Assembly (NCBI GenBank): GCA_963782525.1
Contig: CAWAKC010000001.1
Location: forward strand, 128,001-192,000
Direction: 5' to 3'
Source of the DNA: Candidatus Bathyarchaeota archaeon
Lineage (GTDB): Archaea; Thermoproteota; Bathyarchaeia; Bathyarchaeales; Bathycorpusculaceae
DNA: 64,000 nt
The notes below the pieces were generated by a model. The model saw only the letters and a list, made by a program, of their open reading frames with translations. It searched no databases and had not been told where the DNA came from. Position numbers and translations under genes: made by a program. Of the stretch, positions 1 through 64,000 are shown piece by piece. Within the stretch, counting starts at the first letter, position 1. The number at the start of each line of letters is the position of its first letter.

Positions 1-106
1 CTGTAACAAATATGTGGATTTTCTCCGGTTAACCGAAATATAGTTTGAGTATAAAGCAAATTATTTGTTTAAATGACAAGCAAAATAATATATTTATATG
101 TTATAT

Positions 107-917
107 TTACTTTTTCCGTAAATATACAAATGCAACCCTGAACCTCAATAGATACATAGCAACAGCATAAATTGGATGCGTAACCAGTTTCTTCCAGTTT
201 CCGTTCTCAACAAAAACGCCTAAAAGCCTGTACCGCATGCCCGTTTGCTTAGTACTTCTAAATCGTTTGCTCCCCATTTATGTACATAAGTCTGAATCCC
301 GTCGGTATAGTAGCCTTTTTTCTTCAATAACGGTTCATTTTGAATTTGCCTTCATTATGGAAAAGACTGGCGCTGCAGACAGCGGTTTTCCCGATGGCTC
401 TTATTTTTCTGTCAAAATCCCAGTCTTCAGGGCCAATAAGTGACTCGTCAAAGCCGCCTACTTTGATAAAGGCGTCTCTTATGATGAAACGAACCGCGTC
501 AATAACGGTACCTGTGTAGAAGCTTCGTTCGAAATCTCTTACTTTAATCCAGAAGCCTTCGCCGACAATGCGTTCCGGCACATAAACCGCGACTACATCA
601 GAGGAATCTAGGAGCTTAACGCATTCCTCTATTAAACGGTCGCTAATGATCATGTCAGCGTCTAAATAAAGCACGTATTTTCCAAGAGCCATCTGCACAC
701 CATAGTTTCTCTGTGCAGACCGCTCGTTTCCCTTCAAATAGACTTTTGCGCCCAAACTCTTCGCGATATCGAGGGTAGAGTCAGTTGAATAATTATCGAC
801 CAGCAGTACCTCAACTTTCTTGTAGGTTTGGTTTTTCACTGACGAAATGCAGTTTGCTATGTTGGCTTCTTCGTTTTTTGTTGTAATAACAACGGAGACT
901 AAGGCACTGCTTTGCAT
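107..917 (-). CDS. GT2 family glycosyltransferase (frameshifted near 324 and ~260)
   Basis: VSVVITTKNEE, LLVDNYSTD, YLDAD and GGFDESL..ED motifs; the C-terminus continues in other frames (KKKGYYTDG...LRKK*) to TAA at 107-109. Confidence 0.8.
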
Positions 918-939
918 ATTATCCTCGAATTGAAATGGT

Positions 940-2409
940 TTATTTTGTTTTTTCGAAATCCCTAACATGCCCCAAAACTTTTGTGGCACCCTTAACAGAG
1001 TATTTTACGTCTCGCCAGCTACGGATACGGGTAAGTTGCCTTAGCATATACTTAGGAGTTAAGAACACGTGGTATATTTCGTCGCATAACTGCATCACTT
1101 CTTCAGCGGTCATATCTGGTGTAGTCATAACTGGTTCTTTCATATCAAACCGTTCATAATCAGTGGGATCAAAGCGGAACCAGCCGTTCTTTACTGCTTC
1201 AGCATACAATTTGCTGCCGGGGTAGGGAATAACAACTGTTGACTGAAGAGTTATTGCCCAGCCTTTTTGCATCAAAGTTTTTGCTACATTGAGAGTTTTT
1301 TCAGCTTCTGCCCGGGTTTCCCATGGGTAACCAACCATAATTGTTATATGTGGTTCAAGCCCTTCCTCGCGGGGCACTCGGCATTCACTCATGATGCCGT
1401 CTATTGTGGTTCCTTTGTTGAGTCTATCAAGCGTGCTTGACTTCCAGACTCAATACCGAACAGCAGCATCCTAAAACCCGCTTTCTTCATTAAACGGTAT
1501 TCTTCACGCTTTAAAGCGCCAAAACGCATGTTACAGCTAAACTGAATCGTTTTGTTGTAGCCACGCTCGATCATCAGGTTAGCAAACTTTCTGAGCCATT
1601 CGCCTGCTGGGAAACAACCTGTATCGTCAAACACTGATTTAACGCCATATCGGTTGATCAACACACCTATCTCGTCTGCTAAACGCTCTGGTTTCATTGC
1701 CCGGAAGGTGGGGTAAAGTGTTGGCCAAGAGCAGAATGTGCAGCCGCCGTCTTTTCTCCACCAGCAGTCGCGTCCTGCCATAGTGTAGGCGCCTGGGGTA
1801 ACTTTGAAGTTGCCGTTTCGGGTGTTGTATAGGTTCCATTTACTTAATGTTCTGTTTATGAAAGGTAAATCGTTTAGATCGTGATTTAATTTGAATTGCC
1901 CAGTGTTTTTTACTAACCGTTTTCTCGATACCAAATCCCCGGCTCAGGGTCGCTTTGTTTGCCGTTCAAGTAGTTGACTAAGTTAAGTAACAGAAAATCG
2001 TAGTCGCCGCCTGTTAAGATATAGTCGACTTTGCTTTGCTCCATGGATTCCAGCGGCAAAGCAGTAACGTGATCGCCAACCAGAACCACCTTTGATCTGG
2101 AAGAAGTTTCTTTACCTCATTTATGATTGCCCAGTGTTTTTTCACTACTGGGGTTTTTGTTTCAACCATAATAACATCAGGAGATGCATGCTGCAAATCA
2201 GTTAGCCATTGGTTATAAGGTTTTTCTTCAGCTATGCCATCGTCCCAGATAACTTCGTAGCCGGCGTCATTAAGTAAGGTGGCAGCATAGGCTGGAACAA
2301 CTGGGTAAATGTAGGTTGGTGACTTGAAATATTGGAATTGTCTGTTTTGGCGAGAAGCGGAACGCCTTTGTCTGAAATGTATAGGTGGATAGGAAATGCT
2401 GATTTTCAT
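940..2409 (-). CDS. B12-binding radical SAM protein (split into 3 ORFs by frameshifts)
   Basis: N-terminal B12-binding-like domain (2014..2409); CWWRKDGGCTFC cluster motif and FDD/GIESGSQ (1401..1934); MVGYPWET and VIPYPGS (940..1392). Confidence 0.8.
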
Positions 2410-2419
2410 CGTTTTAGCT

Positions 2420-3392
2420 CACGCTTTGATAATCCGATTAGGAAGAATGAGCCATAGACTAAATGGGTTACTATTATGCCAAACCAAACAAGAACAGTAT
2501 AGTTTGGCGCTTTTCACTTGCATTAGCGGCAGCAACCAAGCCTGAGAGACAAAATAAACCAAAACCCCAGCAGATAAACGTAGATAAAAAAGGGGTAAAT
2601 AACAGAGAGGACTATTCCGACTAATAGCCCCAGAACCAGCAGTGAAGGGAAGAAATAGGTTACTTTGACTGAATTTTCAGGGAACTTTTTAGCAAAAAAT
2701 CCTCTGTGTTCTCCAAACCGGGAAACCTGTTTTAAGATGAGGCTTAAACAGTGAGCGTCTGTGATGATAAACGACAACTTCTGAGGATTCAATTAGTTTT
2801 TTGCCGATTTTTTTAATTGCCAAGCACATGAGTGTATCTTCGCCTGGCCAGTATTTTTCGTTCCACCCGCCGGCATTTACTATCACGGATTTTGGAGCTA
2901 TAAAATTGCAGGAGTGTATGTCGTCAGATTCGAAGCAGCTTTTCATTTTATACCTTGTGGATAAGGTTCCGACCATGAAAGAAGAAAGAACATAACCGCC
3001 AGCTTTTTGTAATTAACCATCTGCCAGTGGCGTTAATCCAGGCCCGCCAACACCGCCAACTGTGTGTCTTTAAGAAGCTTTAAAGCGTTAGTCAACCAGT
3101 CACTTCTTGGATAAGCATCGTTATCGATGAAAGCGCAGATATTCACCGTTTGAGTTTTTTACACCAATGTTGCGTTTGACTCCGGGAGAAACTGGGCCAG
3201 TAGCAATTACTTTGACCCATCGATAGTTTCAGTCGAAGAATCGGGTAAGAAGAAAATCTCAAAAATTGGTAATCCAGCTGTTTACAACCGTTGATAGATT
3301 CTAGTGTGTATGCGTCGACTTCTTTGCAAGGAATAATGATGGATACCAGCGGTTTCGATCGATTTCAAGTCACGAAAAATAAATGAAAACAT
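2420..3392 (-). CDS. GT2 glycosyltransferase with C-terminal TM segments (multiple frameshifts; ends approximate)
   Basis: Fragments KPLVSIIIPCKE, CAFIDNDAYP, HSCNF, GGWNEKYWPGED, VVYHHRR and YFFPSLLVLG across frames. Confidence 0.7.
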
Positions 3393-4137
3393 GCTTTGAA
3401 AACCGTTTCTTCGTGAGATAGGTCGCTGATACCAGTGAAGTGATCCTGAAGCCTGATAAGCTATCCCAAGTAAATCAATAAACATATGCCACATTTCTTT
3501 TGGTTTAAATTTGGCGTCTAATTTAATATTTACCGGCATCTCCACAACTTTTAAGCCGTAAAGATTCGCGACAGCCAGTAACTCAACATCAAAAGCATAT
3601 CGTTTAACAGCTAATCTTGGAAAAATATCGATAAACGCACTTTTCCTCATCGCTTTAAGCCCAGACTGAGTATCTTTAAGCGGCACTCCTGTAAGAAGGC
3701 GAACAAACAATTGAAGCACTAACTAAAGATTCTTCTCGAATAGGAACTTCCACATGTGAGTCGCATGTTTCTTGGAAGCAATAACGATGTCACTGTATTT
3801 TAATGCCTCAATGTAGTCTGATATTGTTCTAAATCGATTTCCATATCACTATCGGCAAAAAAAACAATGTTGCCAAGGGCTTTCATGAAACCAGTTTTTA
3901 CAGCATAGCCTTTTCCCACATTTTTACTGTAACTTAAAACTTTAACATGCCCATTTTTTCCTGCATAACTCTTTGCTTTTGCAAAAGTTTTATCTGCACT
4001 TCCATCATCAACAACTACGATCTCATATGCCAAGTTTTTACCCATAACTACATTATCGATGATTATCCAAGTGTATCCTCAATGAATTCTTCTTCATTAA
4101 AGGCTGGAACAACAATCGATAATTCCACTTGACTCAT
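3282..4137 (-). CDS. Dolichol-phosphate glycosyltransferase (DPM1/Alg5-like GT2), frameshifted
   Basis: MSQVELSIVVPAFNEE start at 4137; VVDDGSAD, NVGKGYAVK, FADSD, DTQSGLK and YAFDVELL motifs. Confidence 0.8.
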
Positions 4138-4363
4138 TAAACCCCCTCAGCCTCAATGGCTTTTCTTCCAAATTTCAAAAAGCAAACAAGCTGCAAGAAA
4201 ACCCCAACGACCAAAGCATAAAACGCGTAAACGGCAATGAAATCAGCTAAATAAGATAAGCCCGCGGACAAAAAAATAGCGGTGCAAACTAAAAAAATCA
4301 TAAACACACTACAAATGGCGAGCCCCAGTTTTCACGAACAGAATCTTTGATGGTTACAATCAT
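4137..4363 (-). CDS. Small two-TM membrane protein (frameshifted, not in ORF track)
   Basis: MIVTIKDSVRENWGSPF...AVYAFYALVVGVFLQLVCF...EAEGV*; stop overlaps the next ATG (TAATG). Confidence 0.5.
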
Positions 4364-5003
4364 GTTGATAGAGCTTTGCTCATAGTAGATGCACGATATT
4401 CTTTTTACTATAATGGAATTGTTAAGGATTTAACAGTTACGAATTTAATGGGGTAGATTCAGGTTAATAATCTTGAAACGGTAGAAATATTTCGTTCTCA
4501 ATTTTGAATCTTCACCTTAAATATTCTGGAATTATTAAAGAACATTATAGCCAGAAAGATAGCAAACGGAGAATCAAATGCCCAAGTGACAGCAGAAGTA
4601 TTTCCTATCTTCTGAGCTGAAGAACTGATTTTTTGAGCCAGAGGTAAACCTATTTCTCGCAACCCTATTAAAAAGCTACCTTGATCTGCATTTTCCAACT
4701 TCCTCGTAAGCATGAGTATACTTTTTGCTAACCGGGCACTTCGAAAACTACAACCTTATCGTTAAATTAAATAGCACTCTAACGATTCTATGAAGTACTT
4801 TAAACCATACGCCAGAACGTAGGGCTTTTGTTTTTAGTGCCATCAACTGTTTTTTATTTAGGAAGCGGAAACCATTGGGATCAAGGGCAGCGCTAAACAT
4901 CATTAATTTTCCTTATGAAATGGTTTTTTATATGTTGAATCAATCAGGTCAGTATTTATAAATTGTGTAAAACGAAACGGATAATACATCATATTTTGAA
5001 GAG

Positions 5004-6517
5004 CTAATAAGTTGCGTTATAGGAGTAAATTGCAATTTTCCCACTGCTATAAACTTCATGAAAAGATGAAGGAAGAGTTGGTTCACCATACCATCCCTGC
5101 CCGTTTATCCACCATATAAGGTAAATCTGTGATCCGTCATGCGAAGCTTCAATTGCAGACTGTTCAGGGTCATCAAACCCATAGCTCTTAACTTGTGACT
5201 CATTCAGGTTAAGCAAAGCCCAACTGTAAAATACAGTATGTGTAAGCAAGAGTGAACTGCCATTAGCAGTATTTTTGAACCAACTTAGGACGTTGGCTGT
5301 ATCTTGGCAATCACTTTGGAGATCGTGTTTTGTAGCATTGAAGTCGGCATTTGGTATTCGTAACTGTTTAAGTAATTGGGGTTAAAGTACAAAAACGGTT
5401 TTTGGGGAGTTGTTATAACGTATCCGACACTGAGAATAGCGGTTGAAAGAGCAAGGTATAATACGACAATCTTGCGCACGGCAAACTTGTAGCGTTTCCA
5501 TTTAATTGACTTTAGCCTGCTTAATGTTTCAGTTGCAAAGAAAGCAAGTGGGTAGGTGAGCATTAACACCCAACGATAGGGGCTGATAGAAGCGATTGGC
5601 ACCAACACAAGAATTAAGCTCATGAGAAGCCAAGCCTTGAGTTGAAGATTTCGCAGTCGCCTCAGATTTATCAGCGCTAAGGGCAGGATAAGTATGAAGC
5701 AATAAAGGAAAAAACCTCCTGTGTCTAACAACATTGTTTGATAGGAAGCAAAGCCTGTCCAATTAGCCAAAGGCGACACGCCGCTTGTTGAGGTATTAAA
5801 AATGCCTGAATGCAGTACATCACTCGAATAAGCAGTGAAAAAATAAATGATTGCAGGAAAAGAAATAAGTGATAAGAAAATCGAACCTGCAAAATTTCTA
5901 TGGAACAAGTTATAGGCAATTGTACAGATGATTACCCCAAACATAAGTACCGAAACAAGCTGATGAGACAACGCTACCACGACCATCACCAAAGAAAGAA
6001 GGACATAGTTTTTCCATGAACGATCCTTCCGGTTAATAAGAAGCGTTAAAACAACAAAAAAGAAGATTAAGCCAAGTTCTTCGCGAAGTTGATCCCAAGA
6101 GGCCCTTAAAGCCACAAAATATACAGTTCCCAAAATAGCAACGAATGTACTTTTGGAAGGCGACCAGCTTAGTCCTTTTTTTGCATAACTATATATTGAT
6201 AAGCTTAAGAAACCAAGAAGCAACGGCGGAATTATCTTAAGAACAAAAACTATGGGACCACCTGCTGCAACAATCGTCATAAGAATAACGTAAAACAGCG
6301 GCGCCGTTGCAAGCAGACTGCCTATGTTTACCCCGTTATGAAGCCATAGCAGGGTATTGGGAACATAGAAGCCCATAGTATCGAACCCAATGATGAAAGG
6401 GCCCATTAAAATCTCAGGTATAGCCCTAATTGCCAAAGGAATGATAAAAGCTAAGAGTGGAAAAACATTCCGATTTTGGGTAATCCAAGTTTTTGTATGA
6501 CTAGGAACTTTAACCAC
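5004..6517 (-). CDS. Polytopic membrane protein, GT-C-like glycosyltransferase candidate (frameshift near 5285-5310)
   Basis: ~11 hydrophobic segments with GFDT in the first loop; ORF 5004..5249 is the apparent C-terminus; lies in a glycosylation cluster. Confidence 0.55.
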
Positions 6518-6645
6518 TTTTTCCTTCCAACACTGGAGACCAAATTTATTAATTTATTAAACGTGGATCGCCAGCCTAAATCCCTTGTGCTAGTTCGAAA
6601 TTGAAAAAGATTTACTGTTCATTGGCAGATCTTAACACCAGCTCA

Positions 6646-8049
6646 TCACTGGCTATTGTTCAGAGCATAATGGGCTGCGCCTAAAATCATGCCGTTTGTA
6701 TTACTGTCTATCGATAAAACTAAATTTGCGCTGTAGGGATCCACATTATAATCGGCTCCAGCGTAGTACCCGCTTGTTGAATCTGGGAGAATTTTCTCAA
6801 GGTAAATAGCCATGTTTCGAGCAAAGGTTGTGTTGTAGAGAGCCAAGAAACTCACGGATACTTTGGTGAAAATAATCGGGTTCATCGTTGAATAGGTGGT
6901 TTCGCCGTTGTTTATTATTTTCCAGGTATCACCATTGGGCAACACTACCCATTCATATACGAAACCTGTCATGGTATTTCCTTCACTAAAAGCAACATAT
7001 TGTCCTGTGGCATTGTATCTTGCTTCGTGTGCTAGGTAAACTTGTTTAGCTAAAGCCAAAAATTGCGGGCTATTATTAAGTTCGAAAACTGAACTGAGTA
7101 GTGGCTCGCATGAAATTGAAGTTTTAGGCAAAGTGATACCCTCTGGTGTAGTGACATTGCCATCGTTAAGCATGTTAGCTAGAATTTGGTTAGGTAGAGC
7201 TGCGAGTTGAGGGAAAAAGCTTGCAAAACCGCTCATGTAGTAATAACCATAGACACTATCGTCGTTGCTTTCAGATGTTATGAGACTTGGAATCAGCGCA
7301 GCATAATTTGATCTTCCAGAAATAGTTATGTTGTTTATTCGCGACGCTAAGCTATTGTTGAAAGTTTTAAGATTGTTTAAAGCAACAAAAAGTCTTCCAG
7401 TATCCACTACATCAATATTGCTTGTCGCTAAATCTGATGAAGCGTGATAATCTTTTCCATCTGAAGCCTGGTAGAACCAATAGGGATAACTCGCATTGTT
7501 AAGTTCACGGGTTTCTAAAAACGTAAGAACCTTGTTTATTCTGGCGTTCGACCCCCAATCACCATCATAACCAATTAAACCTGTCCTATTTGCATCGATA
7601 ATTGCTTGAATATAAACGCCCAGATCCCAATCGGTAAAATATGGAAATCCCAAGCTTGCTTTAGGAAGCCCAGTTTTAGCATCTACACCGGTGTTTGGTT
7701 GATAGTATTGCCAAGCGTTTGTCGCCACTGTTTTCCATACTGTAGCAGTGAGGTTTTGGTTTGATTCTATAAGACCTGGCGGTTTAGTACCAATAATGGG
7801 GTCCGTTACACTTGTAACAATGTTTCTGAAGATTGTATTAATGTCAGGTGTTTTAGTCGGATTAGTTGTTGAAGTGTGATTTGTAGTTTGTTGACTCGGA
7901 TCAGGAGTGGCAGTAGGGTCGTTAACTACTGGCTGAACAATAATTGGTTTACTTTGAGTTCCAACTGATAACCAAGCAAAAACAGAAACCATCATTACCA
8001 CAATAAGTGAAATGGCCAAAACAGAATTTACTTTCATCCCTATTTTCAA
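6646..8049 (-). CDS. DUF3131-family membrane-anchored extracellular protein (glucan hydrolase/transglycosylase-like)
   Basis: N-terminal TM, Thr/Pro linker, then AWQYY..TGLP..TDWDLGVYIQA, DTGRLFVAL, AHEARY..TG, AFSEG and NTNGMIL motifs. Confidence 0.7.
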   Translation of the reverse strand: MKIGMKVNSVLAISLIVVMMVSVFAWLSVGTQSKPIIVQPVVNDPTATPDPSQQTTNHTSTTNPTKTPDINTIFRNIVTSVTDPIIGTKPPGLIESNQNLTATVWKTVATNAWQYYQPNTGVDAKTGLPKASLGFPYFTDWDLGVYIQAIIDANRTGLIGYDGDWGSNARINKVLTFLETRELNNASYPYWFYQASDGKDYHASSDLATSNIDVVDTGRLFVALNNLKTFNNSLASRINNITISGRSNYAALIPSLITSESNDDSVYGYYYMSGFASFFPQLAALPNQILANMLNDGNVTTPEGITLPKTSISCEPLLSSVFELNNSPQFLALAKQVYLAHEARYNATGQYVAFSEGNTMTGFVYEWVVLPNGDTWKIINNGETTYSTMNPIIFTKVSVSFLALYNTTFARNMAIYLEKILPDSTSGYYAGADYNVDPYSANLVLSIDSNTNGMILGAAHYALNNSQ

Positions 8050-8389
8050 CGGATTTATTCTAAAAATCTTTCTTTTACCAATGTTACTTGAAGAATTCAG
8101 GGAAAAAGCACGCTTAAGGGCATTAAGTTGATGGAAGCGCTTCCGTTTAGTTAATGGTAACTGTATAACGAAATGCCTCCTTAAACGATTTGTTAAACGT
8201 ATTTCCCTGCACGATTAGCCAACAGCCCCTTCAGTAAGAGACACTGTTAGTTTTTAACGTGTTTGCATATTTTAAAATTATGGTAATAAAGTGCTAAATA
8301 AACATGATGAATCATTTCGCAAGCACATATTTACATCAACGTTTGATAAAATAGCTTGTTTTGTTATCATCTTAAAAGTAACACTTCAA

Positions 8390-9649
8390 TCATCCGAAAA
8401 GAATGCCGTTTTTAACGGCGCCATCAGAGGCAATAGAGCCTTTTTTAACTGTTTTTGTCCAATCTCTTTTCCGCCTAAACAAAAGTTTTAGAAATGCCCA
8501 GCCTGCAATGAACATTTGCGTAAGCCAATAAATGTAAATGAAGGGTATCCACAGAATATTTTGGGGTTTTATCGGTTTTTCAGAGGCTGCTAAAGCTACG
8601 CCTATCGAAACTAGCGAAACAGCAGTTAAAGCTATTACAAGCCCAGTAAAGTTGATGATTGGGTTGCTTTGCGACAGGAATAAGGCAACGAAGAACCAGT
8701 TAATGTAGCTCAGCAGGGACACAACCATCATGAACGGTCCCGCCATGGAGATTTCTGCGTCAATTGTTCTTTTGTTTAGGTTGTCGAGGAGACGTCCGTA
8801 TTTGATGGCTGTTTCCATGTAGCCCCTGTACCATCGAACCCGTTGCTTAAACAGTGGGCGCATGGTGCTGGGGGTTTCTTGGCCTGAGCAAACATCAGGG
8901 GCATATTTGATAAGATGTTTTTTTTCGACCATTCGCAATGCAAATTCTACATCTTCAGTCAACGAATTCTCGTCCCAGCCGCCTAACTCTTCGACCACAC
9001 TGCGTCTGACAAATTGACAACTCCCAGTTAGGGGAACGAACAGTTGAAGATGCTCTCTTCCAGTAAGTAATGCTTGGAACCAAGCTTTTTCTTCCATCGC
9101 AATGACTCGTGTGAGGGCGTTTGTTTTTTCGTTAATTGAAGTTGTTCGGCCTTGCACCGCCATGACTTTGTTATCATTGAAATAAGAGACAACTTTTGAT
9201 AGAACATCTTTTTCAGGAAAACTATCTGCGTCAAAAACTCCCACTATATCGCCCGTCACAAATGGTAATGCGAGGTTAAGAGCTGCGGGTTTGCCTTTCA
9301 CTGATTTCTCGGAAATAACTTTGACGTTTTCAGGATATTTCTCGGAAAACTCTGAACATATTTTGAGTGTATTATCCGCGGATTTTCCGTCTACCACTAT
9401 TATTTGCATTTTTTCTTTTGGGTAATCAATATTTATGATGCCGTCTAAGCATCTTTGAATTACAGTTTCCTCATTTTTAGTTGGCACTATAATTGAAAAT
9501 TTTGGAAAATCAGCAATTTTAGTGTCCAAAGACGTTGACAGTTGTTTGCGTTTACTTCTTATTCCAAGGAAGATTATCGATCCATTGTAAACTGTCCAAA
9601 AAAGAAGTACCGCAAGAAGAATTATGGAGATGATATCGGTAACTATCAT
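8390..9649 (-). CDS. Processive GT2 polysaccharide synthase (cellulose synthase/IcaA-like)
   Basis: D,D,D,QxxRW signature: VVDG, GKPAALN, VFDAD, LTEDVE, QRVRW; N- and C-terminal TMs. Confidence 0.85.
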   Translation of the reverse strand: MIVTDIISIILLAVLLFWTVYNGSIIFLGIRSKRKQLSTSLDTKIADFPKFSIIVPTKNEETVIQRCLDGIINIDYPKEKMQIIVVDGKSADNTLKICSEFSEKYPENVKVISEKSVKGKPAALNLALPFVTGDIVGVFDADSFPEKDVLSKVVSYFNDNKVMAVQGRTTSINEKTNALTRVIAMEEKAWFQALLTGREHLQLFVPLTGSCQFVRRSVVEELGGWDENSLTEDVEFALRMVEKKHLIKYAPDVCSGQETPSTMRPLFKQRVRWYRGYMETAIKYGRLLDNLNKRTIDAEISMAGPFMMVVSLLSYINWFFVALFLSQSNPIINFTGLVIALTAVSLVSIGVALAASEKPIKPQNILWIPFIYIYWLTQMFIAGWAFLKLLFRRKRDWTKTVKKGSIASDGAVKNGILFG

Positions 9650-10078
9650 TTGTATCCAGCCTTTTTCAAGTATTCACTGGATAAAACTGCGGCAAGCGAA
9701 CGGATTGCAGGACTTAAATTTGATTGTTTGATCTTTTTAATATTATTGGCAACCTTAAATCTAACCAATTGAGCAGAGCTATGGAAGATAAATCTATTTT
9801 TCATTACAGTCTCACATATGATCTTTAAACCTTTTAAGTTTTGTTTTTCTTATAGGGTTTTAGTGAATGCTTTTTGTTTCCATTGTTTAGAATATGAGTA
9901 ATAAAAAAGTATCTGAATAAACCCTAATCTATTAACTCTGAAATGAAGCAAACGTAAATTTGCCCGTTTAACCTCAAAAGTTGAGGTTTATCTTTGGCTT
10001 TCATGGTCTCTATCCATCAAAGAGCTCGGTTGCAATAATACTTAAAAGGAGCATATCCATTTTTTATTGTAGAATCTT

Positions 10079-11008
10079 ATGCGCAGATTTTTGTTGTTTC
10101 TTTGGATTACAAGTCTTGTTTTTGCGGCGTGTCTTGTAAGCGGCAGCGAAAGTCAGACACAAAGCCCAAAAAACGAATACGCTATAGCACTTCAAGGGTT
10201 TGTGTGGGACCATTCAACTTTAAACGCTCTCGTTGTTACGGCAGATAATGAGTCTTGGTGGAACCCGTCTTACCTTAGTTCCGCAACTCGTGCGGTTGGA
10301 CAGTGGAATGATGCGATCGCTGCTTTTGTGTCAAACTACTCCGACTATTCTTACTTGTCCAACCTGAGGATTCAAACAACAGTTTCGAACGTTTCGTTAC
10401 CAGATTTTGATATCTACATCAATTGGACTGATTCTTCGTTGAGCAACATGACTGACGAGATTGGTTTATCACAAATTTTTCCCAACCCTGAAAGTGTTAT
10501 AATTAATTCAACGATTATTCTGGGGACTCACGCCAATCACGATGCACCTTTGAATGAAGTAGACATGCAGCATATTGCTCTTCACGAGTTGGGTCATAGT
10601 TTAGGCTTGGGACACAGCAACTACACCGGTGATTTGATGTATGCTATTTACAGTTTAGGTAGTCCACCTCCACTTATTTCAACTTTAGATGTTTATGGGG
10701 TTGCCACTCTTTTTGCTTGGGAAACAAATTCAACGAACTTTTACCCTATCAATGACTGGTTAAATGTAAACTCTGTAACTTTGCCATCAGACACGGTTGA
10801 TTACCGATTTTTGCCAGTGTCAGCTGAAAACGCCACTCCCCAAACCCTCGCAGACAACCCTACAGTCCAGTTTTTAATTATTATGTTTGAAACTCTGATT
10901 CATCCCGAAATCGCAGCAGTCATCTTGGCGATAATATTCCTTATGTTGATTGTCGGGTTATATTCTAGAAAGAAAAAAGTAAAACAAAACGTTACAGTTG
11001 ACTCATAA
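10079..11008 (+). CDS. Matrixin-family (M10) zinc metalloprotease, secreted with C-terminal membrane anchor
   Basis: Signal peptide, HELGHSLGLGH, Met-turn DLMY, C-terminal TM followed by a basic tail. Confidence 0.85.
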   Translation: MRRFLLFLWITSLVFAACLVSGSESQTQSPKNEYAIALQGFVWDHSTLNALVVTADNESWWNPSYLSSATRAVGQWNDAIAAFVSNYSDYSYLSNLRIQTTVSNVSLPDFDIYINWTDSSLSNMTDEIGLSQIFPNPESVIINSTIILGTHANHDAPLNEVDMQHIALHELGHSLGLGHSNYTGDLMYAIYSLGSPPPLISTLDVYGVATLFAWETNSTNFYPINDWLNVNSVTLPSDTVDYRFLPVSAENATPQTLADNPTVQFLIIMFETLIHPEIAAVILAIIFLMLIVGLYSRKKKVKQNVTVDS

Positions 11009-11624
11009 ACTCAACGAAGTCCTTGAGACTTCGAGGTTGAAGAGTATAGTTGGATTTTTTTTCTTCGCCAATCGTCGATGATGGCTTTACGCCGTAGTCA
11101 TGTCCTGGATAAACTTCGATATCATCGTTTAGTTTTAGGATTTTGTTAAATAGACTATCATACATGCTTTTGGAGTTGCCGCCTGGAAAATCGGTTCTGC
11201 CGCATTCCCCGACAAACAATGTGTCTCCCGTCAAAAGTTTCTGGTTATCAACGAGCAGGCAGATACTGTCAGTGGTGTGACCAGGAGTGTAGATAATTTT
11301 TAGGTTGATTTTTCCAACTTGTAATGTATCGCCTTCGTCAACGGAGATGTCATGAAGTGCCTTGGATTGTTTATGTGCAACTATTTTTGATCCAAAAATC
11401 GAAGCTAATTCTGAGTTGCCTGCTGTATGGTCAGAGTGCCCGTGGGTGTTTATAACGTATTTTAGGTGGAGCTTCTGGGTTTTTACGATTTTCATTATTT
11501 CGTCAGCATTATAACTCGAATCAACGACCGCTGCTTGCTTGGTTTCTTCATATGCTATAATGTACGAGAAGTTGTCGCTATGCGTCTGAATTTGTTTAAA
11601 AAACATTTTTTCTACCTGCCTCAT
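10992..11624 (-). CDS. MBL-fold hydrolase (glyoxalase II/ETHE1-like)
   Basis: THGHSDH, TPGHT, LTGDTLF, YPGHDY. Confidence 0.9.
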   Translation of the reverse strand: MRQVEKMFFKQIQTHSDNFSYIIAYEETKQAAVVDSSYNADEIMKIVKTQKLHLKYVINTHGHSDHTAGNSELASIFGSKIVAHKQSKALHDISVDEGDTLQVGKINLKIIYTPGHTTDSICLLVDNQKLLTGDTLFVGECGRTDFPGGNSKSMYDSLFNKILKLNDDIEVYPGHDYGVKPSSTIGEEKKSNYTLQPRSLKDFVEFMSQL

Positions 11625-12366
11625 TAGCTTCTAAATAATCTTGTATGATTGCTATGTCTGAGGGTGGATACCCTGAATAATACTTGCCGAAGTAACCGAA
11701 AGCATCCATTTTGCCAAGGAAAGGCGTGAGTTTCTCTGCCTCCGCCTTTAGATCCACTGCCCTGTCGACTTCTATTTTACCCAAGGTTCCTTTGACTCTT
11801 TTGCGGTCCCCTTCCCAACGGATATACAAAAAATCTGCGGTTACTTCCCCAATTTGTGCCATTAGGGGGGTGTCAGCCCAAGCTAAAGCAACCGAGTTAT
11901 CTTTTAAAAGAGAGTAGAACTCTGGTGTTAGCCAGCTTTTGTTCCTAACTTCAATGACGTAACGGTGTACTTTAGGTAGTTTCTGCAAGTACACCTCTAA
12001 GTCGGAAAGATGTTCAACGCCGAAGTTTGGAGGAAACTGCAACAACAAGACTCCAAGCTTTTCCCCAAGCAAGCCTACTGTTTCAAGAAAAACATCTGTT
12101 TCATATTGGCAATCCTTGAGCATCCTTATGTGAGTTATAAGCTGGGGAAATTTGAGAGAGAAAAGAAAATTCGGGGTGCCCTGTTGTTTCCAGTTGGTTA
12201 CAGTCGTTTTGGCGGGGATTCGATAGAAAGTGCTGTCAACTTCAACGGTGTTAAACTGGTGGGCATAGTAGGTTAAGTAATCTTTGGAAACAGTTTTTTG
12301 GGGGTAAAAAACGCCTTTCCAGAAATCGTAGCTCCAGCCAATTGTGCCTAAATGGAGATTTTGCAT
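11596..12366 (-). CDS. DUF72 (YecE-like) protein
   Basis: GTIGWSY, VEVDSTFY, ITH, LLQFPP, IEVRNKSW. Confidence 0.9.
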   Translation of the reverse strand: MQNLHLGTIGWSYDFWKGVFYPQKTVSKDYLTYYAHQFNTVEVDSTFYRIPAKTTVTNWKQQGTPNFLFSLKFPQLITHIRMLKDCQYETDVFLETVGLLGEKLGVLLLQFPPNFGVEHLSDLEVYLQKLPKVHRYVIEVRNKSWLTPEFYSLLKDNSVALAWADTPLMAQIGEVTADFLYIRWEGDRKRVKGTLGKIEVDRAVDLKAEAEKLTPFLGKMDAFGYFGKYYSGYPPSDIAIIQDYLEANEAGRKNVF

Positions 12367-12367
12367 G

Positions 12368-13828
12368 CTACTCTTTTCCCTTTAGCAGTAACCAGTCATT
12401 GTCGCCAGCCTTTTTAAGCCGTACCAGAATGTAGCGTCCCTTGAGGCGTTGGCCGTCTAGGGTGACTTCGATTATGTCGTTCTCCCAGAGTTTAGCTTCG
12501 TAGTGTCCCTTATCCCAGATTTTCACAGTTCCAGCGCCATATTGCCCTTTGGGGATTTCGCCCTCAAAGCTGCCGTATTCGTAGGGGTGGTCTTCGGTTT
12601 CCACCGCTAAAACCTTCTGTCCAGCCTCAGGCATCCCCTTTGGAACTGCCCAGCTCTTGAGAACTCCATCCTTTTCCAATCTAAAGTCATAGTGGAGTCG
12701 TCTGGCATGGTGCTCTTGGATAACAAAGATGAGTTTATCCCCTTTTTTCTCTGGAACGCCTTTAGGTTCGGGGGTTTCTCCAAAATGACGTTTAGAGGCA
12801 TATTCAGACAGTTTCTCGTCTACTTCTGAAGCCTTTTCTTTGGCTCCACCTATATCCTCTCCGACACCTTCACTTTTTTTGGTTTCCAAGATTTGGTCAA
12901 TCGTACATTGTTCAGGTGGCTTATCATCTCTTAACCGTTTAAACCGTGCCATACGCAAACGCATATCCCTTGTTAACACTTGATAGGCGACTTCGCAAAC
13001 GAGTTTGGGTTCAAGCCACGTGACCACGTCGCCGGCTTCTGGCTTAAAGGGCGCAAGGTCAGTTTTTATTTTCTCAAATTTATCAGATAAAACCCCAATC
13101 ATCTGCTGAGTAAAACCCGTGCCCACCTTGCCCACATAGACAGGTTTACCGTTATCATAAACACCAAGCAACAGGGCGCCAAAAGTTTTCGCCCTAACCG
13201 CTTCGCCTCTTGTGTGCCCAAAGATTACGCAGTCACATGTTTTTAGTTTTTTTATCTTCAACCAACTCCCAGTCCGCAAACCTTCCTCGTATTGACTATC
13301 CTTGCGCTTCGCTACAACCCCCTCTAAGCCCTTTTCCAACACCAATTTGAAGTAGGATTCGCCTTTTTCTTCGATAAAATCGCATAAAAGCACGTTTGAG
13401 CCTTCAGGCAATGAGTCTTTCAGGATGGCTTTGCGCTCCATCAGTGGCAGTTCAGTCAGCGACTTTCCATCTTTCTCCAATATGTCAAAAACGATGTAGA
13501 CTACGGGGGCTCGACCTTCTTGGCGCTGGATTTCCCTCGTTGAAACGGCTTGCCCCCGTTCGAGGAGCGATTGGAAATCGGGTTTGCCCTCCCGCATCAC
13601 GATGATTTCGCCGTCAACAACTATGTTGTGGGCAAGCTTTGTTAGTTCCTGCAACTCGGAAAAATTTTGTTTCAACTCTTTCTCATTTCGACTCTTGAGG
13701 CTAAAGGGCTCCTCTACGTAAGCGATGGCGCGGAACCCGTCCCATTTAACCTCGAAAATCCAGTCCTTATCCGAAAAAGGCTCCTCAGCAACCTTTGCAA
13801 GCATAGGCAGGTAGATGCGGCGGCTCAT
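12368..13828 (-). CDS. ligD: NHEJ ATP-dependent DNA ligase (LigD LIG domain) fused to a C-terminal 3'-phosphoesterase (PE) domain
   Basis: EVKWDGFRA, VDGEI, FDIL, EGVVAK, WLKIK, VGKVGTGF; PE motifs KRHFGETPEP, IQEHHARRLHYDFRLE, SWAVPKG, EDHP, YGAG. Confidence 0.92.
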   Translation of the reverse strand: MSRRIYLPMLAKVAEEPFSDKDWIFEVKWDGFRAIAYVEEPFSLKSRNEKELKQNFSELQELTKLAHNIVVDGEIIVMREGKPDFQSLLERGQAVSTREIQRQEGRAPVVYIVFDILEKDGKSLTELPLMERKAILKDSLPEGSNVLLCDFIEEKGESYFKLVLEKGLEGVVAKRKDSQYEEGLRTGSWLKIKKLKTCDCVIFGHTRGEAVRAKTFGALLLGVYDNGKPVYVGKVGTGFTQQMIGVLSDKFEKIKTDLAPFKPEAGDVVTWLEPKLVCEVAYQVLTRDMRLRMARFKRLRDDKPPEQCTIDQILETKKSEGVGEDIGGAKEKASEVDEKLSEYASKRHFGETPEPKGVPEKKGDKLIFVIQEHHARRLHYDFRLEKDGVLKSWAVPKGMPEAGQKVLAVETEDHPYEYGSFEGEIPKGQYGAGTVKIWDKGHYEAKLWENDIIEVTLDGQRLKGRYILVRLKKAGDNDWLLLKGKE

Positions 13829-14661
13829 TTCTGCTCCAACTGTCTGAGGGTTTCCCGCAGGGCAACCATGAGGCCTTTGGCTTCGATTTCTGGAGGTTTC
13901 TCAATGTGGATTTTTTCGCCTTTCACTTTTTGTTTTACGAGTTCCTGCACTCGCTCCATGTAAGTGTCTTTGAATTCTGTTATATCGAATTCGCCTGAAA
14001 GGTCAGTGACGATTTTTACTGCAAGGTCTAATTCAGTTTTTTGGGGGGTTTCAAGCTTGTTTAAGGGTTCAAAATCTGTGGGGTCTACAACATCGTAGGC
14101 GTAACGTAGAGTCGTTAGAACCAAGGCTCCTTTGTAAGTGTGCAGAAGCGCTGGATATTCTTTGGTTCGGAGCATGATTCGTCCAGCGCCCGCCTTGTTT
14201 GTTTTTTCCAGCGCCTTTAACAATAAACTATAGGCATCTTTGCTTTTGTCAGGCAACAAAGCGTACGTTCTGTCAAAGTAGACAGGATCCACTGAAAAGT
14301 AATCGACAAACTTGCTTATGCGGATGCGCTTGTCGGATTCGGGTTTAGCCTCCTTAAGCTCCTTTTGGTCAAAGGTGATGTACTCGTTTTTAGCGACTTC
14401 GTAGCCGCGAACAACCTCATTCCAGGGCACTATTTTGTCATCTTTGGTGCACATCTTTACGTACTTTAAGGGTTGACCGTCGGTTTTATGCAGAAAATGA
14501 AACGCGATGCCCTTATCATAAATCATCGAAAACAACTTTACTGGAACATTCACCAAGCCAATCGTGATGTTTCCTGACCAAATGGATCTACTGGGGGCAG
14601 AAGCACTGGTTTTCTCTGTTGACTGATCGAGGTTTTCTTGTTCTTCTTGCTCTAAACTCAA
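13825..14661 (-). CDS. ku: Ku DNA end-binding protein
   Basis: RSIWSGNITIGLVNVPVKL, VRGYE, DPVYFDRTY, FKDTY, LMVALRETL; overlaps the ligase start. Confidence 0.95.
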   Translation of the reverse strand: MSLEQEEQENLDQSTEKTSASAPSRSIWSGNITIGLVNVPVKLFSMIYDKGIAFHFLHKTDGQPLKYVKMCTKDDKIVPWNEVVRGYEVAKNEYITFDQKELKEAKPESDKRIRISKFVDYFSVDPVYFDRTYALLPDKSKDAYSLLLKALEKTNKAGAGRIMLRTKEYPALLHTYKGALVLTTLRYAYDVVDPTDFEPLNKLETPQKTELDLAVKIVTDLSGEFDITEFKDTYMERVQELVKQKVKGEKIHIEKPPEIEAKGLMVALRETLRQLEQK

Positions 14662-14797
14662 AATTTTAACTCTCCAAAACCGTCAAAATCTGATTAAAAT
14701 AACTATGCGGCTTCAAAGGTTTAACCTTTTTCCGACTCCTATCATGATGAAAGAGAAGTGCCATGCTCTTATCTAAAAGTTTTTGTCCCCGCTTAGC

Positions 14798-16005
14798 TTA
14801 TGATTTTCTATTTGGGAACTGCACCATGTTGGCTTTCATGGCTGAAAGTGCTGCTTCTGCCTTTGGACCGCCTAAGTCTTTGGCAACTTCTTTTAGTTTC
14901 TCAGGGATGTTTATGTGCTGTGGATACCGTTCCAAGCATTTTTTGCATCCTTTACACAACGCCGCATCCGCTCGTGAACCCGTCAAACCACCCATCAGGA
15001 ACATAGCGTACATGCTACGAGTTTGTTGCTCGTCGCCTGACAAGTACAGTTCGTTGTAGGCTTGGAAGTTGCGGGGGATGTTTACGCCGTTTATGCAGGG
15101 CAAACAGTATTGGCAACCAGTGCAAGAAACCTTGAGGAGTTTTCGGTAAGCATCAGCAACCTGTTTTATCAATGCGAGTTCATTTGGATTCATGGAGTTT
15201 GGCAAGGCGACTTCAGCAGTTCTAATGTTTTCCATCACTTGGCTTTCCTCGTTCATGCCAGAAAGTACAAGGGTTACTTCAGGATGATTCCAAACCCACC
15301 GTAGTCCCCACTCAGCAGGACTTCGCTTAACTGCTGCATCATCATAGAATTTTTTAGCTTCGTTGGGTAGTTTATTTGCTAAGCTGCCGCCACGTAGAGG
15401 CTCCATAACCATGACTGCAAGCTTTTTTGAAGCAGCATACTTGAGACCTTCGGTACCCGCCTGCAGTTTTTCATCAAGGAAGTTGTACTGGATTTGGCAC
15501 ATAGTCCAGTCATTGGCTGCGATGATTTCTTTAAAAGTGGGAAGAGAACCATGGAAGGAGAATCCCATGTTAACGATTTTTCCTTCTGCTTTGGCTTTCT
15601 CCAAAAATTTTATGACTCCAAATCCCTGCAGTTTCTTCCAGAACTCGGCTTCTAACCCATGTAACAGGTAGTAGTCTATGTGTTCAGTTTGGAGTTTCTG
15701 CAACTGCAAGTTAAGCATTTTCTCCATATCTTCGGCCCGTCTAAGCATGAATGGGGTGAGTTTTGTGGCGACTTTGACTTTGTTTCGGTAGCCATCGAGC
15801 AGGGCTTTACCGAGGATTTTTTCGCTTTCACCCATATGGTAGGGGGAGCGGAGTCAACATAGTTTACGCCGTTGTCTATTGCAAGGCGGATTTGTTTAAT
15901 AGCGCGTTCTTCATCGACAACTTGCCCTTTCATGGGTAGACGCATACATCCGAACCCGAGGGCGGATAGTTTGTCGTTATTTTTTGGAACAATCCTGTAT
16001 TGCAT
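14798..16005 (-). CDS. Aldo/keto reductase with C-terminal 4Fe-4S domain (frameshift in G-run at ~15842-15846)
   Basis: LGFGCMRLP, IDYYLLH, GFSFH, QIQYN, MEPLRGG, CTGCQYCLPC. Confidence 0.88.
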
Positions 16006-16081
16006 GACTTCACACTCAAAGATTAGGTACTAAATAGCAAAAATAACGCATAACTTTTAAAGATTAACCAACTCTGAAAAA

Positions 16082-17077
16082 TTAGAGTTTCAAGACTGCT
16101 CTTTTTTCAAAAATATCTTTCCACGGATTACCCGTCCGCTTAACTACAGTAGAAATAGTGTAGTCGGTTGGGTTTATTCCTTTCTTCACTTCATTCCACT
16201 CCAAGGGAGTTGAAACGGTAGCGTCAGGCGTCGGACGCAAACTGTAGGGAACAACCATCGTGCGCAAAGGCGAATTCTGCAAGTAATCAGCAAAAACTTT
16301 GCCGGGCTTCTTGGTGTCCTTGAATTCGGATACAACCAGTTCACTTTCTTTTGTCAGCTCAACGCCAACTTCATGAACAAAAGCCCTCGCTTTCGCAAAG
16401 GAATATTCAGGTTCAATGGGAATTACAACATGCAACCCTTTTTTGCCCGAAGTCTTCACAAAAGGAGTAAGTCCTAAGTCAAGAAGCTTATCTTTCAACA
16501 ACAACGAAGCTTCCGCAGCGTCACTCAAAGTTGCAGGCGGTTCAGGGTCAACATCAAAGAACAGCAAGTCAGGCGTATCCAAGGCGTCGATTTTGGAGAA
16601 AGGCATATGGATTTCCAAAGAAGCCAAGTTCGCCAGCCAAATGAGCGTGTCTAAGTCATTGCAAACGATGTAGTAAACATCCCGCTTCGAGGTTGGTGAG
16701 TAGATTTTTTTGGTTTTGACCCAGTAGGGGGTTCCTTCGGGTGCATTCTTTTCGAAAAAACTAACCTTATCGCCCTCGATGCCATCTGGGTACCTGGTTA
16801 AAACTAAAGGTCTGTCGGCTATGACGGGGAGAATTTTTGGAGCCATCCGAATGTAATATTCAACAACTTGGCCTTTGGTTACTTTGTTTTTGGGATAGAA
16901 GACTTTGTCGAGGTTTTTTAAGTCAACTTTAGTTAAGTCTTTGAGTTCTTCGGTCATAGTTTTGCTCCAAAAATCAGCGTTATCTAATGTTAGGTGGAGC
17001 TTGTTTTTCTGCTTTTTGGAAGCCCACACATACCTTTGGCAGATTACACAAACGTTCAAGTTTTCCTTGAAAAACAC
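16082..17077 (-). CDS. LigD polymerase/primase (POL, AEP superfamily) stand-alone protein
   Basis: NLDKVFYP, LTRYPDGI, FFEKNAP, FDVDP, KTSGKKGLHV, DYLQN, PYSLR, VSTPLEW; true start probably ~16956. Confidence 0.92.
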   Translation of the reverse strand: MFFKENLNVCVICQRYVWASKKQKNKLHLTLDNADFWSKTMTEELKDLTKVDLKNLDKVFYPKNKVTKGQVVEYYIRMAPKILPVIADRPLVLTRYPDGIEGDKVSFFEKNAPEGTPYWVKTKKIYSPTSKRDVYYIVCNDLDTLIWLANLASLEIHMPFSKIDALDTPDLLFFDVDPEPPATLSDAAEASLLLKDKLLDLGLTPFVKTSGKKGLHVVIPIEPEYSFAKARAFVHEVGVELTKESELVVSEFKDTKKPGKVFADYLQNSPLRTMVVPYSLRPTPDATVSTPLEWNEVKKGINPTDYTISTVVKRTGNPWKDIFEKRAVLKL

Positions 17078-17171
17078 GTTTTTTAGCAGTTACATCTATA
17101 TAGCTAAGGGGGCATTACTAGTAAATTGCGGAAGTTAATCTAGAAAAAGTAAATTTTAGGGCTAACTTAGT

Positions 17172-17846
17172 TTGCTGTTTCCAAGATTATTCGCTAAATT
17201 AAAGGAGAATAAAATAAGTATGAAACCAAAAAAGCCCACCCTTGAAGACCAGCTTGCCTTCATCGCTACACAGCATGAAGTGTACCCAACCGAGCTCTTC
17301 CAAGCCTTAATTGAGGCAAAAGAGCAGGGTAAACCGATGTCGGTCTCAGATTTAACTGTAGAATACCGGGGAAATGTTACAACCCAAGCAATCTTTCTAA
17401 TTACAAAAGATACCAAAGTAGTGGCTCAGTTTCGGGTCCCAGATGAAACCCTTGCAAGAACCGACGTTTCATTCGATCATTCGATGGACACGAACAAAGT
17501 ACGCAAAGAAATCGCCCGCCAAAACCCAGCGCCCTCACACTACAAAATAGAGAATCTACGCGTCGGCATGAAAAAAATCAATGTTGCCGCCGAAGTTCTG
17601 CAGACCGCTGAACCCGCTAAAGTTCATACACAATTCCGAGACAACGCCGTCGTTTCTAACGCATCCATCGGGGATGATACAGGAAAAATTCTGCTTTGCC
17701 TGTGGGATCAACAGATAGGCTCAGTTCACGTCGGCGACTTCATAGAAGTCAAGAATGCTCATGTAGCCATGTTTAAAGGCGAAAAACAGCTGAGACTCGG
17801 TAAGAACGGGTCAATCACCATTTTAGAAAAACCCATAGAAAACTAA
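17172..17846 (+). CDS. OB-fold ssDNA-binding (RPA/SSB-like) protein with N-terminal extension
   Basis: C-terminal IGDDTGKILLCLWD...GDFIEVKNAHV..FKGEKQLRLGK; start probably ATG 17220. Confidence 0.75.
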   Translation: MLFPRLFAKLKENKISMKPKKPTLEDQLAFIATQHEVYPTELFQALIEAKEQGKPMSVSDLTVEYRGNVTTQAIFLITKDTKVVAQFRVPDETLARTDVSFDHSMDTNKVRKEIARQNPAPSHYKIENLRVGMKKINVAAEVLQTAEPAKVHTQFRDNAVVSNASIGDDTGKILLCLWDQQIGSVHVGDFIEVKNAHVAMFKGEKQLRLGKNGSITILEKPIEN

Positions 17847-18013
17847 ACGACACTTTATTTTTTTATTTAAAGCAGTCAATTTTTAATTTTCAGATAAAAA
17901 GCGTTTTCAAATATTGCCGATTTCTCAAGTATTAACAAAGGCAAAAAACCATTTTTACCAAACAGACAAGAAAGTGAAAATTAAAAAATAAAAATGTTGA
18001 TGAAAATACGTTT

Positions 18014-18394
18014 TTAAACGTATTTTTTGTCGTTATAGCAGTACCATCTTTGGTATTGAGGTATCCAAGTTAAGGGTCTACCGCATGTTGGGCACATCGG
18101 CTGTGTTGTCTGTGTTTGGGCTTGTTGGACTGGTTGAGCTACAGCTTGAGTTGGCTGATATGTGTTTTGAACCATCTGTGGCTTTAGAAGGATGAAGTCT
18201 GTTGCGGCTTGCACATCTTCCCATGCGACGGTTTGGATTTCGCCACTGTCACTTTCAACTGTTAGTGCAATTCCATTTTTTCCAACGGAGAAAGCGAGGT
18301 CCTTTACTTTTCCTATTAGGCGCCCTTTTGCATCTATAACTTGCATCGAAACTAATGCGTCTCTGGTTAATGGTTTATCAGTTGTTTTTTCCAT
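18014..18394 (-). CDS. PRC-barrel protein with Q-rich linker and C-terminal zinc ribbon
   Basis: MQVIDAKGRLIGKVKDL...VAWEDVQAATDFILL; CPTCG...WYCYND. Confidence 0.75.
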   Translation of the reverse strand: MEKTTDKPLTRDALVSMQVIDAKGRLIGKVKDLAFSVGKNGIALTVESDSGEIQTVAWEDVQAATDFILLKPQMVQNTYQPTQAVAQPVQQAQTQTTQPMCPTCGRPLTWIPQYQRWYCYNDKKYV

Positions 18395-18463
18395 CTTGAC
18401 TCACTACTCTTCTCTTAGGGAATTCGGGTTTAAAGTTTTTTCGTTTCTACCTCAAACCACAGT

Positions 18464-18985
18464 CTATTGTAGAGGGATTTCCCAGTAACTTATTATGTCG
18501 CCTTTCACCCATTTGCCGCCTAAACTTCTCACAACCTCATTGATGTCATCCCATTCAGCCTTCAAGAACACCACAGGCTTAGCAACCACACAATCCGCTT
18601 TAACGGTGAAGCTAAGCAATTTTCGCTGTTCAGGACTAAATTCATTCTCCATTTTGCTTGCCATCCGACTTGGCTGGGGCGTAGGGAGCTTCGCAACCAT
18701 AGATTTAGCTTCGAGCACAACTTGAGGTTTCATCCCTGCGGCAGGCTTAGATACAATTTTTAATTCCGTAGTTTTAGATAGAAGAATCTCTGGTATCGGC
18801 ATGGATTCGGCAACGTCCTCGAAACTTTCACTTCTGACAACCATGGAAATTTGCTTGGTGAACAGGTCCATTTTTACATCTAAAATTTCAGCATCGCTTG
18901 GCAAGGTAGAAGAAAATGGGGATGCTTTGCCTTGGAGCAAACCTGAAAGGGATTCAGGCGTTAGTTTGACGATTCGGATTTTCAT
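18464..18985 (-). CDS. Hypothetical protein
   Basis: 173-aa ORF with plausible start and composition; no motif recognised. Confidence 0.65.
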   Translation of the reverse strand: MKIRIVKLTPESLSGLLQGKASPFSSTLPSDAEILDVKMDLFTKQISMVVRSESFEDVAESMPIPEILLSKTTELKIVSKPAAGMKPQVVLEAKSMVAKLPTPQPSRMASKMENEFSPEQRKLLSFTVKADCVVAKPVVFLKAEWDDINEVVRSLGGKWVKGDIISYWEIPLQ

Positions 18986-19068
18986 TTACAGCCGCTCAAA
19001 TTGCCTTTAGGGACTGATAACTTAAAAATATTTTCTATCTATATAAAAAAAGGAAGTTAAGAAAAAGT

Positions 19069-19698
19069 TTACGTGAGTTTGGTGGCTCGGCGATTGCGCC
19101 ATTCTACAAAAGTGCCCGAGTATACTCCCCAGCACATCAGCCTAGGTGTAACTGTTCTCAGTAAAGCTGGGCATACAGCAAGTTGAATGACGAAGTTGAG
19201 AGCAAAGGTAGCAAGCATCACAACTGCGAAGGAGAAATCGCCTATTAGGCTGAATCCTAGTACCCCGATATTGAATAGGTACGTATATTGCCATAGGATA
19301 TAGGCTGTTCCGATAAACAGTGTAATGGCGTAGATAGCAACAAGGATGAGAAGGCTTCTTTTTTGCTTACTGCTTACAGCATTTCTCGGGATGAGAAGCC
19401 AATTTAAGCCGAAGATGATTAACGCTGTTACTGATTCTACCCATGCAGCGTAAGGAGGTACTTGCTCAACATATACGCCGCCAATAAAAGCTCCGATCAT
19501 GCATCCTGCAAGACCACTCCACCCAAACCATACAGGAAAGACACCTAGTAAAATTACTGGAAGGTAAAGAAGGGTAAATCCGGGTAGCATACCTGGAGCT
19601 GATCCATAAAATAATATGGCGTAAATTGCGGCTACCATTGCAGTTATTGCAACTTGTTTTGCTTTACTTTGTTGGGCCATCATCAGTTCAATGTTCAA
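19069..19698 (-). CDS. QueT/ECF S-component-like membrane protein
   Basis: VAITAMVAAIYA N-terminal helix, G..IGAFIG, ~6 TMs. Confidence 0.55.
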   Translation of the reverse strand: MNIELMMAQQSKAKQVAITAMVAAIYAILFYGSAPGMLPGFTLLYLPVILLGVFPVWFGWSGLAGCMIGAFIGGVYVEQVPPYAAWVESVTALIIFGLNWLLIPRNAVSSKQKRSLLILVAIYAITLFIGTAYILWQYTYLFNIGVLGFSLIGDFSFAVVMLATFALNFVIQLAVCPALLRTVTPRLMCWGVYSGTFVEWRNRRATKLT

Positions 19699-19869
19699 TC
19701 CTTATGTTTTAGCAATGAACGGTTTCAAAGATGAGATTACATAAAAGCATTGTCATTCGTCTTACGGATGTAATACAAATATGGATGAGCGACGATTTTC
19801 AAATAGCCAACTATAAAAGTTCCCATCGCAGAGAAATAAAAGCATAAGCAAATCAATCGCTGGGAAAAA

Positions 19870-20796
19870 ATGACTAACCAACAGCGCAAAAAAATCGTTA
19901 TGGTCATCGCAGTCACAATCCTAATCGCCTTGAATCTATATACATTCATTGCAGCTTACCCAGAAACCTACACGCCCTCACCAGGCATCAACACTCAAGG
20001 CACCATACTCGCAAAAGATTTTTCGGCCTATTACGTGGGCGCATGGAGACTCTGGAATAATCCGTCGCAAGTTTTTCATTTCGGCGCATTAGGCGGAGCT
20101 GAGCCTCTCACGCCGCCGCAACCTGAAGCCTACAAGTACCTGCCCTCATTTCTAGTAATTGCATCGCCTTTGCTATCGCTGGATTACCAACAAGCCTTGT
20201 TAGCTTTTGACATTGTTCAGTTTTTGTTTCTACCCATAATGGCATGCATGCTCTACAAACTCTTAGAATCCAAACACCTTGCCGTAACCTTTGCTGTAAT
20301 GGTTATTGCATTGCTGCTGCCGTTCCCATCTCCGAATGGGGGCTTATCTCTAAGTTACTATTGGCAATGGGGTGAAGGACAAGCCAAAGTATTTCTCGCG
20401 TTTCTGCTTCTTCTCGGCTTCTACCTTGGCAGTAAAGGCAGGCCAGTGCTGTCGGGAGTTGCGTTGGCACTGGGATTTTTCGATGTAAGATTTGGCTTGC
20501 TTGCCCTTCCACTCTTCATAATGTACAACCGCAAAAACCTCAAAACAGCAATCCCAAGCGCAATCGCAGCATTAGCGCTCTCAAACATTTTGTTGCTTTA
20601 TCCAGGCATGGGCGCAGGGTTCATAAGCATGGTTTTTGGCTCAGGAATCACAACACCACTTTACTATTACGCGCTCATACCATTCCTCACTTTAATGGCA
20701 TTGATAGTTGTTAATTTCAAAGAGTTGGTTGCAGCATTCGATTACAAAAGACTCTTTGCCAGATTCACGGGTCCATCAGAAACAACAGAAAAGTAA
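19870..20796 (+). CDS. GT87/DUF2029-like membrane glycosyltransferase
   Basis: KDFSAYY, YKYLP, EGQ, multiple TMs. Confidence 0.65.
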   Translation: MTNQQRKKIVMVIAVTILIALNLYTFIAAYPETYTPSPGINTQGTILAKDFSAYYVGAWRLWNNPSQVFHFGALGGAEPLTPPQPEAYKYLPSFLVIASPLLSLDYQQALLAFDIVQFLFLPIMACMLYKLLESKHLAVTFAVMVIALLLPFPSPNGGLSLSYYWQWGEGQAKVFLAFLLLLGFYLGSKGRPVLSGVALALGFFDVRFGLLALPLFIMYNRKNLKTAIPSAIAALALSNILLLYPGMGAGFISMVFGSGITTPLYYYALIPFLTLMALIVVNFKELVAAFDYKRLFARFTGPSETTEK

Positions 20797-20825
20797 CTGT
20801 TATGTCTTTGGACGTTTCCAAGAAA

Positions 20826-21074
20826 TCAGACGAATACTATTACTACAATTCCAGAAAGTATAGTGCTGTATCTAGCCAGTAGTTTGAACCAAGAGGGTGG
20901 TCTAGGCCCATCCTTTGTTGCTTCGTTTAGCCCCAAAGCTATAGTCACTACGCCTAATATTAACGCTAAAGTTTTGAGTATTATAGATAGCTTGTGCCTC
21001 AACTTTTCTGGCGCCTCCTTGATTTTGCAGATTTCCATGTATTCTATGCGGAGTTTTGTCAAATATAAGAGCAT
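20826..21074 (-). CDS. Small hypothetical membrane protein
   Basis: 82-aa ORF with two hydrophobic segments. Confidence 0.4.
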   Translation of the reverse strand: MLLYLTKLRIEYMEICKIKEAPEKLRHKLSIILKTLALILGVVTIALGLNEATKDGPRPPSWFKLLARYSTILSGIVVIVFV

Positions 21075-21137
21075 TTTTTCAGATGAAATTTGGTTATCGA
21101 GAACTAACAGATATTAGCTTGGAAAGATCATTCTATA

Positions 21138-21569
21138 GTGTGGGTGCAGTTATTGAAGCTAAAGCTACAGATATTCACGCAAGATAACCTTGAAGGCAAC
21201 TACGTAGGCAGGCACTACCGCATCGCCGTAGTTGACTCGGATAAATCTAAGAGTTATCCATCGAATTTTATCTGTATGCTGCCATCTCAGATAAGTGTGG
21301 ACCAAAAAAAGAACAATGTTTTTTCAAAGATGTTCGGCGACAAATGTCAAGAACAAGCCAAAGTGCTCTTAACCCATGCTTTAGTGAGCGAGAATGACTC
21401 GGATGTAAAAAACGAGATTGAACGAAGACTCAAACTTCTCGACCCAAAAACCGTTAACCAGATAAAATGCAGCTCATGCGGAAAACTCTACCAGCCCCGA
21501 CGAATAAAACGGTTTAAACGAAATTATTGTCAAGAATGCATGACCAAAAGCTATGGCAATCGTGGATAG
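21138..21569 (+). CDS. Hypothetical protein with C-terminal C4 zinc finger
   Basis: CSSCG...YCQEC. Confidence 0.65.
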   Translation: MWVQLLKLKLQIFTQDNLEGNYVGRHYRIAVVDSDKSKSYPSNFICMLPSQISVDQKKNNVFSKMFGDKCQEQAKVLLTHALVSENDSDVKNEIERRLKLLDPKTVNQIKCSSCGKLYQPRRIKRFKRNYCQECMTKSYGNRG

Positions 21570-21745
21570 ATTAAGGAAGTGGTCTGTTTACTTCGCGATT
21601 GAAAAAACCCAAGCTGAAAGGGAGAGAGCTTCTCAACCGCTTCACAAGCTCTCCTCACAATCAACTAAGCGTTTCCACGCTGATTAAAGGGTTAACAAAC
21701 AGTTCAGCAAAAAACCTGAGTGTTGGTTTGAGCAGAAAAAACGTT

Positions 21746-22294
21746 CTAACGGATAGATTGTTTTTCTATTATATACATTAACGCACGAATGCCTTTTAGT
21801 ATCTTGTGGGGAGAAGGCGGGTTGCCTAAAATTTTGAGGTCAACATGGAAAATTTTGTCTGCGCCACCCAGAACAGCGTACGAATCGTTGAGGATTCCGC
21901 ATCCGCAAGCGTCATCGCCTACTGCAATTACGAATTTTGGCGCGGGCATGGCTTCGTAAGTTTTCTTGGCTGCTATCTCCATGTTGCGTGTTATGGCGCC
22001 TGTAACTATGAGGACGTCAGCATGTCGGGGGGAAGCGACGAAGGATATGCCGAAGCGTTCAACATCGCAGTATGGGGTTGAGAGGTTATTGAGTTCAATT
22101 TCCGTTGAATTGTCGCTGCCTGCATCTAGTTCACGGATGGCTAAGCTTCCGCCAAAAATCTTGTCCACTTTTTCCTTGATTTGCACACCTATAGCTTCGA
22201 ATTCCGAATCGCTAAACTGGAATTGGTCGGTGGTCGGTTTTTTGAAGACGTTAGAGATTGCTTTTGCCATAATATCACATATCCGTTCCTGCAT
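21746..22294 (-). CDS. Ehr/HyfI-like small subunit (NuoB family) lacking the canonical Fe-S cysteines
   Basis: DVERFGISFVASPRHADVLIVTG, YEAMPAPKFVIAVG, PPSP; start probably ATG ~22270. Confidence 0.9.
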   Translation of the reverse strand: MQERICDIMAKAISNVFKKPTTDQFQFSDSEFEAIGVQIKEKVDKIFGGSLAIRELDAGSDNSTEIELNNLSTPYCDVERFGISFVASPRHADVLIVTGAITRNMEIAAKKTYEAMPAPKFVIAVGDDACGCGILNDSYAVLGGADKIFHVDLKILGNPPSPHKILKGIRALMYIIEKQSIR

Positions 22295-23834
22295 ATGAGA
22301 GGTTCATGCTCTTGTTGATTAATGGAAAATCTGGAACAATATTTCCAAGGACGGCATGCTCCATGGCTTGCCAGTTGCAGAAAGAAGCCGTCCGCACCTT
22401 GTAGCGGTAGATTAAGCCTTCTTTGATTTGGACCCAATGAACGTTCTGTCCCCGAGGTGCCTCCACAAGCGACAAAGCATATCCGTCTTTGATTTGGCAA
22501 GGCACCGAAATGTCTCCACTTACAAATTCATTGAGTAATCGCTGAATTATTTGTACTGAATCCCGCACTTCTTTAGCTTTAAGGTTGAATCGGGCAAGAA
22601 CATCACCGTTTGCCTGAGTTCTGCCTTTAAGTTTAAGCTCTGGGTACAAACCATACGGATGGGTTATTCGTGTATCGCACATTTTTCCCGAAGCCCTTGC
22701 AACGGGACCTGTAATGTGGAGGGGTTCAAGGATTTCCGCTCTAACTTTGCCCGTAGTCTCGAACCGGTCAACGACCGAAAAGTAGGTGCTGTCGATTCCT
22801 GTGGCATCGTTGAGCCTCTCCGGGAAAGATAAAAGATAATTTGAGAGGTTTTTGAGTGCCCCTTCTGGAACATCCTTGGTTAATCCACCAACTACTACGA
22901 TGCCTTTCATGAATCTGGAACCAGTCAAAGCGTCGTTTTGCCTAAAAATTTCTTCTCTAAGGATGAAGAATGGGCTGGCACCAACGGGGTAGGCTACATC
23001 GACGCACATACCTGCCAAGTCTCCAAGATGCGAATAAATCCGTTCAAGCTCAAACAGTATAGTCCTAAGTTGTAGGGCTCGTTTTGGCACTTCTGAACCG
23101 CAGATTTTTTCAACCGCATTACAGTAGCCAACGGCGTTAGCGACGGTTTCGTCCCCACTAATAGTTTCAGCGATTCGAACGCAGTCTTGAGGTTTTACAC
23201 CTTCCGCAAGCTTCTCCAATCCGCGGTGCTTGTAGAAAAGCCTCACTTCCAGATTAAAAATGGTCTCACCGATAACGCTAAATCTGAAGTGACCAGGCTC
23301 TATAATTCCAGCGTGAACTGGCCCTACTGGAATCTGGTAGACTCCTTCGCCTTCAACCTGCTTGAAATAGTATTCGTTTTGGTCGCCGGCCGTTGAGGTT
23401 TCTATTTTGCCATTTTTGAATGATTTTAAGAGCGGATGGAAGCCTGACGGGTAAGTCTCATGCAGGAACAGTCTTCTTGTGTCGAAGGCTCCTTGGAATT
23501 CTATTCCGAAGCCGTCGGTGATTTCCCGTTCGTACCAACATGCGGATGGGTAAGTTTTAGCGATAGAAACCGCGTGATTATCGGTTAGAGTAGATTGCAG
23601 GACCAGGATTTGCTTGAAACCGGGAATTTCGAACGTATAGAATAGGGTGAATCCTTTTTCAGCGAAATCTTCAACGCAGAATAGGCTTATGAGTTCAAAC
23701 CTGTTTTCGTCGAAGATGCCGATGGCTTTTTGTAAGTCGATTATGTTGAGGGACAAGTATACGTCGTTGTTTAAGCCTTCAGTTAAGGTGAGTTTTTGGC
23801 CAGAAATTGTTTCGAGTACTTCTTTGAGGTTCAT
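22275..23834 (-). CDS. Ehr/HyfG-like large subunit (NuoC+NuoD fusion) without NiFe-binding motifs
   Basis: WYEREI, GPVHAGIIEPGHFRF, HRGLEK, ETISGD, ELERIYSH, EAPRG, DFPLINKSMNLSYAGTDM. Confidence 0.92.
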   Translation of the reverse strand: MNLKEVLETISGQKLTLTEGLNNDVYLSLNIIDLQKAIGIFDENRFELISLFCVEDFAEKGFTLFYTFEIPGFKQILVLQSTLTDNHAVSIAKTYPSACWYEREITDGFGIEFQGAFDTRRLFLHETYPSGFHPLLKSFKNGKIETSTAGDQNEYYFKQVEGEGVYQIPVGPVHAGIIEPGHFRFSVIGETIFNLEVRLFYKHRGLEKLAEGVKPQDCVRIAETISGDETVANAVGYCNAVEKICGSEVPKRALQLRTILFELERIYSHLGDLAGMCVDVAYPVGASPFFILREEIFRQNDALTGSRFMKGIVVVGGLTKDVPEGALKNLSNYLLSFPERLNDATGIDSTYFSVVDRFETTGKVRAEILEPLHITGPVARASGKMCDTRITHPYGLYPELKLKGRTQANGDVLARFNLKAKEVRDSVQIIQRLLNEFVSGDISVPCQIKDGYALSLVEAPRGQNVHWVQIKEGLIYRYKVRTASFCNWQAMEHAVLGNIVPDFPLINKSMNLSYAGTDM

Positions 23835-23839
23835 TTATT

Positions 23840-25315
23840 TCACCCTATTTTTAATTCTGACACGATGCTGTTGAGCAAGTTGGTTAGTTGCTGTGGGAAG
23901 AATACGCCCAAAGCAAAAACAGTGACCAAAAGGATTACAATTGGGATTTTCATGCCCAACGAAGCTTCATAACGCTTCACCCCTGGTGAATCTTCTTCTT
24001 TTTTGGACAGCAACTTAATCATAAAAATCCCGAATGCGCCAGCCACAAAAAGGAAAACTATCAGCAAACCCAAAAGCAAAAAAGGCGACAACTTGGTCGA
24101 TTCCAAAAGAATTGAAAGTTTGGGCAGAAAAATCGCTGATAGGGGCATGCCGATTATTGCTATTGTACCGAGTATCAGGCTCCATGCGGCGAAGGGTTGG
24201 AATTTGAAGACGTTTCTTATATGTTCCATTCGGACACTTTTATACTGATGGTGAAGGATACCTGCAGATAAGAAAAGGGAAGCCTTCGTGAAAGCATGTG
24301 CCAAAGTATAGAAAAGTAACCAGAACAACGCCAAAGGTGTTCCTATGCCTAACCCAACGAGAAGAAAACCCATGTTTTCCACGGTTGAGTAGCCGATGAG
24401 TTTCTTTAGGTTCACCTGGTTGAGCATTGTTAACGCTGCAATAACCATGCTTATCAAGCCAAAACCGATCAGGAACCAAGAAATTTTTGGCAACTCAGAG
24501 GTTTGGGATGCAATCGCGTAAACCCTGATAATGCCGTAGATGCCTACGCTTGTAACGCATCCTGATAGGATGGCGCTGACTGGGGCAGGAGCTTTAGAGT
24601 GCGCGCTGGGTAGCCAAGCGTGAAAAGGAACGATTCCTGATTTTGCAGCGAAGCCCACAAACGTGAAGATAAAGGCTGCAAACATTATTGCAGGTGACAG
24701 GGTGCTGGCGATTGACATTAATGAGCTCCAGTTGAGGGTGCCTGCACCAAAATTGTTTTCGGTTAGGGTAAAGATGAGTATTAAACCGATGAAAGAGAAG
24801 AGCATACAGGTGGAGGTTATGAAGACATACTTTAGAGTGGCTCCAATGTTTTTGGGCGCATTTAGGATGACTATGAGGACAGCTGAAAACGCGGTCGTTA
24901 ATTCTGCGAGAATCCAGAAGAGCGCAAGGTTGTCAGCAAAGAACGCGTATGTTATTGCCATTAAGAGCAGGTTGAAGGCGACGTAGAAGAGTTTGAGGCT
25001 GCTACGGTCCATCTCATGGATTTCGATGCTACCCTCAATGTAGCCCCTTGAATAAAGGGCTGCAAGCAGGAACAGGAACGCTGAAATCAAAATTTCGTAG
25101 AGGCTAAGATGGTCAACTAAGAAGTAGTTGCCCCCCAAAGAGTAGGTTGGTATTGCGGCGTAGACGAGGGTGAAGAGTGTGAGGACAAGGTAGGATGCTG
25201 GAAGTATGATTGATAAGATGTTCATGGTGCCGTGTGACTTAGAAACCACCGTTAGCAACAAGACCGCAACACCAACAAAGGCGTATATGGCTAATATCAG
25301 GTTTAATGATATCAT
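23840..25315 (-). CDS. HyfF-like antiporter subunit (NuoM/MrpD family)
   Basis: LAELTT, KSGIVPFHAWLPSAHSKAP, KKLIGYSTVENMG, HAFTKASLF. Confidence 0.9.
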   Translation of the reverse strand: MISLNLILAIYAFVGVAVLLLTVVSKSHGTMNILSIILPASYLVLTLFTLVYAAIPTYSLGGNYFLVDHLSLYEILISAFLFLLAALYSRGYIEGSIEIHEMDRSSLKLFYVAFNLLLMAITYAFFADNLALFWILAELTTAFSAVLIVILNAPKNIGATLKYVFITSTCMLFSFIGLILIFTLTENNFGAGTLNWSSLMSIASTLSPAIMFAAFIFTFVGFAAKSGIVPFHAWLPSAHSKAPAPVSAILSGCVTSVGIYGIIRVYAIASQTSELPKISWFLIGFGLISMVIAALTMLNQVNLKKLIGYSTVENMGFLLVGLGIGTPLALFWLLFYTLAHAFTKASLFLSAGILHHQYKSVRMEHIRNVFKFQPFAAWSLILGTIAIIGMPLSAIFLPKLSILLESTKLSPFLLLGLLIVFLFVAGAFGIFMIKLLSKKEEDSPGVKRYEASLGMKIPIVILLVTVFALGVFFPQQLTNLLNSIVSELKIG

Positions 25316-26031
25316 ATTTGTTCAGCCTCCAAATCCTTGATTTCCTCAGAAGTCTTTTTCTGTGAATCATGAAAAGGGTTGAGTCTTGCATGGAACTCTT
25401 CGATTGTTGAGTCGATGCCGAAAGCCAAGATAGTAGCGATAAGCGTTAACATTATCAAATCCACGATGATTAGAACCTCAATCAGCAGGGGAAGCTCAGT
25501 TAGGAAAAGGCTGAAGAGAACAACGCCGTTTTCCATCGTTAAGTAGCCAACGATGTTGGTTAGAGTTTGTTTTCTTGTGAAAATTACAATCATACCCATG
25601 AACACTATGGACATCCCGACGGTGGCGCCGAGAAAGAAGAGATTTGAATTAAAACGGTTCAACTCTGAGAGGAGACTGGAGAAGGCAAAGTAAACAAACA
25701 GTACGATAACTATACTGGCGAGCAACGCTGTTACGGGGCTGAGGAAATGGAACTTGACATCCCTTTTTATGTTAAGCCGCTTCTGCACGACTCCCATGAA
25801 ATGAGGAATAATCAACACTTTACTTACCAAAATAATGATTGCAAGGATCAGCAACGTTATGCTGCCTGTTTCGACAAAATACAGCAGCGCCATCGCTGCT
25901 AACAGCAAAGACTGGAAAGCATACGTCTTTATGAGGGAACGGATATCGCGTTTCATAATTATGACAGCTGCAGTTGCTAGAATCAGAACAATTAGGATTT
26001 GTGCAAGGTTTCCGGTTGAAGCGATTATCAT
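25312..26031 (-). CDS. HyfE-like membrane subunit
   Basis: YAFQS, SKVLIIP, GYLTMENG, ELPLLIE. Confidence 0.88.
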   Translation of the reverse strand: MIIASTGNLAQILIVLILATAAVIIMKRDIRSLIKTYAFQSLLLAAMALLYFVETGSITLLILAIIILVSKVLIIPHFMGVVQKRLNIKRDVKFHFLSPVTALLASIVIVLFVYFAFSSLLSELNRFNSNLFFLGATVGMSIVFMGMIVIFTRKQTLTNIVGYLTMENGVVLFSLFLTELPLLIEVLIIVDLIMLTLIATILAFGIDSTIEEFHARLNPFHDSQKKTSEEIKDLEAEQI

Positions 26032-26984
26032 GCAAACACCTCAATAATTAAGGTTATAATCGAGAGGAAAAGTGCGACTGCAAAAAGCCCTGGAAGACGG
26101 AATAAGCGGGATTTTGCGCATGAGGACTCAAATAACCCGATGATAATAGCGAGCACGATGGCTTTGAGAATAAAGGCGCCAAGCGAAATCAGGATTGGAA
26201 GAGCCGAGAAATCTGATGTTAATCCCCATGGAACAAGAATGTTGATGAGAATTCCCATGAGTAGTAGCTGTTTCATTGCGCTCGACATTTCCATCATAGC
26301 CAGGTTCTTTCCTGATTGCTCAAGAATCATGGCTTCATGAATCATTGTTAATTCGAGGTGGGTTTCTGGGTTATCCACGGGAACTCTGGCGGATTCTACA
26401 ATAATGACGATGAAGATCGAGATTGATACCAGGATTAGAACAGGATTAACCAGAATATTTGAGGCTAAGGCACCTCTGAACATGTCGGGCAGGTTTATGG
26501 TTTTGAAAGCAAACGCAAGGGCGGCAAAGACGACTATTATTACGGGTTCGATTAGTGCGGATATTGCCATTTCTCGGCTGCTTCCCATGCCGCCAAACGT
26601 GCTGCCCGCGTCAAGTCCGGAGAGTGCCATGAAAAACTTTGCCATCGCCAGCAAGTAGAGGAAGAGGATTATGTTTCCCACTAAATCGTTGGGTTGCGGT
26701 ATGACGACGAGCGGAACGAAAAGGCTTGCGACCAAAAGTGCTGCAATGTTTACAAGAGGTGTAATGCGCATAATCCATGACGAATTTGTAGAGTAGACGG
26801 TTTCTTTTTTGAGCAGCTTAGCCAAGTTGCGGTAAGTCTGGAGAATAGGTGGACCACGCCTTTTCTGAGCATGTGCTTTCACTATTTTTATTAAACTAAT
26901 GAATAAAGGCGAGATTAACAGGACAAAGAGCATGTTTAGGATGCCGTATGCGATTAGTGTCAAGTAATCCATTATGCAAACCAC
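26028..26984 (-). CDS. HyfC-like membrane subunit (NuoH family)
   Basis: RRGPPILQTYRNLAKLLKKE, GMGSSRE, RVPVDNPETHLELTMIHEAM. Confidence 0.92.
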   Translation of the reverse strand: MVCIMDYLTLIAYGILNMLFVLLISPLFISLIKIVKAHAQKRRGPPILQTYRNLAKLLKKETVYSTNSSWIMRITPLVNIAALLVASLFVPLVVIPQPNDLVGNIILFLYLLAMAKFFMALSGLDAGSTFGGMGSSREMAISALIEPVIIVVFAALAFAFKTINLPDMFRGALASNILVNPVLILVSISIFIVIIVESARVPVDNPETHLELTMIHEAMILEQSGKNLAMMEMSSAMKQLLLMGILINILVPWGLTSDFSALPILISLGAFILKAIVLAIIIGLFESSCAKSRLFRLPGLFAVALFLSIITLIIEVFA

Positions 26985-28912
26985 CAGATTATCAGTAGAA
27001 ATACAACTATAGTTACAAAGGCGTACGCGATGTGCAAGTCAGCGTCACCCCGCTGGACGTTGTTCACTTTTAGGGATATTTTTCTGATAATGGCTGCGGC
27101 GGGCAGGTAGATGCGCTCTTCGAAGAAATTTATCAAGTGAATTTCTGCTTTTCCATCCTTGAAAATTACGTTTTTATCGTCGTAGTAGTTTCGTTCGGAT
27201 TTCTTTTGGGTTCGGAAAATCGATTTTAGGATGGTGACTATTGGTTCGGAGAATCCTGAAGCGGTGTACTCCATCTTGGCTGTTTGGGTTGGGAATCCGC
27301 AACCCCATGTTTCAGCGATTCGTTCCCGCCTGTTAGCAACCTCACGCATGGCAATGAATGTAAACACATAGAAGCCTCCTAGTATTAACCCAATGAAGAG
27401 CATGTTTGGCAGCGGGAACGAGAAACCCAAAACACTGAAAAGCTGCAGAGAGAAAACTCCCAACGCAATACATAAAGCGGCTAGTATGGCTGGTCCAATA
27501 ATCATGAGTTTAGGTGATTCCTTAGCCATCTTTGCCTCGTTTGAGCGCGGCAATGCAAGGAAAGTTATCCCAAATGCCTTTACAAAACACGCCGCCGCAA
27601 GTGCACTTGTTAGAGCAAACACCGCCAATGAAGCAATCAAAATCACTTCAAGGAATGGGTTGGCTAAAGCTGCAGATTGAAAGAAGGCTTGAAAAATCAT
27701 GAGTTCACTTACGAACCCATTAAAAGGCGGCAACGCCGAAATTGAGACGGCACCGATTAAGAAAAGTAGGGCGGTTTTGGGCATACGCTTGATTAAGCCA
27801 CCCATTTCCTCGATGTTGCGTGTACCAGTAGCGTTGACTATGCTGCCGCTGGTCATGAAGAGCAGGCTTTTGAAGATGGCGTGGTTTAGGGTGTGGAATA
27901 GGGCACCTGCGAGGGCAAGAAATGCGATGGCTTCTAGCCCAGCGAGCGAGAAGATTACGAATAGTCCGACGCCGATTAAGATGATGCCGATGTTTTCGAT
28001 GCTGTGATAGGCGAGTAAACGTTTGATATCATGTTCTTTTAGAGCATAGATTACACCTAGTACCGCCGAGGTTGTTCCTGCAGCGAGGATTAGGATGCCC
28101 CACCAAGTTTGCATCGGCAAAAGCAATATAAAGCGCACTAAGCCGTAAATGGCGACTTTTATCATAACTCCTGACATAAGTGCGGATATGTTGGAAGGGC
28201 TTGCGGGATGGGCGTGTGGCAGCCATTTGTGGAAGGGTATGATTCCTGCTTTTATGCCGAAGCCCAAGAACAGAAATACAAATGCTATTGAAGTGATTAC
28301 GGGGTCTGCCCGTATCTGCCCCATATTGAAGGTGCCGGTCACAACGTAGATGAAGAGGAATGCGAAAAGAAGGAAAAGCGTACTTAAGTGGGTCATTATG
28401 AAGTAGAACATGCCTGCTTTCTGGGTGTCCTTTTTCTCAAACTCGACCATCACAAGTAAAAATGAGGAGAGCGCCATGATTTCCCAGAAAAACAGGAACG
28501 AAAACATGGAAAATGATGCGACAACTAGAACCATGGAGACGATAAAGATGTTCATGAAGGACACAATCAGATTTTTCCTGCCCTCGTGCTCAGTGTGCTC
28601 AACATAAGAAAACGAATAAATCGCCACTGCAACCGAAACAATCGCGACTAATACGAGAAAGAACGCCGCTAACCTATCGACAAAGAATGAGAACTGAAAA
28701 GAGGGCACCATCTGGTAGGCGAGGAGCGAAAAACTTTTGTTAGAGAGGATTATTTCCAAGGCAAAAGCCAAGATGGCGACACCAGCGATACAGGTGAATA
28801 TCAGAGAAGCCTGTCTTGGAGTTTTGCTGTTTGTCATTTTTGAGGCTAAAAGAGGCAAAAGGATTGCTACAAGAAATGAAGCTAAGCCTAACGGAAACAA
28901 GATTTCGAGCAT
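26972..28912 (-). CDS. HyfB-like antiporter subunit (NuoL/MrpA family)
   Basis: FWEIMALSS, KAGIIPFHKWLPHAHP, KRLLAYHSIENIG, NHAIFKSLLF, PPFNGFVSE, TWGCG. Confidence 0.92.
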   Translation of the reverse strand: MLEILFPLGLASFLVAILLPLLASKMTNSKTPRQASLIFTCIAGVAILAFALEIILSNKSFSLLAYQMVPSFQFSFFVDRLAAFFLVLVAIVSVAVAIYSFSYVEHTEHEGRKNLIVSFMNIFIVSMVLVVASFSMFSFLFFWEIMALSSFLLVMVEFEKKDTQKAGMFYFIMTHLSTLFLLFAFLFIYVVTGTFNMGQIRADPVITSIAFVFLFLGFGIKAGIIPFHKWLPHAHPASPSNISALMSGVMIKVAIYGLVRFILLLPMQTWWGILILAAGTTSAVLGVIYALKEHDIKRLLAYHSIENIGIILIGVGLFVIFSLAGLEAIAFLALAGALFHTLNHAIFKSLLFMTSGSIVNATGTRNIEEMGGLIKRMPKTALLFLIGAVSISALPPFNGFVSELMIFQAFFQSAALANPFLEVILIASLAVFALTSALAAACFVKAFGITFLALPRSNEAKMAKESPKLMIIGPAILAALCIALGVFSLQLFSVLGFSFPLPNMLFIGLILGGFYVFTFIAMREVANRRERIAETWGCGFPTQTAKMEYTASGFSEPIVTILKSIFRTQKKSERNYYDDKNVIFKDGKAEIHLINFFEERIYLPAAAIIRKISLKVNNVQRGDADLHIAYAFVTIVVFLLIIWWFA

Positions 28913-29335
28913 AAAGTGCCTCTATGTTGAAGAATTAACCCATGGCACCGTCTGACTGAGCGCCTCGATGAAACCGCCTGAAAAAGATAGCCAAATAGTC
29001 AGTTTTGGTATTAGTCGGGTTCTCATGTTAAGTCTATCGCCCACCACAACCATATAGAAAAGCTTTTTGGCGCTGAATCGACAGAAAACCAAGGGATGAT
29101 TAAATGTGCAAGTGAACACCATTTTATAGCGAAAAATAACAACCAACATGCTGTCGTAATACTATTAAGATAAACGATTAGAAAATATACTCCGCAATGA
29201 GAAAATGTTTAATATCAATCAAACAAAAATAAGCCCGCAAAAACTCCAATCAATTTGCTCACCGGGATGCCAAGTAGAACAAGCGTAGTTTAGAGCCAAT
29301 TGGGCACAAACTAAATACTTCGATAGCCATACGTT

Positions 29336-30211
29336 TTGTCTATGGGTTACCAACCTCGAAAAACATCACCTAAGGGCGCAATTCACGGGTACAAAAAGCC
29401 TCTGCGGGAAAGAAGGAAAGATAGAAAACGGGTTCGCAAAGGACTTGTTCAACCGTTACCCGAAGAAAAGCATGTTCCATCTGAGCGGGAAATTGTAGGC
29501 GTTACCCTCAAACGACTGCACACTTTAGGCATCCAAAAGTTTGGGTCGTCACCCTTCAGCGAACACTTCGACCGATGGCTAATTAACGTAACGTCTGTTC
29601 TGGAAGAGTTTGAGTCACACCCTGCCATGGGAGTTGACGATGAATTTATTCAGGAGCGCTCACAAGCACTCGCCACCATTAAGCAGCAACTGGATAAATT
29701 AAGCCGTAATGAATCTACGCTTGACCAAGAATTAAAAAACCTCTCTGACCAGAGAACCCGCCTCAAGCAAATCAACTCCGAATACTCAACTTCAGCAGGG
29801 ATTATTAGAGGTCAAAGAAACCGTGAAATCAAACGCCTCAATGCTTCAATTAATCTTCTAAAAAAGGAACAGGATGAAGTGATCCGCATGAAAACCGGAT
29901 TTTTCCACGGCATCTCCAAAAAAGATAGGGAACAAAAAGAAGGTGCAATAGCGCAAGAAATAAATGATAAGCAAACAGAGCTGGAATTAGTTATGCTGGA
30001 TTTTAGCGCTAAACTTAAAGAACTCAAAGAAGAATACGATACAAAAAGGGAGCCGGTGCTTGAAGAAATAAAAAAATTTCGCAGAACAATCCAAACCCTC
30101 GAGATGGACTGTTCCTTAGAGGAGCGATGGTTTGGCTGTGAAGCCATCATAGACACCGTAAACTCATTTCTTCTGAGAAAATCAACCCAACCCAAGGGAG
30201 ATCTGAACTAA
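29336..30211 (+). CDS. Coiled-coil hypothetical protein
   Basis: 291-aa ORF with a basic N-terminus and long heptad E/K/L-rich helices. Confidence 0.7.
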   Translation: MSMGYQPRKTSPKGAIHGYKKPLRERRKDRKRVRKGLVQPLPEEKHVPSEREIVGVTLKRLHTLGIQKFGSSPFSEHFDRWLINVTSVLEEFESHPAMGVDDEFIQERSQALATIKQQLDKLSRNESTLDQELKNLSDQRTRLKQINSEYSTSAGIIRGQRNREIKRLNASINLLKKEQDEVIRMKTGFFHGISKKDREQKEGAIAQEINDKQTELELVMLDFSAKLKELKEEYDTKREPVLEEIKKFRRTIQTLEMDCSLEERWFGCEAIIDTVNSFLLRKSTQPKGDLN

Positions 30212-30684
30212 AAATCCTCTTTTACTAAGCGATAGAAATACCAATCCTTTAAGCATTTGGCTTTGTTTTTTTCATAGAATTTCTGCGCTGACTTGTTCCA
30301 TGTTAGAACGGTAAACTCTATTCTGCCGCATCCTTCCCGTTTAGCTGTAGCTTTTATGAAGTCGAACATTTTTTCGCCTACCCCATTTCGTCTGAACTCT
30401 TCAAGGACGTAGATGTCTTCGAGGAAGAGTGTTGGCAATGCGAGGAAGCTTGAATAGGTGAAGAAGAATATGATGTATGAAACGTACCTGTCGTCGACTT
30501 TTCCTATGAACGCTTGATACTTGGGCTTGTCAGATAAACAGTCCCTCCGCAACCTCTGTTTTGCCTCTACATTAGGCGGGGATAGCTTCTCGTACTCAGC
30601 AAGCTTTGCGATTAAACCCAGAAAATCATCGAATGTTTTTTCATCGACTTTTTCGATAACTATCGAGGATTCTTCTTTGTGCAT
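30208..30684 (-). CDS. GNAT acetyltransferase (spermidine/spermine N1-acetyltransferase-like)
   Basis: LAEYEKL, LFLEDIYV..RRNGVG, VLTWN..A..FY. Confidence 0.88.
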   Translation of the reverse strand: MHKEESSIVIEKVDEKTFDDFLGLIAKLAEYEKLSPPNVEAKQRLRRDCLSDKPKYQAFIGKVDDRYVSYIIFFFTYSSFLALPTLFLEDIYVLEEFRRNGVGEKMFDFIKATAKREGCGRIEFTVLTWNKSAQKFYEKNKAKCLKDWYFYRLVKEDF

Positions 30685-30823
30685 GAAATGTATTGGTGAC
30701 CTTGAGATTAAAAGTACTTACTATAGAGAAATGAAATTTTGTTGTTTAAAAGCTCCATCAGATAATTTTTGGTTCCTTTTAATAAGTTAAAGTTATAAAT
30801 AATTACTTACCAAAAAGGTAACC

Positions 30824-31042
30824 ATGAAGAATTCTGAATGCACAATCTACATCATGCTCAAAGAAAAATGGATACAGAAATTCAGAAAAGAAGCAGATGG
30901 CTGGAAAGAATATAGCCGAAACGGCACCATTCGCCCATGCACAGCAGAACAATTCATCTCTCATATCCTTCCACTGTTGGCGGGAATAAAAGGACCAAAC
31001 GTAACGGTCAAGGCTGAACCTGATGAGAAGAAGAAAACTTAG
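30824..31042 (+). CDS. Small hypothetical protein
   Basis: 72-aa ORF downstream of a TATA-like TTATAAAT. Confidence 0.5.
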   Translation: MKNSECTIYIMLKEKWIQKFRKEADGWKEYSRNGTIRPCTAEQFISHILPLLAGIKGPNVTVKAEPDEKKKT

Positions 31043-31152
31043 GTAAACTTGGAATTTGATGTTAAAGCGGAGCGGTTAAGCGGTTGTGGTTGCGCTTATG
31101 CAGTCACAGAGTCTTAAAGGCACGTTTTTACAAAATAAGAATGGTGTTTTAA

Positions 31153-31434
31153 TTGGAAAAAACAATGATGAAATATCAAGTTTTAATCAAAACGATTTCA
31201 GGAAGGGGCGGCGAGTTCTGGGAAGCGTTCCAAAGGATGCCTACAGAACCAATGAAAGGAGTAATGATCGAGTCCTCATGGAGCCTTTACGGATACTGGG
31301 ATTTTGTCATCTTCTTCAAAGCCGATAGCAACGAAAACAGCCTTCACTTCGTCGGCGAAGTCTTGAGAGCAATTCCGGGCATAGCCGATACCAGCACATC
31401 GCCGATGACCATTCTCAAAGAACACAAAATGTAA
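31153..31434 (+). CDS. Lrp/AsnC ligand-binding (GYD-like) domain protein
   Basis: WSLYGYWDFVI...LRAIPGIADTST. Confidence 0.7.
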   Translation: MEKTMMKYQVLIKTISGRGGEFWEAFQRMPTEPMKGVMIESSWSLYGYWDFVIFFKADSNENSLHFVGEVLRAIPGIADTSTSPMTILKEHKM

Positions 31435-31872
31435 AAGGCAACAGTTTTCGCTGTTGTTCTTCCTTTCTTTTCTTTTGAATACAAGATATCGCCTTCGTTT
31501 CTCTTTTTCAACCAAGAATATGTTAGAACAGTTTTCTAAACAAAGTTAAGTTGTTTTTTCTCAAGCTAGCAAATAAGTAATTATCCCTGAAGCCGAAATG
31601 GTTAAAATATTAACCTTTTAGATTACGTAATACGCTTTCAGTTTTTCTAACGCTGTTTCCATTCCTTTTTCCCTTTATTTTTTGTCTGGTTTTCTTTTTT
31701 AGGTTCATTCTTTGCTTTGTTTTTCGCCTTGTTTTTTATTTTCGTCACCCTCCTAACTCTATTCACTATTCAATTGTCAACTCACGCTTATTCGGTTTGC
31801 CTTTCATGAAGCCAACAAAGCAGGTTTTGTTGCGTTAGATTTCACAGCAGGAACTATTATAAGAAAACATAG

Positions 31873-31998
31873 TGGTGGCGGGGGTGGGACTTGAACCCAC
31901 GAAGGCCTGCGCCAGAGGATCTTAAGTCCTCCTCCATATCTTAGGTGTAAATTGTTTTTATCTGGCCACCTATTTAGACCTGGCTCGGATACCCCGCC
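31873..31998 (-). tRNA. tRNA-Leu(UAA) with 38-nt D-arm BHB intron (31936..31973) and encoded CCA
   Basis: Acceptor GGCGGGG/CCCCGCC-A-CCA; anticodon arm GAGGA-CTTAAGA-TCCTC; long variable arm; T arm GTGGG-TTCAAGT-CCCAC. Confidence 0.93.
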
Positions 31999-32159
31999 AC
32001 CAGCACCGATACAGTCAACATTGTCTTGTTTAAGTTTTTTGTATCCATTTTGCGGACTGTTTCCTTAAGGAGTTTTTAGTTAGAAAATTCTTCTTATATT
32101 TAATGGGGCTATAGATTTTTTTCAAAGTCAGACTTAAGCCAAAATTTATTTGCAGAAAA

Positions 32160-35036
32160 TTATCTGAAGCGTTTGTTCAGCAATTTACGTTCAGCTTCCA
32201 AAATCCACTCATAGAATTTGTCAGAGAGCTTTGGCTCCTTCTCCAAAACGGCTCGGATATCAGCTGCTGAAACCCGCCTAGCACTTAGCGCCACCGCAGC
32301 GGGTTTACCATACTTTTCGATTAATTCTGCTGTCTGTTTAGCGTGTATCTTCATCTTTTCTTCGTCTTTGCCCAGTTTTTCTCCCCGTTTTTCAATCAGT
32401 GGCAAAGCCTTCTCCTCTTCAACCTTGAGCAGGCCTATCGCCGAAGATCCGCATCGTGGGCATTTGGGTTTGTCTGGCAAGTCTTTGATGCGGATTGATT
32501 CCATGTAGTCCCAACAGGCAGTGCAGACAAAGTTTCCTGTCTCGTTTAGTAACCTTGCTTTGGCTGATTCAACTAGGACTGCACGCATTTGTTCTGGTGG
32601 AATAAGGTCGGTTTTCATACTGACCCGTTCAATGCCCACACGGGCTACAGGTGTGGCGTTGCCGCCTGTCTCAGCCACTTGCAAACGAACTAAGCCGTCA
32701 CGCAGGCGCCCAAGAACCATCACGAGCCCATCGCCATCAATGTCTTTAGAGAAAACTTCCTTAAGTCCTTCTTCGTAAATGGGGGTGCCTTCAAAACTGG
32801 TTATCAGCTTTTGTATGCTTATGCTTCCAAAATCAGCCCACTTCTTGAGTGCTCCAAAACGCCGTGCCACCTGAATCACACGCCTCTTAAACAACCCAGT
32901 TTTAATTGTTGATTGCGTTAACGTGTTTCTGATGGGTTGTTCGCTCATGCATTGAATCTCTTTTAGCACTTCAACAAGGCGTTCAGCATTCATGGAGCCC
33001 ATGGTTTGCACAAAAATGCGGTAGGGGTCATGTTGTACAACTATGCCGCGTCCAAGTTTGTCTGATAATACTTGCCCTAAAAGCTGAGCTAAAGCTCGAT
33101 TCGTAAGTGAACCAAAATTGGTGTGGAGAATTACGAATTCAGTCCAATCCTCGACCACAATCCGTTCGGGAGTAGGAACTGGAAAGCCGTTGTGTACCTG
33201 CTCTAGTGTTTCTTCTAAAGCGTGACGAATTGTCTCGGTATCGGCTGGGTAGCGTTCCGAAAGTAATGCACTGATTTGCTCGCCAGAATACCCACTGTGG
33301 CTTTTCTCCTCTGCAAACCCGCGGATTTCCGCGAGTTCCTGCGCTACTTCGTAGGGAACGGGGATTTCTTCGCCTATCCAGCTTGGTATTGAGCCTGTTG
33401 GGTCGTCGACTGGCCGAACGTAGACTTTTTCTTCGGTGGCGTGTATGATTTGCCATGGGCTGCCTCGGATTATGAATTTTGTGCCCGGCTTACCGTACTC
33501 TGCCATGAAGGCTTCGTCTAAGACGCCGATGGATGTGTCGGTTGATTCGTCGATTACGAGGAACTGTTTTTCTTCGGGAATCATTGATAAATTATCAAAA
33601 TAGTACTCGAACAACGCCTTGGTCCGCTGTGGTCTTAGCACTACCTGGTCCTCAAACGATGCCCAAGCTAATCTGGGAAAACGGTTATGCATGTACTTAA
33701 GGATTTTTTCTACATCGGTAATGGTCAGGTTTTCGAATGGAGCAGCGTTGCAGCAAATTTGCAAAATCTCGTTGAAGGCAAGACGACGGTTTTTTAGCAG
33801 TAACCCAGCGATTTGATGTGCCAAAACATCGTATGGCTTATCAGGTATCGAAAGCGGCTCCAACTCTTCATTCAAAGCCCGCCTTGCAATAACCAGCGCT
33901 TCGAGGGTGTCATCGGAGTCCATGCCGATAATTAATCCCTCAGACAAGTTCCCATAGGTGTGTCCTGCTCGACCAACCCTCTGGATTAAACGTGAAACCT
34001 GCCGTGGACTCATGTATTGGATAACAAGATCTATGTGGCCAACGTCTATTCCGAGTTCGAGGCTGCTGGTGGCAATTAATCCTTTTAGAGCACCTCTTTT
34101 GAGCCCTGTTTCAGCTGCTATACGTGAAGGCTTAGTCAAAGAGCCATGATGGATTGAAATTGGAAAATCGGCATCCCAGACTTTGAAGCGTGAAGCCAAA
34201 ACCTCAGAAACCGAACGAGTGTTAGTGAATAGTAGCACGGATTTGTGTTTGGTCATGTAGTCGCGGATAATTCGCAGTCTCGCTGCTACTTCGGGGTGGG
34301 TATAGATTTTTGAGGCAAATTGGGCGTCTTGCTCGGTTGGTTTGGGGTAGATAACCTGCAATTTCACCATTTTGGCGACGGGTACGCGGATAATTTCTAC
34401 GGGTCGCTTGTCACCTACAAGAAAATGGGCAACTTTGTCGGGGCTGCCAACTGTGGCAGATAACCCGACCATTTGGAAATCCTTACCGATTAGATCGCGG
34501 ATACGCTCAAGCGCTAACGACAGCTGGCTGCCTCGTTTGCTGTCGGCTAACTCATGTACCTCATCGATAACTATCCATTTGAGGCTCTGCAGGCTCTGGC
34601 GCAGCAGCCACCCTGTGAGTATGGCTTGGAGGGTTTCGGGTGTGGTAATTAGGATGTCTGGTGGACATTTGGATTGGCGAGTACGTTCTTTGGTTTCGGT
34701 GTCACCATGCCTAACTGCCAATTTGATGTCAAGGTTATTACACCACCATTGCAACCGCTCAAGCAAGTCGCGGTTTAGAGCACGAAGCGGCGTAATGTAC
34801 AATACTTTAATCCCTGGAGTTTTGGGCAACTGCAAAAGCATGCTCATAATCGGCAGAAAAGCGGCTTCGGTTTTGCCCGTGGCCGTGGGCGAGATTAAGA
34901 GGACGTTTTTGCCTTCGAGGATTTTAGGTATTGTTTGTTCTTGGGGGTCAGTGGGTTTTAGAAATCCTTTCTGTTCAATTAGCCTTCGAAGTGGCTTTAC
35001 GAGCCTTTCAAAAGCGTTTTCAGAAGTAGCTTGCAA
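32160..35036 (-). CDS. lhr: Lhr-family SF2 helicase (archaeal, C-terminal Zn finger)
   Basis: PTATGKT, TTPETL, IDEVH, GLSAT, TSSLELGID, QRVGRAGH, WIGE, CTAC/CPRC. Confidence 0.92.
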   Translation of the reverse strand: MQATSENAFERLVKPLRRLIEQKGFLKPTDPQEQTIPKILEGKNVLLISPTATGKTEAAFLPIMSMLLQLPKTPGIKVLYITPLRALNRDLLERLQWWCNNLDIKLAVRHGDTETKERTRQSKCPPDILITTPETLQAILTGWLLRQSLQSLKWIVIDEVHELADSKRGSQLSLALERIRDLIGKDFQMVGLSATVGSPDKVAHFLVGDKRPVEIIRVPVAKMVKLQVIYPKPTEQDAQFASKIYTHPEVAARLRIIRDYMTKHKSVLLFTNTRSVSEVLASRFKVWDADFPISIHHGSLTKPSRIAAETGLKRGALKGLIATSSLELGIDVGHIDLVIQYMSPRQVSRLIQRVGRAGHTYGNLSEGLIIGMDSDDTLEALVIARRALNEELEPLSIPDKPYDVLAHQIAGLLLKNRRLAFNEILQICCNAAPFENLTITDVEKILKYMHNRFPRLAWASFEDQVVLRPQRTKALFEYYFDNLSMIPEEKQFLVIDESTDTSIGVLDEAFMAEYGKPGTKFIIRGSPWQIIHATEEKVYVRPVDDPTGSIPSWIGEEIPVPYEVAQELAEIRGFAEEKSHSGYSGEQISALLSERYPADTETIRHALEETLEQVHNGFPVPTPERIVVEDWTEFVILHTNFGSLTNRALAQLLGQVLSDKLGRGIVVQHDPYRIFVQTMGSMNAERLVEVLKEIQCMSEQPIRNTLTQSTIKTGLFKRRVIQVARRFGALKKWADFGSISIQKLITSFEGTPIYEEGLKEVFSKDIDGDGLVMVLGRLRDGLVRLQVAETGGNATPVARVGIERVSMKTDLIPPEQMRAVLVESAKARLLNETGNFVCTACWDYMESIRIKDLPDKPKCPRCGSSAIGLLKVEEEKALPLIEKRGEKLGKDEEKMKIHAKQTAELIEKYGKPAAVALSARRVSAADIRAVLEKEPKLSDKFYEWILEAERKLLNKRFR

Positions 35037-35346
35037 TATAACCTGACCCGACTGTTAAGAAGATAAGCTTTATTTCAGCTATAAAAGACGTTGGGAGAGA
35101 AAATCGATGTTGGCAGGGGTTTTAGGCATTTTTCTTGTTGGTTTGTGATTTATTGGTATTGTTTTAGGCTAATATCTAAGCGTTTGAATGGTTGTTTCAA
35201 CACTTCTTTTACTTTGCATCCATACCATTGACATAAAGATGTTTAATTTTAATGTTGAAAAGAAAAATATCTATGGGAAAGCTATGGAAAGTTTTTTATC
35301 CTATCAGCCTAAAGCATGGAAGCAACAACATTGGAGGATAAACTAA

Positions 35347-35517
35347 ATGGCTAAATGTCCAAAATGCGGAACAGAAGTAGCAAAGCCAAAGAAAACCTGG
35401 AAAATGGCAGGCCGCCCAGATAAAGCTGGCAAACGCATGCAACTAGAAATCGGACTCTACGAATGCCCAAAATGCGGCAACGTATTCCGCGAAGTATTAA
35501 GCAAACAAAAAATTTAA
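35347..35517 (+). CDS. Cren7-like chromatin protein (56 aa, not in ORF track)
   Basis: MAKCPKCGTEVAKPKKTWKMAGRPDKAGKRMQLEIGLYECPKCGNVFREVLSKQKI; KTW..IGL(Y/F)..P..G..FR pattern of Cren7; GGAGGA RBS upstream. Confidence 0.8.
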   Translation: MAKCPKCGTEVAKPKKTWKMAGRPDKAGKRMQLEIGLYECPKCGNVFREVLSKQKI

Positions 35518-35728
35518 CCTACAACCTAAACGAGCAGTTGCAAGTTTTGCACTCTCATTTTTTCTTTTTTGTTAAGGGGCAGTTTTAAAACCATGTTGCG
35601 CTTATAATTTTTGTTTGTAGAAATCGATTTTGTGCTTCCAGTAGTTAAAGAAAGAAAAAGAAAACTGAACTACAGAACAAATAAAACAGGGCAGCTGTAG
35701 ATGTGTTTATAAAGATAGCCTTTGATAA

Positions 35729-36328
35729 ATGAACATTCAAGAAAGGCGATATGCAAGAGGGAAAGGTTTGCCAAAAGTTAAAGCTACATTAAGCATAGAG
35801 AACGTGGTCGCTTCGGCAACGCTCAACCAGAAAGTCGATTTAAACGCAGTCGTCAAAGGTTATCCAGGCGTTGAATATCGCCCCGAACAGTTCCCAGGCT
35901 TAGTTTTTCGATTAAAACGCCCCAAAACGGCCACATTGATTTTCAGCTCAGGAAAAATGGTCTGCACAGGCGCCAAATCTGAGAAGGAAGCGCGCCGAGC
36001 CGTCATGAAAGTTGTGAAGGAACTCAAGAAGGGCGGAATCATAATCATCAGCAAACCCGAAATGAAAATTCAAAACATCGTTGCCTCAGGCATCTTGGGC
36101 GGCATGATTGACCTCGAAAAAGCCGCATACACCCTCGACCACGCCATGTATGAACCTGAACAGTTTCCAGGCTTAATCTACCGTATGGCAGAACCCAAAG
36201 TTGTCATTTTGCTCTTCGCCAGCGGCAAACTTGTCTGTACTGGAGGCAAAAAAGAACAGGATGTTTATGACTCAGTGGATAAATTGCATGCGCTACTCGA
36301 AGAAACCAGCCTAATCTACTACGAATAA
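35729..36328 (+). CDS. tbp: TATA-box binding protein
   Basis: Two repeats: IENVVAS..YRPEQFPGL..LIFSSGKMVCTG and IQNIVAS..YEPEQFPGL..LLFASGKLVCTG. Confidence 0.97.
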   Translation: MNIQERRYARGKGLPKVKATLSIENVVASATLNQKVDLNAVVKGYPGVEYRPEQFPGLVFRLKRPKTATLIFSSGKMVCTGAKSEKEARRAVMKVVKELKKGGIIIISKPEMKIQNIVASGILGGMIDLEKAAYTLDHAMYEPEQFPGLIYRMAEPKVVILLFASGKLVCTGGKKEQDVYDSVDKLHALLEETSLIYYE

Positions 36329-36336
36329 ACCCCGAC

Positions 36337-36966
36337 TTAATGCTTTTTTACCTGTTTTAGAATCGTTTTTAGGTTTTCTTCGTCGATTGCACCCATTTCA
36401 TAGAGTGTGTTCGCGATTTCACTTATCTTAAGCAATGCATGAAGTTTTATGCCGTTCTTTTCAAGCATCTGTTTTCCGCCTTCTTCGCGGTCAAGAAAAA
36501 CCACTGCTTCTGACACTACTCCACCTTCAGCTTTCACCGCTTCAGCAGCCGTCTTTAATGTTAAACCAGTGGTAAGCAAATCATCAATCAACAAAACTTT
36601 GTCTCCTGAAACCAATATGCCTTCGACTCTGCGTTCTCTACCGTGCAAGTGTTCATCCTTGCGCACGTACAGGAAGGGTTTTTTGAGGTTGTAGGCGATT
36701 TGGGAGGCGAAGGGGATTCCTGCTAAGGGTATGGCGGCGATGCGGTCGAAGTTTTTAACTCCGATTTCGCTATTGATGTATTGGGCGTAGGACTCGCAGA
36801 TTTCTCGAAATGCATCGGGGAAACTAGGAATTACGCGAAGATCAACATAGTAGGGGCTTGCTTTTCCGCTAGTTAGTTTGAAAACTCCAAATTTTATGGC
36901 GTCGAGTTTGAAAAGGATGTTCGCCATCTTTTCCTTCGGGGCTAAACCTTTACTTTCACTTTTCAT
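36337..36966 (-). CDS. pyrE: Orotate phosphoribosyltransferase
   Basis: FKLTSGKASPYYVDLR, YVRK, LLIDDLLTTG, FLDREEGG. Confidence 0.93.
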   Translation of the reverse strand: MKSESKGLAPKEKMANILFKLDAIKFGVFKLTSGKASPYYVDLRVIPSFPDAFREICESYAQYINSEIGVKNFDRIAAIPLAGIPFASQIAYNLKKPFLYVRKDEHLHGRERRVEGILVSGDKVLLIDDLLTTGLTLKTAAEAVKAEGGVVSEAVVFLDREEGGKQMLEKNGIKLHALLKISEIANTLYEMGAIDEENLKTILKQVKKH

Positions 36967-36970
36967 TTTT

Positions 36971-37660
36971 TCACGTCCTCTTAGAAACCTGATAAATCTT
37001 GTTCTGTTGGGGAATCAAGCATGCAGTCCGCGGCAGCTCATTTTTCAAAAGTTCTTCGAACTCCTTCTGGCTTGCAACTGTCGCAGTGTGGTAGGGGACC
37101 ACAATTTGTGGTTTAGTTAACCAAGCAATTTCAAAGCCTGATTTCGGTGAAGCGCCTGGAGCAATGCCGACTGTGCAGAAGACCAAGTCAAAGTTTTCTT
37201 TCTGCGCCATCTTCGCGAGTTCTGGGAAAGGTAAACTATCCGAGGTGTGGTAGACTTTTACGTTGTCCTCGCTAGTTATGATGTATGTGACTGGTGCTTG
37301 GGCAGGGTGATTGCTTTTTTCCGCTTTTATGGAGACTTCTCCAACTTTGATTTCCGTGCCAGGTTTGATTTCTATAAGTTTGTCGTTTGGGAGAGCGAGT
37401 TTGAGTTTTTTGGTTGAGGCAGCGTCGGCGATTATTGTGCATCCTGTCGCTTTCTGGATATCTGCGACTAAAGGTGGGTCGAGGTGGTCGTAGTGTTCAT
37501 GGGTGATTAAGATGGCGTCGACGTTTTGGAGGTTTTTAGCTTTCACATCTACAGGATCTATTGCAAACGTTTTAGTCGGGGTTTTCAGAAGAATCCCAGC
37601 GTAGTTGTTGAGCCACATGAAGAATATGCTGTTTTTCTCGGGCGTTTTCTGGATGGACAA
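36971..37660 (-). CDS. MBL-fold metal-dependent hydrolase
   Basis: IDP, ILITHEHYDH, YHTSD, VPYH. Confidence 0.85.
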   Translation of the reverse strand: MSIQKTPEKNSIFFMWLNNYAGILLKTPTKTFAIDPVDVKAKNLQNVDAILITHEHYDHLDPPLVADIQKATGCTIIADAASTKKLKLALPNDKLIEIKPGTEIKVGEVSIKAEKSNHPAQAPVTYIITSEDNVKVYHTSDSLPFPELAKMAQKENFDLVFCTVGIAPGASPKSGFEIAWLTKPQIVVPYHTATVASQKEFEELLKNELPRTACLIPQQNKIYQVSKRT

Positions 37661-37789
37661 GTTTGATTCCTCAAGAACTAGTATGCGAGATGCGTTTTAA
37701 AGAAGTTATGCATCCAAACGCGAACACAATAATGCTTGATAAAAGCTACCTCAGTTATGGGTAAGAATTTTTTCTGTAGTGGGTGAACT

Positions 37790-37895
37790 TTACAATTCAG
37801 GATTAAATCTGATTGTTGTTGCAACCGTTGTGCAGAATGCAGTTGCAGCAACAACAACAACAACTTCTACGCACTGTGATTCAACTCTGGAATTT
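37790..37895 (+). pseudogene. Inverted fragment resembling the 38270 small-terminase-like protein
   Basis: LYNSGLNLIVVATVV...TTTTTS...LEF parallels IERLGLEVVDEEV...TTTSKLEL; contains a (CAA)n run. Confidence 0.35.
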
Positions 37896-37929
37896 AGAAG
37901 TATAGGCTTTGAATCTTTGAAAGATGCAA

Positions 37930-38310
37930 CAATCGGCGTGCAAAATCCCCGATGCGTCGGATAACAAGTTTTGTTTGGCGCCAAGAGGGACCCACTACGC
38001 CTATGTAGAAATTAGGATTGACTAAGGCATAGTTGAGTAGTAGGCCTGAGGTTGTGAAGCTTTTGCCAGCTTGCCGACTCCATCGGGCAGCCACAAACTG
38101 GTTCTTCTGGAAAAGCTCGATTAATTCCTTTTGATAATCGGTCGGCTCTATCCCCAGCACTTGACGGAAAAATTCTATTGGATCGTTTTTTAGGGTCTCA
38201 ACTTAGCTCAGTCGCTGAGACTTTATTTCCAAAGCTTGTAAACGGAGTCGGGCCCGCTCCTCAAAAAATCTATTTGGTCGGAACGCCTTGGGTTTTTGGA
38301 AGTTCCGCAT
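37930..38310 (-). pseudogene. Truncated, frameshifted terminase large subunit (N-terminal ATPase part)
   Basis: DPIEF..VLGIEPTDYQ, ARWSRQAGKS Walker A-like motif, VVGPSWRQ; breaks off after ~125 codons. Confidence 0.75.
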
Positions 38311-38705
38311 ATTTCTTCCTTAACTCAACCAATTCTGCTTCAAGCCCTCGATAATCCATGTAATCCGCTAAAAGTTCCTTGTAGACTTTGACACCTAAAA
38401 TCATGTTACTCAATCGCAAAATATCGGTTTTTTCCAGACCCGGTTTTTCCAGCACAGATAGGGCAACTGATAACTTTATCAGCGTTTCTTCAACACTTGG
38501 CAGCTCTTCAGGCAACTCAAGCTTAGAAGTAGTAGTCGATTGGTTGTGCACCTCTTCGTCTACTACTTCCAAACCTAACCGCTCAATCTTCTTGTAGATG
38601 GCATCCTTAGTGTATCGCCCATCGAAACTGAAAACTAGAAGCTTCGACACTAACGCCTGAGGTAACCCAATCCTTGAGCTTTTTCTCATCTTCCAACGAC
38701 CATGG
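38270..38705 (-). pseudogene. Small terminase-like/HTH proviral protein, 5'-truncated and frameshifted
   Basis: PWSLEDEKKLKDWVTSGVSVEA in another frame upstream of LVFSFDGRYTKDAIYKK...ELPSVEE; overlaps the terminase start. Confidence 0.5.
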
Positions 38706-38949
38706 GTGCAGCATCAGGTACTTATACCATTTCATTTTATGTGTTTGCAGGGTTCATGACTGGCAGTATTTTGTCGAAAGCGCTTTTGCCATTGAGAGTG
38801 TTCATAAGAAGTAGAAGGCGTCACTTGAACTTGGTTGTTGAGAGCCTTCGCTTGGGCTCCAAAGTTGAAAGCAAATATCCAAACGCTATTCGCTGGACTC
38901 TTCAACCAAAAGCGCGAAGTATTAGGGGTCAAGATAAGGAGGCAGCCAA

Positions 38950-39558
38950 GTGACTACAAAAGAGATTTGGAATACGATTAGAGGCTGGTTTCCACAAGAA
39001 CCTGTATAAAAAGCCCCTGTCAAAGCGCAAATCTCACCAGTCAACAGAAGCCCAAGTTTTAAAGTGAGAAGATGGTTTTTTGGATTCTCAGCTTTTATGC
39101 GGTCGTTGTGGAGGCAGATGAACGCCAGAACAAAAGGGATAATCCTTGCTTTATCAGCGACGGTCTTAACTGGATTCGTATTCTACTTTCTCGCTGATAG
39201 GCATCTTATCGATAATTCCATGATTCTTTGGGGAAGCTGGATATTTCAAGGGGGTTTTCTCGTGTACATATTTGTGGATTTCCTCTGCCACTTCTTCAAG
39301 GACAAAGCGTCTGGCAAAAATCGCTTGACCGTAAACGTTAATCCCCTCCTAAGAATGGCAGGTATACTCGTCTGCGGGGTTGCTACGGTCGTGATGGTTA
39401 GCACATACTTCTTGGAATTGTACGTTTACTCTTTTCCATCGAACTTGCCAACCATTCCGTTTTACCTTGGGATATGGGCGTTTTTGCTGTATCTCCTTGT
39501 ACTGGGATTATACATGGAGTGGCGGAAAAAGAACAAACTTGAACCCTTCGCAGGATAG
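38950..39558 (+). pseudogene. Membrane protein with in-frame TAA at 39007-39009
   Basis: GTG 38950 (MTTKEIWNTIRGWFPQEPV*) is in frame with ORF 39064..39558 (4 TMs). Confidence 0.55.
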
Positions 39559-39684
39559 TCTTTGAGGACTAAATTTTCAGTCGAAGACTCCTGTTGGTTC
39601 AAGTCTTCGTCATTTTTTAAGAAAGGGGTTTGATAAGGCTTAATAGTTTCTTGTGCCGAGTACATGAATAATCAGTGACTTGGC

Positions 39685-40968
39685 ATGGTTGATGTTTGGC
39701 TTCCCTACGGAAAAACCGACGTATGCGTCCGAGTTCCAGCCCGAAACCTGTTGGGCACGATTGAGCCTAAAGAGCAGCCTACCGCAGAGGATGCGAAAGC
39801 TGAGGTTGAACGGGCACTCAAAGAACCCATCGGCGCCAAACGTCTAAGCGAATTTGTTAAGCCAGAGTACAAAGTGGCAATTGTAGTGGATGTTGCATCC
39901 CGTAAGACGCCGGGAGAAATCCTGCTTTTGCCAGTGCTTGCTGAACTCAACGGGGCAGGCATTAAAGACGAGAACGTCACGGTTGTTTTTGGTTGCGGAA
40001 CCTACCCAGCAGTTAAGCCCGAAGAAGCGGCGAGACTGATTGGTGAGGAAGCACTAAAACGAGTGAAAACCGTTAGCCACGATTGCCGAGCACCAGATTT
40101 AGCAAACGTGGGCACAACAAAAAGCCATGGAAACAGAGTCTTGGTGAACCGCACATTCATGGAAGCCGACGTTAAGGTGCTTTTGGGCGATGTTGACCTC
40201 AACTATTACGCAGGATATGGCGGAGGAAGGAAGGGTGTTTTGCCGGGGATTTGCGGCGAGGAAACCATTAAGCAGAACCACGGCATGCTCGTGAGTGCCA
40301 ACGCAAGATCTGGGAATCTTGTGGATAATCCTGTTCATGTTGATATGACTGAGGCGGCAAGGTTAGCCAAAGTAGATTTTATAGTTAACGTGGTTGCTAA
40401 TCGAAAAGGCGAAGTTGTGAGAGCGTTCGCAGGCGATTTGGAAGCGGCGTTTCTGGAAGCGGTCAAACTCTACGAGAACATGTACAGTATAACTGTGGAT
40501 CGGCGAGGAGACATTATCGTTGTGGGTGCAGGTGGGTATCCAGCTGATGTTAGCCTGTATGAAGCTTACAAGGGTTTAGATAACGCCTTAGATGCCGTCA
40601 AACGCGGCGGGGTCATGATTCTTGTTGCAGAATGCACCGAGGGACATGGTAACCAAGTCTTCTATGACTGGATGATGCGGTTAGCAGACATTAAGAATGT
40701 GGAACGAGAAATAAAACGCAACTTTGTCCTCGGCGGATACAAAACATATTACCTGCTAAAAGCGTTGCAAAATCACCAGATAATCCTCGTATCTTCGCTG
40801 CCAGAATATTATGCCAGCAGCGTTTTTAAGCTCAAGACCGCACGCGCCGTCAACGACGCCCTCACAGAAGCCTTCAAGATTGCTGGTTCAGCATCCAGAG
40901 TTTGGGCACTGCCCTATGGAAATGTAACATTACCAGTTTACAAGGCTCCAGAAGAAACAAAAACCTAA
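39685..40968 (+). CDS. LarA-family (nickel-pincer racemase/epimerase) homolog with substituted active site
   Basis: LPYG, AL..PIG, HDC, AGYGGGRKGVLPG, QNH, NPVHVDM, GGYP.D..LY...KG, AECTEG.G. Confidence 0.88.
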   Translation: MVDVWLPYGKTDVCVRVPARNLLGTIEPKEQPTAEDAKAEVERALKEPIGAKRLSEFVKPEYKVAIVVDVASRKTPGEILLLPVLAELNGAGIKDENVTVVFGCGTYPAVKPEEAARLIGEEALKRVKTVSHDCRAPDLANVGTTKSHGNRVLVNRTFMEADVKVLLGDVDLNYYAGYGGGRKGVLPGICGEETIKQNHGMLVSANARSGNLVDNPVHVDMTEAARLAKVDFIVNVVANRKGEVVRAFAGDLEAAFLEAVKLYENMYSITVDRRGDIIVVGAGGYPADVSLYEAYKGLDNALDAVKRGGVMILVAECTEGHGNQVFYDWMMRLADIKNVEREIKRNFVLGGYKTYYLLKALQNHQIILVSSLPEYYASSVFKLKTARAVNDALTEAFKIAGSASRVWALPYGNVTLPVYKAPEETKT

Positions 40969-41066
40969 CCCAAAACCAGCCCAACGCCCAAATGGAGCGA
41001 GCGGTTAATCCTTAAAGCGTAACCTTTAAGTCTCAAACTGAAATTTGGTTTAGGCAAGGCGAAATA

Positions 41067-41543
41067 ATGCAACAACCCTTCACGTTGCGAAAGTTTGTTC
41101 CAGACGATTTACAGGCTGTTATGCAAATCAACCGCGTGTGCCTCCCAGAAAACTACACCGATTTCTTCTTCACGGATCTACATCAAAGGTTCCCAGAAAC
41201 CTTCATTGTAGCTGATGAAAACGGAAAAATCGGTGGGTACATAATGTGCCGCATTGAGGTTGGATTGTCAAATTTTGGTTTAGGCGGTTTAATTCGGAAG
41301 GGACATGTAGTTTCTATCGCAGTGATGCCGCAGAGCAGACGCAAAGGCATGGCCTCAGCATTAATCACAAGGGCGCTGGAGGGCATGGGATACTACAAGG
41401 CAAAACAATGCTTCCTTGAGGTGCGTGTAACCAACGAGGCAGGAATAACCCTCTACAAGAAACTGGGCTTCGAAATTACAAGAACTATCAACGGCTACTA
41501 TTCAGACGGCGAAGACGCCTATGTTATGACAAAACGACTCTAA
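41067..41543 (+). CDS. N-terminal acetyltransferase (Ard1/RimI)
   Basis: CLPENY, GHVVSIAV..RRKG, FLEVRVTN, YYSDGEDAYVM. Confidence 0.92.
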   Translation: MQQPFTLRKFVPDDLQAVMQINRVCLPENYTDFFFTDLHQRFPETFIVADENGKIGGYIMCRIEVGLSNFGLGGLIRKGHVVSIAVMPQSRRKGMASALITRALEGMGYYKAKQCFLEVRVTNEAGITLYKKLGFEITRTINGYYSDGEDAYVMTKRL

Positions 41544-41823
41544 ACACAAATTTAATTTTGCAAAATAAAAATTAGTTCTTAACCAACCTAAGCTCAACAG
41601 TTGCAAGCAGGTCCACCTGCCGACCAAGACGAGGAGAGGAAAGAAAAATGCAAAGAACGAACCTCGCCTAAGCCGACAACTGGACCTGCTCAACTATCGA
41701 ACAGCTACCTTTTCCTGTCTAAACACCAAGGTTTCAAAAGATATAAAACGATGTGACTACACGCCGGATACAACTACCACCCACCTGCAAACAAACCCCT
41801 GATTTTAAAGGAGCAAGCGGCAC

Positions 41824-42480
41824 CTAAGATTTTTCCAGATTCAAACTACCTTTAGATTGAACGACCATCCGCTTTAGCACTAAGGGAACAGCTAAATTCA
41901 CAGTGACAATCAACCCCAAAAAGCCATAGCGCACCCCACTCGCCAACGCTGCAGTGTCAACGAACACCTGAAAGTTCTGGGCACCCGCAACCAAATTCAT
42001 CACGCCCATACCCAACGTAAGTATCGTTACCGATAAAGCTGCATAAAAAGAGATTTTTTCTTTTAGCCTAAACAATAGAATGTACGAAAATACTAAGGTT
42101 GGACAATAAAATGTTGCAGCTCCTAATATGCCCCAGGGCCAACCTAGCGGATTAAGTTCGATGGAAGTTCGTGCTATATTTATGGCGTAGAACGTTGTTA
42201 GAACGTCAAAGAGCCAGAAACTCAGAGCTACACCCTGGAAAGAGAAGAGAAGGTTGCGCCATTTATTCTGCTTGTCTTTTTGTTCATGGTTTTTGTTTTT
42301 AAATTTAAAGATGATAATTTCACTTGCTGGGATAAGCATGATTAGTAGATACATTAACCCAAGCCAAGCATCACCGCCAACCAATAGGGCAGCTACGTTG
42401 AACACCCAGATTAAGGCCGTAGCAACCAGAAAGCCTTGAGCTAAACTCTTCAGTGACCCCATAAAACATCTTCTCCCCAA
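41824..42480 (-). CDS. Membrane protein (DUF5658-like)
   Basis: DVLTTFYA...ELNPL; ~6 TMs. Confidence 0.6.
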   Translation of the reverse strand: MGRRCFMGSLKSLAQGFLVATALIWVFNVAALLVGGDAWLGLMYLLIMLIPASEIIIFKFKNKNHEQKDKQNKWRNLLFSFQGVALSFWLFDVLTTFYAINIARTSIELNPLGWPWGILGAATFYCPTLVFSYILLFRLKEKISFYAALSVTILTLGMGVMNLVAGAQNFQVFVDTAALASGVRYGFLGLIVTVNLAVPLVLKRMVVQSKGSLNLEKS

Positions 42481-42619
42481 ATTATTCCAAGCACAAGATA
42501 CCTAAATAACCTTTATTCCCAAAACCACGGTCAGTGAGACTGTTGAACAACGGAACAATTATAGCCACCAAACCAAACGCTCTAAACAGGAGCAAACAAA
42601 ATAAAAAAAATCCTGATAA

Positions 42620-43050
42620 AGCGCAAAAAGAAAATCGCACTCATCGCCCACTACAATAAAAAACAAGATGATAGAGTGGGCAAAATACAACATCGGCACC
42701 TTAGAGAAACATCAGCTCTATGCAACAGGAACTACGGGCAGGATGCTGAAGAAGGAATTGGGTTAGACATCGCCATCTTGGAGTCGGGACCATTGGGCGA
42801 CGACCTACAAATCGGCGCCTGCATCGCCAAGAGAAAAATAAATTTTCTAATCTTCTTTGGGATTCGCTTGCCCAATTGCCGCATAACCCAGACGTAAAAG
42901 CGCTTCTGGGAGTGACCGCAGTATGGAACATCCCCCATAACCCGCAACCGCTCTTCAGCTGACTTTATTATTTCTTCACCGCTATGGAGCAAGAATACCA
43001 GCGCATCCTGCCAGACTACGACAGTTACAGGGAAAGCTTCAATCAATAAG
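42620..43050 (+). pseudogene. mgsA: Methylglyoxal synthase pseudogene
   Basis: [56 protein letters not shown] spread over several frames, with motif substitutions. Confidence 0.85.
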
Positions 43051-43141
43051 CGTTAACAACTTTTTTTATCTTGTTGAAAATTAAAAATGACGTAACAAAA
43101 CAAGATTATAGATTTAAGAATAAGAAAAATAAAAATTTGGT

Positions 43142-44005
43142 TTAAGCTTTAGGCTTAACCTTGTCTGCGACGGTGCTAAGGCTGGTCATTTCTGCGTTTG
43201 CTTTGCGTATGATGTCTGCGATGGTGTCTTTTGTGGGTATGGTTGCGCTTACGGATAAGGCGACTGCTTTCTGGTGAGCACGCTGCAATAATGGTTTGAT
43301 GGTGTCTTTGCTTGCGTAGCCTATTTCAAGGGCTAATGCGAAGGCTTCACCTTGGCTTGTTTGAACGGTCTTGCGTGTTGCGTCAACGTCAACTACAAGT
43401 TGGTCTCCGGTGATAATCATGCCGTTGTCGAAGACTGCACGCATGGATATGCCGAGTTCAACTGCTTTTATACCGAGTTTTGAGAGGACACCTGCCAAGC
43501 GTTCGTTGATGACTTCGCCCCTTCGGACGACCAAAGTGTCTTTGCTAATCCAGACGCTGCCGGATTCTATTCTTGTGGGTAAACCAACTGCGTTTAGTTG
43601 GCTGATGACTGGGCCGGGAGGCTGAGCGGTGTTTCCCGCTGGAATAACTACATCCATGGCGGCTATGTCGCCTGATTTTGCAGTTGTTTTTACTTTACCG
43701 CGTTCCAAAAGCAAAGCCAGTTTGAAGGGGTTAAGGTCAGTGAATAAGAAAACGTTGGATCCTTCCAAGTAAGCCTCAAGCTTCTTGAGCTCTGCCTGAT
43801 TCATTTCGTCTAAAGCGATTTTTATAAGTGTGTTCTTTAAGACGCGAAGGTAAACTTTGCCTTTCATGCCTTTTTTTAGTTCTTGGAGTTGGGAAGCGCG
43901 AACCTTCTTGAGACTGGCGATGCCGATGGATTTGTACTCTTTTAGTATGTCTTTTATTGCCTCGACTTCGGTTGATTTTGCTTCTAATACTTGTTGGGAC
44001 GGCAT
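43142..44005 (-). CDS. rpl10: 50S ribosomal protein uL10 (P0)
   Basis: RVLKNTL, NPFKL, AKSGDIA, PAGNT..PGP. Confidence 0.95.
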   Translation of the reverse strand: MPSQQVLEAKSTEVEAIKDILKEYKSIGIASLKKVRASQLQELKKGMKGKVYLRVLKNTLIKIALDEMNQAELKKLEAYLEGSNVFLFTDLNPFKLALLLERGKVKTTAKSGDIAAMDVVIPAGNTAQPPGPVISQLNAVGLPTRIESGSVWISKDTLVVRRGEVINERLAGVLSKLGIKAVELGISMRAVFDNGMIITGDQLVVDVDATRKTVQTSQGEAFALALEIGYASKDTIKPLLQRAHQKAVALSVSATIPTKDTIADIIRKANAEMTSLSTVADKVKPKA

Positions 44006-44019
44006 AGTTTTTCTTCTCT

Positions 44020-44691
44020 TTAAGCTTTAATTTTGACTGGTTCACCCATGGATGTCTTTATGAAAGCGTATTTTACGTTTTTCAAGCCACGCTTCAGTTT
44101 TCCATCCAAAACGCGGAGAACAGTCATGGTGTTATCAACTAGTTCTTCATCCTTCATCTGTTCGGAACCTACCGAAACTTGGATAATTGGTTGACTTCGC
44201 ATGCGTACAAGCACGGTTTTCCGATGCTTGTTTATAAGTGCTGTAAGATCAGCGTTCACTGGGACAGGAATGGGCATTTTGCCTCGTGGACCTAAAACTG
44301 GACCAAGAGTCCTACCTACTAGGGGCATCAGGGGAACTTCGCAGATGAAAACGTCATAGTCGCTGGCGATTTTACGCAGTTCCTTCTTCTTGCCAGTCAG
44401 GGCATCTAAGTCTGCGCGTTCAAGAACTTTGTCAGCTGTTGAATTCTTTGCTTTGGTAACGAAGTCGCCGCTAGAGGCAACAACACAGACCTTGTTGGGT
44501 TTACCGGTTACGTGTGGAAGCTCTACGACCTCTTGAATTTTGCCTTCTGGCGACTTCATATCGATCTCGACGATGTCAAGAATCAAATCTACAGTCTGGT
44601 TGAATTTTTTCTGACCAGACTTTGCCTTTGCCTGTTTAATTGCTTCTGTTATAGTCTTGTTGTCTAGGGGCATTTTTAAGCCTCGTGCCAT
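44020..44691 (-). CDS. rpl1: 50S ribosomal protein uL1
   Basis: KFNQTVDL, LGPVLGPRGKMP, KTSMG. Confidence 0.96.
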   Translation of the reverse strand: MARGLKMPLDNKTITEAIKQAKAKSGQKKFNQTVDLILDIVEIDMKSPEGKIQEVVELPHVTGKPNKVCVVASSGDFVTKAKNSTADKVLERADLDALTGKKKELRKIASDYDVFICEVPLMPLVGRTLGPVLGPRGKMPIPVPVNADLTALINKHRKTVLVRMRSQPIIQVSVGSEQMKDEELVDNTMTVLRVLDGKLKRGLKNVKYAFIKTSMGEPVKIKA

Positions 44692-44728
44692 TGAGAGATT
44701 TGAAACCCATTATAAAAATATTCGCTTA

Positions 44729-45220
44729 TCATTGTTCAGTACCGAATAGTTGTTCGTAGTTGCCAGCGTCGACTTCTTTCTGGACTTCTCTCGGGTCTTT
44801 GCCTTCTACTGTTACACCTAAACTAACGCAAGTACCAAGCAATTCTTTAGTTGCCTTTTTGAGGGTTGGTGCTAAAAGTTGAGGACCTTTAATTTTGGCT
44901 ATCTTCACCATCTGCTCCATGGTTAAGTCCCCGATTTTAACAGTGTTTGGGGTACCTGAGCCTTTCTCAACTTTGAGTTCAGCAACTAGAAGTGCAGATG
45001 CTGTAGGAGTGCCGACAGTTACCTCGAAGGTTTTATCTTCAGTATCAACGCTGATCTTTACTGGAACTTTCATTCCAGCGTATTCTTTTGTGATTTCGTT
45101 GATTTTATTGACAATAGCCACTATGTTTACGCCAAGTGGGCCAAGAGCTGGACCTAATGGAGGACCTGCATTGGCTTGTCCGCCGCTAACGATTAATTCT
45201 ACGACTTTTTTCTCTGACAT
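44729..45220 (-). CDS. rpl11: 50S ribosomal protein uL11
   Basis: GGQANAGPPLGPALGPLG, GMKVPV, GTCVSLG. Confidence 0.97.
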   Translation of the reverse strand: MSEKKVVELIVSGGQANAGPPLGPALGPLGVNIVAIVNKINEITKEYAGMKVPVKISVDTEDKTFEVTVGTPTASALLVAELKVEKGSGTPNTVKIGDLTMEQMVKIAKIKGPQLLAPTLKKATKELLGTCVSLGVTVEGKDPREVQKEVDAGNYEQLFGTEQ

Positions 45221-45236
45221 TTTTCTGTTTCACCGT

Positions 45237-45710
45237 TTATTTTGCTTTTTCAACTAATTTTACATAGTCTGAATGTACTGTGATGGGCAAAGTGAATGTT
45301 GCCTCGAGCAATTCGAGTGTAACTTCGCCTTTTGACTTGTCAAGTCTTGTGATTTTAGCGCGCATACCTTTGAATGGTCCACCGGTAATTTCGACAACAT
45401 CATCTTCGTTGAGGTCTTCCATGACTGGTTTACGCACTATGTACCGTTCAATTTCTGCGAAGCTTACGAGCCCCGGGATTCTTGAACGGACATGTCTGAC
45501 ACCTGTTATTGCTTCTTCCACCAGGTGTGGTCCATCTGCTTCGATGAACACGTAGCCTTTGAGGGTGTCAGGAACTAGAAGAGATTTTATGGGAATATGA
45601 GACATCTCAACTTTTGAAGCGATTAGGCGCGCTACGTTGCGTTCCTGACCTGTCGTTGTTTTCACAACGAATATTTTTACTTGCTGATTTGGCTCTTCTT
45701 TCGTGTTCAT
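45237..45710 (-). CDS. spt5: Transcription elongation factor Spt5/NusG
   Basis: KTTTGQE, LKGYVFIE, KOW motif VEITGGPFKG. Confidence 0.96.
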   Translation of the reverse strand: MNTKEEPNQQVKIFVVKTTTGQERNVARLIASKVEMSHIPIKSLLVPDTLKGYVFIEADGPHLVEEAITGVRHVRSRIPGLVSFAEIERYIVRKPVMEDLNEDDVVEITGGPFKGMRAKITRLDKSKGEVTLELLEATFTLPITVHSDYVKLVEKAK

Positions 45711-45721
45711 GACTTTGCCTT

Positions 45722-45901
45722 CTAAGCTGCTGTTGTAGGGCTAATTGCATAAGCTAAGATTTTAATTAAAAAACCGATTAAGCCGACCGCACCTATACCT
45801 AGTAGACTGATTTTTATCGAGAGCCAAAGCTCTTCACGTCCAGGTTTTATGGCGAGCTTTAAGGTTCTTCCTGCCTGTGTCAACCAATCTTTGATGCCCA
45901 T
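45722..45901 (-). CDS. secE: Protein translocase SecE/Sec61-gamma (59 aa, not in ORF track)
   Basis: RTLKLAIKPGREE...LGIGAVGLIGFLI; immediately upstream of spt5. Confidence 0.9.
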   Translation of the reverse strand: MGIKDWLTQAGRTLKLAIKPGREELWLSIKISLLGIGAVGLIGFLIKILAYAISPTTAA

Positions 45902-46008
45902 ATTTACCGCACACTCAAGATTTCACTGATATATAATAAATGTTACTGTAATATTTTAGTTTAAAAACTACGGTATTAACCCTTTTAAAGCTTCCCCAAA
46001 CAGGAATT

Positions 46009-46833
46009 TTAAACCTTCTTGAAGGGTAAACCAACGGTTTCTAAAGCTGAAAGCACGTTTTGTTTGTCTTCACTCTTGATTCCTTTCCAATCCAAAACAG
46101 CCAACTGCACTTTCCCCAGAGTCTTCTCAACACACTGAGATATCATTTTAGCATCTACTAGGTGGGCTGCGTACTTGGGAATCATGTGACCGAAAGCGAA
46201 TTCGCCGACCAAATCCATAACTGTGAACCTTTGGTTGTAGTGGGTTCCGCCTATGCCTAAAGCTATGGGACTGGTGTTTATCTTGAGGTTAGCGATTGAG
46301 TAAATTGCTGAGTGGGCAACGGCCTCTGCAGCCTTCAAATCACACCACTGAGCTGTAGAACTGCCTAACTCAATAAACATAGCTGGAACATCCAAGCTGG
46401 GTCCATGATGGGTACATTCAAACGATACTTCGTAATTTAGGTTTAACTTTTCTTTGTAGAACGTAAGCGCTTTTAGGGCATTCTGCATTGGATAAGCAGG
46501 TGAAACTGAAACTTTCCGGGGTAACCCGCCAAGTTCTGCATCTCCAAAGTTTCCAGGAACATGAACGGATAGAGTTGGTTTGCCACTTTGGCTGGCATGC
46601 CTTGAGATAAATACAATTAATTTTGCTGTTGGAAACTTTTTGGGTAAATCTTGGGCTTGAATGGACTCATCTTTTAAGGTTACAAGATTCAATGTTTTAC
46701 CATTCATCTCTCCTGCGTAGATGGGGCTACGCTGGAATGTTTTTGCAAGTTTGCGGAAGGGGTATTGGCTGAGGATTTGTTCTTTGATGTTTAAGCTTGC
46801 AATATCCTGCTTTGAGGCTACTAGGAGAATCAT
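46009..46833 (-). CDS. dtdA: D-aminoacyl-tRNA deacylase (DTD2)
   Basis: FISRHAS, SVHVPGN, ECTHHGP, FIELGS, GIGGTHY, GHMIPKY. Confidence 0.93.
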   Translation of the reverse strand: MILLVASKQDIASLNIKEQILSQYPFRKLAKTFQRSPIYAGEMNGKTLNLVTLKDESIQAQDLPKKFPTAKLIVFISRHASQSGKPTLSVHVPGNFGDAELGGLPRKVSVSPAYPMQNALKALTFYKEKLNLNYEVSFECTHHGPSLDVPAMFIELGSSTAQWCDLKAAEAVAHSAIYSIANLKINTSPIALGIGGTHYNQRFTVMDLVGEFAFGHMIPKYAAHLVDAKMISQCVEKTLGKVQLAVLDWKGIKSEDKQNVLSALETVGLPFKKV

Positions 46834-46962
46834 GGGGGTACTTCACATAACTTGTGAGCATTACCGTAAAAATGTTGTTAAACCAAGTTCCAATAATGTA
46901 ATGCGTTGTCATGCAATAAATTTAAATGCAATATGAAGCACTTACTAATTTAGGCACGAAGT

Positions 46963-47229
46963 ATGTCCCGAGCAAAAAAACGACAAGTCTGCTTCAGAAT
47001 TGAAGAATCAATAGTGGAAGAAATGGAGCAAATACGCAGCAAAACAGGCGTTCCGGTTAGCACCCAAATAGAACTACGATTGAAAGGCTTCACAATCGCC
47101 AATGCTCCGGAAAAAGGAAACCCTCATGAAATTTTGCGTATGTTCGCAAATATGGAAAAAAATGACGAATTAGCGGATAACATTGACCTAGCGGTAGAGG
47201 AAATGCGTAAAGGGCTGAAACTTCGCTAA
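46963..47229 (+). CDS. Putative antitoxin (RHH-like)
   Basis: RQVCFRI beta-strand then helices; stop overlaps the PIN toxin start (TAATG). Confidence 0.65.
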   Translation: MSRAKKRQVCFRIEESIVEEMEQIRSKTGVPVSTQIELRLKGFTIANAPEKGNPHEILRMFANMEKNDELADNIDLAVEEMRKGLKLR

Positions 47230-47628
47230 TGGTTTGTTTAGATACAACAATTCTAGCGGATCTAATTCGCAAGCAACCAGAGGCTAACAAAAAACTGAAA
47301 ATGCTATCTGAAGATAGCAAGGGCTTTTCTACTACTATTATAAACATCGCAGAACTTTTCTATGGGGCATACAAATCCAATAATGTCAAGCAAGGAAAAG
47401 ACGACATCAATTTAATTGTCAGTCGATTTGTCGTCTTTGAAATGGATGAAGTAGGTGCTGAGCGATATGGGCAAATTCGGAGTAACCTTTGGAAGATAGG
47501 TCAAATAATTCCAGATAGGGACATGACTATTGCGGCAATAGCCCTATCTAGTAGGAGAAAACGTCATAGTAACGAGAAACAAAAAGGATTTTGAACGAAT
47601 TCCGAATCTAACAGTTGAAACGTACTAG
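47229..47628 (+). CDS. vapC: VapC PIN-domain toxin (frameshift near 47552)
   Basis: CLDTTIL, AELFYG, DMTIAAIA; C-terminus IVTRNKKDFERIPNL in a shifted frame. Confidence 0.85.
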
Positions 47629-47701
47629 AGTTTAGAGCGCAAGTTTTTGCATAAAGCTTATAATTGCATGCTTGGTTCAGCGTATTGAAGGCACAGTAAA
47701 G

Positions 47702-48617
47702 ATGCATCTGATCAATTTCAAAGAATTAACAAGCTCTGACCTTGCTTCAATGGTTGATTTAGGCATAAAAGTTAAGCACAACCCTAAAAAATACCTCAAA
47801 ACATTCGAGGGAAAGTCAGCTGCATTGATTTTCCAGAAGACATCCACTCGTACTCGAGTATCCTTTGAAGTTGCCATGACGCAACTGGGCGGCCATGCGC
47901 TCTACATCGATTGGCGCACAACCAACTTCGCCTTAGCAGACATAATAGACGAGCTTCAATACCTATCACGCAACGTCGATTGCATAATGGCACGGTTACT
48001 TTGTGACGCAGACTTGCTCAAGATAGCTAAGGCTTCCCGTGTTCCAGTTATAAACGGCTGTGACGAGATGTATCATCCAAGCCAAGCCCTAGGCAGATTT
48101 AATCACCATCAAAGAAAAACACGGCAAACTTGAGGGTGCAAAACTCGTTTACATCGGCGTTCACAACAACGTCACTAACTCACTGATCGAAGGATGTACC
48201 AAAACAGGTGTCGAACTCACCACTGTAACGCCGATTTTTAATGAAGCAGCGAGAGATGACGAGCTGCTTTCGCAAGCTAAAAAAACGGGTCTTTGGCAAT
48301 CAACCTTGGATGCTAAGAAAGCTGTTGCCAACGCCGATTTCATTTACACGGACACATGGATTGATATGGAGTTTTTCACTGACCCCAAGTTTGCCGCTGA
48401 AAAAGAGAAGCGCATTAATCTCATGATGCCCTACCAAATCAATGCTGAGTTGCTCAAGAACAGCAACGCCTTTATCATGCATGATATGCCCATTCACCGT
48501 GGATACGAAATAAGTGCGGAAGCCATAGGGAGCCCGAAGTCAGTGATTTACGAGCAAGCAGAAAACAGGTTGTACGCAGCCAAAGCGGTTTTTCTCAAGT
48601 TAATGAGCCCTTTTTGA
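47702..48617 (+). CDS. argF: Ornithine carbamoyltransferase (+1 frameshift near 48092)
   Basis: STRTRVSF, INGCDEMYHPSQAL, YTDTW, MHDMP, QAENR. Confidence 0.88.
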
Positions 48618-48962
48618 AGTCATACATTAATTTGCTAATTGCAACTGCCGCAAGAAAAAAGCCGAGCACAAAAATAAGCTGTCCAATAGAAGGAAGAGGA
48701 AATACCGAGCGTGAAAGAAGAAGACACTGCTTCCCCATAACACTGTCTTCGTCTACTTGCTAAGAGAAGAAGAAAAAATTGGTGTTTTTCGGGAAAAAAT
48801 GATTTTTCTTCTTTTAACTTATGCAAATTTCCTATTGTGAGGCAAAAGTTAACTGGTAAAAGAAGAAGAGCAAAATTTTTTCCAACTTCTTCTTCTTTCA
48901 ACTTAGGTTCATCCGGTAGACTGAAAAGCCTCAAAGAACATTGTTGGTAATTATTCTGGGCC

Positions 48963-49403
48963 CTAAATCGGCTTTGTTCCCTTTCTGTAACCACACGAGT
49001 AGCAGTTTTCATCGTGAACGCAAACTGCATCTCCACAGTTTGGGCATCTATACTTTTCTTGTTGGTTTTTGAGGAATGTTTCCATGCCTTTGATTTTAAG
49101 TTCCTTCAGGTTCTCCACCATGCTCATGTTATAACGTTCGCGGTATCGCTTGTCGAGGTGTGCAAGGTTTTTGCAGGCCAATGTATCACATTGGGTGCAA
49201 GACTCGATTTCATGTTTTCTAAGTTTTGGGCAACCTCGAATTATATAGCAGTTTTTGGCTCTGGGAAGGCAGCCTGCGCAGTGAGTTACTTTGCCTCTTT
49301 TCGTTGGTACTCCATGGGTGTAAGCGAGGTAAGCTCTGCAGATTCCGCAGTTCATTCCGCAGGGAGCAATTAGTTCGGGCGTAAATTTGTTGGTTGACAT
49401 CAT
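48963..49403 (-). CDS. DUF3795 Cys-rich protein
   Basis: APCGMNCGIC, CAGC, C..C..C, CPNCG...CYSC. Confidence 0.85.
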   Translation of the reverse strand: MMSTNKFTPELIAPCGMNCGICRAYLAYTHGVPTKRGKVTHCAGCLPRAKNCYIIRGCPKLRKHEIESCTQCDTLACKNLAHLDKRYRERYNMSMVENLKELKIKGMETFLKNQQEKYRCPNCGDAVCVHDENCYSCGYRKGTKPI

Positions 49404-49467
49404 TTGGTATTAGACGAAAACGGTTTAATTGGTTTACGCTTTCTCAAGAATGGGAAGTGCTTTAAGG

Positions 49468-49507
49468 ATAATTCTTACTTGGCGTCGAAAATCCTTGACA
49501 ATTATTA
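49468..49507. repeat. Site A: core plus right arm of the 63-bp palindrome
   Basis: ATAA-TTCTTAC-TTGGCGTCGAAAAT-CCTTGACAATTATTA matches the right arm of site B. Confidence 0.8.
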
Positions 49508-49702
49508 CTCAGATGTACTCAAAGTCCTGCGCACAAATATGTTCTGCATAGATGCTATCGACTAATCATAGTGCCCAAATAGCGGATGTGCCGAGAAATT
49601 AAGTAGAGTCCCGTTAAAAAGTATGGGTATAAATAAAACGCTGAGTAAATAAAACTAGGTAACTAAGTTCTTAACTATGAAATCTAGTAACAAGGGAACA
49701 AC

Positions 49703-50107
49703 ATGGCAAAAAGTAGTGCGAAGAAAGATGAGTCTCCTTCACAGCTTATCGACGCAAGAATTCAAGAACTAGGCGACTGGCGCGGAGAAACGTTAGCCAA
49801 AGTGCGTCGCCTCATCGAGGAGGCCGACCCAGAAGTAGTTGAAGAGTGGAAATGGGTGAAACCAACAAACCCTGGGACTCCAGTCGGGTCTCACAACGGC
49901 GGCATCTGCACAGGGGAGACCTACAAGAGTTCGGTCAAACTCACGTTTTTCAAGGGTGATTCGCTGGAGGACCCTTCTCACCTTTTCAACCAGCCTGGGA
50001 CTGTCAGGCGAGCCATCGACATCCATGAGGGCGAGAAGATTGAGGAGGAAGCCTTCAAGACCCTCATTCGTGCTGCTGTGAAACTGAACGCTTCCAAATC
50101 TCGCTAG
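49703..50107 (+). CDS. DUF1801 (YdhG-like) protein
   Basis: LGDWRGETL..VR.LI.EADP.VVEEWKW, GETYK..VKLTFFKG, RRAID. Confidence 0.9.
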   Translation: MAKSSAKKDESPSQLIDARIQELGDWRGETLAKVRRLIEEADPEVVEEWKWVKPTNPGTPVGSHNGGICTGETYKSSVKLTFFKGDSLEDPSHLFNQPGTVRRAIDIHEGEKIEEEAFKTLIRAAVKLNASKSR

Positions 50108-50193
50108 TGCTAACGGCTTTAGATTGCCGAATTCGGTATTACTTTATTTTATTTAGATTTAATGACACAAAGTAATGGCTATGACACTCTCGC

Positions 50194-50256
50194 ATAATTA
50201 TCAATGGAATTTCCAACATAATTCTTAATTAGCGTCGAAAATTCCCTGATAATTAT
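50194..50256. repeat. Site B: 63-bp imperfect palindrome (28-bp arms, 7-bp spacer TTCTTAA)
   Basis: ATAATTATCAATGGAATTTCCAACATAA-TTCTTAA-TTAGCGTCGAAAATTCCCTGATAATTAT; 20/28 arm positions complementary by hand count. Confidence 0.85.
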
Positions 50257-50374
50257 TAGCGCAACGTGATAATGTTCATTCTAGACTTGTTATTATGATG
50301 TTAATCTCGCAGCTATTCATTGGTAAATTTCTTTAAACATAAAGATTTATTTAGTCTATATTATATATTGAGTC

Positions 50375-50890
50375 TTGGCATTGAATATGAGAGCTGCATT
50401 GTTAGCCCCAACATATCTTGCATTATCATGGGTCCTCACTGTCAGCTATCAACTTTTCACTGATACCGCAGTCAAGTCAATTGCAACAAATATCATTTTG
50501 TTCTGGCCAACTGTCGGTTCCTGGCTGAATTTTAATATTCAAACCATAGTTTTTGTTTACGCTTTCACATGGATTTTCGTCTTGTCATCGGTCATACCTT
50601 CAGCTATATTGGGAAAACAAAGAAGTACTCTCATTCAATATGCTGTTGTCTTAATGTTAACTTTGATAGCTTTTTTCATGGCCGATATCCTTCAAACAAT
50701 CGCAGGAATCCGAATCGAGCAGATATTGGGAGCAGCAGTCCTTCTCGAAAATCCCATTTTGGCAGGATTTTATTTGTCAGCACCCTTCCTATTTATGATT
50801 GGTTTAGATATTAATTCCAAGAAAAAGCGGATACAAGGAGAAATCGCTAAAAAAGAAATATTTTCTGAATGGGAAAAAACCAGACAATGA
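50375..50890 (+). CDS. Hypothetical 4-TM membrane protein
   Basis: 171-aa hydrophobic ORF; AT-rich. Confidence 0.7.
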   Translation: MALNMRAALLAPTYLALSWVLTVSYQLFTDTAVKSIATNIILFWPTVGSWLNFNIQTIVFVYAFTWIFVLSSVIPSAILGKQRSTLIQYAVVLMLTLIAFFMADILQTIAGIRIEQILGAAVLLENPILAGFYLSAPFLFMIGLDINSKKKRIQGEIAKKEIFSEWEKTRQ

Positions 50891-50967
50891 ATAGCTAATG
50901 TGAATTATTCTTACAGCTTAATGTCCTTTCCTTCAGCTTCGTTCGAACTGTCGCTTGAGCATTTGGA

Positions 50968-51007
50968 GCATAATTATCAAGGCAATTCCTAACATAATTC
51001 TTAATTA
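50968..51007. repeat. Site C: left arm plus core of the 63-bp palindrome, overlapping the probable ilvC promoter
   Basis: GCATAATTATCAAGGCAATTCCTAACATAA-TTCTTAA-TTA matches the left arm of B at 26/30 with an identical core. Confidence 0.85.
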
Positions 51008-51020
51008 TGCCATCTGATAA

Positions 51021-52109
51021 ATGCAATGGCTGAGGTACATAAAAATGGTGAAAATCGATTTCGGCGGCGTCAAAGAGGACGTCATCACACGAGAAGAATT
51101 CACATTGGCAAAAGCCCAAAAAATCCTAAAAGACGAAGTTGTCGTCTCACTTGGCTACGGCATACAGGGTCAAGCTCAATCACTCAACATGCGTGACCAA
51201 GGAATAAAAGTAATTATAGGACAAGAAAAAGAGGGCGTATTCAAAAAAGAGTGGGACAAAGCAATCGCTGACGGCTGGGTTCCAGGCAAAAACCTGTTCC
51301 CGATGGAAGAAGCGGCAAAAATGGGCACCATCAAACTGTTCCTACTCACTGACGCAGCACAAAAAGCGACCTGGCCAAAAGTTAAAGCAACCCTCAAAAA
51401 AGGAGACGCACTTTACTTCAGCCACGGCTTTAGCATCGTCTACAAAGAACAAACAGGCGTTATCCCACCCAAAGACATAGACGTAATCCTTGTTGCACCA
51501 AAAGGTTCCGGCACCTCTGTGCGCCGAAACTTTGTTGACGGAAGCGGCATAAACTGCAGTTTCGCTGTCTTCCAAGATGCAACAGGCAAAGCCGAAGACC
51601 GCGCCAAAGCACTCGGCATCGCCATCGGCGGAGGATACCTTTTCCCAACCACCTTCGAAAAAGAAACCTACAGCGACCTAACAGGCGAACGAGGCACACT
51701 AATGGGTGCACTAGCAGGCATCCTCGAAGCCCAATACAAAACCCTACGTGAACACGGACACAGCCCAAGCGAAGCATTCAACGAATCTGTCGAAGAACTA
51801 ACCCAAAGCCTAATCCGCCTTGTCGACGAAAACGGCATGGACTGGATGTACTGCAACTGCAGTGAAACCGCACGCATAGGCGCATTACGATGGAGAAGCC
51901 GCTTCCGCGAAGCAACCCAACCAGTATTCGACTCACTTTATGAGCTTGTCGCGGCGGGTGAAGAAACACGCATCGTCCTCGAAAAAAGCAAGGCGCCCGA
52001 TTACCGCCAAAAACTTGCTGATGAACTCAAAGAGATGGGTAACAGCGAAATGTGGCGTGCAGGCGCAACCGTTCGGTCGTTGCGTCCTAAACAGAAGAAG
52101 ACAGAATAA
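51021..52109 (+). CDS. ilvC: Ketol-acid reductoisomerase (Bacteroides/fungal Ilv5-like type)
   Basis: GYGIQG, FSHGF, VAPKGSG, SDLTGERG, CSETA; start probably ATG 51045. Confidence 0.95.
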   Translation: MQWLRYIKMVKIDFGGVKEDVITREEFTLAKAQKILKDEVVVSLGYGIQGQAQSLNMRDQGIKVIIGQEKEGVFKKEWDKAIADGWVPGKNLFPMEEAAKMGTIKLFLLTDAAQKATWPKVKATLKKGDALYFSHGFSIVYKEQTGVIPPKDIDVILVAPKGSGTSVRRNFVDGSGINCSFAVFQDATGKAEDRAKALGIAIGGGYLFPTTFEKETYSDLTGERGTLMGALAGILEAQYKTLREHGHSPSEAFNESVEELTQSLIRLVDENGMDWMYCNCSETARIGALRWRSRFREATQPVFDSLYELVAAGEETRIVLEKSKAPDYRQKLADELKEMGNSEMWRAGATVRSLRPKQKKTE

Positions 52110-52222
52110 GCTTCTTTATTTTTTTATTTTTATTGTTTAAGTATCCTTAAGTTCTCGTTGGTTGGCGAGCTAATCTTTTATACCACAAACCACCGCTGAG
52201 CTAAAACAAACGAGGCACTCCG

Positions 52223-53569
52223 TTGAACTATATCACCGTTGCAGCAATAGCTGTCTTTGCAGCGACGCTTTTCTTGATGGTTAAGCGCCCGCGGGGTCTT
52301 CGGCTGGGATATGCCGCTGCCATCGGCGCGGTGGCTTCGCTTTTGTTGGGCACGGTGAGTTTGGGGCAAGCGGCACAGTCGTTTTTGGACATTTGGGATG
52401 CTGCCTTGGCGTTTCTGGGCATCATTGCATTATCGGTGACGTTGGATGCCATGGGCTTCTTTAGATGGACGGCGCTACGAGTTGTTAAATTGGCGCGTGG
52501 AAGTGGGCTACGGCTTTACTTCTACATTGCCCTGCTGACGGCAGCCGTGAGCATCCTTTTTGCCAACGACAGCGCAGTTTTGATTCTGACCCCGATTGTG
52601 CTTGAGGTTGTCACGTGTTTGGGCATAGACAAAAGGGGCAAACTCGCATACCTATTCACTGCAGGATTAATCGCCGACACCGCCGCCATGCCCCTGATAA
52701 CAAGCAACCCTATCAACATCCTAAGCGCAGACTATTTCAAGTACAGCTTCATCGACCACCTCATCTTCATGGGACCTGTGACAGTTGCAGTTCTTCTGAG
52801 CAGTTTGCTGTTGATTTGGCTGTTCTTCCGAAAACAGATACCCGGCACCTACGACGTACAAGCTGCAGAGTCCTTAACCAAGGGCAAACCCGCAATCTCG
52901 CGCAACCTTCTGAAAATAACTTTCGTAACTCTTGTGGCAATTGATATTGGCTACGTGTTGACTTCTTTGAATAGGTTCCCAGTTTCATTGGTGATTTGTA
53001 GCGGCTCTGTGTTTTTGGTGGCGGTTTATTGGTTTACGTTGAAGCAGAATGGCTCGGTGAACGGCGAGAAGAAGGGGCTGGTATGGTTGGCGAGGGATAT
53101 TAATTGGGATATTGTGCTGTTTATGCTCAGCATATTCATTGTTGTTCAAGGCTTGGAATCAGCTGGCGTCACGAACTTGTTAGCTTCTGCACTTGTGACA
53201 ACTAGTAAGCTTCCGTCGGTGCTAGGAGTATTTGGTCCAAGCATGGTTGTGACGATTGGAGCGAGCTTCATGAATAATTGGCCCATGACAATTTTGGGTT
53301 TACTCAGTATTCACCAAGCAGCAGTGACTGGACCAGCCCTGACAAACCTGGTTTTTAGCAACATCATCGGCAACAATTTAGGTCCCCACTTTTTCCCGTT
53401 GGGGTCGCTGGCGATTTTGATGTGGCTGGAAATAATGCGACGCAAAGGCGTATCCATCAGTCTAAAAGAATACCTCAAAGTAGGCGCAACCTTATCCATT
53501 GCGCAGGTTGCTATTGCAGCGGCAGTCTTATGGGTAGAGTTAAATTGGTTTGGGTTCAAACTTTTTTAG
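52223..53569 (+). CDS. ArsB/NhaD-family membrane transporter
   Basis: FANDSAVLILTP, ADTAAMPLITSNPIN, MNNWP, GNNLGP..PLGSLA. Confidence 0.88.
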   Translation: MNYITVAAIAVFAATLFLMVKRPRGLRLGYAAAIGAVASLLLGTVSLGQAAQSFLDIWDAALAFLGIIALSVTLDAMGFFRWTALRVVKLARGSGLRLYFYIALLTAAVSILFANDSAVLILTPIVLEVVTCLGIDKRGKLAYLFTAGLIADTAAMPLITSNPINILSADYFKYSFIDHLIFMGPVTVAVLLSSLLLIWLFFRKQIPGTYDVQAAESLTKGKPAISRNLLKITFVTLVAIDIGYVLTSLNRFPVSLVICSGSVFLVAVYWFTLKQNGSVNGEKKGLVWLARDINWDIVLFMLSIFIVVQGLESAGVTNLLASALVTTSKLPSVLGVFGPSMVVTIGASFMNNWPMTILGLLSIHQAAVTGPALTNLVFSNIIGNNLGPHFFPLGSLAILMWLEIMRRKGVSISLKEYLKVGATLSIAQVAIAAAVLWVELNWFGFKLF

Positions 53570-53602
53570 TACAAAACGAGTAATCACTAAGCGGTTGATT
53601 GA

Positions 53603-54835
53603 ATGTTAATCAGTAGAGGAAATTTAACTCAGGATTCGTTGAAGGGAGAAGTCGCCGTAGTAACGGGGGCTGGAAGGGGAATCGGCTTTGAAGCTGCCAG
53701 AGCGTTGGTTTGGCTTGGCGCAAATGTGGTTATTGCTGAAATCGATGAGAAAAACGGCAAAGCTGCCGAAGACAGCATTAACAAAGAATTCGGCGCCGGC
53801 AAAGCTCTATTCGTCAAAACGGATATCGGTAACGAAAAAGACATCGACAAACTCGCCGAGGCAATCCTGAAAAAATTCGGCAAAGTCGACATCATCCTGA
53901 ACAACGCAACAGTTTTCCCAATGGGCGCAGTCAAAGACACCCCCGTCGAGTCATGGGATTTTAGTTACCACGTGAACCTGCGGGGTCCAGTGGTTTTAGC
54001 TCGCAAGTTTCTGCCAGCCATGCTCGACCACAAACACGGCGTTTTCGTCTGCGTTTCCTCGTCAGGTGCAGCGCCTTACATGGGAGCCTATGAGGTTTTC
54101 AAGACTGCACAAGTTGAACTATCAAATACTATATTCGCCGAAGTCGAAGGCACAGGAGTCTACTCATTCACCATCGGACCAGGAATCTCTAAAACCCCCG
54201 GGTTTGTTGAAGGCGGAGGAAAAGTAGCCTCGCTAATGGGTATGAGTTTAGAGCAGCTCTTTGAACTAAACAAACACGCCCAGATTTCTCCCGAAGCCGC
54301 AGGTGCAGGCTTTGCCATAGCGGTTGCCCTTGCCAAAAGGTACCATGGACAAGAAACCAGCTCCATCCAAGTGCTACGGGAAGCGGGAATACCCTTCACT
54401 GAACAAGAAGAACACAAAGTGGAAGAACAGAAACCAATCCAACGGCAAAAAGCACAATCGACCAAACCGAGCGAAAACAGAAGCAAAAATGAACTCTACC
54501 AAGAGGTCCTCAAAACTTATCTTGAGCAGTCGGAAGGCTGGAAGAAACGCAACCTCTTTGAGCGCCAATGGGTAAGCAGGGACTTCAAGAAAACCACCGG
54601 CACATCCATCGACGAAATGCAAACCACACTAAAAGAATTGGGAAACAACTTGAAATCTGGGGCTTCAACAGCAGAATTCATCGAGCCACTCAACCAGCTG
54701 GTAGGCTACTACATGCATCAGCAGGAACAACTCAAGGACTTCGAGAAAAACCCGCAAAAGCTTGAAACTAACCTCAAAATAATCGAGGGATGGGTAAAGG
54801 ACGCTAATGCTTTGGTGGCAGCGCTAAGAAGTTAG
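53603..54835 (+). CDS. Short-chain dehydrogenase/reductase with ~140-aa helical C-terminal extension
   Basis: TGAGRGIG, NNA, YEVFK. Confidence 0.85.
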   Translation: MLISRGNLTQDSLKGEVAVVTGAGRGIGFEAARALVWLGANVVIAEIDEKNGKAAEDSINKEFGAGKALFVKTDIGNEKDIDKLAEAILKKFGKVDIILNNATVFPMGAVKDTPVESWDFSYHVNLRGPVVLARKFLPAMLDHKHGVFVCVSSSGAAPYMGAYEVFKTAQVELSNTIFAEVEGTGVYSFTIGPGISKTPGFVEGGGKVASLMGMSLEQLFELNKHAQISPEAAGAGFAIAVALAKRYHGQETSSIQVLREAGIPFTEQEEHKVEEQKPIQRQKAQSTKPSENRSKNELYQEVLKTYLEQSEGWKKRNLFERQWVSRDFKKTTGTSIDEMQTTLKELGNNLKSGASTAEFIEPLNQLVGYYMHQQEQLKDFEKNPQKLETNLKIIEGWVKDANALVAALRS

Positions 54836-55872
54836 CCTACACCAATTTTTTTTAGAATTTCCCTGTAAGTAGCCAAAGCGGTTTTTTCATCCACAACTCC
54901 TTTTATCAGCATTCGTCCGCCGTTGAATAGGCTTACCTCGCAGTCTTTGTAATCAAACATTAATGCCAACCGTGATTTCAGGCACACTTTGAATTGGTTG
55001 CTGATTTGGGGGTAGATTTCGTCGAGGTTGAGTTTTAGGGGTTTTTCTGGGTTGATGTTGGCGGTCTCTTTGCCGCAGAGCCAAACCAGCCGCTCACCGC
55101 CCGCAATGGAGGTTACGTCGCCGTGGCAGACTGGGCAACGAGTGCTTTTGGAGATGTCAATGATTGTGAAGTCCATGTCGGCAAAGTCGCAAACCAGCAA
55201 CTTGCCCTTCAATGTTGAGCCGATGCCTGCGAGGAGTTTTATAGTTTCCATTGCTTCCAAGGCTCCAATTATGCCCGTTGTGGCACCCATAACGCCCCTT
55301 GTGTTGCAGGTTAGAAGGTCTGAATCAGAGAGGTTAGGCATCAAGCATTCTAAGCACCCTGTTCCTGGCGGAGCAAAGACGGATAGGTTCCCTTCGATGC
55401 CAATCCCTGCACCGAAAACATATGGAATGCCAAGTTTTACACAGGCACGGTTGACAAGATACCGTGTGACCATATTGTCTAACCCATCCACCACGCAATC
55501 CACACCTGTTAAGAGACGTTCAACGTTGCTTGCATTCACGTTTTCAGGAACAGCCTCAACCGTTACCAGCGGGTTTTGTTTTTCCAGCCTTTTCGCGGCA
55601 ACCTCGGTTTTGGGGTAGTGAAGATCGTCTGGGTTGTATAGGATTTGGCGGTGGAGGTTGTGGGTTTCTATTGTGTCTTGGTCGATTAAGCGGATGTAGC
55701 CAACGCCAGACAATGTGAGATAGAGTGAGGATACCGTGCCTAGCCCGCCTGCGCCGACAACTGCGACTTTGGATTTAGCGAGTTTCTGCTGCCCCTTCTC
55801 GCCTAGTTCTTTGAGGATGGTTTGGCGACTGTAGAACTCCTTCGCGAACGCCTCTTTCTCTTGTTCATCCAA
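54832..55872 (-). CDS. MoeB/ThiF E1-like adenylyltransferase
   Basis: YSRQ, GAGGLG, NLHRQ, DGLDN, CLEC, CPVC, LCG. Confidence 0.92.
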   Translation of the reverse strand: MDEQEKEAFAKEFYSRQTILKELGEKGQQKLAKSKVAVVGAGGLGTVSSLYLTLSGVGYIRLIDQDTIETHNLHRQILYNPDDLHYPKTEVAAKRLEKQNPLVTVEAVPENVNASNVERLLTGVDCVVDGLDNMVTRYLVNRACVKLGIPYVFGAGIGIEGNLSVFAPPGTGCLECLMPNLSDSDLLTCNTRGVMGATTGIIGALEAMETIKLLAGIGSTLKGKLLVCDFADMDFTIIDISKSTRCPVCHGDVTSIAGGERLVWLCGKETANINPEKPLKLNLDEIYPQISNQFKVCLKSRLALMFDYKDCEVSLFNGGRMLIKGVVDEKTALATYREILKKIGVG

Positions 55873-55877
55873 CTCAA

Positions 55878-57599
55878 CTACTTCCCGTTAGTCACTGTGC
55901 TGTATTTGCCTTTATTGCGGAACTGCCTATCATATATTTCCCTAACTTGACCGATTGTGCTGGCTTCTTCTGGTGTTTTGTCGTCTCGGATGCGAGTGAT
56001 TCTTGCGAACCTCAGTGCCATTTGGCTTTCGTAGCGGGGGCTTTCCTGGATTTCATTGTAGGCAACTTCCACAACGATTTTTGGGATAACGTTGACGCTG
56101 TGCCCGTCCTCGCTTAAGACGGATTCCTTTAACCTCTTGGTTAATTCAATGATTTCTGCGTCAGTTAACCCCTTGAAGGTCTTTCCAATGTTCAAAAACT
56201 CCCCTGTGTGGGGGTTTCTTGCTGCGAGGTAGTAGTCCGAGAGCCAGCCTTTCCTGCGTCCGTAACCGTACTCGGCGGCTGTGATAACTAAATCTAAGGA
56301 GTCAAGGGTAGCTTTGATTTTAAGCCAACGTTTGCCCCTACGCCCAGGCGTATAGGGACTATCGAGTTTCTTCGCCATCAACCCTTCATGTCCCGCAGCG
56401 AGCGCTTCTTTGAAGAACGCTTCGGCTTGCAAGGCGTGGTCTGTGACTATTTGATTAGATAGGACAATTTTTCCTGCGGTTTGGGCGAGGATTTGGCGGC
56501 GCTCGTTATATGGCTTGGTGATTTGGCTTTCGCCGTTAAGGTAGAGTATGTCGAAGAGGTAGAGGGTTATGGGCATCTTCTCCGCTAGGCCAGCGACTCC
56601 TCGAATTCGCCTGAACCGCCGCATCAAATGCTGAAACGCAATCGGAAAGCCAGTGGTGTCGAGCGCGATTACTTCGCCCTCAACGATTGCTGATTGCGCT
56701 TGAATGTTATGTTTTACGGCGGCCACAACTTCGGGCAAGCTTGCTGTAACTTCGCTGAGTCTTCTGCTGAAAATTTCCACTCTGTCGGTCTGTTTGTGGA
56801 TTTGTACTCTAGCGCCATCATACTTGTATTCTAACGCAGTTTTGCCTCCGTGTGTTTCTAGCGCTTCCCGGACGCATTGTGCTGTTTGCGCTAACATAAG
56901 TTTGACTGGCCTAAAAACTCTAAAACCAGATTTCTCTAAACCCTCTACACTCTGCGTTTTCAAAACAGCTGCAACCTCGCCTATGTCTCCTAAAGTCATG
57001 GAGGCATGCTGCACTCGTCCAAGCGGAACATCAAAAGCCATTGCAACCGCCTGCTCCATTAAACCCTCATGTAGCCCGGTGCGCATCTCGCTGGTGAAGA
57101 TTTTTACCAGGTACTTTGCTTCAACGGGTTCCGCTTGACCCATTAGAGTTGTGAGTAAGCGTTCTTTTTTGGTTCTTGAACCTGAACCTTGCGCTTGCGA
57201 GATAGCGTCCAGCGTTGTTTGGACTTCTGTTATTGTTAGGAGTTTTGGGGTTAGTTGGGTTTGCTTTTTTGCTTTGGTCTGTTCGAGGACTGTTTTTATG
57301 GCTGAGCCGATATCGCCAGTTGCAGCCATGGCTTGACGAAAGATCTCCCAATCAAAGGCGCTTATACGCTCGAAGATGCGGATGAGAGTAGACCAGCTTA
57401 CTTTGAGGGTTTTTTGGCTGTACTTGGGAAACGCTCGCCCAACCATCATGTTTGTGGCTGGCTCAATCTCTTCAGGACCAAGTGTTTTTAGATAGTTTGC
57501 GGTTTGCTCTATGATTTCAAGCCGTTTCTTTGTGGCTTCGACTTTTTCGAGAAGTTCAGAGAGGGATTTGAATGTGGCAAGCATAGTTACCAAAAACAC
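55878..57599 (-). CDS. ATP-dependent DNA ligase (LigB-like subtype)
   Basis: EYKYDGARVQIH, EGEV, FDIL, EGLMAK, GKTFKGLTD, ALRFARI..R.DK. Confidence 0.92.
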   Translation of the reverse strand: MFLVTMLATFKSLSELLEKVEATKKRLEIIEQTANYLKTLGPEEIEPATNMMVGRAFPKYSQKTLKVSWSTLIRIFERISAFDWEIFRQAMAATGDIGSAIKTVLEQTKAKKQTQLTPKLLTITEVQTTLDAISQAQGSGSRTKKERLLTTLMGQAEPVEAKYLVKIFTSEMRTGLHEGLMEQAVAMAFDVPLGRVQHASMTLGDIGEVAAVLKTQSVEGLEKSGFRVFRPVKLMLAQTAQCVREALETHGGKTALEYKYDGARVQIHKQTDRVEIFSRRLSEVTASLPEVVAAVKHNIQAQSAIVEGEVIALDTTGFPIAFQHLMRRFRRIRGVAGLAEKMPITLYLFDILYLNGESQITKPYNERRQILAQTAGKIVLSNQIVTDHALQAEAFFKEALAAGHEGLMAKKLDSPYTPGRRGKRWLKIKATLDSLDLVITAAEYGYGRRKGWLSDYYLAARNPHTGEFLNIGKTFKGLTDAEIIELTKRLKESVLSEDGHSVNVIPKIVVEVAYNEIQESPRYESQMALRFARITRIRDDKTPEEASTIGQVREIYDRQFRNKGKYSTVTNGK

Positions 57600-57723
57600 G
57601 ATTAAACTTATGGTTTTTGAGACTATAATTGCTTGCGCCGCAGTTCACTTTCACTGACCCCTCCCCCGTTGGGTTATGTTGTCACATCGACGCTTTAAAT
57701 AGGCTAATAAGAGGTAACTGAGT

Positions 57724-58503
57724 TTGAGTGAGACAGTGATGCAGCAAAAACTAATACTAAAAGCTCAAATAACACAAATAATCACTAAACCGTTTGCCTT
57801 TAATGTACGTGACATAGACGTGCTTTTTCCAGGATTCAAAGCAGGAGACTTCGCCGTCATCTATGGTTCTCAGTCGGTTACATCTTTAGTAGCTAAACTC
57901 TGTGTCAGAGCGCAATTACCGGCATATCTGGGCGGCTTAGAAAGTAACGTCGTCTTCATCGACTGCGCAAATAGTTCTTCATTATCAGAGATTGTACAGG
58001 CCGCAGAAAAACAAAAATTAGACCCCAATACTCCACTTGAACAAGTTATTAACATGCGAGCATACACAGCATATCGATTAACATCGCTTATAATGGAAAA
58101 ACTAGAGGAAGCCTTAGAAAAATCGGATGCAAAACTTGTAGTGATCTCTGACATTGTATGTTCATTCTTGAATGGCAATGTAGATGACCAAGAAGCAACT
58201 GCAGTTTACCGCCAAATTATGGGTTATCTTGCAAACTTTGCAAGAAGACACCGAATCATCATAATCGCAACATACCTTTCGCATGAGAGCAACCGAAGAA
58301 ACAGTGTCCTACAGGAAATAACTAACCAGAAAGCAAATACGGTACTTCGATTCACAAAAACTCCATACACAAGCGAAGTAGAGTTGGAGAAGCATCCATC
58401 TTACATGTTAGGTGTGGTGGATTTTGAATCTGAAAACCAAACCTTAACTGACTTTGCCCCAACAAGCATCAATAATGCAACCCTGACTTACCGAATTATG
58501 TAA
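57724..58503 (+). CDS. Inactive RadA/Rad51-like paralog
   Basis: LCVRAQLP...GGL...VVFID, RAYTAY, LVVISD; Walker A degenerate (GSQSVTS). Confidence 0.75.
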   Translation: MSETVMQQKLILKAQITQIITKPFAFNVRDIDVLFPGFKAGDFAVIYGSQSVTSLVAKLCVRAQLPAYLGGLESNVVFIDCANSSSLSEIVQAAEKQKLDPNTPLEQVINMRAYTAYRLTSLIMEKLEEALEKSDAKLVVISDIVCSFLNGNVDDQEATAVYRQIMGYLANFARRHRIIIIATYLSHESNRRNSVLQEITNQKANTVLRFTKTPYTSEVELEKHPSYMLGVVDFESENQTLTDFAPTSINNATLTYRIM

Positions 58504-58528
58504 CACAAAAAAAATAATTAAAGTAGAT

Positions 58529-58933
58529 TTAGGAAAACACTGAGAACGAAGATTCGCCCTCAGGTTCTTTCTGTTTATCGTTGATTTCCTTAATCTTCTT
58601 GTCCAGTTCCTCTACTTCCTTGCTGTTGCCCAACGCTTTTTGGCTGTCCCGTGCTTGCTCAAGAGCGCTTACGCCATAACGTTCAAAGCCCTTGGCAAAG
58701 GAGATGTCAGATGACTTTTTGAAGAACTCCGCAGCTTTTATGTAGTCTTTCATTGAGAAACTGCATTCACCTGCTTTATAGTTCATTTCTGCCGCACCAA
58801 AATAGTTCTGTCCCTTATAGTAGAGTTCGGCAACTTTCGTGAAGAGGTCTTTTGCCTCTGCATATTTGCCATTTTCCATTAGTGTGATTGCATCTTTATG
58901 CATTTTAATTGGGTCTTCTCTAACTGTGCTCAT
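58529..58933 (-). CDS. TPR/SNAP-like helical repeat protein
   Basis: GKYAEA..LF..AELY, AAEM..KAGEC...DY.KAAEFF repeats. Confidence 0.7.
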   Translation of the reverse strand: MSTVREDPIKMHKDAITLMENGKYAEAKDLFTKVAELYYKGQNYFGAAEMNYKAGECSFSMKDYIKAAEFFKKSSDISFAKGFERYGVSALEQARDSQKALGNSKEVEELDKKIKEINDKQKEPEGESSFSVFS

Positions 58934-59137
58934 TTTAATGCAACTCTCTTAGTTCTGTATTATTCTTTAAAGAAGTCACATTTAGATTTTCCCCTTCAAT
59001 CGAATTGGGATACACAACTATTCAGCCATTTTTCTGCATTTACATTTTCGCGGTACAGACAAAATTCTTTATGGCATAAATTTATCAAGGATGTTTAATA
59101 AGCGCTTTAAAATAATTGTCTCTGAAAACTTAACGCT

Positions 59138-59719
59138 GTGAAGGTAATGGATAAAGAAAAACAAAAAACAGCAATGAAGAATCAAAGTTATAACCAATCC
59201 GCAGTTTTCAAGATTACTGTGGCAGCAGTCTTCGCTGCACTCGTTTTTGTGGTCACCTCACAGATTCCACCCATACCTATACCTGCAACTTCGGGTTACT
59301 TCAACATTGGAGAAACCACCATCTACATAGCTGCCCTCGTTTTTGGTCCATTGGTCGGGGGATTGTCAGGGGGGATAGGGTCATCACTGTCTGATGCCTT
59401 CTTAGGCTATGGGTTGTTTGCTCCAGGCACCTTGGTAATTAAAGGTGGGGAAGGCTTAATCGTTGGTTTCCTAAACATTCATCTCAAAAGGCGAATTCCA
59501 AACCTCACGTTATGTGCCACAATCTCAGTCGTTATCGGAGGCTTAGAAATGGTGGCAGGATATTTCCTCTATGAACAATTCGTAATAGGCTATCCCTTTG
59601 CGGTTGCTCTAGCTGAGGTTCCTTTCAACATCGTTCAGATGCTGATCGGTTTAATAGTTGCCATACCCGTTATGCACGCAGTTTTCCGTGTTATCCCACA
59701 ACTTAATAGCCAGTTTTAA
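59138..59719 (+). CDS. ECF transporter S component
   Basis: AVFAALVFV, GYFNIGE, GGIGSSLSD, TLVIKG.EG, NIVQ. Confidence 0.88.
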   Translation: MKVMDKEKQKTAMKNQSYNQSAVFKITVAAVFAALVFVVTSQIPPIPIPATSGYFNIGETTIYIAALVFGPLVGGLSGGIGSSLSDAFLGYGLFAPGTLVIKGGEGLIVGFLNIHLKRRIPNLTLCATISVVIGGLEMVAGYFLYEQFVIGYPFAVALAEVPFNIVQMLIGLIVAIPVMHAVFRVIPQLNSQF

Positions 59720-59732
59720 CAGAGGATAAATT

Positions 59733-60740
59733 ATGAAGCTTCCACCTGGTAAAATCCCAATAGACATCTTAAAAGACGTGGTTTTCAAAAACTTGGGTGC
59801 CGTCCGCAGTGAAGTTATTTTGGGTCCAGCTGCTGGAGTAGATGGCGCAGTGTTGGATGTGGGGAGCAAGAACGCAATAGTCTCCATGGATCCCATTACG
59901 GGTGCGGTGGAACGCATCGGTTGGGAAGCCATAAACATCAACGCCAACGATGTTGCAACCTTCGGTGTAGAACCAGCATTCTTCTTTTCATGTATAATGC
60001 TTCCCGAGGGCGCAGACAGCAAAATCGTTGAAAACATAAGTACCCAAATGCATATCGCAGCAAAGGAATTGGGAATAGCCATAGTTGGGGGGCACTGCGA
60101 ATCAACTCCTGGCTTAGCAAATCCGATTGTCGTGGGCTGCATCATGGGTTTAACGGAAAAAGGCAACTACGTTACTGCAGCGGGAGCAAAAGTAGGCGAT
60201 AAACTCATTTTAACTAAGAGTGCGGGAATTGAGGGCACAGCAATATTGGCTTTCGACCGCGAATCGCATCTCTCAAAGACATTCAATTCAACAATGCTGG
60301 ACAGCGCAAAAGGCTTTTACAAACAAATCAGCGTCGTCAAAGACGCCTTAACCGCTTACAAGGCAGGCGGAGTCCACGCTATGCATGACCCAACTGAGGG
60401 CGGAGTGTTTAACGGTATCCATGAAATGGCTGATGCTGCTGGCTTAGGTGTACGTATTTTTAAGGAAAAAATTGTGGTTGAACCTGAAACCGCAAAGATT
60501 TGCAGGTTCTACGAGATTGATCCATTGCAGTTGATTAGTTCAGGTGCACTGCTAATAGCTGCTGAGCCACAGGCTGCAGACAAAATAATCGATGCGCTCA
60601 GCCAAGAACACATTTACGCTGACGTTATCGGCGAATTCAACCCCAACCCAAACAAACGCTTACTTCTGCACAAGGACGATTCGACGGAGATGCTTCCAAG
60701 ACCCACTTCAGATCACCTATGGATTGCTTTAGCGCGTTAA
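59733..60740 (+). CDS. AIR synthase-related (PurM/HypE-like) protein
   Basis: GKIP, DPITG, NANDVAT, GGHCE, MHDPTEGG, ISSG. Confidence 0.88.
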   Translation: MKLPPGKIPIDILKDVVFKNLGAVRSEVILGPAAGVDGAVLDVGSKNAIVSMDPITGAVERIGWEAININANDVATFGVEPAFFFSCIMLPEGADSKIVENISTQMHIAAKELGIAIVGGHCESTPGLANPIVVGCIMGLTEKGNYVTAAGAKVGDKLILTKSAGIEGTAILAFDRESHLSKTFNSTMLDSAKGFYKQISVVKDALTAYKAGGVHAMHDPTEGGVFNGIHEMADAAGLGVRIFKEKIVVEPETAKICRFYEIDPLQLISSGALLIAAEPQAADKIIDALSQEHIYADVIGEFNPNPNKRLLLHKDDSTEMLPRPTSDHLWIALAR

Positions 60741-60836
60741 CTTCATGAATCAACAAGAAAAACATTAGATTTATAATGGTTTTTATAGTTGCAACCTGAG
60801 TTAGGTAATAACAATTAATCGGCTAGTGACGGTTGT

Positions 60837-61874
60837 TTGACCTCTGGTTTCATGAAAACGGCATCAGTAGCGGCACGTTCACTTACTTCTGGCAAACCTC
60901 ATCATGCACAATGGCTAGTCACCAGAAAATGTAACTACAAATGCCGCGGCTGCAACGTTTGGAAAGAACAAGACCAACATGAACTGACAGCCGAGGAAAT
61001 AAAGAAAGGCTTTGATATTCTGAAAAAACTCGGCATTGTCGAGCTAGTAATTTCAGGTGGAGATCCGCTGCTCCGAGAGGACATCGGCGAAATAATTGAT
61101 TATGCGTCAAAATTGTTTGTTACAACTGTCTATGATAACGGTAGTTTGGCTGAGAAAAAAATCGATCTTCTGCGGAAAGCTGATTTTGTTGCAATTTCCA
61201 TAGATAGCCTTGACGAAGCTAAGCATGATTACCTAAAAAATGTTGCTGGTGCGTGGAAAGAGGGTACTCAAGCCGTAGAAGCCCTTCATAAAGAAGGAAT
61301 AAAAGTCAGTGTTACCCCCACGATTTCCCAGAGGAACCTCAACGAAATCATAGAACTAACTAATTATTATACTACCAAAGGAATCCCAGTTTGGTATTGC
61401 CTCTACTCCTACGATACTTCGATAGATAGGAAACAGTTGTTTAGGATTGGCAAAGAAAACGACGATTTAGTGATAACGGATAAGCAAGCGATTGTTAACT
61501 TATGCAATCAGCTTATTGAGATGAAGAAGAAAAACAGGAAAATACTCATGACGGATAAACTGCTTCTGGCGATGCGGAGTCTGCATGAGGAAAATAGCAA
61601 AAGAACTTGGAAATGCCAGGCGCTAAATCAATTTCTAGTAGTTGACCACTTGGGAAGAGTTGCAGGCTGCCACAGCCACAATTTTGCCGGGTCAATCTTT
61701 GATTTACCAAAAAAATGGAAAAGCCCAGAATTCAAAAAACTACGAGAGTCCTACCATGAATGTACTCAATGTAACTATCTCTGCTACGTGTTCTATTCAC
61801 TACACGGAAGCCCCAGCGGTCACATATCGCTAGCAAAAGACCAATGGAAAAACGCAAAGTTACTATTCAAATAA
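60837..61874 (+). CDS. Radical SAM protein with SPASM/Twitch-like C-terminus
   Basis: CNYKCRGC, SGGDPLLR, ISIDS, C...G.V.GC, CTQC...C. Confidence 0.88.
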   Translation: MTSGFMKTASVAARSLTSGKPHHAQWLVTRKCNYKCRGCNVWKEQDQHELTAEEIKKGFDILKKLGIVELVISGGDPLLREDIGEIIDYASKLFVTTVYDNGSLAEKKIDLLRKADFVAISIDSLDEAKHDYLKNVAGAWKEGTQAVEALHKEGIKVSVTPTISQRNLNEIIELTNYYTTKGIPVWYCLYSYDTSIDRKQLFRIGKENDDLVITDKQAIVNLCNQLIEMKKKNRKILMTDKLLLAMRSLHEENSKRTWKCQALNQFLVVDHLGRVAGCHSHNFAGSIFDLPKKWKSPEFKKLRESYHECTQCNYLCYVFYSLHGSPSGHISLAKDQWKNAKLLFK

Positions 61875-62150
61875 ACTTAGGCTTCCACATTCTTAACGCC
61901 ACATATCTTACTCTTCAATGACCGAAGGGTATTCTATTTTTGATTCGTTTTCGATGTTGACTAAAGTTTTTTTGGCACTTAAAAAATTTTTGTTCAAAGC
62001 ATCAGAACAGAGAACGATGGTTTCAACCAAGAGAATTGACACTATTCGGTTTAAAGTCTTCACCTCTATGTCCCTTCCTGAAAGATTCTGCTTTAAAAGG
62101 GGTAGTTTTGAAGTTTTAAGCACAATGGAACTAAGGTATGGAAGCAAGTT

Positions 62151-62780
62151 CTATTTGCCCACCTGGTCCTGGAGAGCCACATTGTCGATTACTCTGCATA
62201 GAACCGCAAAAACTTCAGCCGCACTCAAGTTATCAGTATCTAAAACGAAATCAAACGGCTTGTAATCCTCACCTAAAACAAACCCATACAGCGCCTTGTA
62301 GATGGCTTTAGTATGAGCTTCTTTTTCTTTGAGCACCTCAAGTGCTTCTGCAACACTCATGTTATCTCGGTCAGCAACTCTTGCCGCCCTTTTCTCGAAT
62401 GATGCTTCAAGCCAAATTTTGAAACCATCCGTCAACAGCCAAGGCATCGTCCAGCTATCCAAGAGAACATTTCCTTGCTGGGCGCATTCTAATAGCTTGT
62501 CGTCGACTTCCTTGTCAAATTTTGTGTCACTGACTCTTTTGTTGAGAAATTTTAATCCCTCTGGACTTTCCCACCATCCCCGAACCGAAACGTCATAACC
62601 TTCTTTCTTTGCCAATTCCTTCAAAACATCGCCGCCAGAGAAGTATCTCAGATGGTATTTTTCAGCGAGTTTCTTTGACAACGTGCTCTTGCCGGTTCCA
62701 GCCATTCCAGATATGCAAATTACTGTTTTTTGGGGGGCTACGCAGTTTTTTTGTTGTTTGGCCATTTGGCGTTCACTCAT
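62151..62780 (-). CDS. cmk: Cytidylate kinase (archaeal type)
   Basis: ISGMAGTGKST, SGG, DKEVD, IWLEAS...RA.R, LDT. Confidence 0.88.
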   Translation of the reverse strand: MSERQMAKQQKNCVAPQKTVICISGMAGTGKSTLSKKLAEKYHLRYFSGGDVLKELAKKEGYDVSVRGWWESPEGLKFLNKRVSDTKFDKEVDDKLLECAQQGNVLLDSWTMPWLLTDGFKIWLEASFEKRAARVADRDNMSVAEALEVLKEKEAHTKAIYKALYGFVLGEDYKPFDFVLDTDNLSAAEVFAVLCRVIDNVALQDQVGK

Positions 62781-62786
62781 TTTTGT

Positions 62787-63314
62787 TTAGACTGCGCCTT
62801 GTTCGATTGGCATTATGCCTATTATGCGTGAGGATAGAAGTCCGAAGAACAGTGAACATATTGGGTACCAGTAGAACACTGGGATTGCATTGGGAGACAC
62901 AACTGTTACTCCATTAACTATGTGATGAGCATTTGCAATCGTGCCAATACCAGGTATGAAAGCCATCTGAGTACTTCCAAACACAGGTGTTAATACTAAG
63001 AACCAAACTATAAGATAGACAAAGGATATTCCGAATTGAACCATTTGAGGCTTCATCATTTTCGCTTGCATATTTTTGATTTGCGAATCTTTCTTTTTTA
63101 GTTTTTCTACCTGTTTTTTATCGTTAGCACGCATAGCCGCCATTGTTTCTGAGCGGTACTCCGCCATTTCTTTCTGCATAACGCGGTATTGTTCCCAACC
63201 TACGAAGTAGTTAATTAAAACTCTGTTGATTCCAGAGTTTAAGAAAGCAATTCCAGCTGCAATAGCCATTATGATTAATGTTGCCAGAGGCAACGAAGTA
63301 ACTACTTCAGACAT
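62787..63314 (-). CDS. DUF106 / EMC3-TMCO1 (Oxa1 superfamily) membrane protein
   Basis: TM, coiled coil, MMKPQM, WYPICS; located downstream of secY. Confidence 0.88.
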   Translation of the reverse strand: MSEVVTSLPLATLIIMAIAAGIAFLNSGINRVLINYFVGWEQYRVMQKEMAEYRSETMAAMRANDKKQVEKLKKKDSQIKNMQAKMMKPQMVQFGISFVYLIVWFLVLTPVFGSTQMAFIPGIGTIANAHHIVNGVTVVSPNAIPVFYWYPICSLFFGLLSSRIIGIMPIEQGAV

Positions 63315-63519
63315 GATGTTTTTCCTCTTGCCACTTTAAGTCTATGCCTACATGTTTCTTGTTAATAACCATTTTCACTTCTTTAGGCATTAAACTGGTA
63401 CATGAAACCGAATTTTTAATCGAAGAAAAAGTTGACCGGCCCTATTTTTGAACTCGAACCAGTAACTAAAAAAATAAAGTCGGGTATTTCCCAACGTTTT
63501 TTTTCCTGCGACGTTTAGG

Positions 63520-64000
63520 CTATTCGCCCAATATTCTTCTAAACGCTGGGAACATTTCTGCTGCGCGTTCACGCATCAGTAACTCGTAGTACTGGTAGAT
63601 GATGCCTACTGACAGCAAGATACCTGTGCCTGAACCGAAGGCACCTAGGAAGTCGGATACTCCAGCCACAAGCCCAACGATTATACCTCCTAACACCGTA
63701 ACTACTGGAATGTAGCGTTTTAGGATGGCTTCGATAGGTCTTCCTGAGCGTCGATAGCCTGGAATTTGCATGCCACTGTCCATGAGTTGTTTAGCGACTT
63801 TTGAGGGTCCTAAACCGCCTACTTCAAGCCAAATCAATGAAAAGACGGCACAGAAGGCTATGATTATGCCTAGGTAAGCGAAAGCTTGTATGGGTGCTTG
63901 TATGACGCCCTGAATGTTGCGGGGGGCAGTCACGTAGTATGCCAAGCCGCCTACTGGTGTAACGCTTGTGCCGTTGCTTGAGGTTGTTTGGTTGAAGTCG
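63520..64000 (-). CDS. secY: Preprotein translocase SecY, C-terminal part (runs off the window)
   Basis: GLAYY, QIPGYRRS, LKRYIP, GSGTGILLSVGI. Confidence 0.95.
   Translation of the reverse strand, partial: DFNQTTSSNGTSVTPVGGLAYYVTAPRNIQGVIQAPIQAFAYLGIIIAFCAVFSLIWLEVGGLGPSKVAKQLMDSGMQIPGYRRSGRPIEAILKRYIPVVTVLGGIIVGLVAGVSDFLGAFGSGTGILLSVGIIYQYYELLMRERAAEMFPAFRRILGE

Follow-up and report, generated by a model that had tools for sequence, protein, structure and literature searches.

The DNA analysed, a stretch of 64,000 nucleotides (the window) from a Bathyarchaeota archaeon, carries a six-gene operon of the Ehr type whose large subunit lacks the NiFe-binding cysteines and whose small subunit lacks all four [4Fe-4S] ligands, with every frame intact and the small subunit under purifying selection. 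Ehr stands for Ech/energy-converting hydrogenase-related. From the sequence we give about an even chance to the encoded complex being a redox-independent ion translocator in which the hydrogenase-derived head, now lined with acidic residues, is retained for a structural or gating role. The operon occupies positions 21746-28912 of the window on the minus strand with all genes co-directional, as follows.

26972..28912, minus strand: EhrA, HyfB/HycC/NuoL-like antiporter-type subunit; 646 aa; PF00361 (4.5e-60), PF00662
26028..26984, minus strand: EhrB, HyfC/HycD/NuoH-like subunit; 318 aa as listed; PF00146 (9.6e-34)
25312..26031, minus strand: EhrC, HyfE-like small membrane subunit; 239 aa; NF008556
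23840..25315, minus strand: EhrD, HyfF/NuoM-N/MbhH-like antiporter-type subunit; 491 aa; PF00361 (6e-49)
22275..23834, minus strand: EhrL, fused NuoC and NuoD/HycE-like large subunit; 519 aa; PF00346, PF00329, PF00374
21746..22270 (ORF to 22294), minus strand: EhrS, NuoB/HycG-like small subunit; 174 aa from Met9; PF01058 (2e-22)
21709..21741, minus strand: two T6 tracts right after the EhrS stop codon, read from the sequence

Successive genes overlap or are separated by 4-5 nt gaps, and the six intact frames are translationally coupled. Oligo-T tracts can act as terminators in archaea, and the two T6 tracts are the probable end of the transcription unit. Pfam and NCBIfam assignments of the six genes bear out the first-pass annotation, which had proposed a hyfB-C-E-F-G-I-like operon from the sequence alone. 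EhrA scored 883 bits against NF006418 (cut-off 794) and EhrD 594 bits against NF006427 (cut-off 511). EhrC matched NF008556 (hydrogenase 4 membrane subunit) at 2.4e-18 and 66.8 bits, below the curated cut-off of 136, and hit no Pfam family above its cut-off; a homologue occupies the same operon slot in related loci. The HyfB-, HyfC-, HyfE-, HyfF-, HycE/NuoD- and HycG/NuoB-like set of an Ehr gene cluster is thus present. The order A-B-C-D-L-S recurs in related loci L002-L004 and L006-L008 and is kept across archaeal and bacterial phyla. The listed start of EhrB is a GTG, and an ATG four codons downstream is a possible start.

Alignment of EhrS to HycG (7z0s_G) and NDUFS7 placed Asp61, Thr64, Asp128 and Asn158 (numbering of the 182-aa ORF) on the four cluster cysteines, confirming the proposed Cys to D/T/D/N replacement. 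In an alignment of 121 rows, made up of this sequence and its 120 closest homologues, Asp61, Asp128 and Cys130 are present in all rows, Asn62 in 120, Asp127 in 119 and Asn158 in 116. Residual cysteines at non-canonical positions had also been pointed out; Cys130 is indeed invariant, but Cys132 occurs in only 71 of the 121 rows and Cys76 is unique to this genome, its position being Tyr in the other 120. A cluster held through alternative cysteines therefore fails, as Cys130 in EhrS and Cys486 in EhrL are the only invariant cysteines of the two subunits. By contrast with EhrS, the control, NuoB of a separate Fpo/Nuo-like cluster in the same genome (contig C3, with three antiporter-type subunits), has all four cysteines.

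The true start of EhrS is most likely Met9 (22270), giving 174 aa and correcting the longer ORF first reported: positions 1-6 of the ORF are gapped in 105-106 of the 121 rows and positions 7 and 8 in 101 and 92, whereas Met is found at position 9 in 110; the database record has the same 174-aa form. The predicted fold is intact, the AlphaFold2 model having a mean pLDDT of 91.2 and superimposing on MbhJ (6cfw_J) with an rmsd of 1.9 Å over 137 columns. It follows from homology to solved cluster-binding subunits that the substituted residues should face one pocket.

The large and small subunits form a textbook pair, and the large one has likewise lost its metal ligands. In a HMMER alignment of EhrL to E. 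coli HycE (7z0s_E, 8.1e-66), the L1 cysteine pair is replaced by Ser226 and Glu229 and the L2 pair by Ser513 and Gly516, so that both NiFe CxxC motifs are absent as originally noted. Among 76 related loci that have an ORF for the large subunit, 75 lack the NiFe cysteines, the motif being only partly readable in three, and Cys486 is invariant in 122 of 122 clade members. A polar set of residues in the large subunit (Asp228, Asn507, Lys508, Ser509, Ser513, Tyr514, His174, Glu179 and His182) is universally conserved. Ehr loci with four small-subunit cysteines and ligand-poor ones conserve the large-subunit site (Asp228, Lys508, Ser509, Ser513, Tyr514 and others) to the same degree, and the core function of the family may therefore involve chemistry there.

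The replacements in EhrS had been read as selected rather than as decay, and this reading held: Asp61 and Asp128 are found in 121 of 121 rows, and dN/dS is 0.06-0.14 against same-genus orthologues in the four of nine own-versus-orthologue pairs that are not saturated. None of the 120 closest homologues carries the cysteines, nor do the eight related loci L001-L008 from Methanosarcina, Methanomicrobiales, Methanoregulaceae, Dehalococcoidia and Moduliflexus. The ligand-free state marks a well-supported clade comprising Bathyarchaeia-like archaea, Methanosarcina, Methanomicrobiales, Dehalococcoidia and Moduliflexus, and further ligand-poor Ehr clades include those of CPR bacteria and Syntrophus. 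Ligand loss is thus clade-wide and not peculiar to this copy, and calling it unusual, as the first-pass annotation did, was an overstatement: among 80 Ehr-type loci fetched with a Cys-less query, which shapes the sample, 25 have at most one of the four cysteines, while 55 keep all four that are absent here.

By hand count, of 23 different ligand patterns that retain no more than one Cys, 17 contain at least two Asp/Glu residues, these patterns coming from related sequences and not being independent. The small-subunit tree (119 columns) is poorly resolved, and its starred branches force at least five changes of ligand state; the large-subunit tree needs three. A tree uniting all 25 ligand-poor rows was not rejected (p-AU 0.22), and anything from one to several independent losses is possible on these alignments. 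The operon was found in 9 of the 36 same-genus genomes searched, which indicates that it is dispensable; the 24 genomes searched that belong to other families in the order had no copy.

Judged by alignment to solved complex I and FHL chains, the charged residues that we checked in the membrane subunits are kept, apart from the TM8 lysine of EhrD. The best solved relative of EhrA is HycC (7z0s_C, 3.4e-72). Glu144, Lys221, Lys252, Lys348 and Glu403 of EhrA recur without exception in the 61 Ehr A subunits aligned. EhrB, which matches HycD (7z0s_D) at 5.3e-45, has 21 charged or His residues with a conservation of 95% or more across 67 rows (Glu138, Glu146, Glu197, Glu211, Glu217, Glu222, Glu232 and Glu286 among them), and nine of its acidic residues are invariant. 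In EhrD, Glu138 (64 of 64 rows), Lys225 (63 of 64), Ser256 and Lys399 align with E144, K234, K265 and E407 of E. coli NuoM. The TM8 lysine of NuoM and MbhH is Ser in this EhrD and Asn in 54 of the 64 EhrD rows; with that lysine replaced, EhrD may not be a standard proton channel.

The surroundings of the operon offered no electron carrier. Domain searches found no Fer4-type domain in the six proteins, in agreement with the reported absence of a NuoI/HyfH ferredoxin subunit, and none in the flanking genes of the window with the exception of an unrelated aldo/keto reductase at a distance of about 6 kb. No conserved redox partner flanks the operon in the window or appears among 30 flanking ORFs of seven clade loci. 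No ATP synthase gene turned up among 22 ORFs examined in the 10-41 kb part of the window. We found no fluoride riboswitch: in the window no match to an Rfam family attained the gathering score, and 17 related loci yielded only tRNAs. Two of seven related loci (L001 and L006, both Methanomicrobiales) have a gene for a beta-carbonic anhydrase on the opposite strand, some 1.2 kb upstream; it is absent from the window and the other five.

We infer that the complex is probably built in the manner of the FHL, MBH or complex I core, with antiporter-type EhrA and EhrD, NuoH-like EhrB and the small membrane subunit EhrC carrying a NuoCD/NuoB-like head of EhrL and EhrS. Since the head has neither NiFe nor proximal-cluster ligands and the operon encodes no ferredoxin subunit, electron transfer as it occurs in these relatives is impossible. 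The complex might then operate as a cation/proton antiporter of the Mrp kind or as a device coupled to a gradient, with the head serving as a structural or gating cap above the NuoH-type channel. The former cluster pocket would now be lined by Asp61, Asp127, Asp128, Asn62, Asn158, Glu65 and Cys130. An oxidised cluster and its four thiolates have a net charge of about -2, which the two carboxylates gained here would match; they could also form a proton- or cation-binding site. It counts against an ion translocator that a secondary antiporter does not obviously need a 690-residue cytoplasmic head. Further points against it are the many Ehr complexes that retain all four cysteines, with a large-subunit site no differently conserved, the replaced TM8 lysine of EhrD and the presence of the operon in only 9 of 36 same-genus genomes.

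More tentatively, the head may have been rebuilt as an acid-lined ion- or proton-loading chamber. Asp, Asp and Asn would stand in for cluster N2 and imitate its charge, the former NiFe site would hold an invariant Asp-Lys pair, and the channel and antiporters would be run by ion binding or non-redox chemistry. We think it rather unlikely that the acid-lined pocket, the former NiFe site or both bind a metal without cysteines (Mg, Ca, Mn, Fe or Zn) or a small substrate, with non-redox chemistry such as hydration/dehydration, decarboxylation or ligand exchange coupled in either direction to ion flow through the antiporter subunits. Such binding is suggested by Asp61, Asp128, Asn158, Asp127, Glu65 and Cys130, all invariant or nearly so, by the carboxylate enrichment of several ligand-poor clades at these positions, by the universally conserved polar set of EhrL and by the carbonic anhydrase genes of L001 and L006. 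However, these two loci, both from Methanomicrobiales, amount to one observation of an opposite-strand gene absent from the window and the other five loci, and the carboxylates may only fill the cavity and balance charge.

That the complex is still a redox enzyme, with a cluster on unusual ligands or a separately encoded partner feeding electrons into the head, appears improbable. To our knowledge, no Fe-S cluster is bound by one Cys together with Asp/Asp/Asn, and EhrS and EhrL each have a single invariant Cys. Loss of the proximal cluster removes the relay into the head, and the operon has no ferredoxin domain and no conserved partner nearby. Sister Ehr clades do keep four cysteines, and some have a fused two-cluster ferredoxin domain (two CxxCxxCxxxC motifs in L022, L053 and L071). 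Published interpretations of Ehr take it to be redox-coupled to a partner, for example formate dehydrogenase (PMC6349859, PMC7894505). A decaying or functionless hydrogenase relic, which the loss of all cofactor sites and the patchy distribution (9 of 36 and 0 of 24 genomes) might suggest, is strongly disfavoured and very hard to credit given six intact, coupled frames, the low dN/dS, a gene order conserved across archaeal and bacterial phyla and the invariant membrane residues.

How chemistry in the head is passed on to the antiporter-type subunits in complex I, MBH and FHL is still debated. A conserved relative that retains the NuoB/NuoD/NuoH junction together with the pumping residues, yet carries no redox cofactor, separates the coupling machinery from electron transfer. 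If the complex moves ions, its head does more than catalyse, for instance in gating, charge relay or assembly; if it has another job, there is a testable lead for a family widespread in methanogens, Dehalococcoidia, Bathyarchaeia, CPR bacteria and others. Should the ion-loading chamber exist, it would be a ready-made natural experiment on communication between head and pump in complex I. Annotation routinely names such genes as subunits of 'Ni,Fe-hydrogenase III' or 'formate hydrogenlyase', and metabolic reconstructions that count them among H2-evolving enzymes are therefore probably wrong.

Known systems resemble the complex in part. Complex I and Fpo contain cluster N2 and have a core of eleven subunits, among them NuoA, I, J and K as well as three of the antiporter type; here there are six genes and no N2 ligands. 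The four NiFe cysteines, four-Cys proximal cluster and two-cluster ferredoxin subunit (judged within the operon) of group 4 [NiFe] hydrogenases are likewise absent. The core of E. coli FHL (HycC, D, E and G; PDB 7z0s) provides the best solved relatives of four Ehr subunits, with EhrS matching HycG at 3.3e-26. FHL differs in having NiFe ligands, the proximal cluster, the HycF/HyfH ferredoxin and HycB, and no formate dehydrogenase gene lies near the Ehr operon. Hyf is closer in its second antiporter-type subunit and HyfE-like subunit, both of which occur here. EhrD is closest to MbhH of Pyrococcus furiosus MBH (PDB 6cfw; 3.4e-38), but MBH has a NiFe site, three [4Fe-4S] clusters and a separate Mrp-type sodium module that is absent here.

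Mrp antiporters (PDB 7qru, 6z16, 7d3u) move ions without redox chemistry, the mode proposed for this complex, and EhrA and EhrD resemble MrpA (4.7e-48) and MrpD (1.2e-25). Mrp lacks NuoB/NuoD/NuoH-like subunits and Ehr lacks MrpB, E, F and G, so that of the MrpA-G set, including MrpE, F and G, only MrpA/D-like subunits are found. MrpG (PF03334) had no match in this genome or in any of 61 genomes of the order searched.

The closest likeness is to Ehr complexes themselves, whose large subunits also lack the NiFe CxxC motifs; that of Geobacter sulfurreducens (EhrA-D, L and S) has the same six subunits in the same order. The Ehr family is already known, its function being given as unknown in the literature consulted (PMC7894505, PMC10284858, PMC4378227, PMC3569383, PMC6349859). 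The portions of the literature searched make no mention of small-subunit [4Fe-4S] ligand loss; the founding papers (Coppi 2005; Marreiros 2013) lie outside that scope and may mention it, and we do not claim the loss as new. Jaffe et al. 2020 (PMC7304191) describe a CPR Ehr clade whose large subunit lacks the metal-binding cysteines. On our large-subunit tree CPR Ehr forms a separate clade (13 rows, support 100), with the gene order S-A-B-(C)-D-L rather than A-B-C-D-L-S. The small subunits of the CPR loci fetched also have at most one of the four cysteines, with replacement residues that differ from those described here.

The Ehr operon comprises six genes running in one direction on the minus strand of the window (21746-28912), with adjacent genes overlapping by 4-13 nt or separated by gaps of 4-5 nt. 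Two T6 tracts lie downstream of its final stop codon, and its GC content of 0.44-0.46 falls within the window range of 0.38-0.49. Large-subunit homologues with 69-72% identity bear the source names Bathyarchaeia or Bathyarchaeota. The genes were assigned as follows.

26972-28912, minus strand: HyfB/NuoL-like subunit A (PF00361, PF00662; NF006418 at 883 bits, above the cut-off)
26028-26984, minus strand: NuoH-like subunit B (PF00146)
25312-26031, minus strand: HyfE-like subunit C (NF008556, score under the cut-off)
23840-25315, minus strand: HyfF-like subunit D (PF00361; NF006427 at 594 bits, above the cut-off)
22275-23834, minus strand: fused NuoC and NuoD/HycE-like large subunit L
21746-22294, minus strand: NuoB/HycG-like small subunit S (PF01058)

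The true start of the small subunit is likely Met9, giving a protein of 174 aa; residue numbers here follow the 182-aa ORF.

Both redox sites have been lost. Alignment of the large subunit to E. coli HycE (7z0s_E) placed Ser226 and Glu229 at the first NiFe cysteine pair and Ser513 and Gly516 at the second. In the small subunit, aligned with HycG (7z0s_G) and mammalian NDUFS7, the four cluster-ligand positions are occupied by Asp61, Thr64, Asp128 and Asn158. The motifs of the former cluster pocket (Gly-Ser-x-Asn-x-x-Glu, Gly-Asp-x-Ala-Cys and Gly-x-Pro-Pro) are retained, and changes within them are limited to the four ligands, two of which became Asp. Because the NiFe and cluster ligands are replaced in these alignments and no ferredoxin-type domain was found in the six operon proteins, the first-pass annotation was correct in describing an Ehr/Hyf-like complex stripped of its redox ligands. 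As an internal control, NuoB of a separate Fpo/Nuo-like cluster in the same genome retains all four cysteines. This cluster (contig C3, about 101.5-110.7 kb) also contains a NuoCD-like gene fusion along with three antiporter-type subunits; another three Oxidored_q6 genes lie outside it in the genome. At the former NiFe site, Asp228, Asn507, Lys508, Ser509, Ser513 and Tyr514 are conserved in all Ehr complexes, with or without cluster ligands, and this conservation indicates that the role of the site is shared across the Ehr family.

The loss of the cofactor sites is real and conserved. Among 121 small-subunit rows (the query and its 120 closest database homologues, 70-95% identity), Asp61, Glu65, Asp128 and Cys130 were each present in 121/121, Asn62 in 120/121, Asp127 in 119/121 and Asn158 in 116/121, while position 64 was Thr, Ala or Val. 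The proteins are under purifying selection: dN/dS of the small-subunit gene was 0.06-0.14 (Nei-Gojobori) in the four unsaturated pairs of nine same-genus orthologue pairs, synonymous sites being saturated in the remaining five. The fold is also intact. An AlphaFold2 model of the small subunit built with 50 aligned sequences had a mean pLDDT of 91.2 and superimposed at 1.9 Å (137 columns) on MbhJ, from the Pyrococcus membrane-bound hydrogenase.

Cysteines elsewhere in the proteins were also considered. Cys76 of the small subunit occurs in this genome only and Cys132 in 71/121 rows; with a single conserved cysteine in this subunit, an alternative cysteine-bound cluster is therefore excluded. The sole invariant cysteine of the large subunit is Cys486 (122/122 clade members).

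The ion-channel residues of the membrane arm are intact. Glu144, Lys221, Lys252, Lys348 and Glu403 of subunit A are each present in 61/61 aligned Ehr A subunits; in subunit D, Glu138 is found in 64/64 and Lys225 in 63/64 aligned rows. These residues align with the proton-channel TM5 Glu, TM7/TM8 Lys and TM12 Lys/Glu of E. coli NuoM, HycC, MbhH and MrpA/D, with reference residues numbered as in the literature. Subunit D makes one exception, the TM8 lysine of NuoM/MbhH being Ser here and Asn in 54/64 rows. Its TM12 position is Lys399 in 7/7 clade members compared and Glu in 52/64 Ehr D subunits. The NuoH-like subunit carries a large number of invariant acidic residues.

The operon free of cluster ligands is a variant within the known Ehr complexes, not an oddity of one genome. 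NuoB-like proteins were searched for exhaustively among 1.84 billion representative proteins; of the best 150 representatives, 93 had four Cys and 16, aligned at all four positions, had no more than one. Species-representative genomes were also scanned, which yielded 80 loci, a sample biased because its query was built from an alignment of Cys-poor small subunits; in this sample, 55 loci had a four-Cys small subunit, and in the other 25 that subunit had no more than one Cys. A large-subunit ORF was present in 76/80 loci, and readable motifs lacked the NiFe cysteines in 75/76, including three loci with one motif missing. The sole locus with NiFe cysteines, a Chloroflexota MAG (L061), has both pairs and 1/4 cluster cysteines in its small subunit. 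The latter bears one CxxCxxCxxxC motif in an extension at its N-terminus. This locus is the reverse combination.

At 52-67% identity, eight loci (L001-L008) reproduce both the gene order of the window and the Asp-x-Asp-Asn pattern. Their sources are a Methanomicrobiales MAG, a Moduliflexus MAG, two Methanosarcina (one a complete genome), Dehalococcoidales, Methanoregulaceae, Dehalogenimonas and Methanosarcinales. In L001 (2332-9522, the Methanomicrobiales MAG) the A, D and L genes are each broken into 2-3 ORFs, probably by assembly frameshifts and not by decay. Owing to its fragmented large subunit, L001 was omitted from the tree of large subunits, which came from a quick search over 75 rows and 530 columns. 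In this tree the query and L002-L008 formed a clade with support 100 and a long stem. Its nearest neighbours retain four Cys and are Thermoproteota and Nitrososphaeraceae (support 85), followed by Bacillota with a two-motif ferredoxin domain fused to their small subunits. Two more ligand-poor groups, each with support 100, comprise 13 rows (among them CPR bacteria and Syntrophus; gene order S-A-B-(C)-D-L) and 3 rows, with different replacement residues. The unconstrained tree implies three state changes, and holding all 25 ligand-poor rows together was not rejected (p-AU 0.22). Since the query clade mixes archaea and bacteria, the tree points to horizontal transfer of the operon. The operon was found in 9/36 searched genomes of the host's genus and in none of 24 from the order's other families; it is thus accessory.

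No redox partner gene was found among the window's genes flanking the operon, which encode a glycosyltransferase-like protein, unknowns, a GNAT acetyltransferase and an Lhr helicase, and the 30 flanking ORFs of seven clade loci revealed no consistent shared neighbour. A beta-carbonic anhydrase (PF00484) is encoded about 1.2 kb upstream of the operon on the opposite strand in two Methanomicrobiales loci only (L001 556-1134 and L006 572-1150, both minus strand) and was not found in the window or five other clade loci; it hints only weakly at CO2/bicarbonate chemistry. No ATP synthase gene was found adjoining the operon in this clade, and none occurred among 22 ORFs scanned between 10 and 41 kb of the window. 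No Rfam family, the fluoride riboswitch included, reached the gathering score in the 64-kb window, only tRNAs were found in 17 related loci, and the window contains no tRNA genes. MrpG (PF03334) was found in 0/61 genomes of the host's order, with a control search matching 7/14 well-known genomes.

Other genes of the window were recorded as well. A 143-aa ORF without a Pfam match (21138-21569, plus strand) converges on the operon's end, and its C-terminus has two CxxC pairs with the look of a zinc ribbon. A TATA-binding protein gene at 35729-36328 marks the host as archaeal. The window also holds an NHEJ set in an archaeon (12368-17077, minus strand):

12368-13828, minus strand: ATP-dependent DNA ligase with LigD 3'-phosphoesterase domain
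13825-14661, minus strand: Ku
16082-17077, minus strand: LigD primase-polymerase

We infer that the six subunits assemble in the manner of the FHL/MBH core and that ion movement by the complex would not involve electron transfer. The net charge of an oxidised [4Fe-4S] cluster together with its four thiolates is about -2, and the two carboxylates in the former cluster pocket may preserve the local charge balance; alternatively, they could provide a site for a proton or cation. By hand count, at least two Asp/Glu occur in 17 of the 23 distinct ligand patterns that have no more than one Cys, these patterns coming from related sequences and not from independent events. Ion translocation independent of redox chemistry is a plausible interpretation of these sequence features. 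The operon would then represent a complex-I-type machine, occurring in nature, that works without electron transfer; the finding corrects the common misannotation of such genes as hydrogenase.

In their accessible text, published accounts of Ehr give the NiFe loss only and treat the function as unknown or presume redox coupling (PMC7894505, PMC10284858, PMC3569383, PMC6349859, PMC4378227, PMC5037454, PMC7304191, PMC4758237). The corresponding text of PMC7886697 concerns a different complex, an Fpo-like hydrogenase with its NiFe ligands kept. Neither the accessible text of these papers nor full-text searches gave any mention of small-subunit cluster loss, which the two founding Ehr papers may already have described. 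Compared with known systems, the operon lacks the features that define group 4 hydrogenases, complex I and Mrp, but has both of those that define Ehr complexes, namely the set of six subunits and the absence of NiFe ligands from the large subunit.

What the first reader, a model, noticed from the sequence alone, without database searches (positions are those of the whole stretch)
49468..51007. Candidate archaeal gene-cassette array: half-site / full palindrome / half-site bracketing two ~0.76-kb single-gene units
Seen: three related sites share the core ATAA-TTCTTA(A/C)-TT. Site B (50194-50256) is a complete 63-bp imperfect palindrome with 28-bp arms (20/28 complementary) and a 7-bp spacer. 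Site A (49468-49507) has only the core and B's right arm. Site C (50968-51007) has only B's left arm (26/30) and the core. Core-to-core spacing is 750 bp (A-B) and 776 bp (B-C). Each interval holds exactly one co-oriented gene: DUF1801, visibly GC-richer, and a 4-TM protein, visibly AT-richer. Established: integrating a circle carrying attP (P-O-P') into attB (B-O-B') gives B-O-P' and P-O-B', and a second tandem integration leaves a full P-O-P' in the middle, which is the A/B/C geometry here. The TAA-spacer-TTA core resembles Xer/dif-type tyrosine-recombinase sites. Inference: small gene cassettes are captured one at a time at a site in the ilvC promoter region by a recombinase encoded elsewhere (none in this window), analogous to integrons, pdif modules or IMEX. 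The predicted empty site is GCTTTAAGGATAA-TTCTTAA-TTATGCCATCTG.
Basis: partly seen in the sequence, partly recalled or inferred. Interest (0 to 1): 0.85.

Follow-up and report, generated by a model that had tools for sequence, protein, structure and literature searches.

The report
Site-flanked gene cassettes in Bathyarchaeia
A soil and peat archaeon stacks small single-gene DNA cassettes, each bracketed by the same palindromic site, in the promoter of a housekeeping gene, and relatives show that spot empty or holding other cassettes, which points to a gene-capture system not yet described in archaea.

Summary

Sites A, B and C are exactly where stated. They share a 14-bp core, ATAATTCTTA(A/C)TT(A/G), spaced 750 and 776 bp apart.

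The site family occurs in 62 of 100 other genomes of the same Bathyarchaeia genus. The exact core 15-mer was in 0 of 16 genomes of other genera.

The DUF3795-ilvC interval forms a 0/1/2-cassette series:
- Two relatives have the predicted empty site: a bare core with no arms, and 116 or 129 bp between the two start codons.
- G010 and two peat-metagenome contigs carry only the DUF1801 cassette.
- G023 carries a different gene.
- G000 carries two cassettes. Its interval minus the two core-to-core units is 115 bp.

The 4-TM cassette, with its arms, recurs in two other contexts. Cargo in 54 inter-site intervals is diverse and lies on both strands.

The core sits about 38 nt before the ilvC start codon in every species examined, so it looks like a native promoter element used as an attachment site.

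No enzyme was identified:
- no recombinase gene near the sites
- no XerA equivalog
- no serine recombinase
- no intact Cas1
- no integrase family tracking site presence

Tailed proviruses abut two sites.

Best reading: trans-mobilised, att-flanked cassettes that accrete at a core (confidence 0.68).

The parts
48963..49403 (-). DUF3795 gene, the conserved left-hand neighbour of the array. It is transcribed away from the array.
   Evidence: PF12675, E 7e-7. Orthologues lie beside the variable interval in most relatives and directly beside the empty core in G019.
49404..49467 (+). Host-side left flank (B) of the attachment site.
   Evidence: Aligns with the sequence left of the bare core in the empty sites of G019 and G016 (A3).
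49468..49507 (+). Site A: core copy 1 (49468-49481, variant ATAATTCTTACTTG) plus right arm (49482-49507). There is no left arm, so this is the B-core-R junction.
   Evidence: D2, D6. nhmmer matches model positions 27-70 only.
49508..50193 (+). Body of cassette 1. It holds a promoter-like AT-rich stretch and the DUF1801 gene (49703-50107).
   Evidence: PF08818. The same cassette is the only one in G010, L093 and L096. It sits in non-ilvC flanks in L072 and L131.
50194..50258 (+). Site B, the full dyad-symmetric site: left arm 50194-50217, core 50218-50231, right arm 50232-50258.
   Evidence: I2; E 1e-19. Aligned with 13 other full sites in A1.
50259..50969 (+). Body of cassette 2. It holds its own promoter region and a multi-pass membrane protein gene (50387-50890; an alternative TTG start lies at 50375).
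   Evidence: Absent from G010 and G023 at this locus. Two contigs of run X5 join across it. The same cassette, with arms, is in G001:C4 and in metagenome contig L210.
50970..51007 (+). Site C: left arm (50970-50993) plus core copy 3 (50994-51007). There is no right arm, so this is the L-core-B' junction.
   Evidence: D1; model 5-44. A left arm plus core in this position occurs in 36 of 45 distinct ilvC upstream sequences held by the script's labels.
51008..52109 (+). Host-side right flank (B'): the ilvC leader (51008-51044, with GAGGT) and ilvC itself (51045-52109).
   Evidence: The core lies at a near-constant distance (about 38 nt) from the ilvC ATG in all ilvC upstream sequences held, including arm-less ones.

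Best explanation
This is an array of two mobile single-gene cassettes inserted by site-specific recombination into a 14-bp core (ATAATTCTTAATTA) that belongs to the native ilvC promoter region.

Each cassette is laid out as right arm, own promoter, gene, left arm. A closed-up cassette would carry left arm-core-right arm, which is the full 63-70 bp dyad-symmetric site seen as site B; this circular form is inferred, not seen.

A recombinase acting in trans pairs that full site with any resident core. The resident core can be the bare one in the empty promoter or one at an already resident cassette. Strand exchange happens inside the core, probably in the central TTCTTAA.

Each integration adds one cassette and one further core copy. 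The outcome is B-core-R ... L-core-R ... L-core-B'. Loss of a cassette is the reverse reaction, or homologous recombination between the 40-bp left arm-core repeats.

Shown here:
- the geometry of the sites
- the empty, one-cassette, two-cassette and other-cargo alleles
- the same cassettes, with their arms, in other contexts
- a genus-wide family of sites in several arrays per genome

Inferred only:
- the circular intermediate
- the exchange point
- the enzyme

The enzyme is unidentified and not encoded beside the arrays. A recombinase carried by a mobile element, such as the tailed proviruses that abut two sites in this genome, is the leading guess.
For: 1. Empty site. In G019 and G016 the DUF3795 and ilvC start codons are 116 and 129 bp apart, with a single arm-less core between them. 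Their left part aligns to G000's flank of site A and their right part to the flank of site C.

2. Arithmetic. The G000 interval is 1641 bp. Subtracting the two core-to-core units (750 + 776) leaves 115 bp. For G010, 861 - 742 leaves 119 bp.

3. Allele series among genomes whose ilvC is 99% identical in protein:
- G010 is R | DUF1801 | L.
- G023 is a truncated R, then an ICMT-like gene (named by eye), then L.
- G000 has two cassettes.
- Homology between G000 and G023 breaks about 10 bp after the core at A and resumes at the outer edge of the left arm at C.

4. Independent metagenome contigs. Two contigs of peat run X5 join 50188 or 50143 to 50968, skipping 779 or 824 bp.

5. The 4-TM cassette moves with its arms.
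- In G001:C4 it aligns at 85% over 736 nt, from B's left arm onward, in flanks that map to G000 C6:110.8-112.1 kb.
- In metagenome contig L210 it aligns at 88% over 815 nt, between two full sites, followed by different cargo.

6. The DUF1801 cassette sits in non-ilvC flanks in L072 and L131.

7. Site family.
- There are about 10 sites at 4 loci in G000 (one search lists 12 matches).
- 62 of 100 other genus genomes carry sites, 1-21 each.
- The exact 15-mer is in 13 of 24 genus genomes and 0 of 16 genomes of other genera.
- 72 of the 80 listed genome contigs rows are titled Bathyarchaeota or Bathyarchaeia.

8. Sites within an array share one strand, with one exception among the loci listed (L104).

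9. Cargo. The 54 inter-site intervals are 375-3376 bp long. Cargo is diverse, mostly singleton families, on both strands, with no recombinase.

10. Site anatomy. The core is itself dyad-symmetric (ATAATT-CTT-AATTA) and is flanked by two ATAATTAT boxes. 72% of palindrome cells pair, but covariation is not above the shuffles (97 of 500 reach it). That fits a protein-binding site rather than a hairpin.
Against: - No recombinase was found. None lies within the window, and none lies in the site-flanking loci then held (the loci written to all.fa) apart from one fragment in L120.
- None of the six G000 tyrosine recombinases scanned, nor any match in the whole-genome search, reaches the XerA equivalog cut-off (best 76 bits against 220).
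- No integrase family tested tracks site presence.
- Site-rich G095 has a single PF00589 hit, and that protein has no homologue in G000.
- No circular form was seen. Only assembled contigs were available, and none of the 37 metagenome stretches held has a terminal overlap.
- Left-arm-only sites outnumber right-arm-only sites, whereas the simple model predicts equal numbers. The counts are 102 L, 70 F and 14 R in loci ascertained by an L pattern; 11 L and 5 R beside 46 F in contigs ascertained by full sites (my tally of its listing); and roughly 60 against 10, by eye, in the 150 rows listed.
- Some ilvC arrays have no recognisable right-arm site at the DUF3795 end (L121, L129, L145).
- Array 2 of G000 begins with a full site with nothing recognisable upstream.
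- In G059, G104 and G086 the 4-TM gene occurs without arms.
- Cassette loss could equally happen by homologous recombination between the 40-bp repeats.
Confidence: 0.68

Rival explanations
1. The cassettes are non-autonomous transposons, like mobile insertion cassettes, MITEs with a passenger gene, or mini-casposons. On this reading the two arms are terminal inverted repeats and the 14-bp core is a target-site duplication. A transposase or casposase acting in trans has strict target specificity, and repeated hits into the duplicated target build the tandem array.
For: - The geometry (target, R arm, gene, L arm, target, with n+1 core copies for n units) fits this model as well as it fits conservative recombination.
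- The arms are inverted repeats of each other, 20/28.
- From search listings and abstract starts only (PMC4779613, PMC5137440), casposons are site-preferring elements with terminal inverted repeats and target-site duplications. The 14-15 bp duplication length and their tandem insertions I recall, not read.
Against: - No intact Cas1 was found. G000 has one match with 5 stop codons. Of 5 site-rich genomes, 0 have an intact match and 2 have fragments.
- No element with these arms around a transposase was found. nhmmer on G000 finds only the sites. None of the 54 intervals holds a recognisable transposase, and the 20 cargo proteins scanned against Pfam show none.
- Many units have a left arm but no right arm, giving L-L-L arrays. 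A two-ended transposon would not allow that.
- The bases next to the core are the least conserved part of the arms. That is unusual for transposon termini.
- The same 14-bp target is used at every locus.
Confidence: 0.15
2. There is no dedicated mobility system. The core and arms are regulatory DNA, meaning promoter or operator boxes for a DNA-binding protein. They have been copied around, and the variable gene content arises from ordinary homologous recombination between these repeats after DNA uptake.
For: - The core lies at a fixed distance (about 38 nt) from the ilvC start in all ilvC upstream sequences held, including the 5 of 5 genomes without any arm. It is therefore very likely a native promoter element.
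- A lone core 36 nt before a small ORF at G000 C3:230423 has a similar downstream leader.
- The three ATAATT-type dyad boxes look like protein-binding sites, and there is no hairpin covariation.
- The 40-70 bp repeats could support homologous exchange and deletion.
Against: - The first insertion into an arm-less 14-bp core cannot be explained by homology. Yet independent cargo sits exactly at that core in many species.
- Arms travel with cassettes into unrelated loci.
- Sites lie between genes of either orientation and far from start codons (235 and 157 bp here), so they are not promoters of the cargo.
- Arms are absent from the ilvC promoter in the 5 of 5 site-negative genomes examined. ilvC expression therefore does not need them.
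Confidence: 0.1
3. It is a Xer/dif-type system, as with pdif modules or IMEX elements. On this reading the host chromosome-dimer resolvase XerA recombines dif-like cores, and cassettes exploit it.
For: - The core has short inverted halves around a central spacer, as Xer sites do.
- There is no dedicated recombinase near the arrays. Elements that borrow a host enzyme would look like this.
Against: - No protein in G000 (95.8% complete) passes the XerA equivalog cut-off. The best is 76 bits against 220, and that protein and the others look like mobile-element integrases.
- Sites in an array are all in one orientation. From search listings and abstract starts only (PMC6449649, PMC13141974), dif modules are units bounded by pdif sites. 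That their sites alternate in orientation I recall, not read.
- The site is 63-70 bp with outer boxes, not a 28-bp 11-6-11 site.
- The core sits in a gene promoter.
Confidence: 0.07

Closest known systems
Tandem accretion of integrative elements at one attachment site, including cis-mobilisable elements (CIMEs) that keep att sites but lack an integrase (listing only: PMC5704250, PMC7563491, PMC13651849)
   Same: - An empty attB without arms.
- Hybrid junctions at both ends of the array and a full site between units.
- One core copy more than the number of units.
- Units without their own recombinase.
- A virus-like element sharing the same site.
   Different: - The units here are 0.4-3.4 kb, mostly a single gene.
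- There are several arrays per genome.
- The host is archaeal.
- The target is a promoter core rather than a tRNA or protein-gene end.
- No partner element with an integrase and both arms was found.
Integrons, including the archaeal integrons of Ghaly et al. 2022 (PMC9668308; passages read)
   Same: - Arrays of small, diverse, mostly single-gene cassettes separated by imperfect palindromes at one chromosomal platform.
- The enzyme can be unlinked, as in CALINs (clusters of attC sites lacking an integrase).
   Different: - The centre of the site is invariant and the arms vary, which is the reverse of attC.
- There is no hairpin covariation.
- The array ends in half-sites.
- Cassettes carry their own promoter regions and lie on either strand.
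- No IntI or attI was found.
pdif / dif modules of Acinetobacter plasmids, and IMEX elements (listing and abstract starts only)
   Same: - Small accessory-gene modules bounded by short recombination sites.
- No recombinase inside the module.
- Shuffling of modules between replicons.
   Different: - Sites here are directly oriented and more than twice as long.
- No XerA equivalog was detected.
- The arrays are chromosomal and sit in a promoter.
Mobile insertion cassettes (MICs) and passenger-carrying MITEs (recalled; no paper read)
   Same: A passenger gene between inverted repeats, with no transposase of its own.
   Different: - The same 14-bp target is used everywhere.
- Many units have one arm only.
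- No parent IS with these ends was found.
Casposons (listing and abstract starts only)
   Same: - Archaeal host.
- Strong target-site preference.
- Terminal inverted repeats and a duplicated target. The matching 14-15 bp duplication length and tandem insertions are recalled, not read.
   Different: - No intact Cas1 in G000 or in 5 site-rich relatives.
- The units are tiny and carry no polymerase.

Membership tests
Integron (IntI / attI / attC) | An integron integrase gene next to attI at the head of the array | tested here: not met
   There is no PF00589 hit in the window. tblastn with 8 G000 recombinases against the site-flanking loci then held finds only a fragment in L120. The head of the array is the DUF3795 gene.
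Integron (IntI / attI / attC) | attC sites with conserved outer R''/R' boxes and a variable centre, kept as a folded hairpin | tested here: not met
   The centre (core) is invariant and the inner arms vary (A1). 72% of cells pair, but covariation is not above the shuffles, with 97 of 500 reaching it. The R''/R' consensus itself is recalled, not taken from a call.
Integron (IntI / attI / attC) | Promoterless cassettes co-oriented behind one promoter, with the last site complete | tested here: not met
   Cargo lies on both strands. There are 235 and 157 bp between the core and the start codon, including AT-rich promoter-like stretches. The terminal site C is a half-site.
Classical att-site integrative element (attB x attP), tandem accretion | An unoccupied attB with the core but without element arms exists in relatives | tested here: met
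   G019 (116 bp) and G016 (129 bp) between the DUF3795 and ilvC start codons, with a bare core between them. The core is arm-less in 5 of 5 site-negative genomes examined.
Classical att-site integrative element (attB x attP), tandem accretion | Hybrid junctions B-core-P' and P-core-B', with a full P-core-P' between tandem units | tested here: met
   Sites A, B and C. One-unit alleles in G010, L093 and L096 read R then L.
Classical att-site integrative element (attB x attP), tandem accretion | A recombinase that acts on the core, encoded by the element or by a partner element | tested here: inconclusive
   None was found. Proviruses abut two sites, but their only integrase lies beside tRNA-Lys, and no second site marks their far end.
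Classical att-site integrative element (attB x attP), tandem accretion | Excised circular form carrying one full site | not testable with these tools
   Only Logan contigs were on hand. There are no terminal overlaps in the 37 metagenome stretches held.
Xer/dif-dependent modules (pdif, IMEX) | The host encodes a Xer recombinase (XerA in archaea) | tested here: not met
   NF040815 gives a best score of 76 bits against a cut-off of 220 in G000, which is 95.8% complete. A very divergent Xer cannot be excluded.
Xer/dif-dependent modules (pdif, IMEX) | A 28-bp 11-6-11 site related to the chromosome's dif; modules bounded by sites of alternating orientation | tested here: not met
   Sites are 63-70 bp with outer boxes and share one strand within arrays. 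The genome's true dif was not identified, so that kinship was not tested. The 11-6-11 layout and the alternating orientation are recalled, not read.
TIR transposon / mobile insertion cassette | Both terminal inverted repeats are present on every mobile unit, and an autonomous relative carries the same ends | tested here: not met
   There are L-L-L arrays and units without a right arm. No element in G000 has these ends around a transposase.
Casposon | A Cas1 (casposase) is available in the genome | tested here: not met
   G000 has one Cas1 match with 5 stop codons. Of 5 site-rich relatives, 0 have an intact match and 2 have fragments.

The most novel reading that the evidence does not exclude
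A gene-capture platform of a kind not yet described in archaea. Promoter-bearing single-gene cassettes carry a three-box, dyad-symmetric double-stranded site and insert into TATA-like promoter cores. They build several arrays per genome across a whole Bathyarchaeia genus. The driving recombinase is not resident beside the arrays and is not recognisable as XerA, IntI, a serine recombinase or Cas1. It may be brought by the tailed viruses whose left ends begin with a right-arm-like sequence, which would make this virus-driven cassette shuffling. The locus would also show captured and uncaptured states of the same gene side by side: the 4-TM gene with arms in G000, G001 and L210, and without arms in G059, G104 and G086. 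That speaks to how cassettes are born.
Probability: 0.35. Interest if true: 0.9.

Novelty: new variant of a known kind. Interest (0 to 1): 0.8.

Why it matters
Archaea are known to have canonical integrons only as rare, mostly integrase-less attC clusters (PMC9668308; passages read). How uncultured soil and peat archaea such as Bathyarchaeia exchange single accessory genes is largely unknown.

This locus offers a complete natural series: empty, one unit, two units and other cargo. Breakpoints fall at a 14-bp core, the site family runs genus-wide, and defined cassettes appear in several contexts. The system is therefore directly testable by reads, PCR or in vitro recombination.

If the enzyme is new, it would be a new site-specific integration tool with a short, defined target. 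If the viruses supply it, it would link provirus integration to host gene-cassette turnover.

The finding also shows a mobile element using a housekeeping promoter core as its landing pad without destroying the promoter. The core and its distance to ilvC are restored after each insertion.

Tried and rejected
**Recombinase candidates examined and set aside**
- C6:36704 integrase. It has a weak core-plus-right-arm-like stretch 700 bp upstream (nhmmer E 0.6). It lies beside tRNA-Pro and looks like an ordinary tRNA-targeting island integrase.
- C3:146428 family. It is in 99 of 119 genus genomes. There is no match at E 1e-20 in site-bearing G012, G095 and G086, while site-negative G003, G008, G016 and G019 have it.
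- C1/C8/C4 family. It is in 72 of 119 genus genomes. It is absent from the match list for site-rich G010 and G002, and present in site-negative G016, G053, G008 and G005. In C4 it lies beside tRNA-Lys.
- C6:74060 recombinase. It has a weak site-like stretch nearby (E 3.3). It is in only 16 of 119 genomes.
- The single PF00589 hit of G095 has no tblastn match in G000.

**Enzyme families searched**
- Serine recombinase (PF00239): no match in G000.
- Cas1: pseudogene only.

**Provirus right end**
- I found no second site in C4:8000-41000 and no direct repeat between the two provirus ends.

**Collection scans and reads**
- Three viral-contig scans (left pattern, right pattern, core plus provirus end) found 0 stretches.
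- Rfam had nothing above noise.
- Read laying held assembled contigs only. It therefore says nothing about circles, and parts without cover are not findings.
- None of the 37 metagenome stretches has a terminal overlap.

**Hairpin reading of the palindrome**
- I found no covariation above the shuffles.

**Literature**
- I saw no description of such arrays in three full-text searches, nor in passages of PMC9668308 and PMC11705971.
- Supplements are closed. Data S1 of PMC9668308 could list Bathyarchaeia genomes that I could not check.

Full report
**Observation**

- The core ATAATTCTTAMTT occurs three times in the window, at 49468, 50218 and 50994, all on the + strand. Shuffles expect 0.37, and none of 100 reaches three.
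- Site B (50194-50256) is unique and imperfectly palindromic (I2; 20/28 by my count).
- Its left arm plus core recurs at C (40 nt, 90%). Its core plus right arm recurs at A (D1, D2, D6).
- The two intervals (750 and 776 bp, core to core) each hold one + strand gene. One is a DUF1801 protein (PF08818, E 1.5e-18). The other is a multi-pass membrane protein with no Pfam family.
- GC content differs as described.
- The left neighbour is a divergently transcribed DUF3795 gene. The right neighbour is ilvC, starting at 51045.

**The site is a family**

The window is G000:C1:128001-192000, in a 2.87-Mb genome of 12 contigs.

A profile of full sites finds about ten sites at four loci in G000:
- this array
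- a second array on the minus strand of C1:49.6-53.3 kb
- single left-arm-plus-core sites at C4:8525 and C3:457151

The second array has two full sites, one degenerate full site and two left-type sites. They bracket a 168-aa secreted-looking protein on the opposite strand, an ABM-domain protein, and a 2.5-kb unit with PNPOx, HTH and DsbA-like genes.

Distribution across genomes:
- The exact 15-mer CATAATTCTTAATTA is in 13 of 24 other genomes of the genus and in 0 of 16 genomes of other genera of the order. The reversed control gives three hits in all.
- A sequence-only covariance model of 14 full sites (A1, R1) finds sites in 62 of 100 other genus genomes, 1 to 21 per genome.
- A pattern scan of one genome per prokaryote species gives 92 stretches. 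Of the 80 rows listed, 72 are titled Candidatus Bathyarchaeota or Bathyarchaeia (soil, peat and bog MAGs), one is 'uncultured archaeon', and seven are bacterial.
- Of the seven bacterial rows, L077 carries the same argF-ilvC synteny and L138 carries two sites. These two look like mis-binned archaeal contigs.

**The decisive comparison**

The DUF3795-ilvC interval is hypervariable.

| Genome or locus | Content between DUF3795 and ilvC |
|---|---|
| G019 | bare core, no arms; 116 bp between start codons |
| G016 | bare core, no arms; 129 bp between start codons (only the first 33 residues of DUF3795 match) |
| G010 | right-type site, DUF1801 cassette, left-type site |
| G023 | truncated right arm, a 229-aa membrane protein that looks like an isoprenylcysteine carboxyl methyltransferase (by eye, not scanned), left arm |
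| G000 | two cassettes |

- G010 and G023 have ilvC proteins 99% identical to G000's.
- G000 and G023 lose similarity about 10 bp after the core at A and regain it at the outer edge of the left arm at C.
- In other species the interval runs from about 0.4 to 6 kb with other content.

I then examined five genus genomes with no site hit (G003, G008, G016, G019, G053).
- All five have the core in front of ilvC, but without arms.
- The left halves of the G019 and G016 sites align to G000's flank of site A. The right halves align to the flank of site C (A3).

The arithmetic fits.
- G000's interval of 1641 bp minus 750 + 776 leaves 115 bp.
- G010's 861 bp minus its 742-bp unit leaves 119 bp.

Two contigs of a peat metagenome run (X5, about 92% alike) join 50188 or 50143 to 50968. 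They skip 779 or 824 bp, so they carry the one-cassette form.

**Cassettes move with their arms**

The 4-TM cassette:
- Its body is absent from all relatives' ilvC loci that I held.
- In G001:C4 it aligns at 85% over 736 nt, from B's left arm to past the gene. A degenerate full site lies upstream and a decayed left site downstream. The flanks map to G000 C6:110.8-112.1 kb.
- In metagenome contig L210 it aligns at 88% over 815 nt, from B's left arm to C's core. It lies between two full sites and is followed by different cargo.
- In G059 and G104 (syntenic with each other) and in G086, the same gene (84-85% protein identity) is present without arms. Similarity is limited to the promoter and coding region.

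The DUF1801 cassette:
- It is the single unit at ilvC in G010, L093 and L096.
- It lies in non-ilvC flanks in L072 and L131.

**Anatomy of the site**

The alignment of 14 full sites shows three conserved blocks:
- an outer ATAATTATC box
- the core CATAATTCTTAATT(A)
- an inverted GATAATTAT box

The inner arms are variable apart from an A-run on the right.
- ATAATTAT is itself a palindrome, and the core is ATAATT-CTT-AATTA. The site is therefore three dyad boxes about 22-24 bp apart.
- 72% of the palindrome's cells pair, but covariation is no higher than in shuffles (97 of 500 reach it). The symmetry is one of binding motifs, not of a conserved hairpin.
- The core lies at a near-constant distance (about 38 nt) from the ilvC start codon in the 45 distinct ilvC upstream sequences held. 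The script labelled them 36 with a left arm, 8 'core only' and 1 'no core'.
- By eye, two of the 8 'core only' sequences (L105, L111) do have the arm, and the 'no core' row is a mis-set start.
- I infer that the core is part of the native ilvC promoter, perhaps its TATA element. That is inference from position only.
- A lone core 36 nt before a small ORF at C3:230423, with a similar leader, may be a second unoccupied site or may be chance. I estimate about 0.1 expected chance occurrences of the exact 14-mer in the genome; this is my own arithmetic, not a tool result.

**Cargo**

- In the loci held there are 54 distinct intervals between neighbouring same-strand sites, 375 to 3376 bp long.
- Their largest ORFs fall mostly into singleton families (10 families with 2 to 5 members and 49 singletons).
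- They lie on either strand.
- I scanned 20 of the 76 cargo ORFs written out. The families found were GNAT, flavodoxin, cation efflux, MntP, PAP2, GT2, nitroreductase, RibD_C, beta-CASP, DUF7000, Lrp/AsnC, a second DUF1801, TspO, DUF4386, Rce1-like, a small multidrug export protein and a CarboxypepD_reg domain, plus a weak sub-threshold match to SQHop_cyclase_C. Two had no family. None is a recombinase or transposase.

**The enzyme is not found**

- There is no PF00589 hit in the window.
- tblastn with eight G000 tyrosine recombinases against the site-flanking loci then held finds one fragment.
- Those recombinases plus the G095 protein find none in the 37 metagenome contigs.
- No G000 protein reaches the XerA equivalog cut-off (best 76 bits against 220).
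- There is no serine recombinase.
- Cas1 is only a broken remnant in G000. Of five site-rich relatives, 0 have an intact match and 2 have fragments.
- Three recombinase families searched across 119 other genus genomes do not follow site presence.
- G095, with 16 sites, has one PF00589 hit, and that protein has no homologue in G000.

**Proviruses**

- At C4:8525 and C3:457151 the left arm and core are followed by a diverged right-arm-like stretch and about 150 bp of shared sequence. Tailed-virus genes come next, with terminase large subunits of phrog_2 and phrog_979.
- A remnant of the same stretch ends array 2.
- In G002 an array of four cassettes lies between the orthologue of the upstream histidine kinase and the start of that stretch.
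- The C4 provirus region runs to about 39.1 kb. There an integrase lies beside tRNA-Lys.
- I found no second site or repeat at that end. Whether these viruses integrate at the core, and with what enzyme, stays open.

**Mechanism and rivals**

The data fit conservative site-specific integration of circles carrying left arm-core-right arm into any resident core.

They fit a transposon reading (arms as terminal repeats, core as a 14-bp duplication) less well, for four reasons:
- one-armed units are common
- no parent element or casposase was found
- the target is always the same
- the arm tips next to the core are the least conserved part

They do not fit pure homologous exchange between regulatory repeats. 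Independent cargo sits exactly at an arm-less 14-bp core in many species, and arms are dispensable for ilvC.

Points that do not fit the simple att model are listed in the Against line. The main ones are the excess of left-type over right-type sites and the arrays without a recognisable right-type end.

**Comparison and novelty**

In function the system is closest to tandem accretion of integrative or cis-mobilisable elements, and to integrons.
- It fails the integron tests: no IntI or attI, the site is built the opposite way to attC, the array ends in half-sites, cassettes carry their own promoters, and cargo lies on both strands.
- It fails the pdif-module tests: sites are directly oriented and long, and there is no XerA equivalog.

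I found no description of it in three full-text searches or in the passages read. Supplements were closed.

I rate it a new variant of a known kind (att-site cassette accretion) in a lineage where nothing of this sort is on record. The enzyme is unknown.

Noticed in passing
G000:C4:8525-39230 (outside the window; L010, L191, L192): A roughly 30-kb tailed-provirus-like region starts right after a left-arm-plus-core site. It holds a terminase (phrog_2), a same-strand structural module up to about 25.5 kb, a type III restriction-modification pair, and then a 403-aa tyrosine recombinase beside tRNA-Lys. A related copy starts at C3:457151 and runs off the contig end.
   Followed up: partly
G000:C3:230423 (L012:6423): A lone arm-less core sits 36 nt before a 56-aa ORF. 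It lies next to IS-like transposase fragments but outside their repeated part. It may be a second unoccupied attachment site or it may be chance.
   Followed up: partly
window 47672-48617: The gene I labelled argF (the label comes from reading the translation, not from a scan) reads as two ORFs in different frames, 47672-48133 and 48306-48617. In G023 the same gene falls into several tblastn pieces. This suggests frameshifts, possibly long-read assembly errors rather than real pseudogenes.
   Followed up: no
window 46963-47594: A small two-gene pair (88 aa and 121 aa) looks by eye like an antitoxin plus a PIN-type toxin. It lies between the 274-aa gene and argF. tblastn finds the second protein only in G023 (48% identity) among the relatives' loci searched. 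This may be another small variable insert.
   Followed up: no
L144:1452/1531, L127:6526/6615, L154:2782/2908, L158:6568/6636, L091:1279/1359: Pairs of left-arm-plus-core sites lie only 68-126 bp apart with no gene between them. They may be emptied or collapsed cassettes.
   Followed up: no
L163 (G059:C4), L164 (G104:C14), L165 (G086:C37): The 4-TM gene (84-85% protein identity) is present without any arms, in two further genomic contexts. These could be pre-capture copies of a gene that is a cassette elsewhere.
   Followed up: partly
L077 (titled Limnocylindrales) and L138 (titled Cytophagales): Two contigs filed under bacterial MAGs carry the Bathyarchaeia-type argF-ilvC synteny (L077) or two sites with CDF and MntP cargo (L138). 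They are probably mis-binned archaeal contigs.
   Followed up: no
G000:C1:2101-3669 and C8:85951-87947: Two 91%-identical copies of a recombinase gene region lie near contig ends. Each is followed by a 12-nt stretch identical to the 3' end of tRNA-Lys. This is probably a repeated integrative element that breaks the assembly.
   Followed up: partly
G000:C3:270900-271463 (L068): A Cas1 remnant with five stop codons lies among glycosyl-hydrolase and antiporter genes. A weak site-like stretch lies 2.2 kb upstream. No casposon-like genes are near it.
   Followed up: partly
L048:2152-2554 (G010): The DUF1801 gene of G010 aligns in two overlapping tblastn pieces, which suggests a frameshift. The cassette as a whole is only 88% identical to G000's, while the flanking ilvC-side sequence is about 95% identical.
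   Followed up: no
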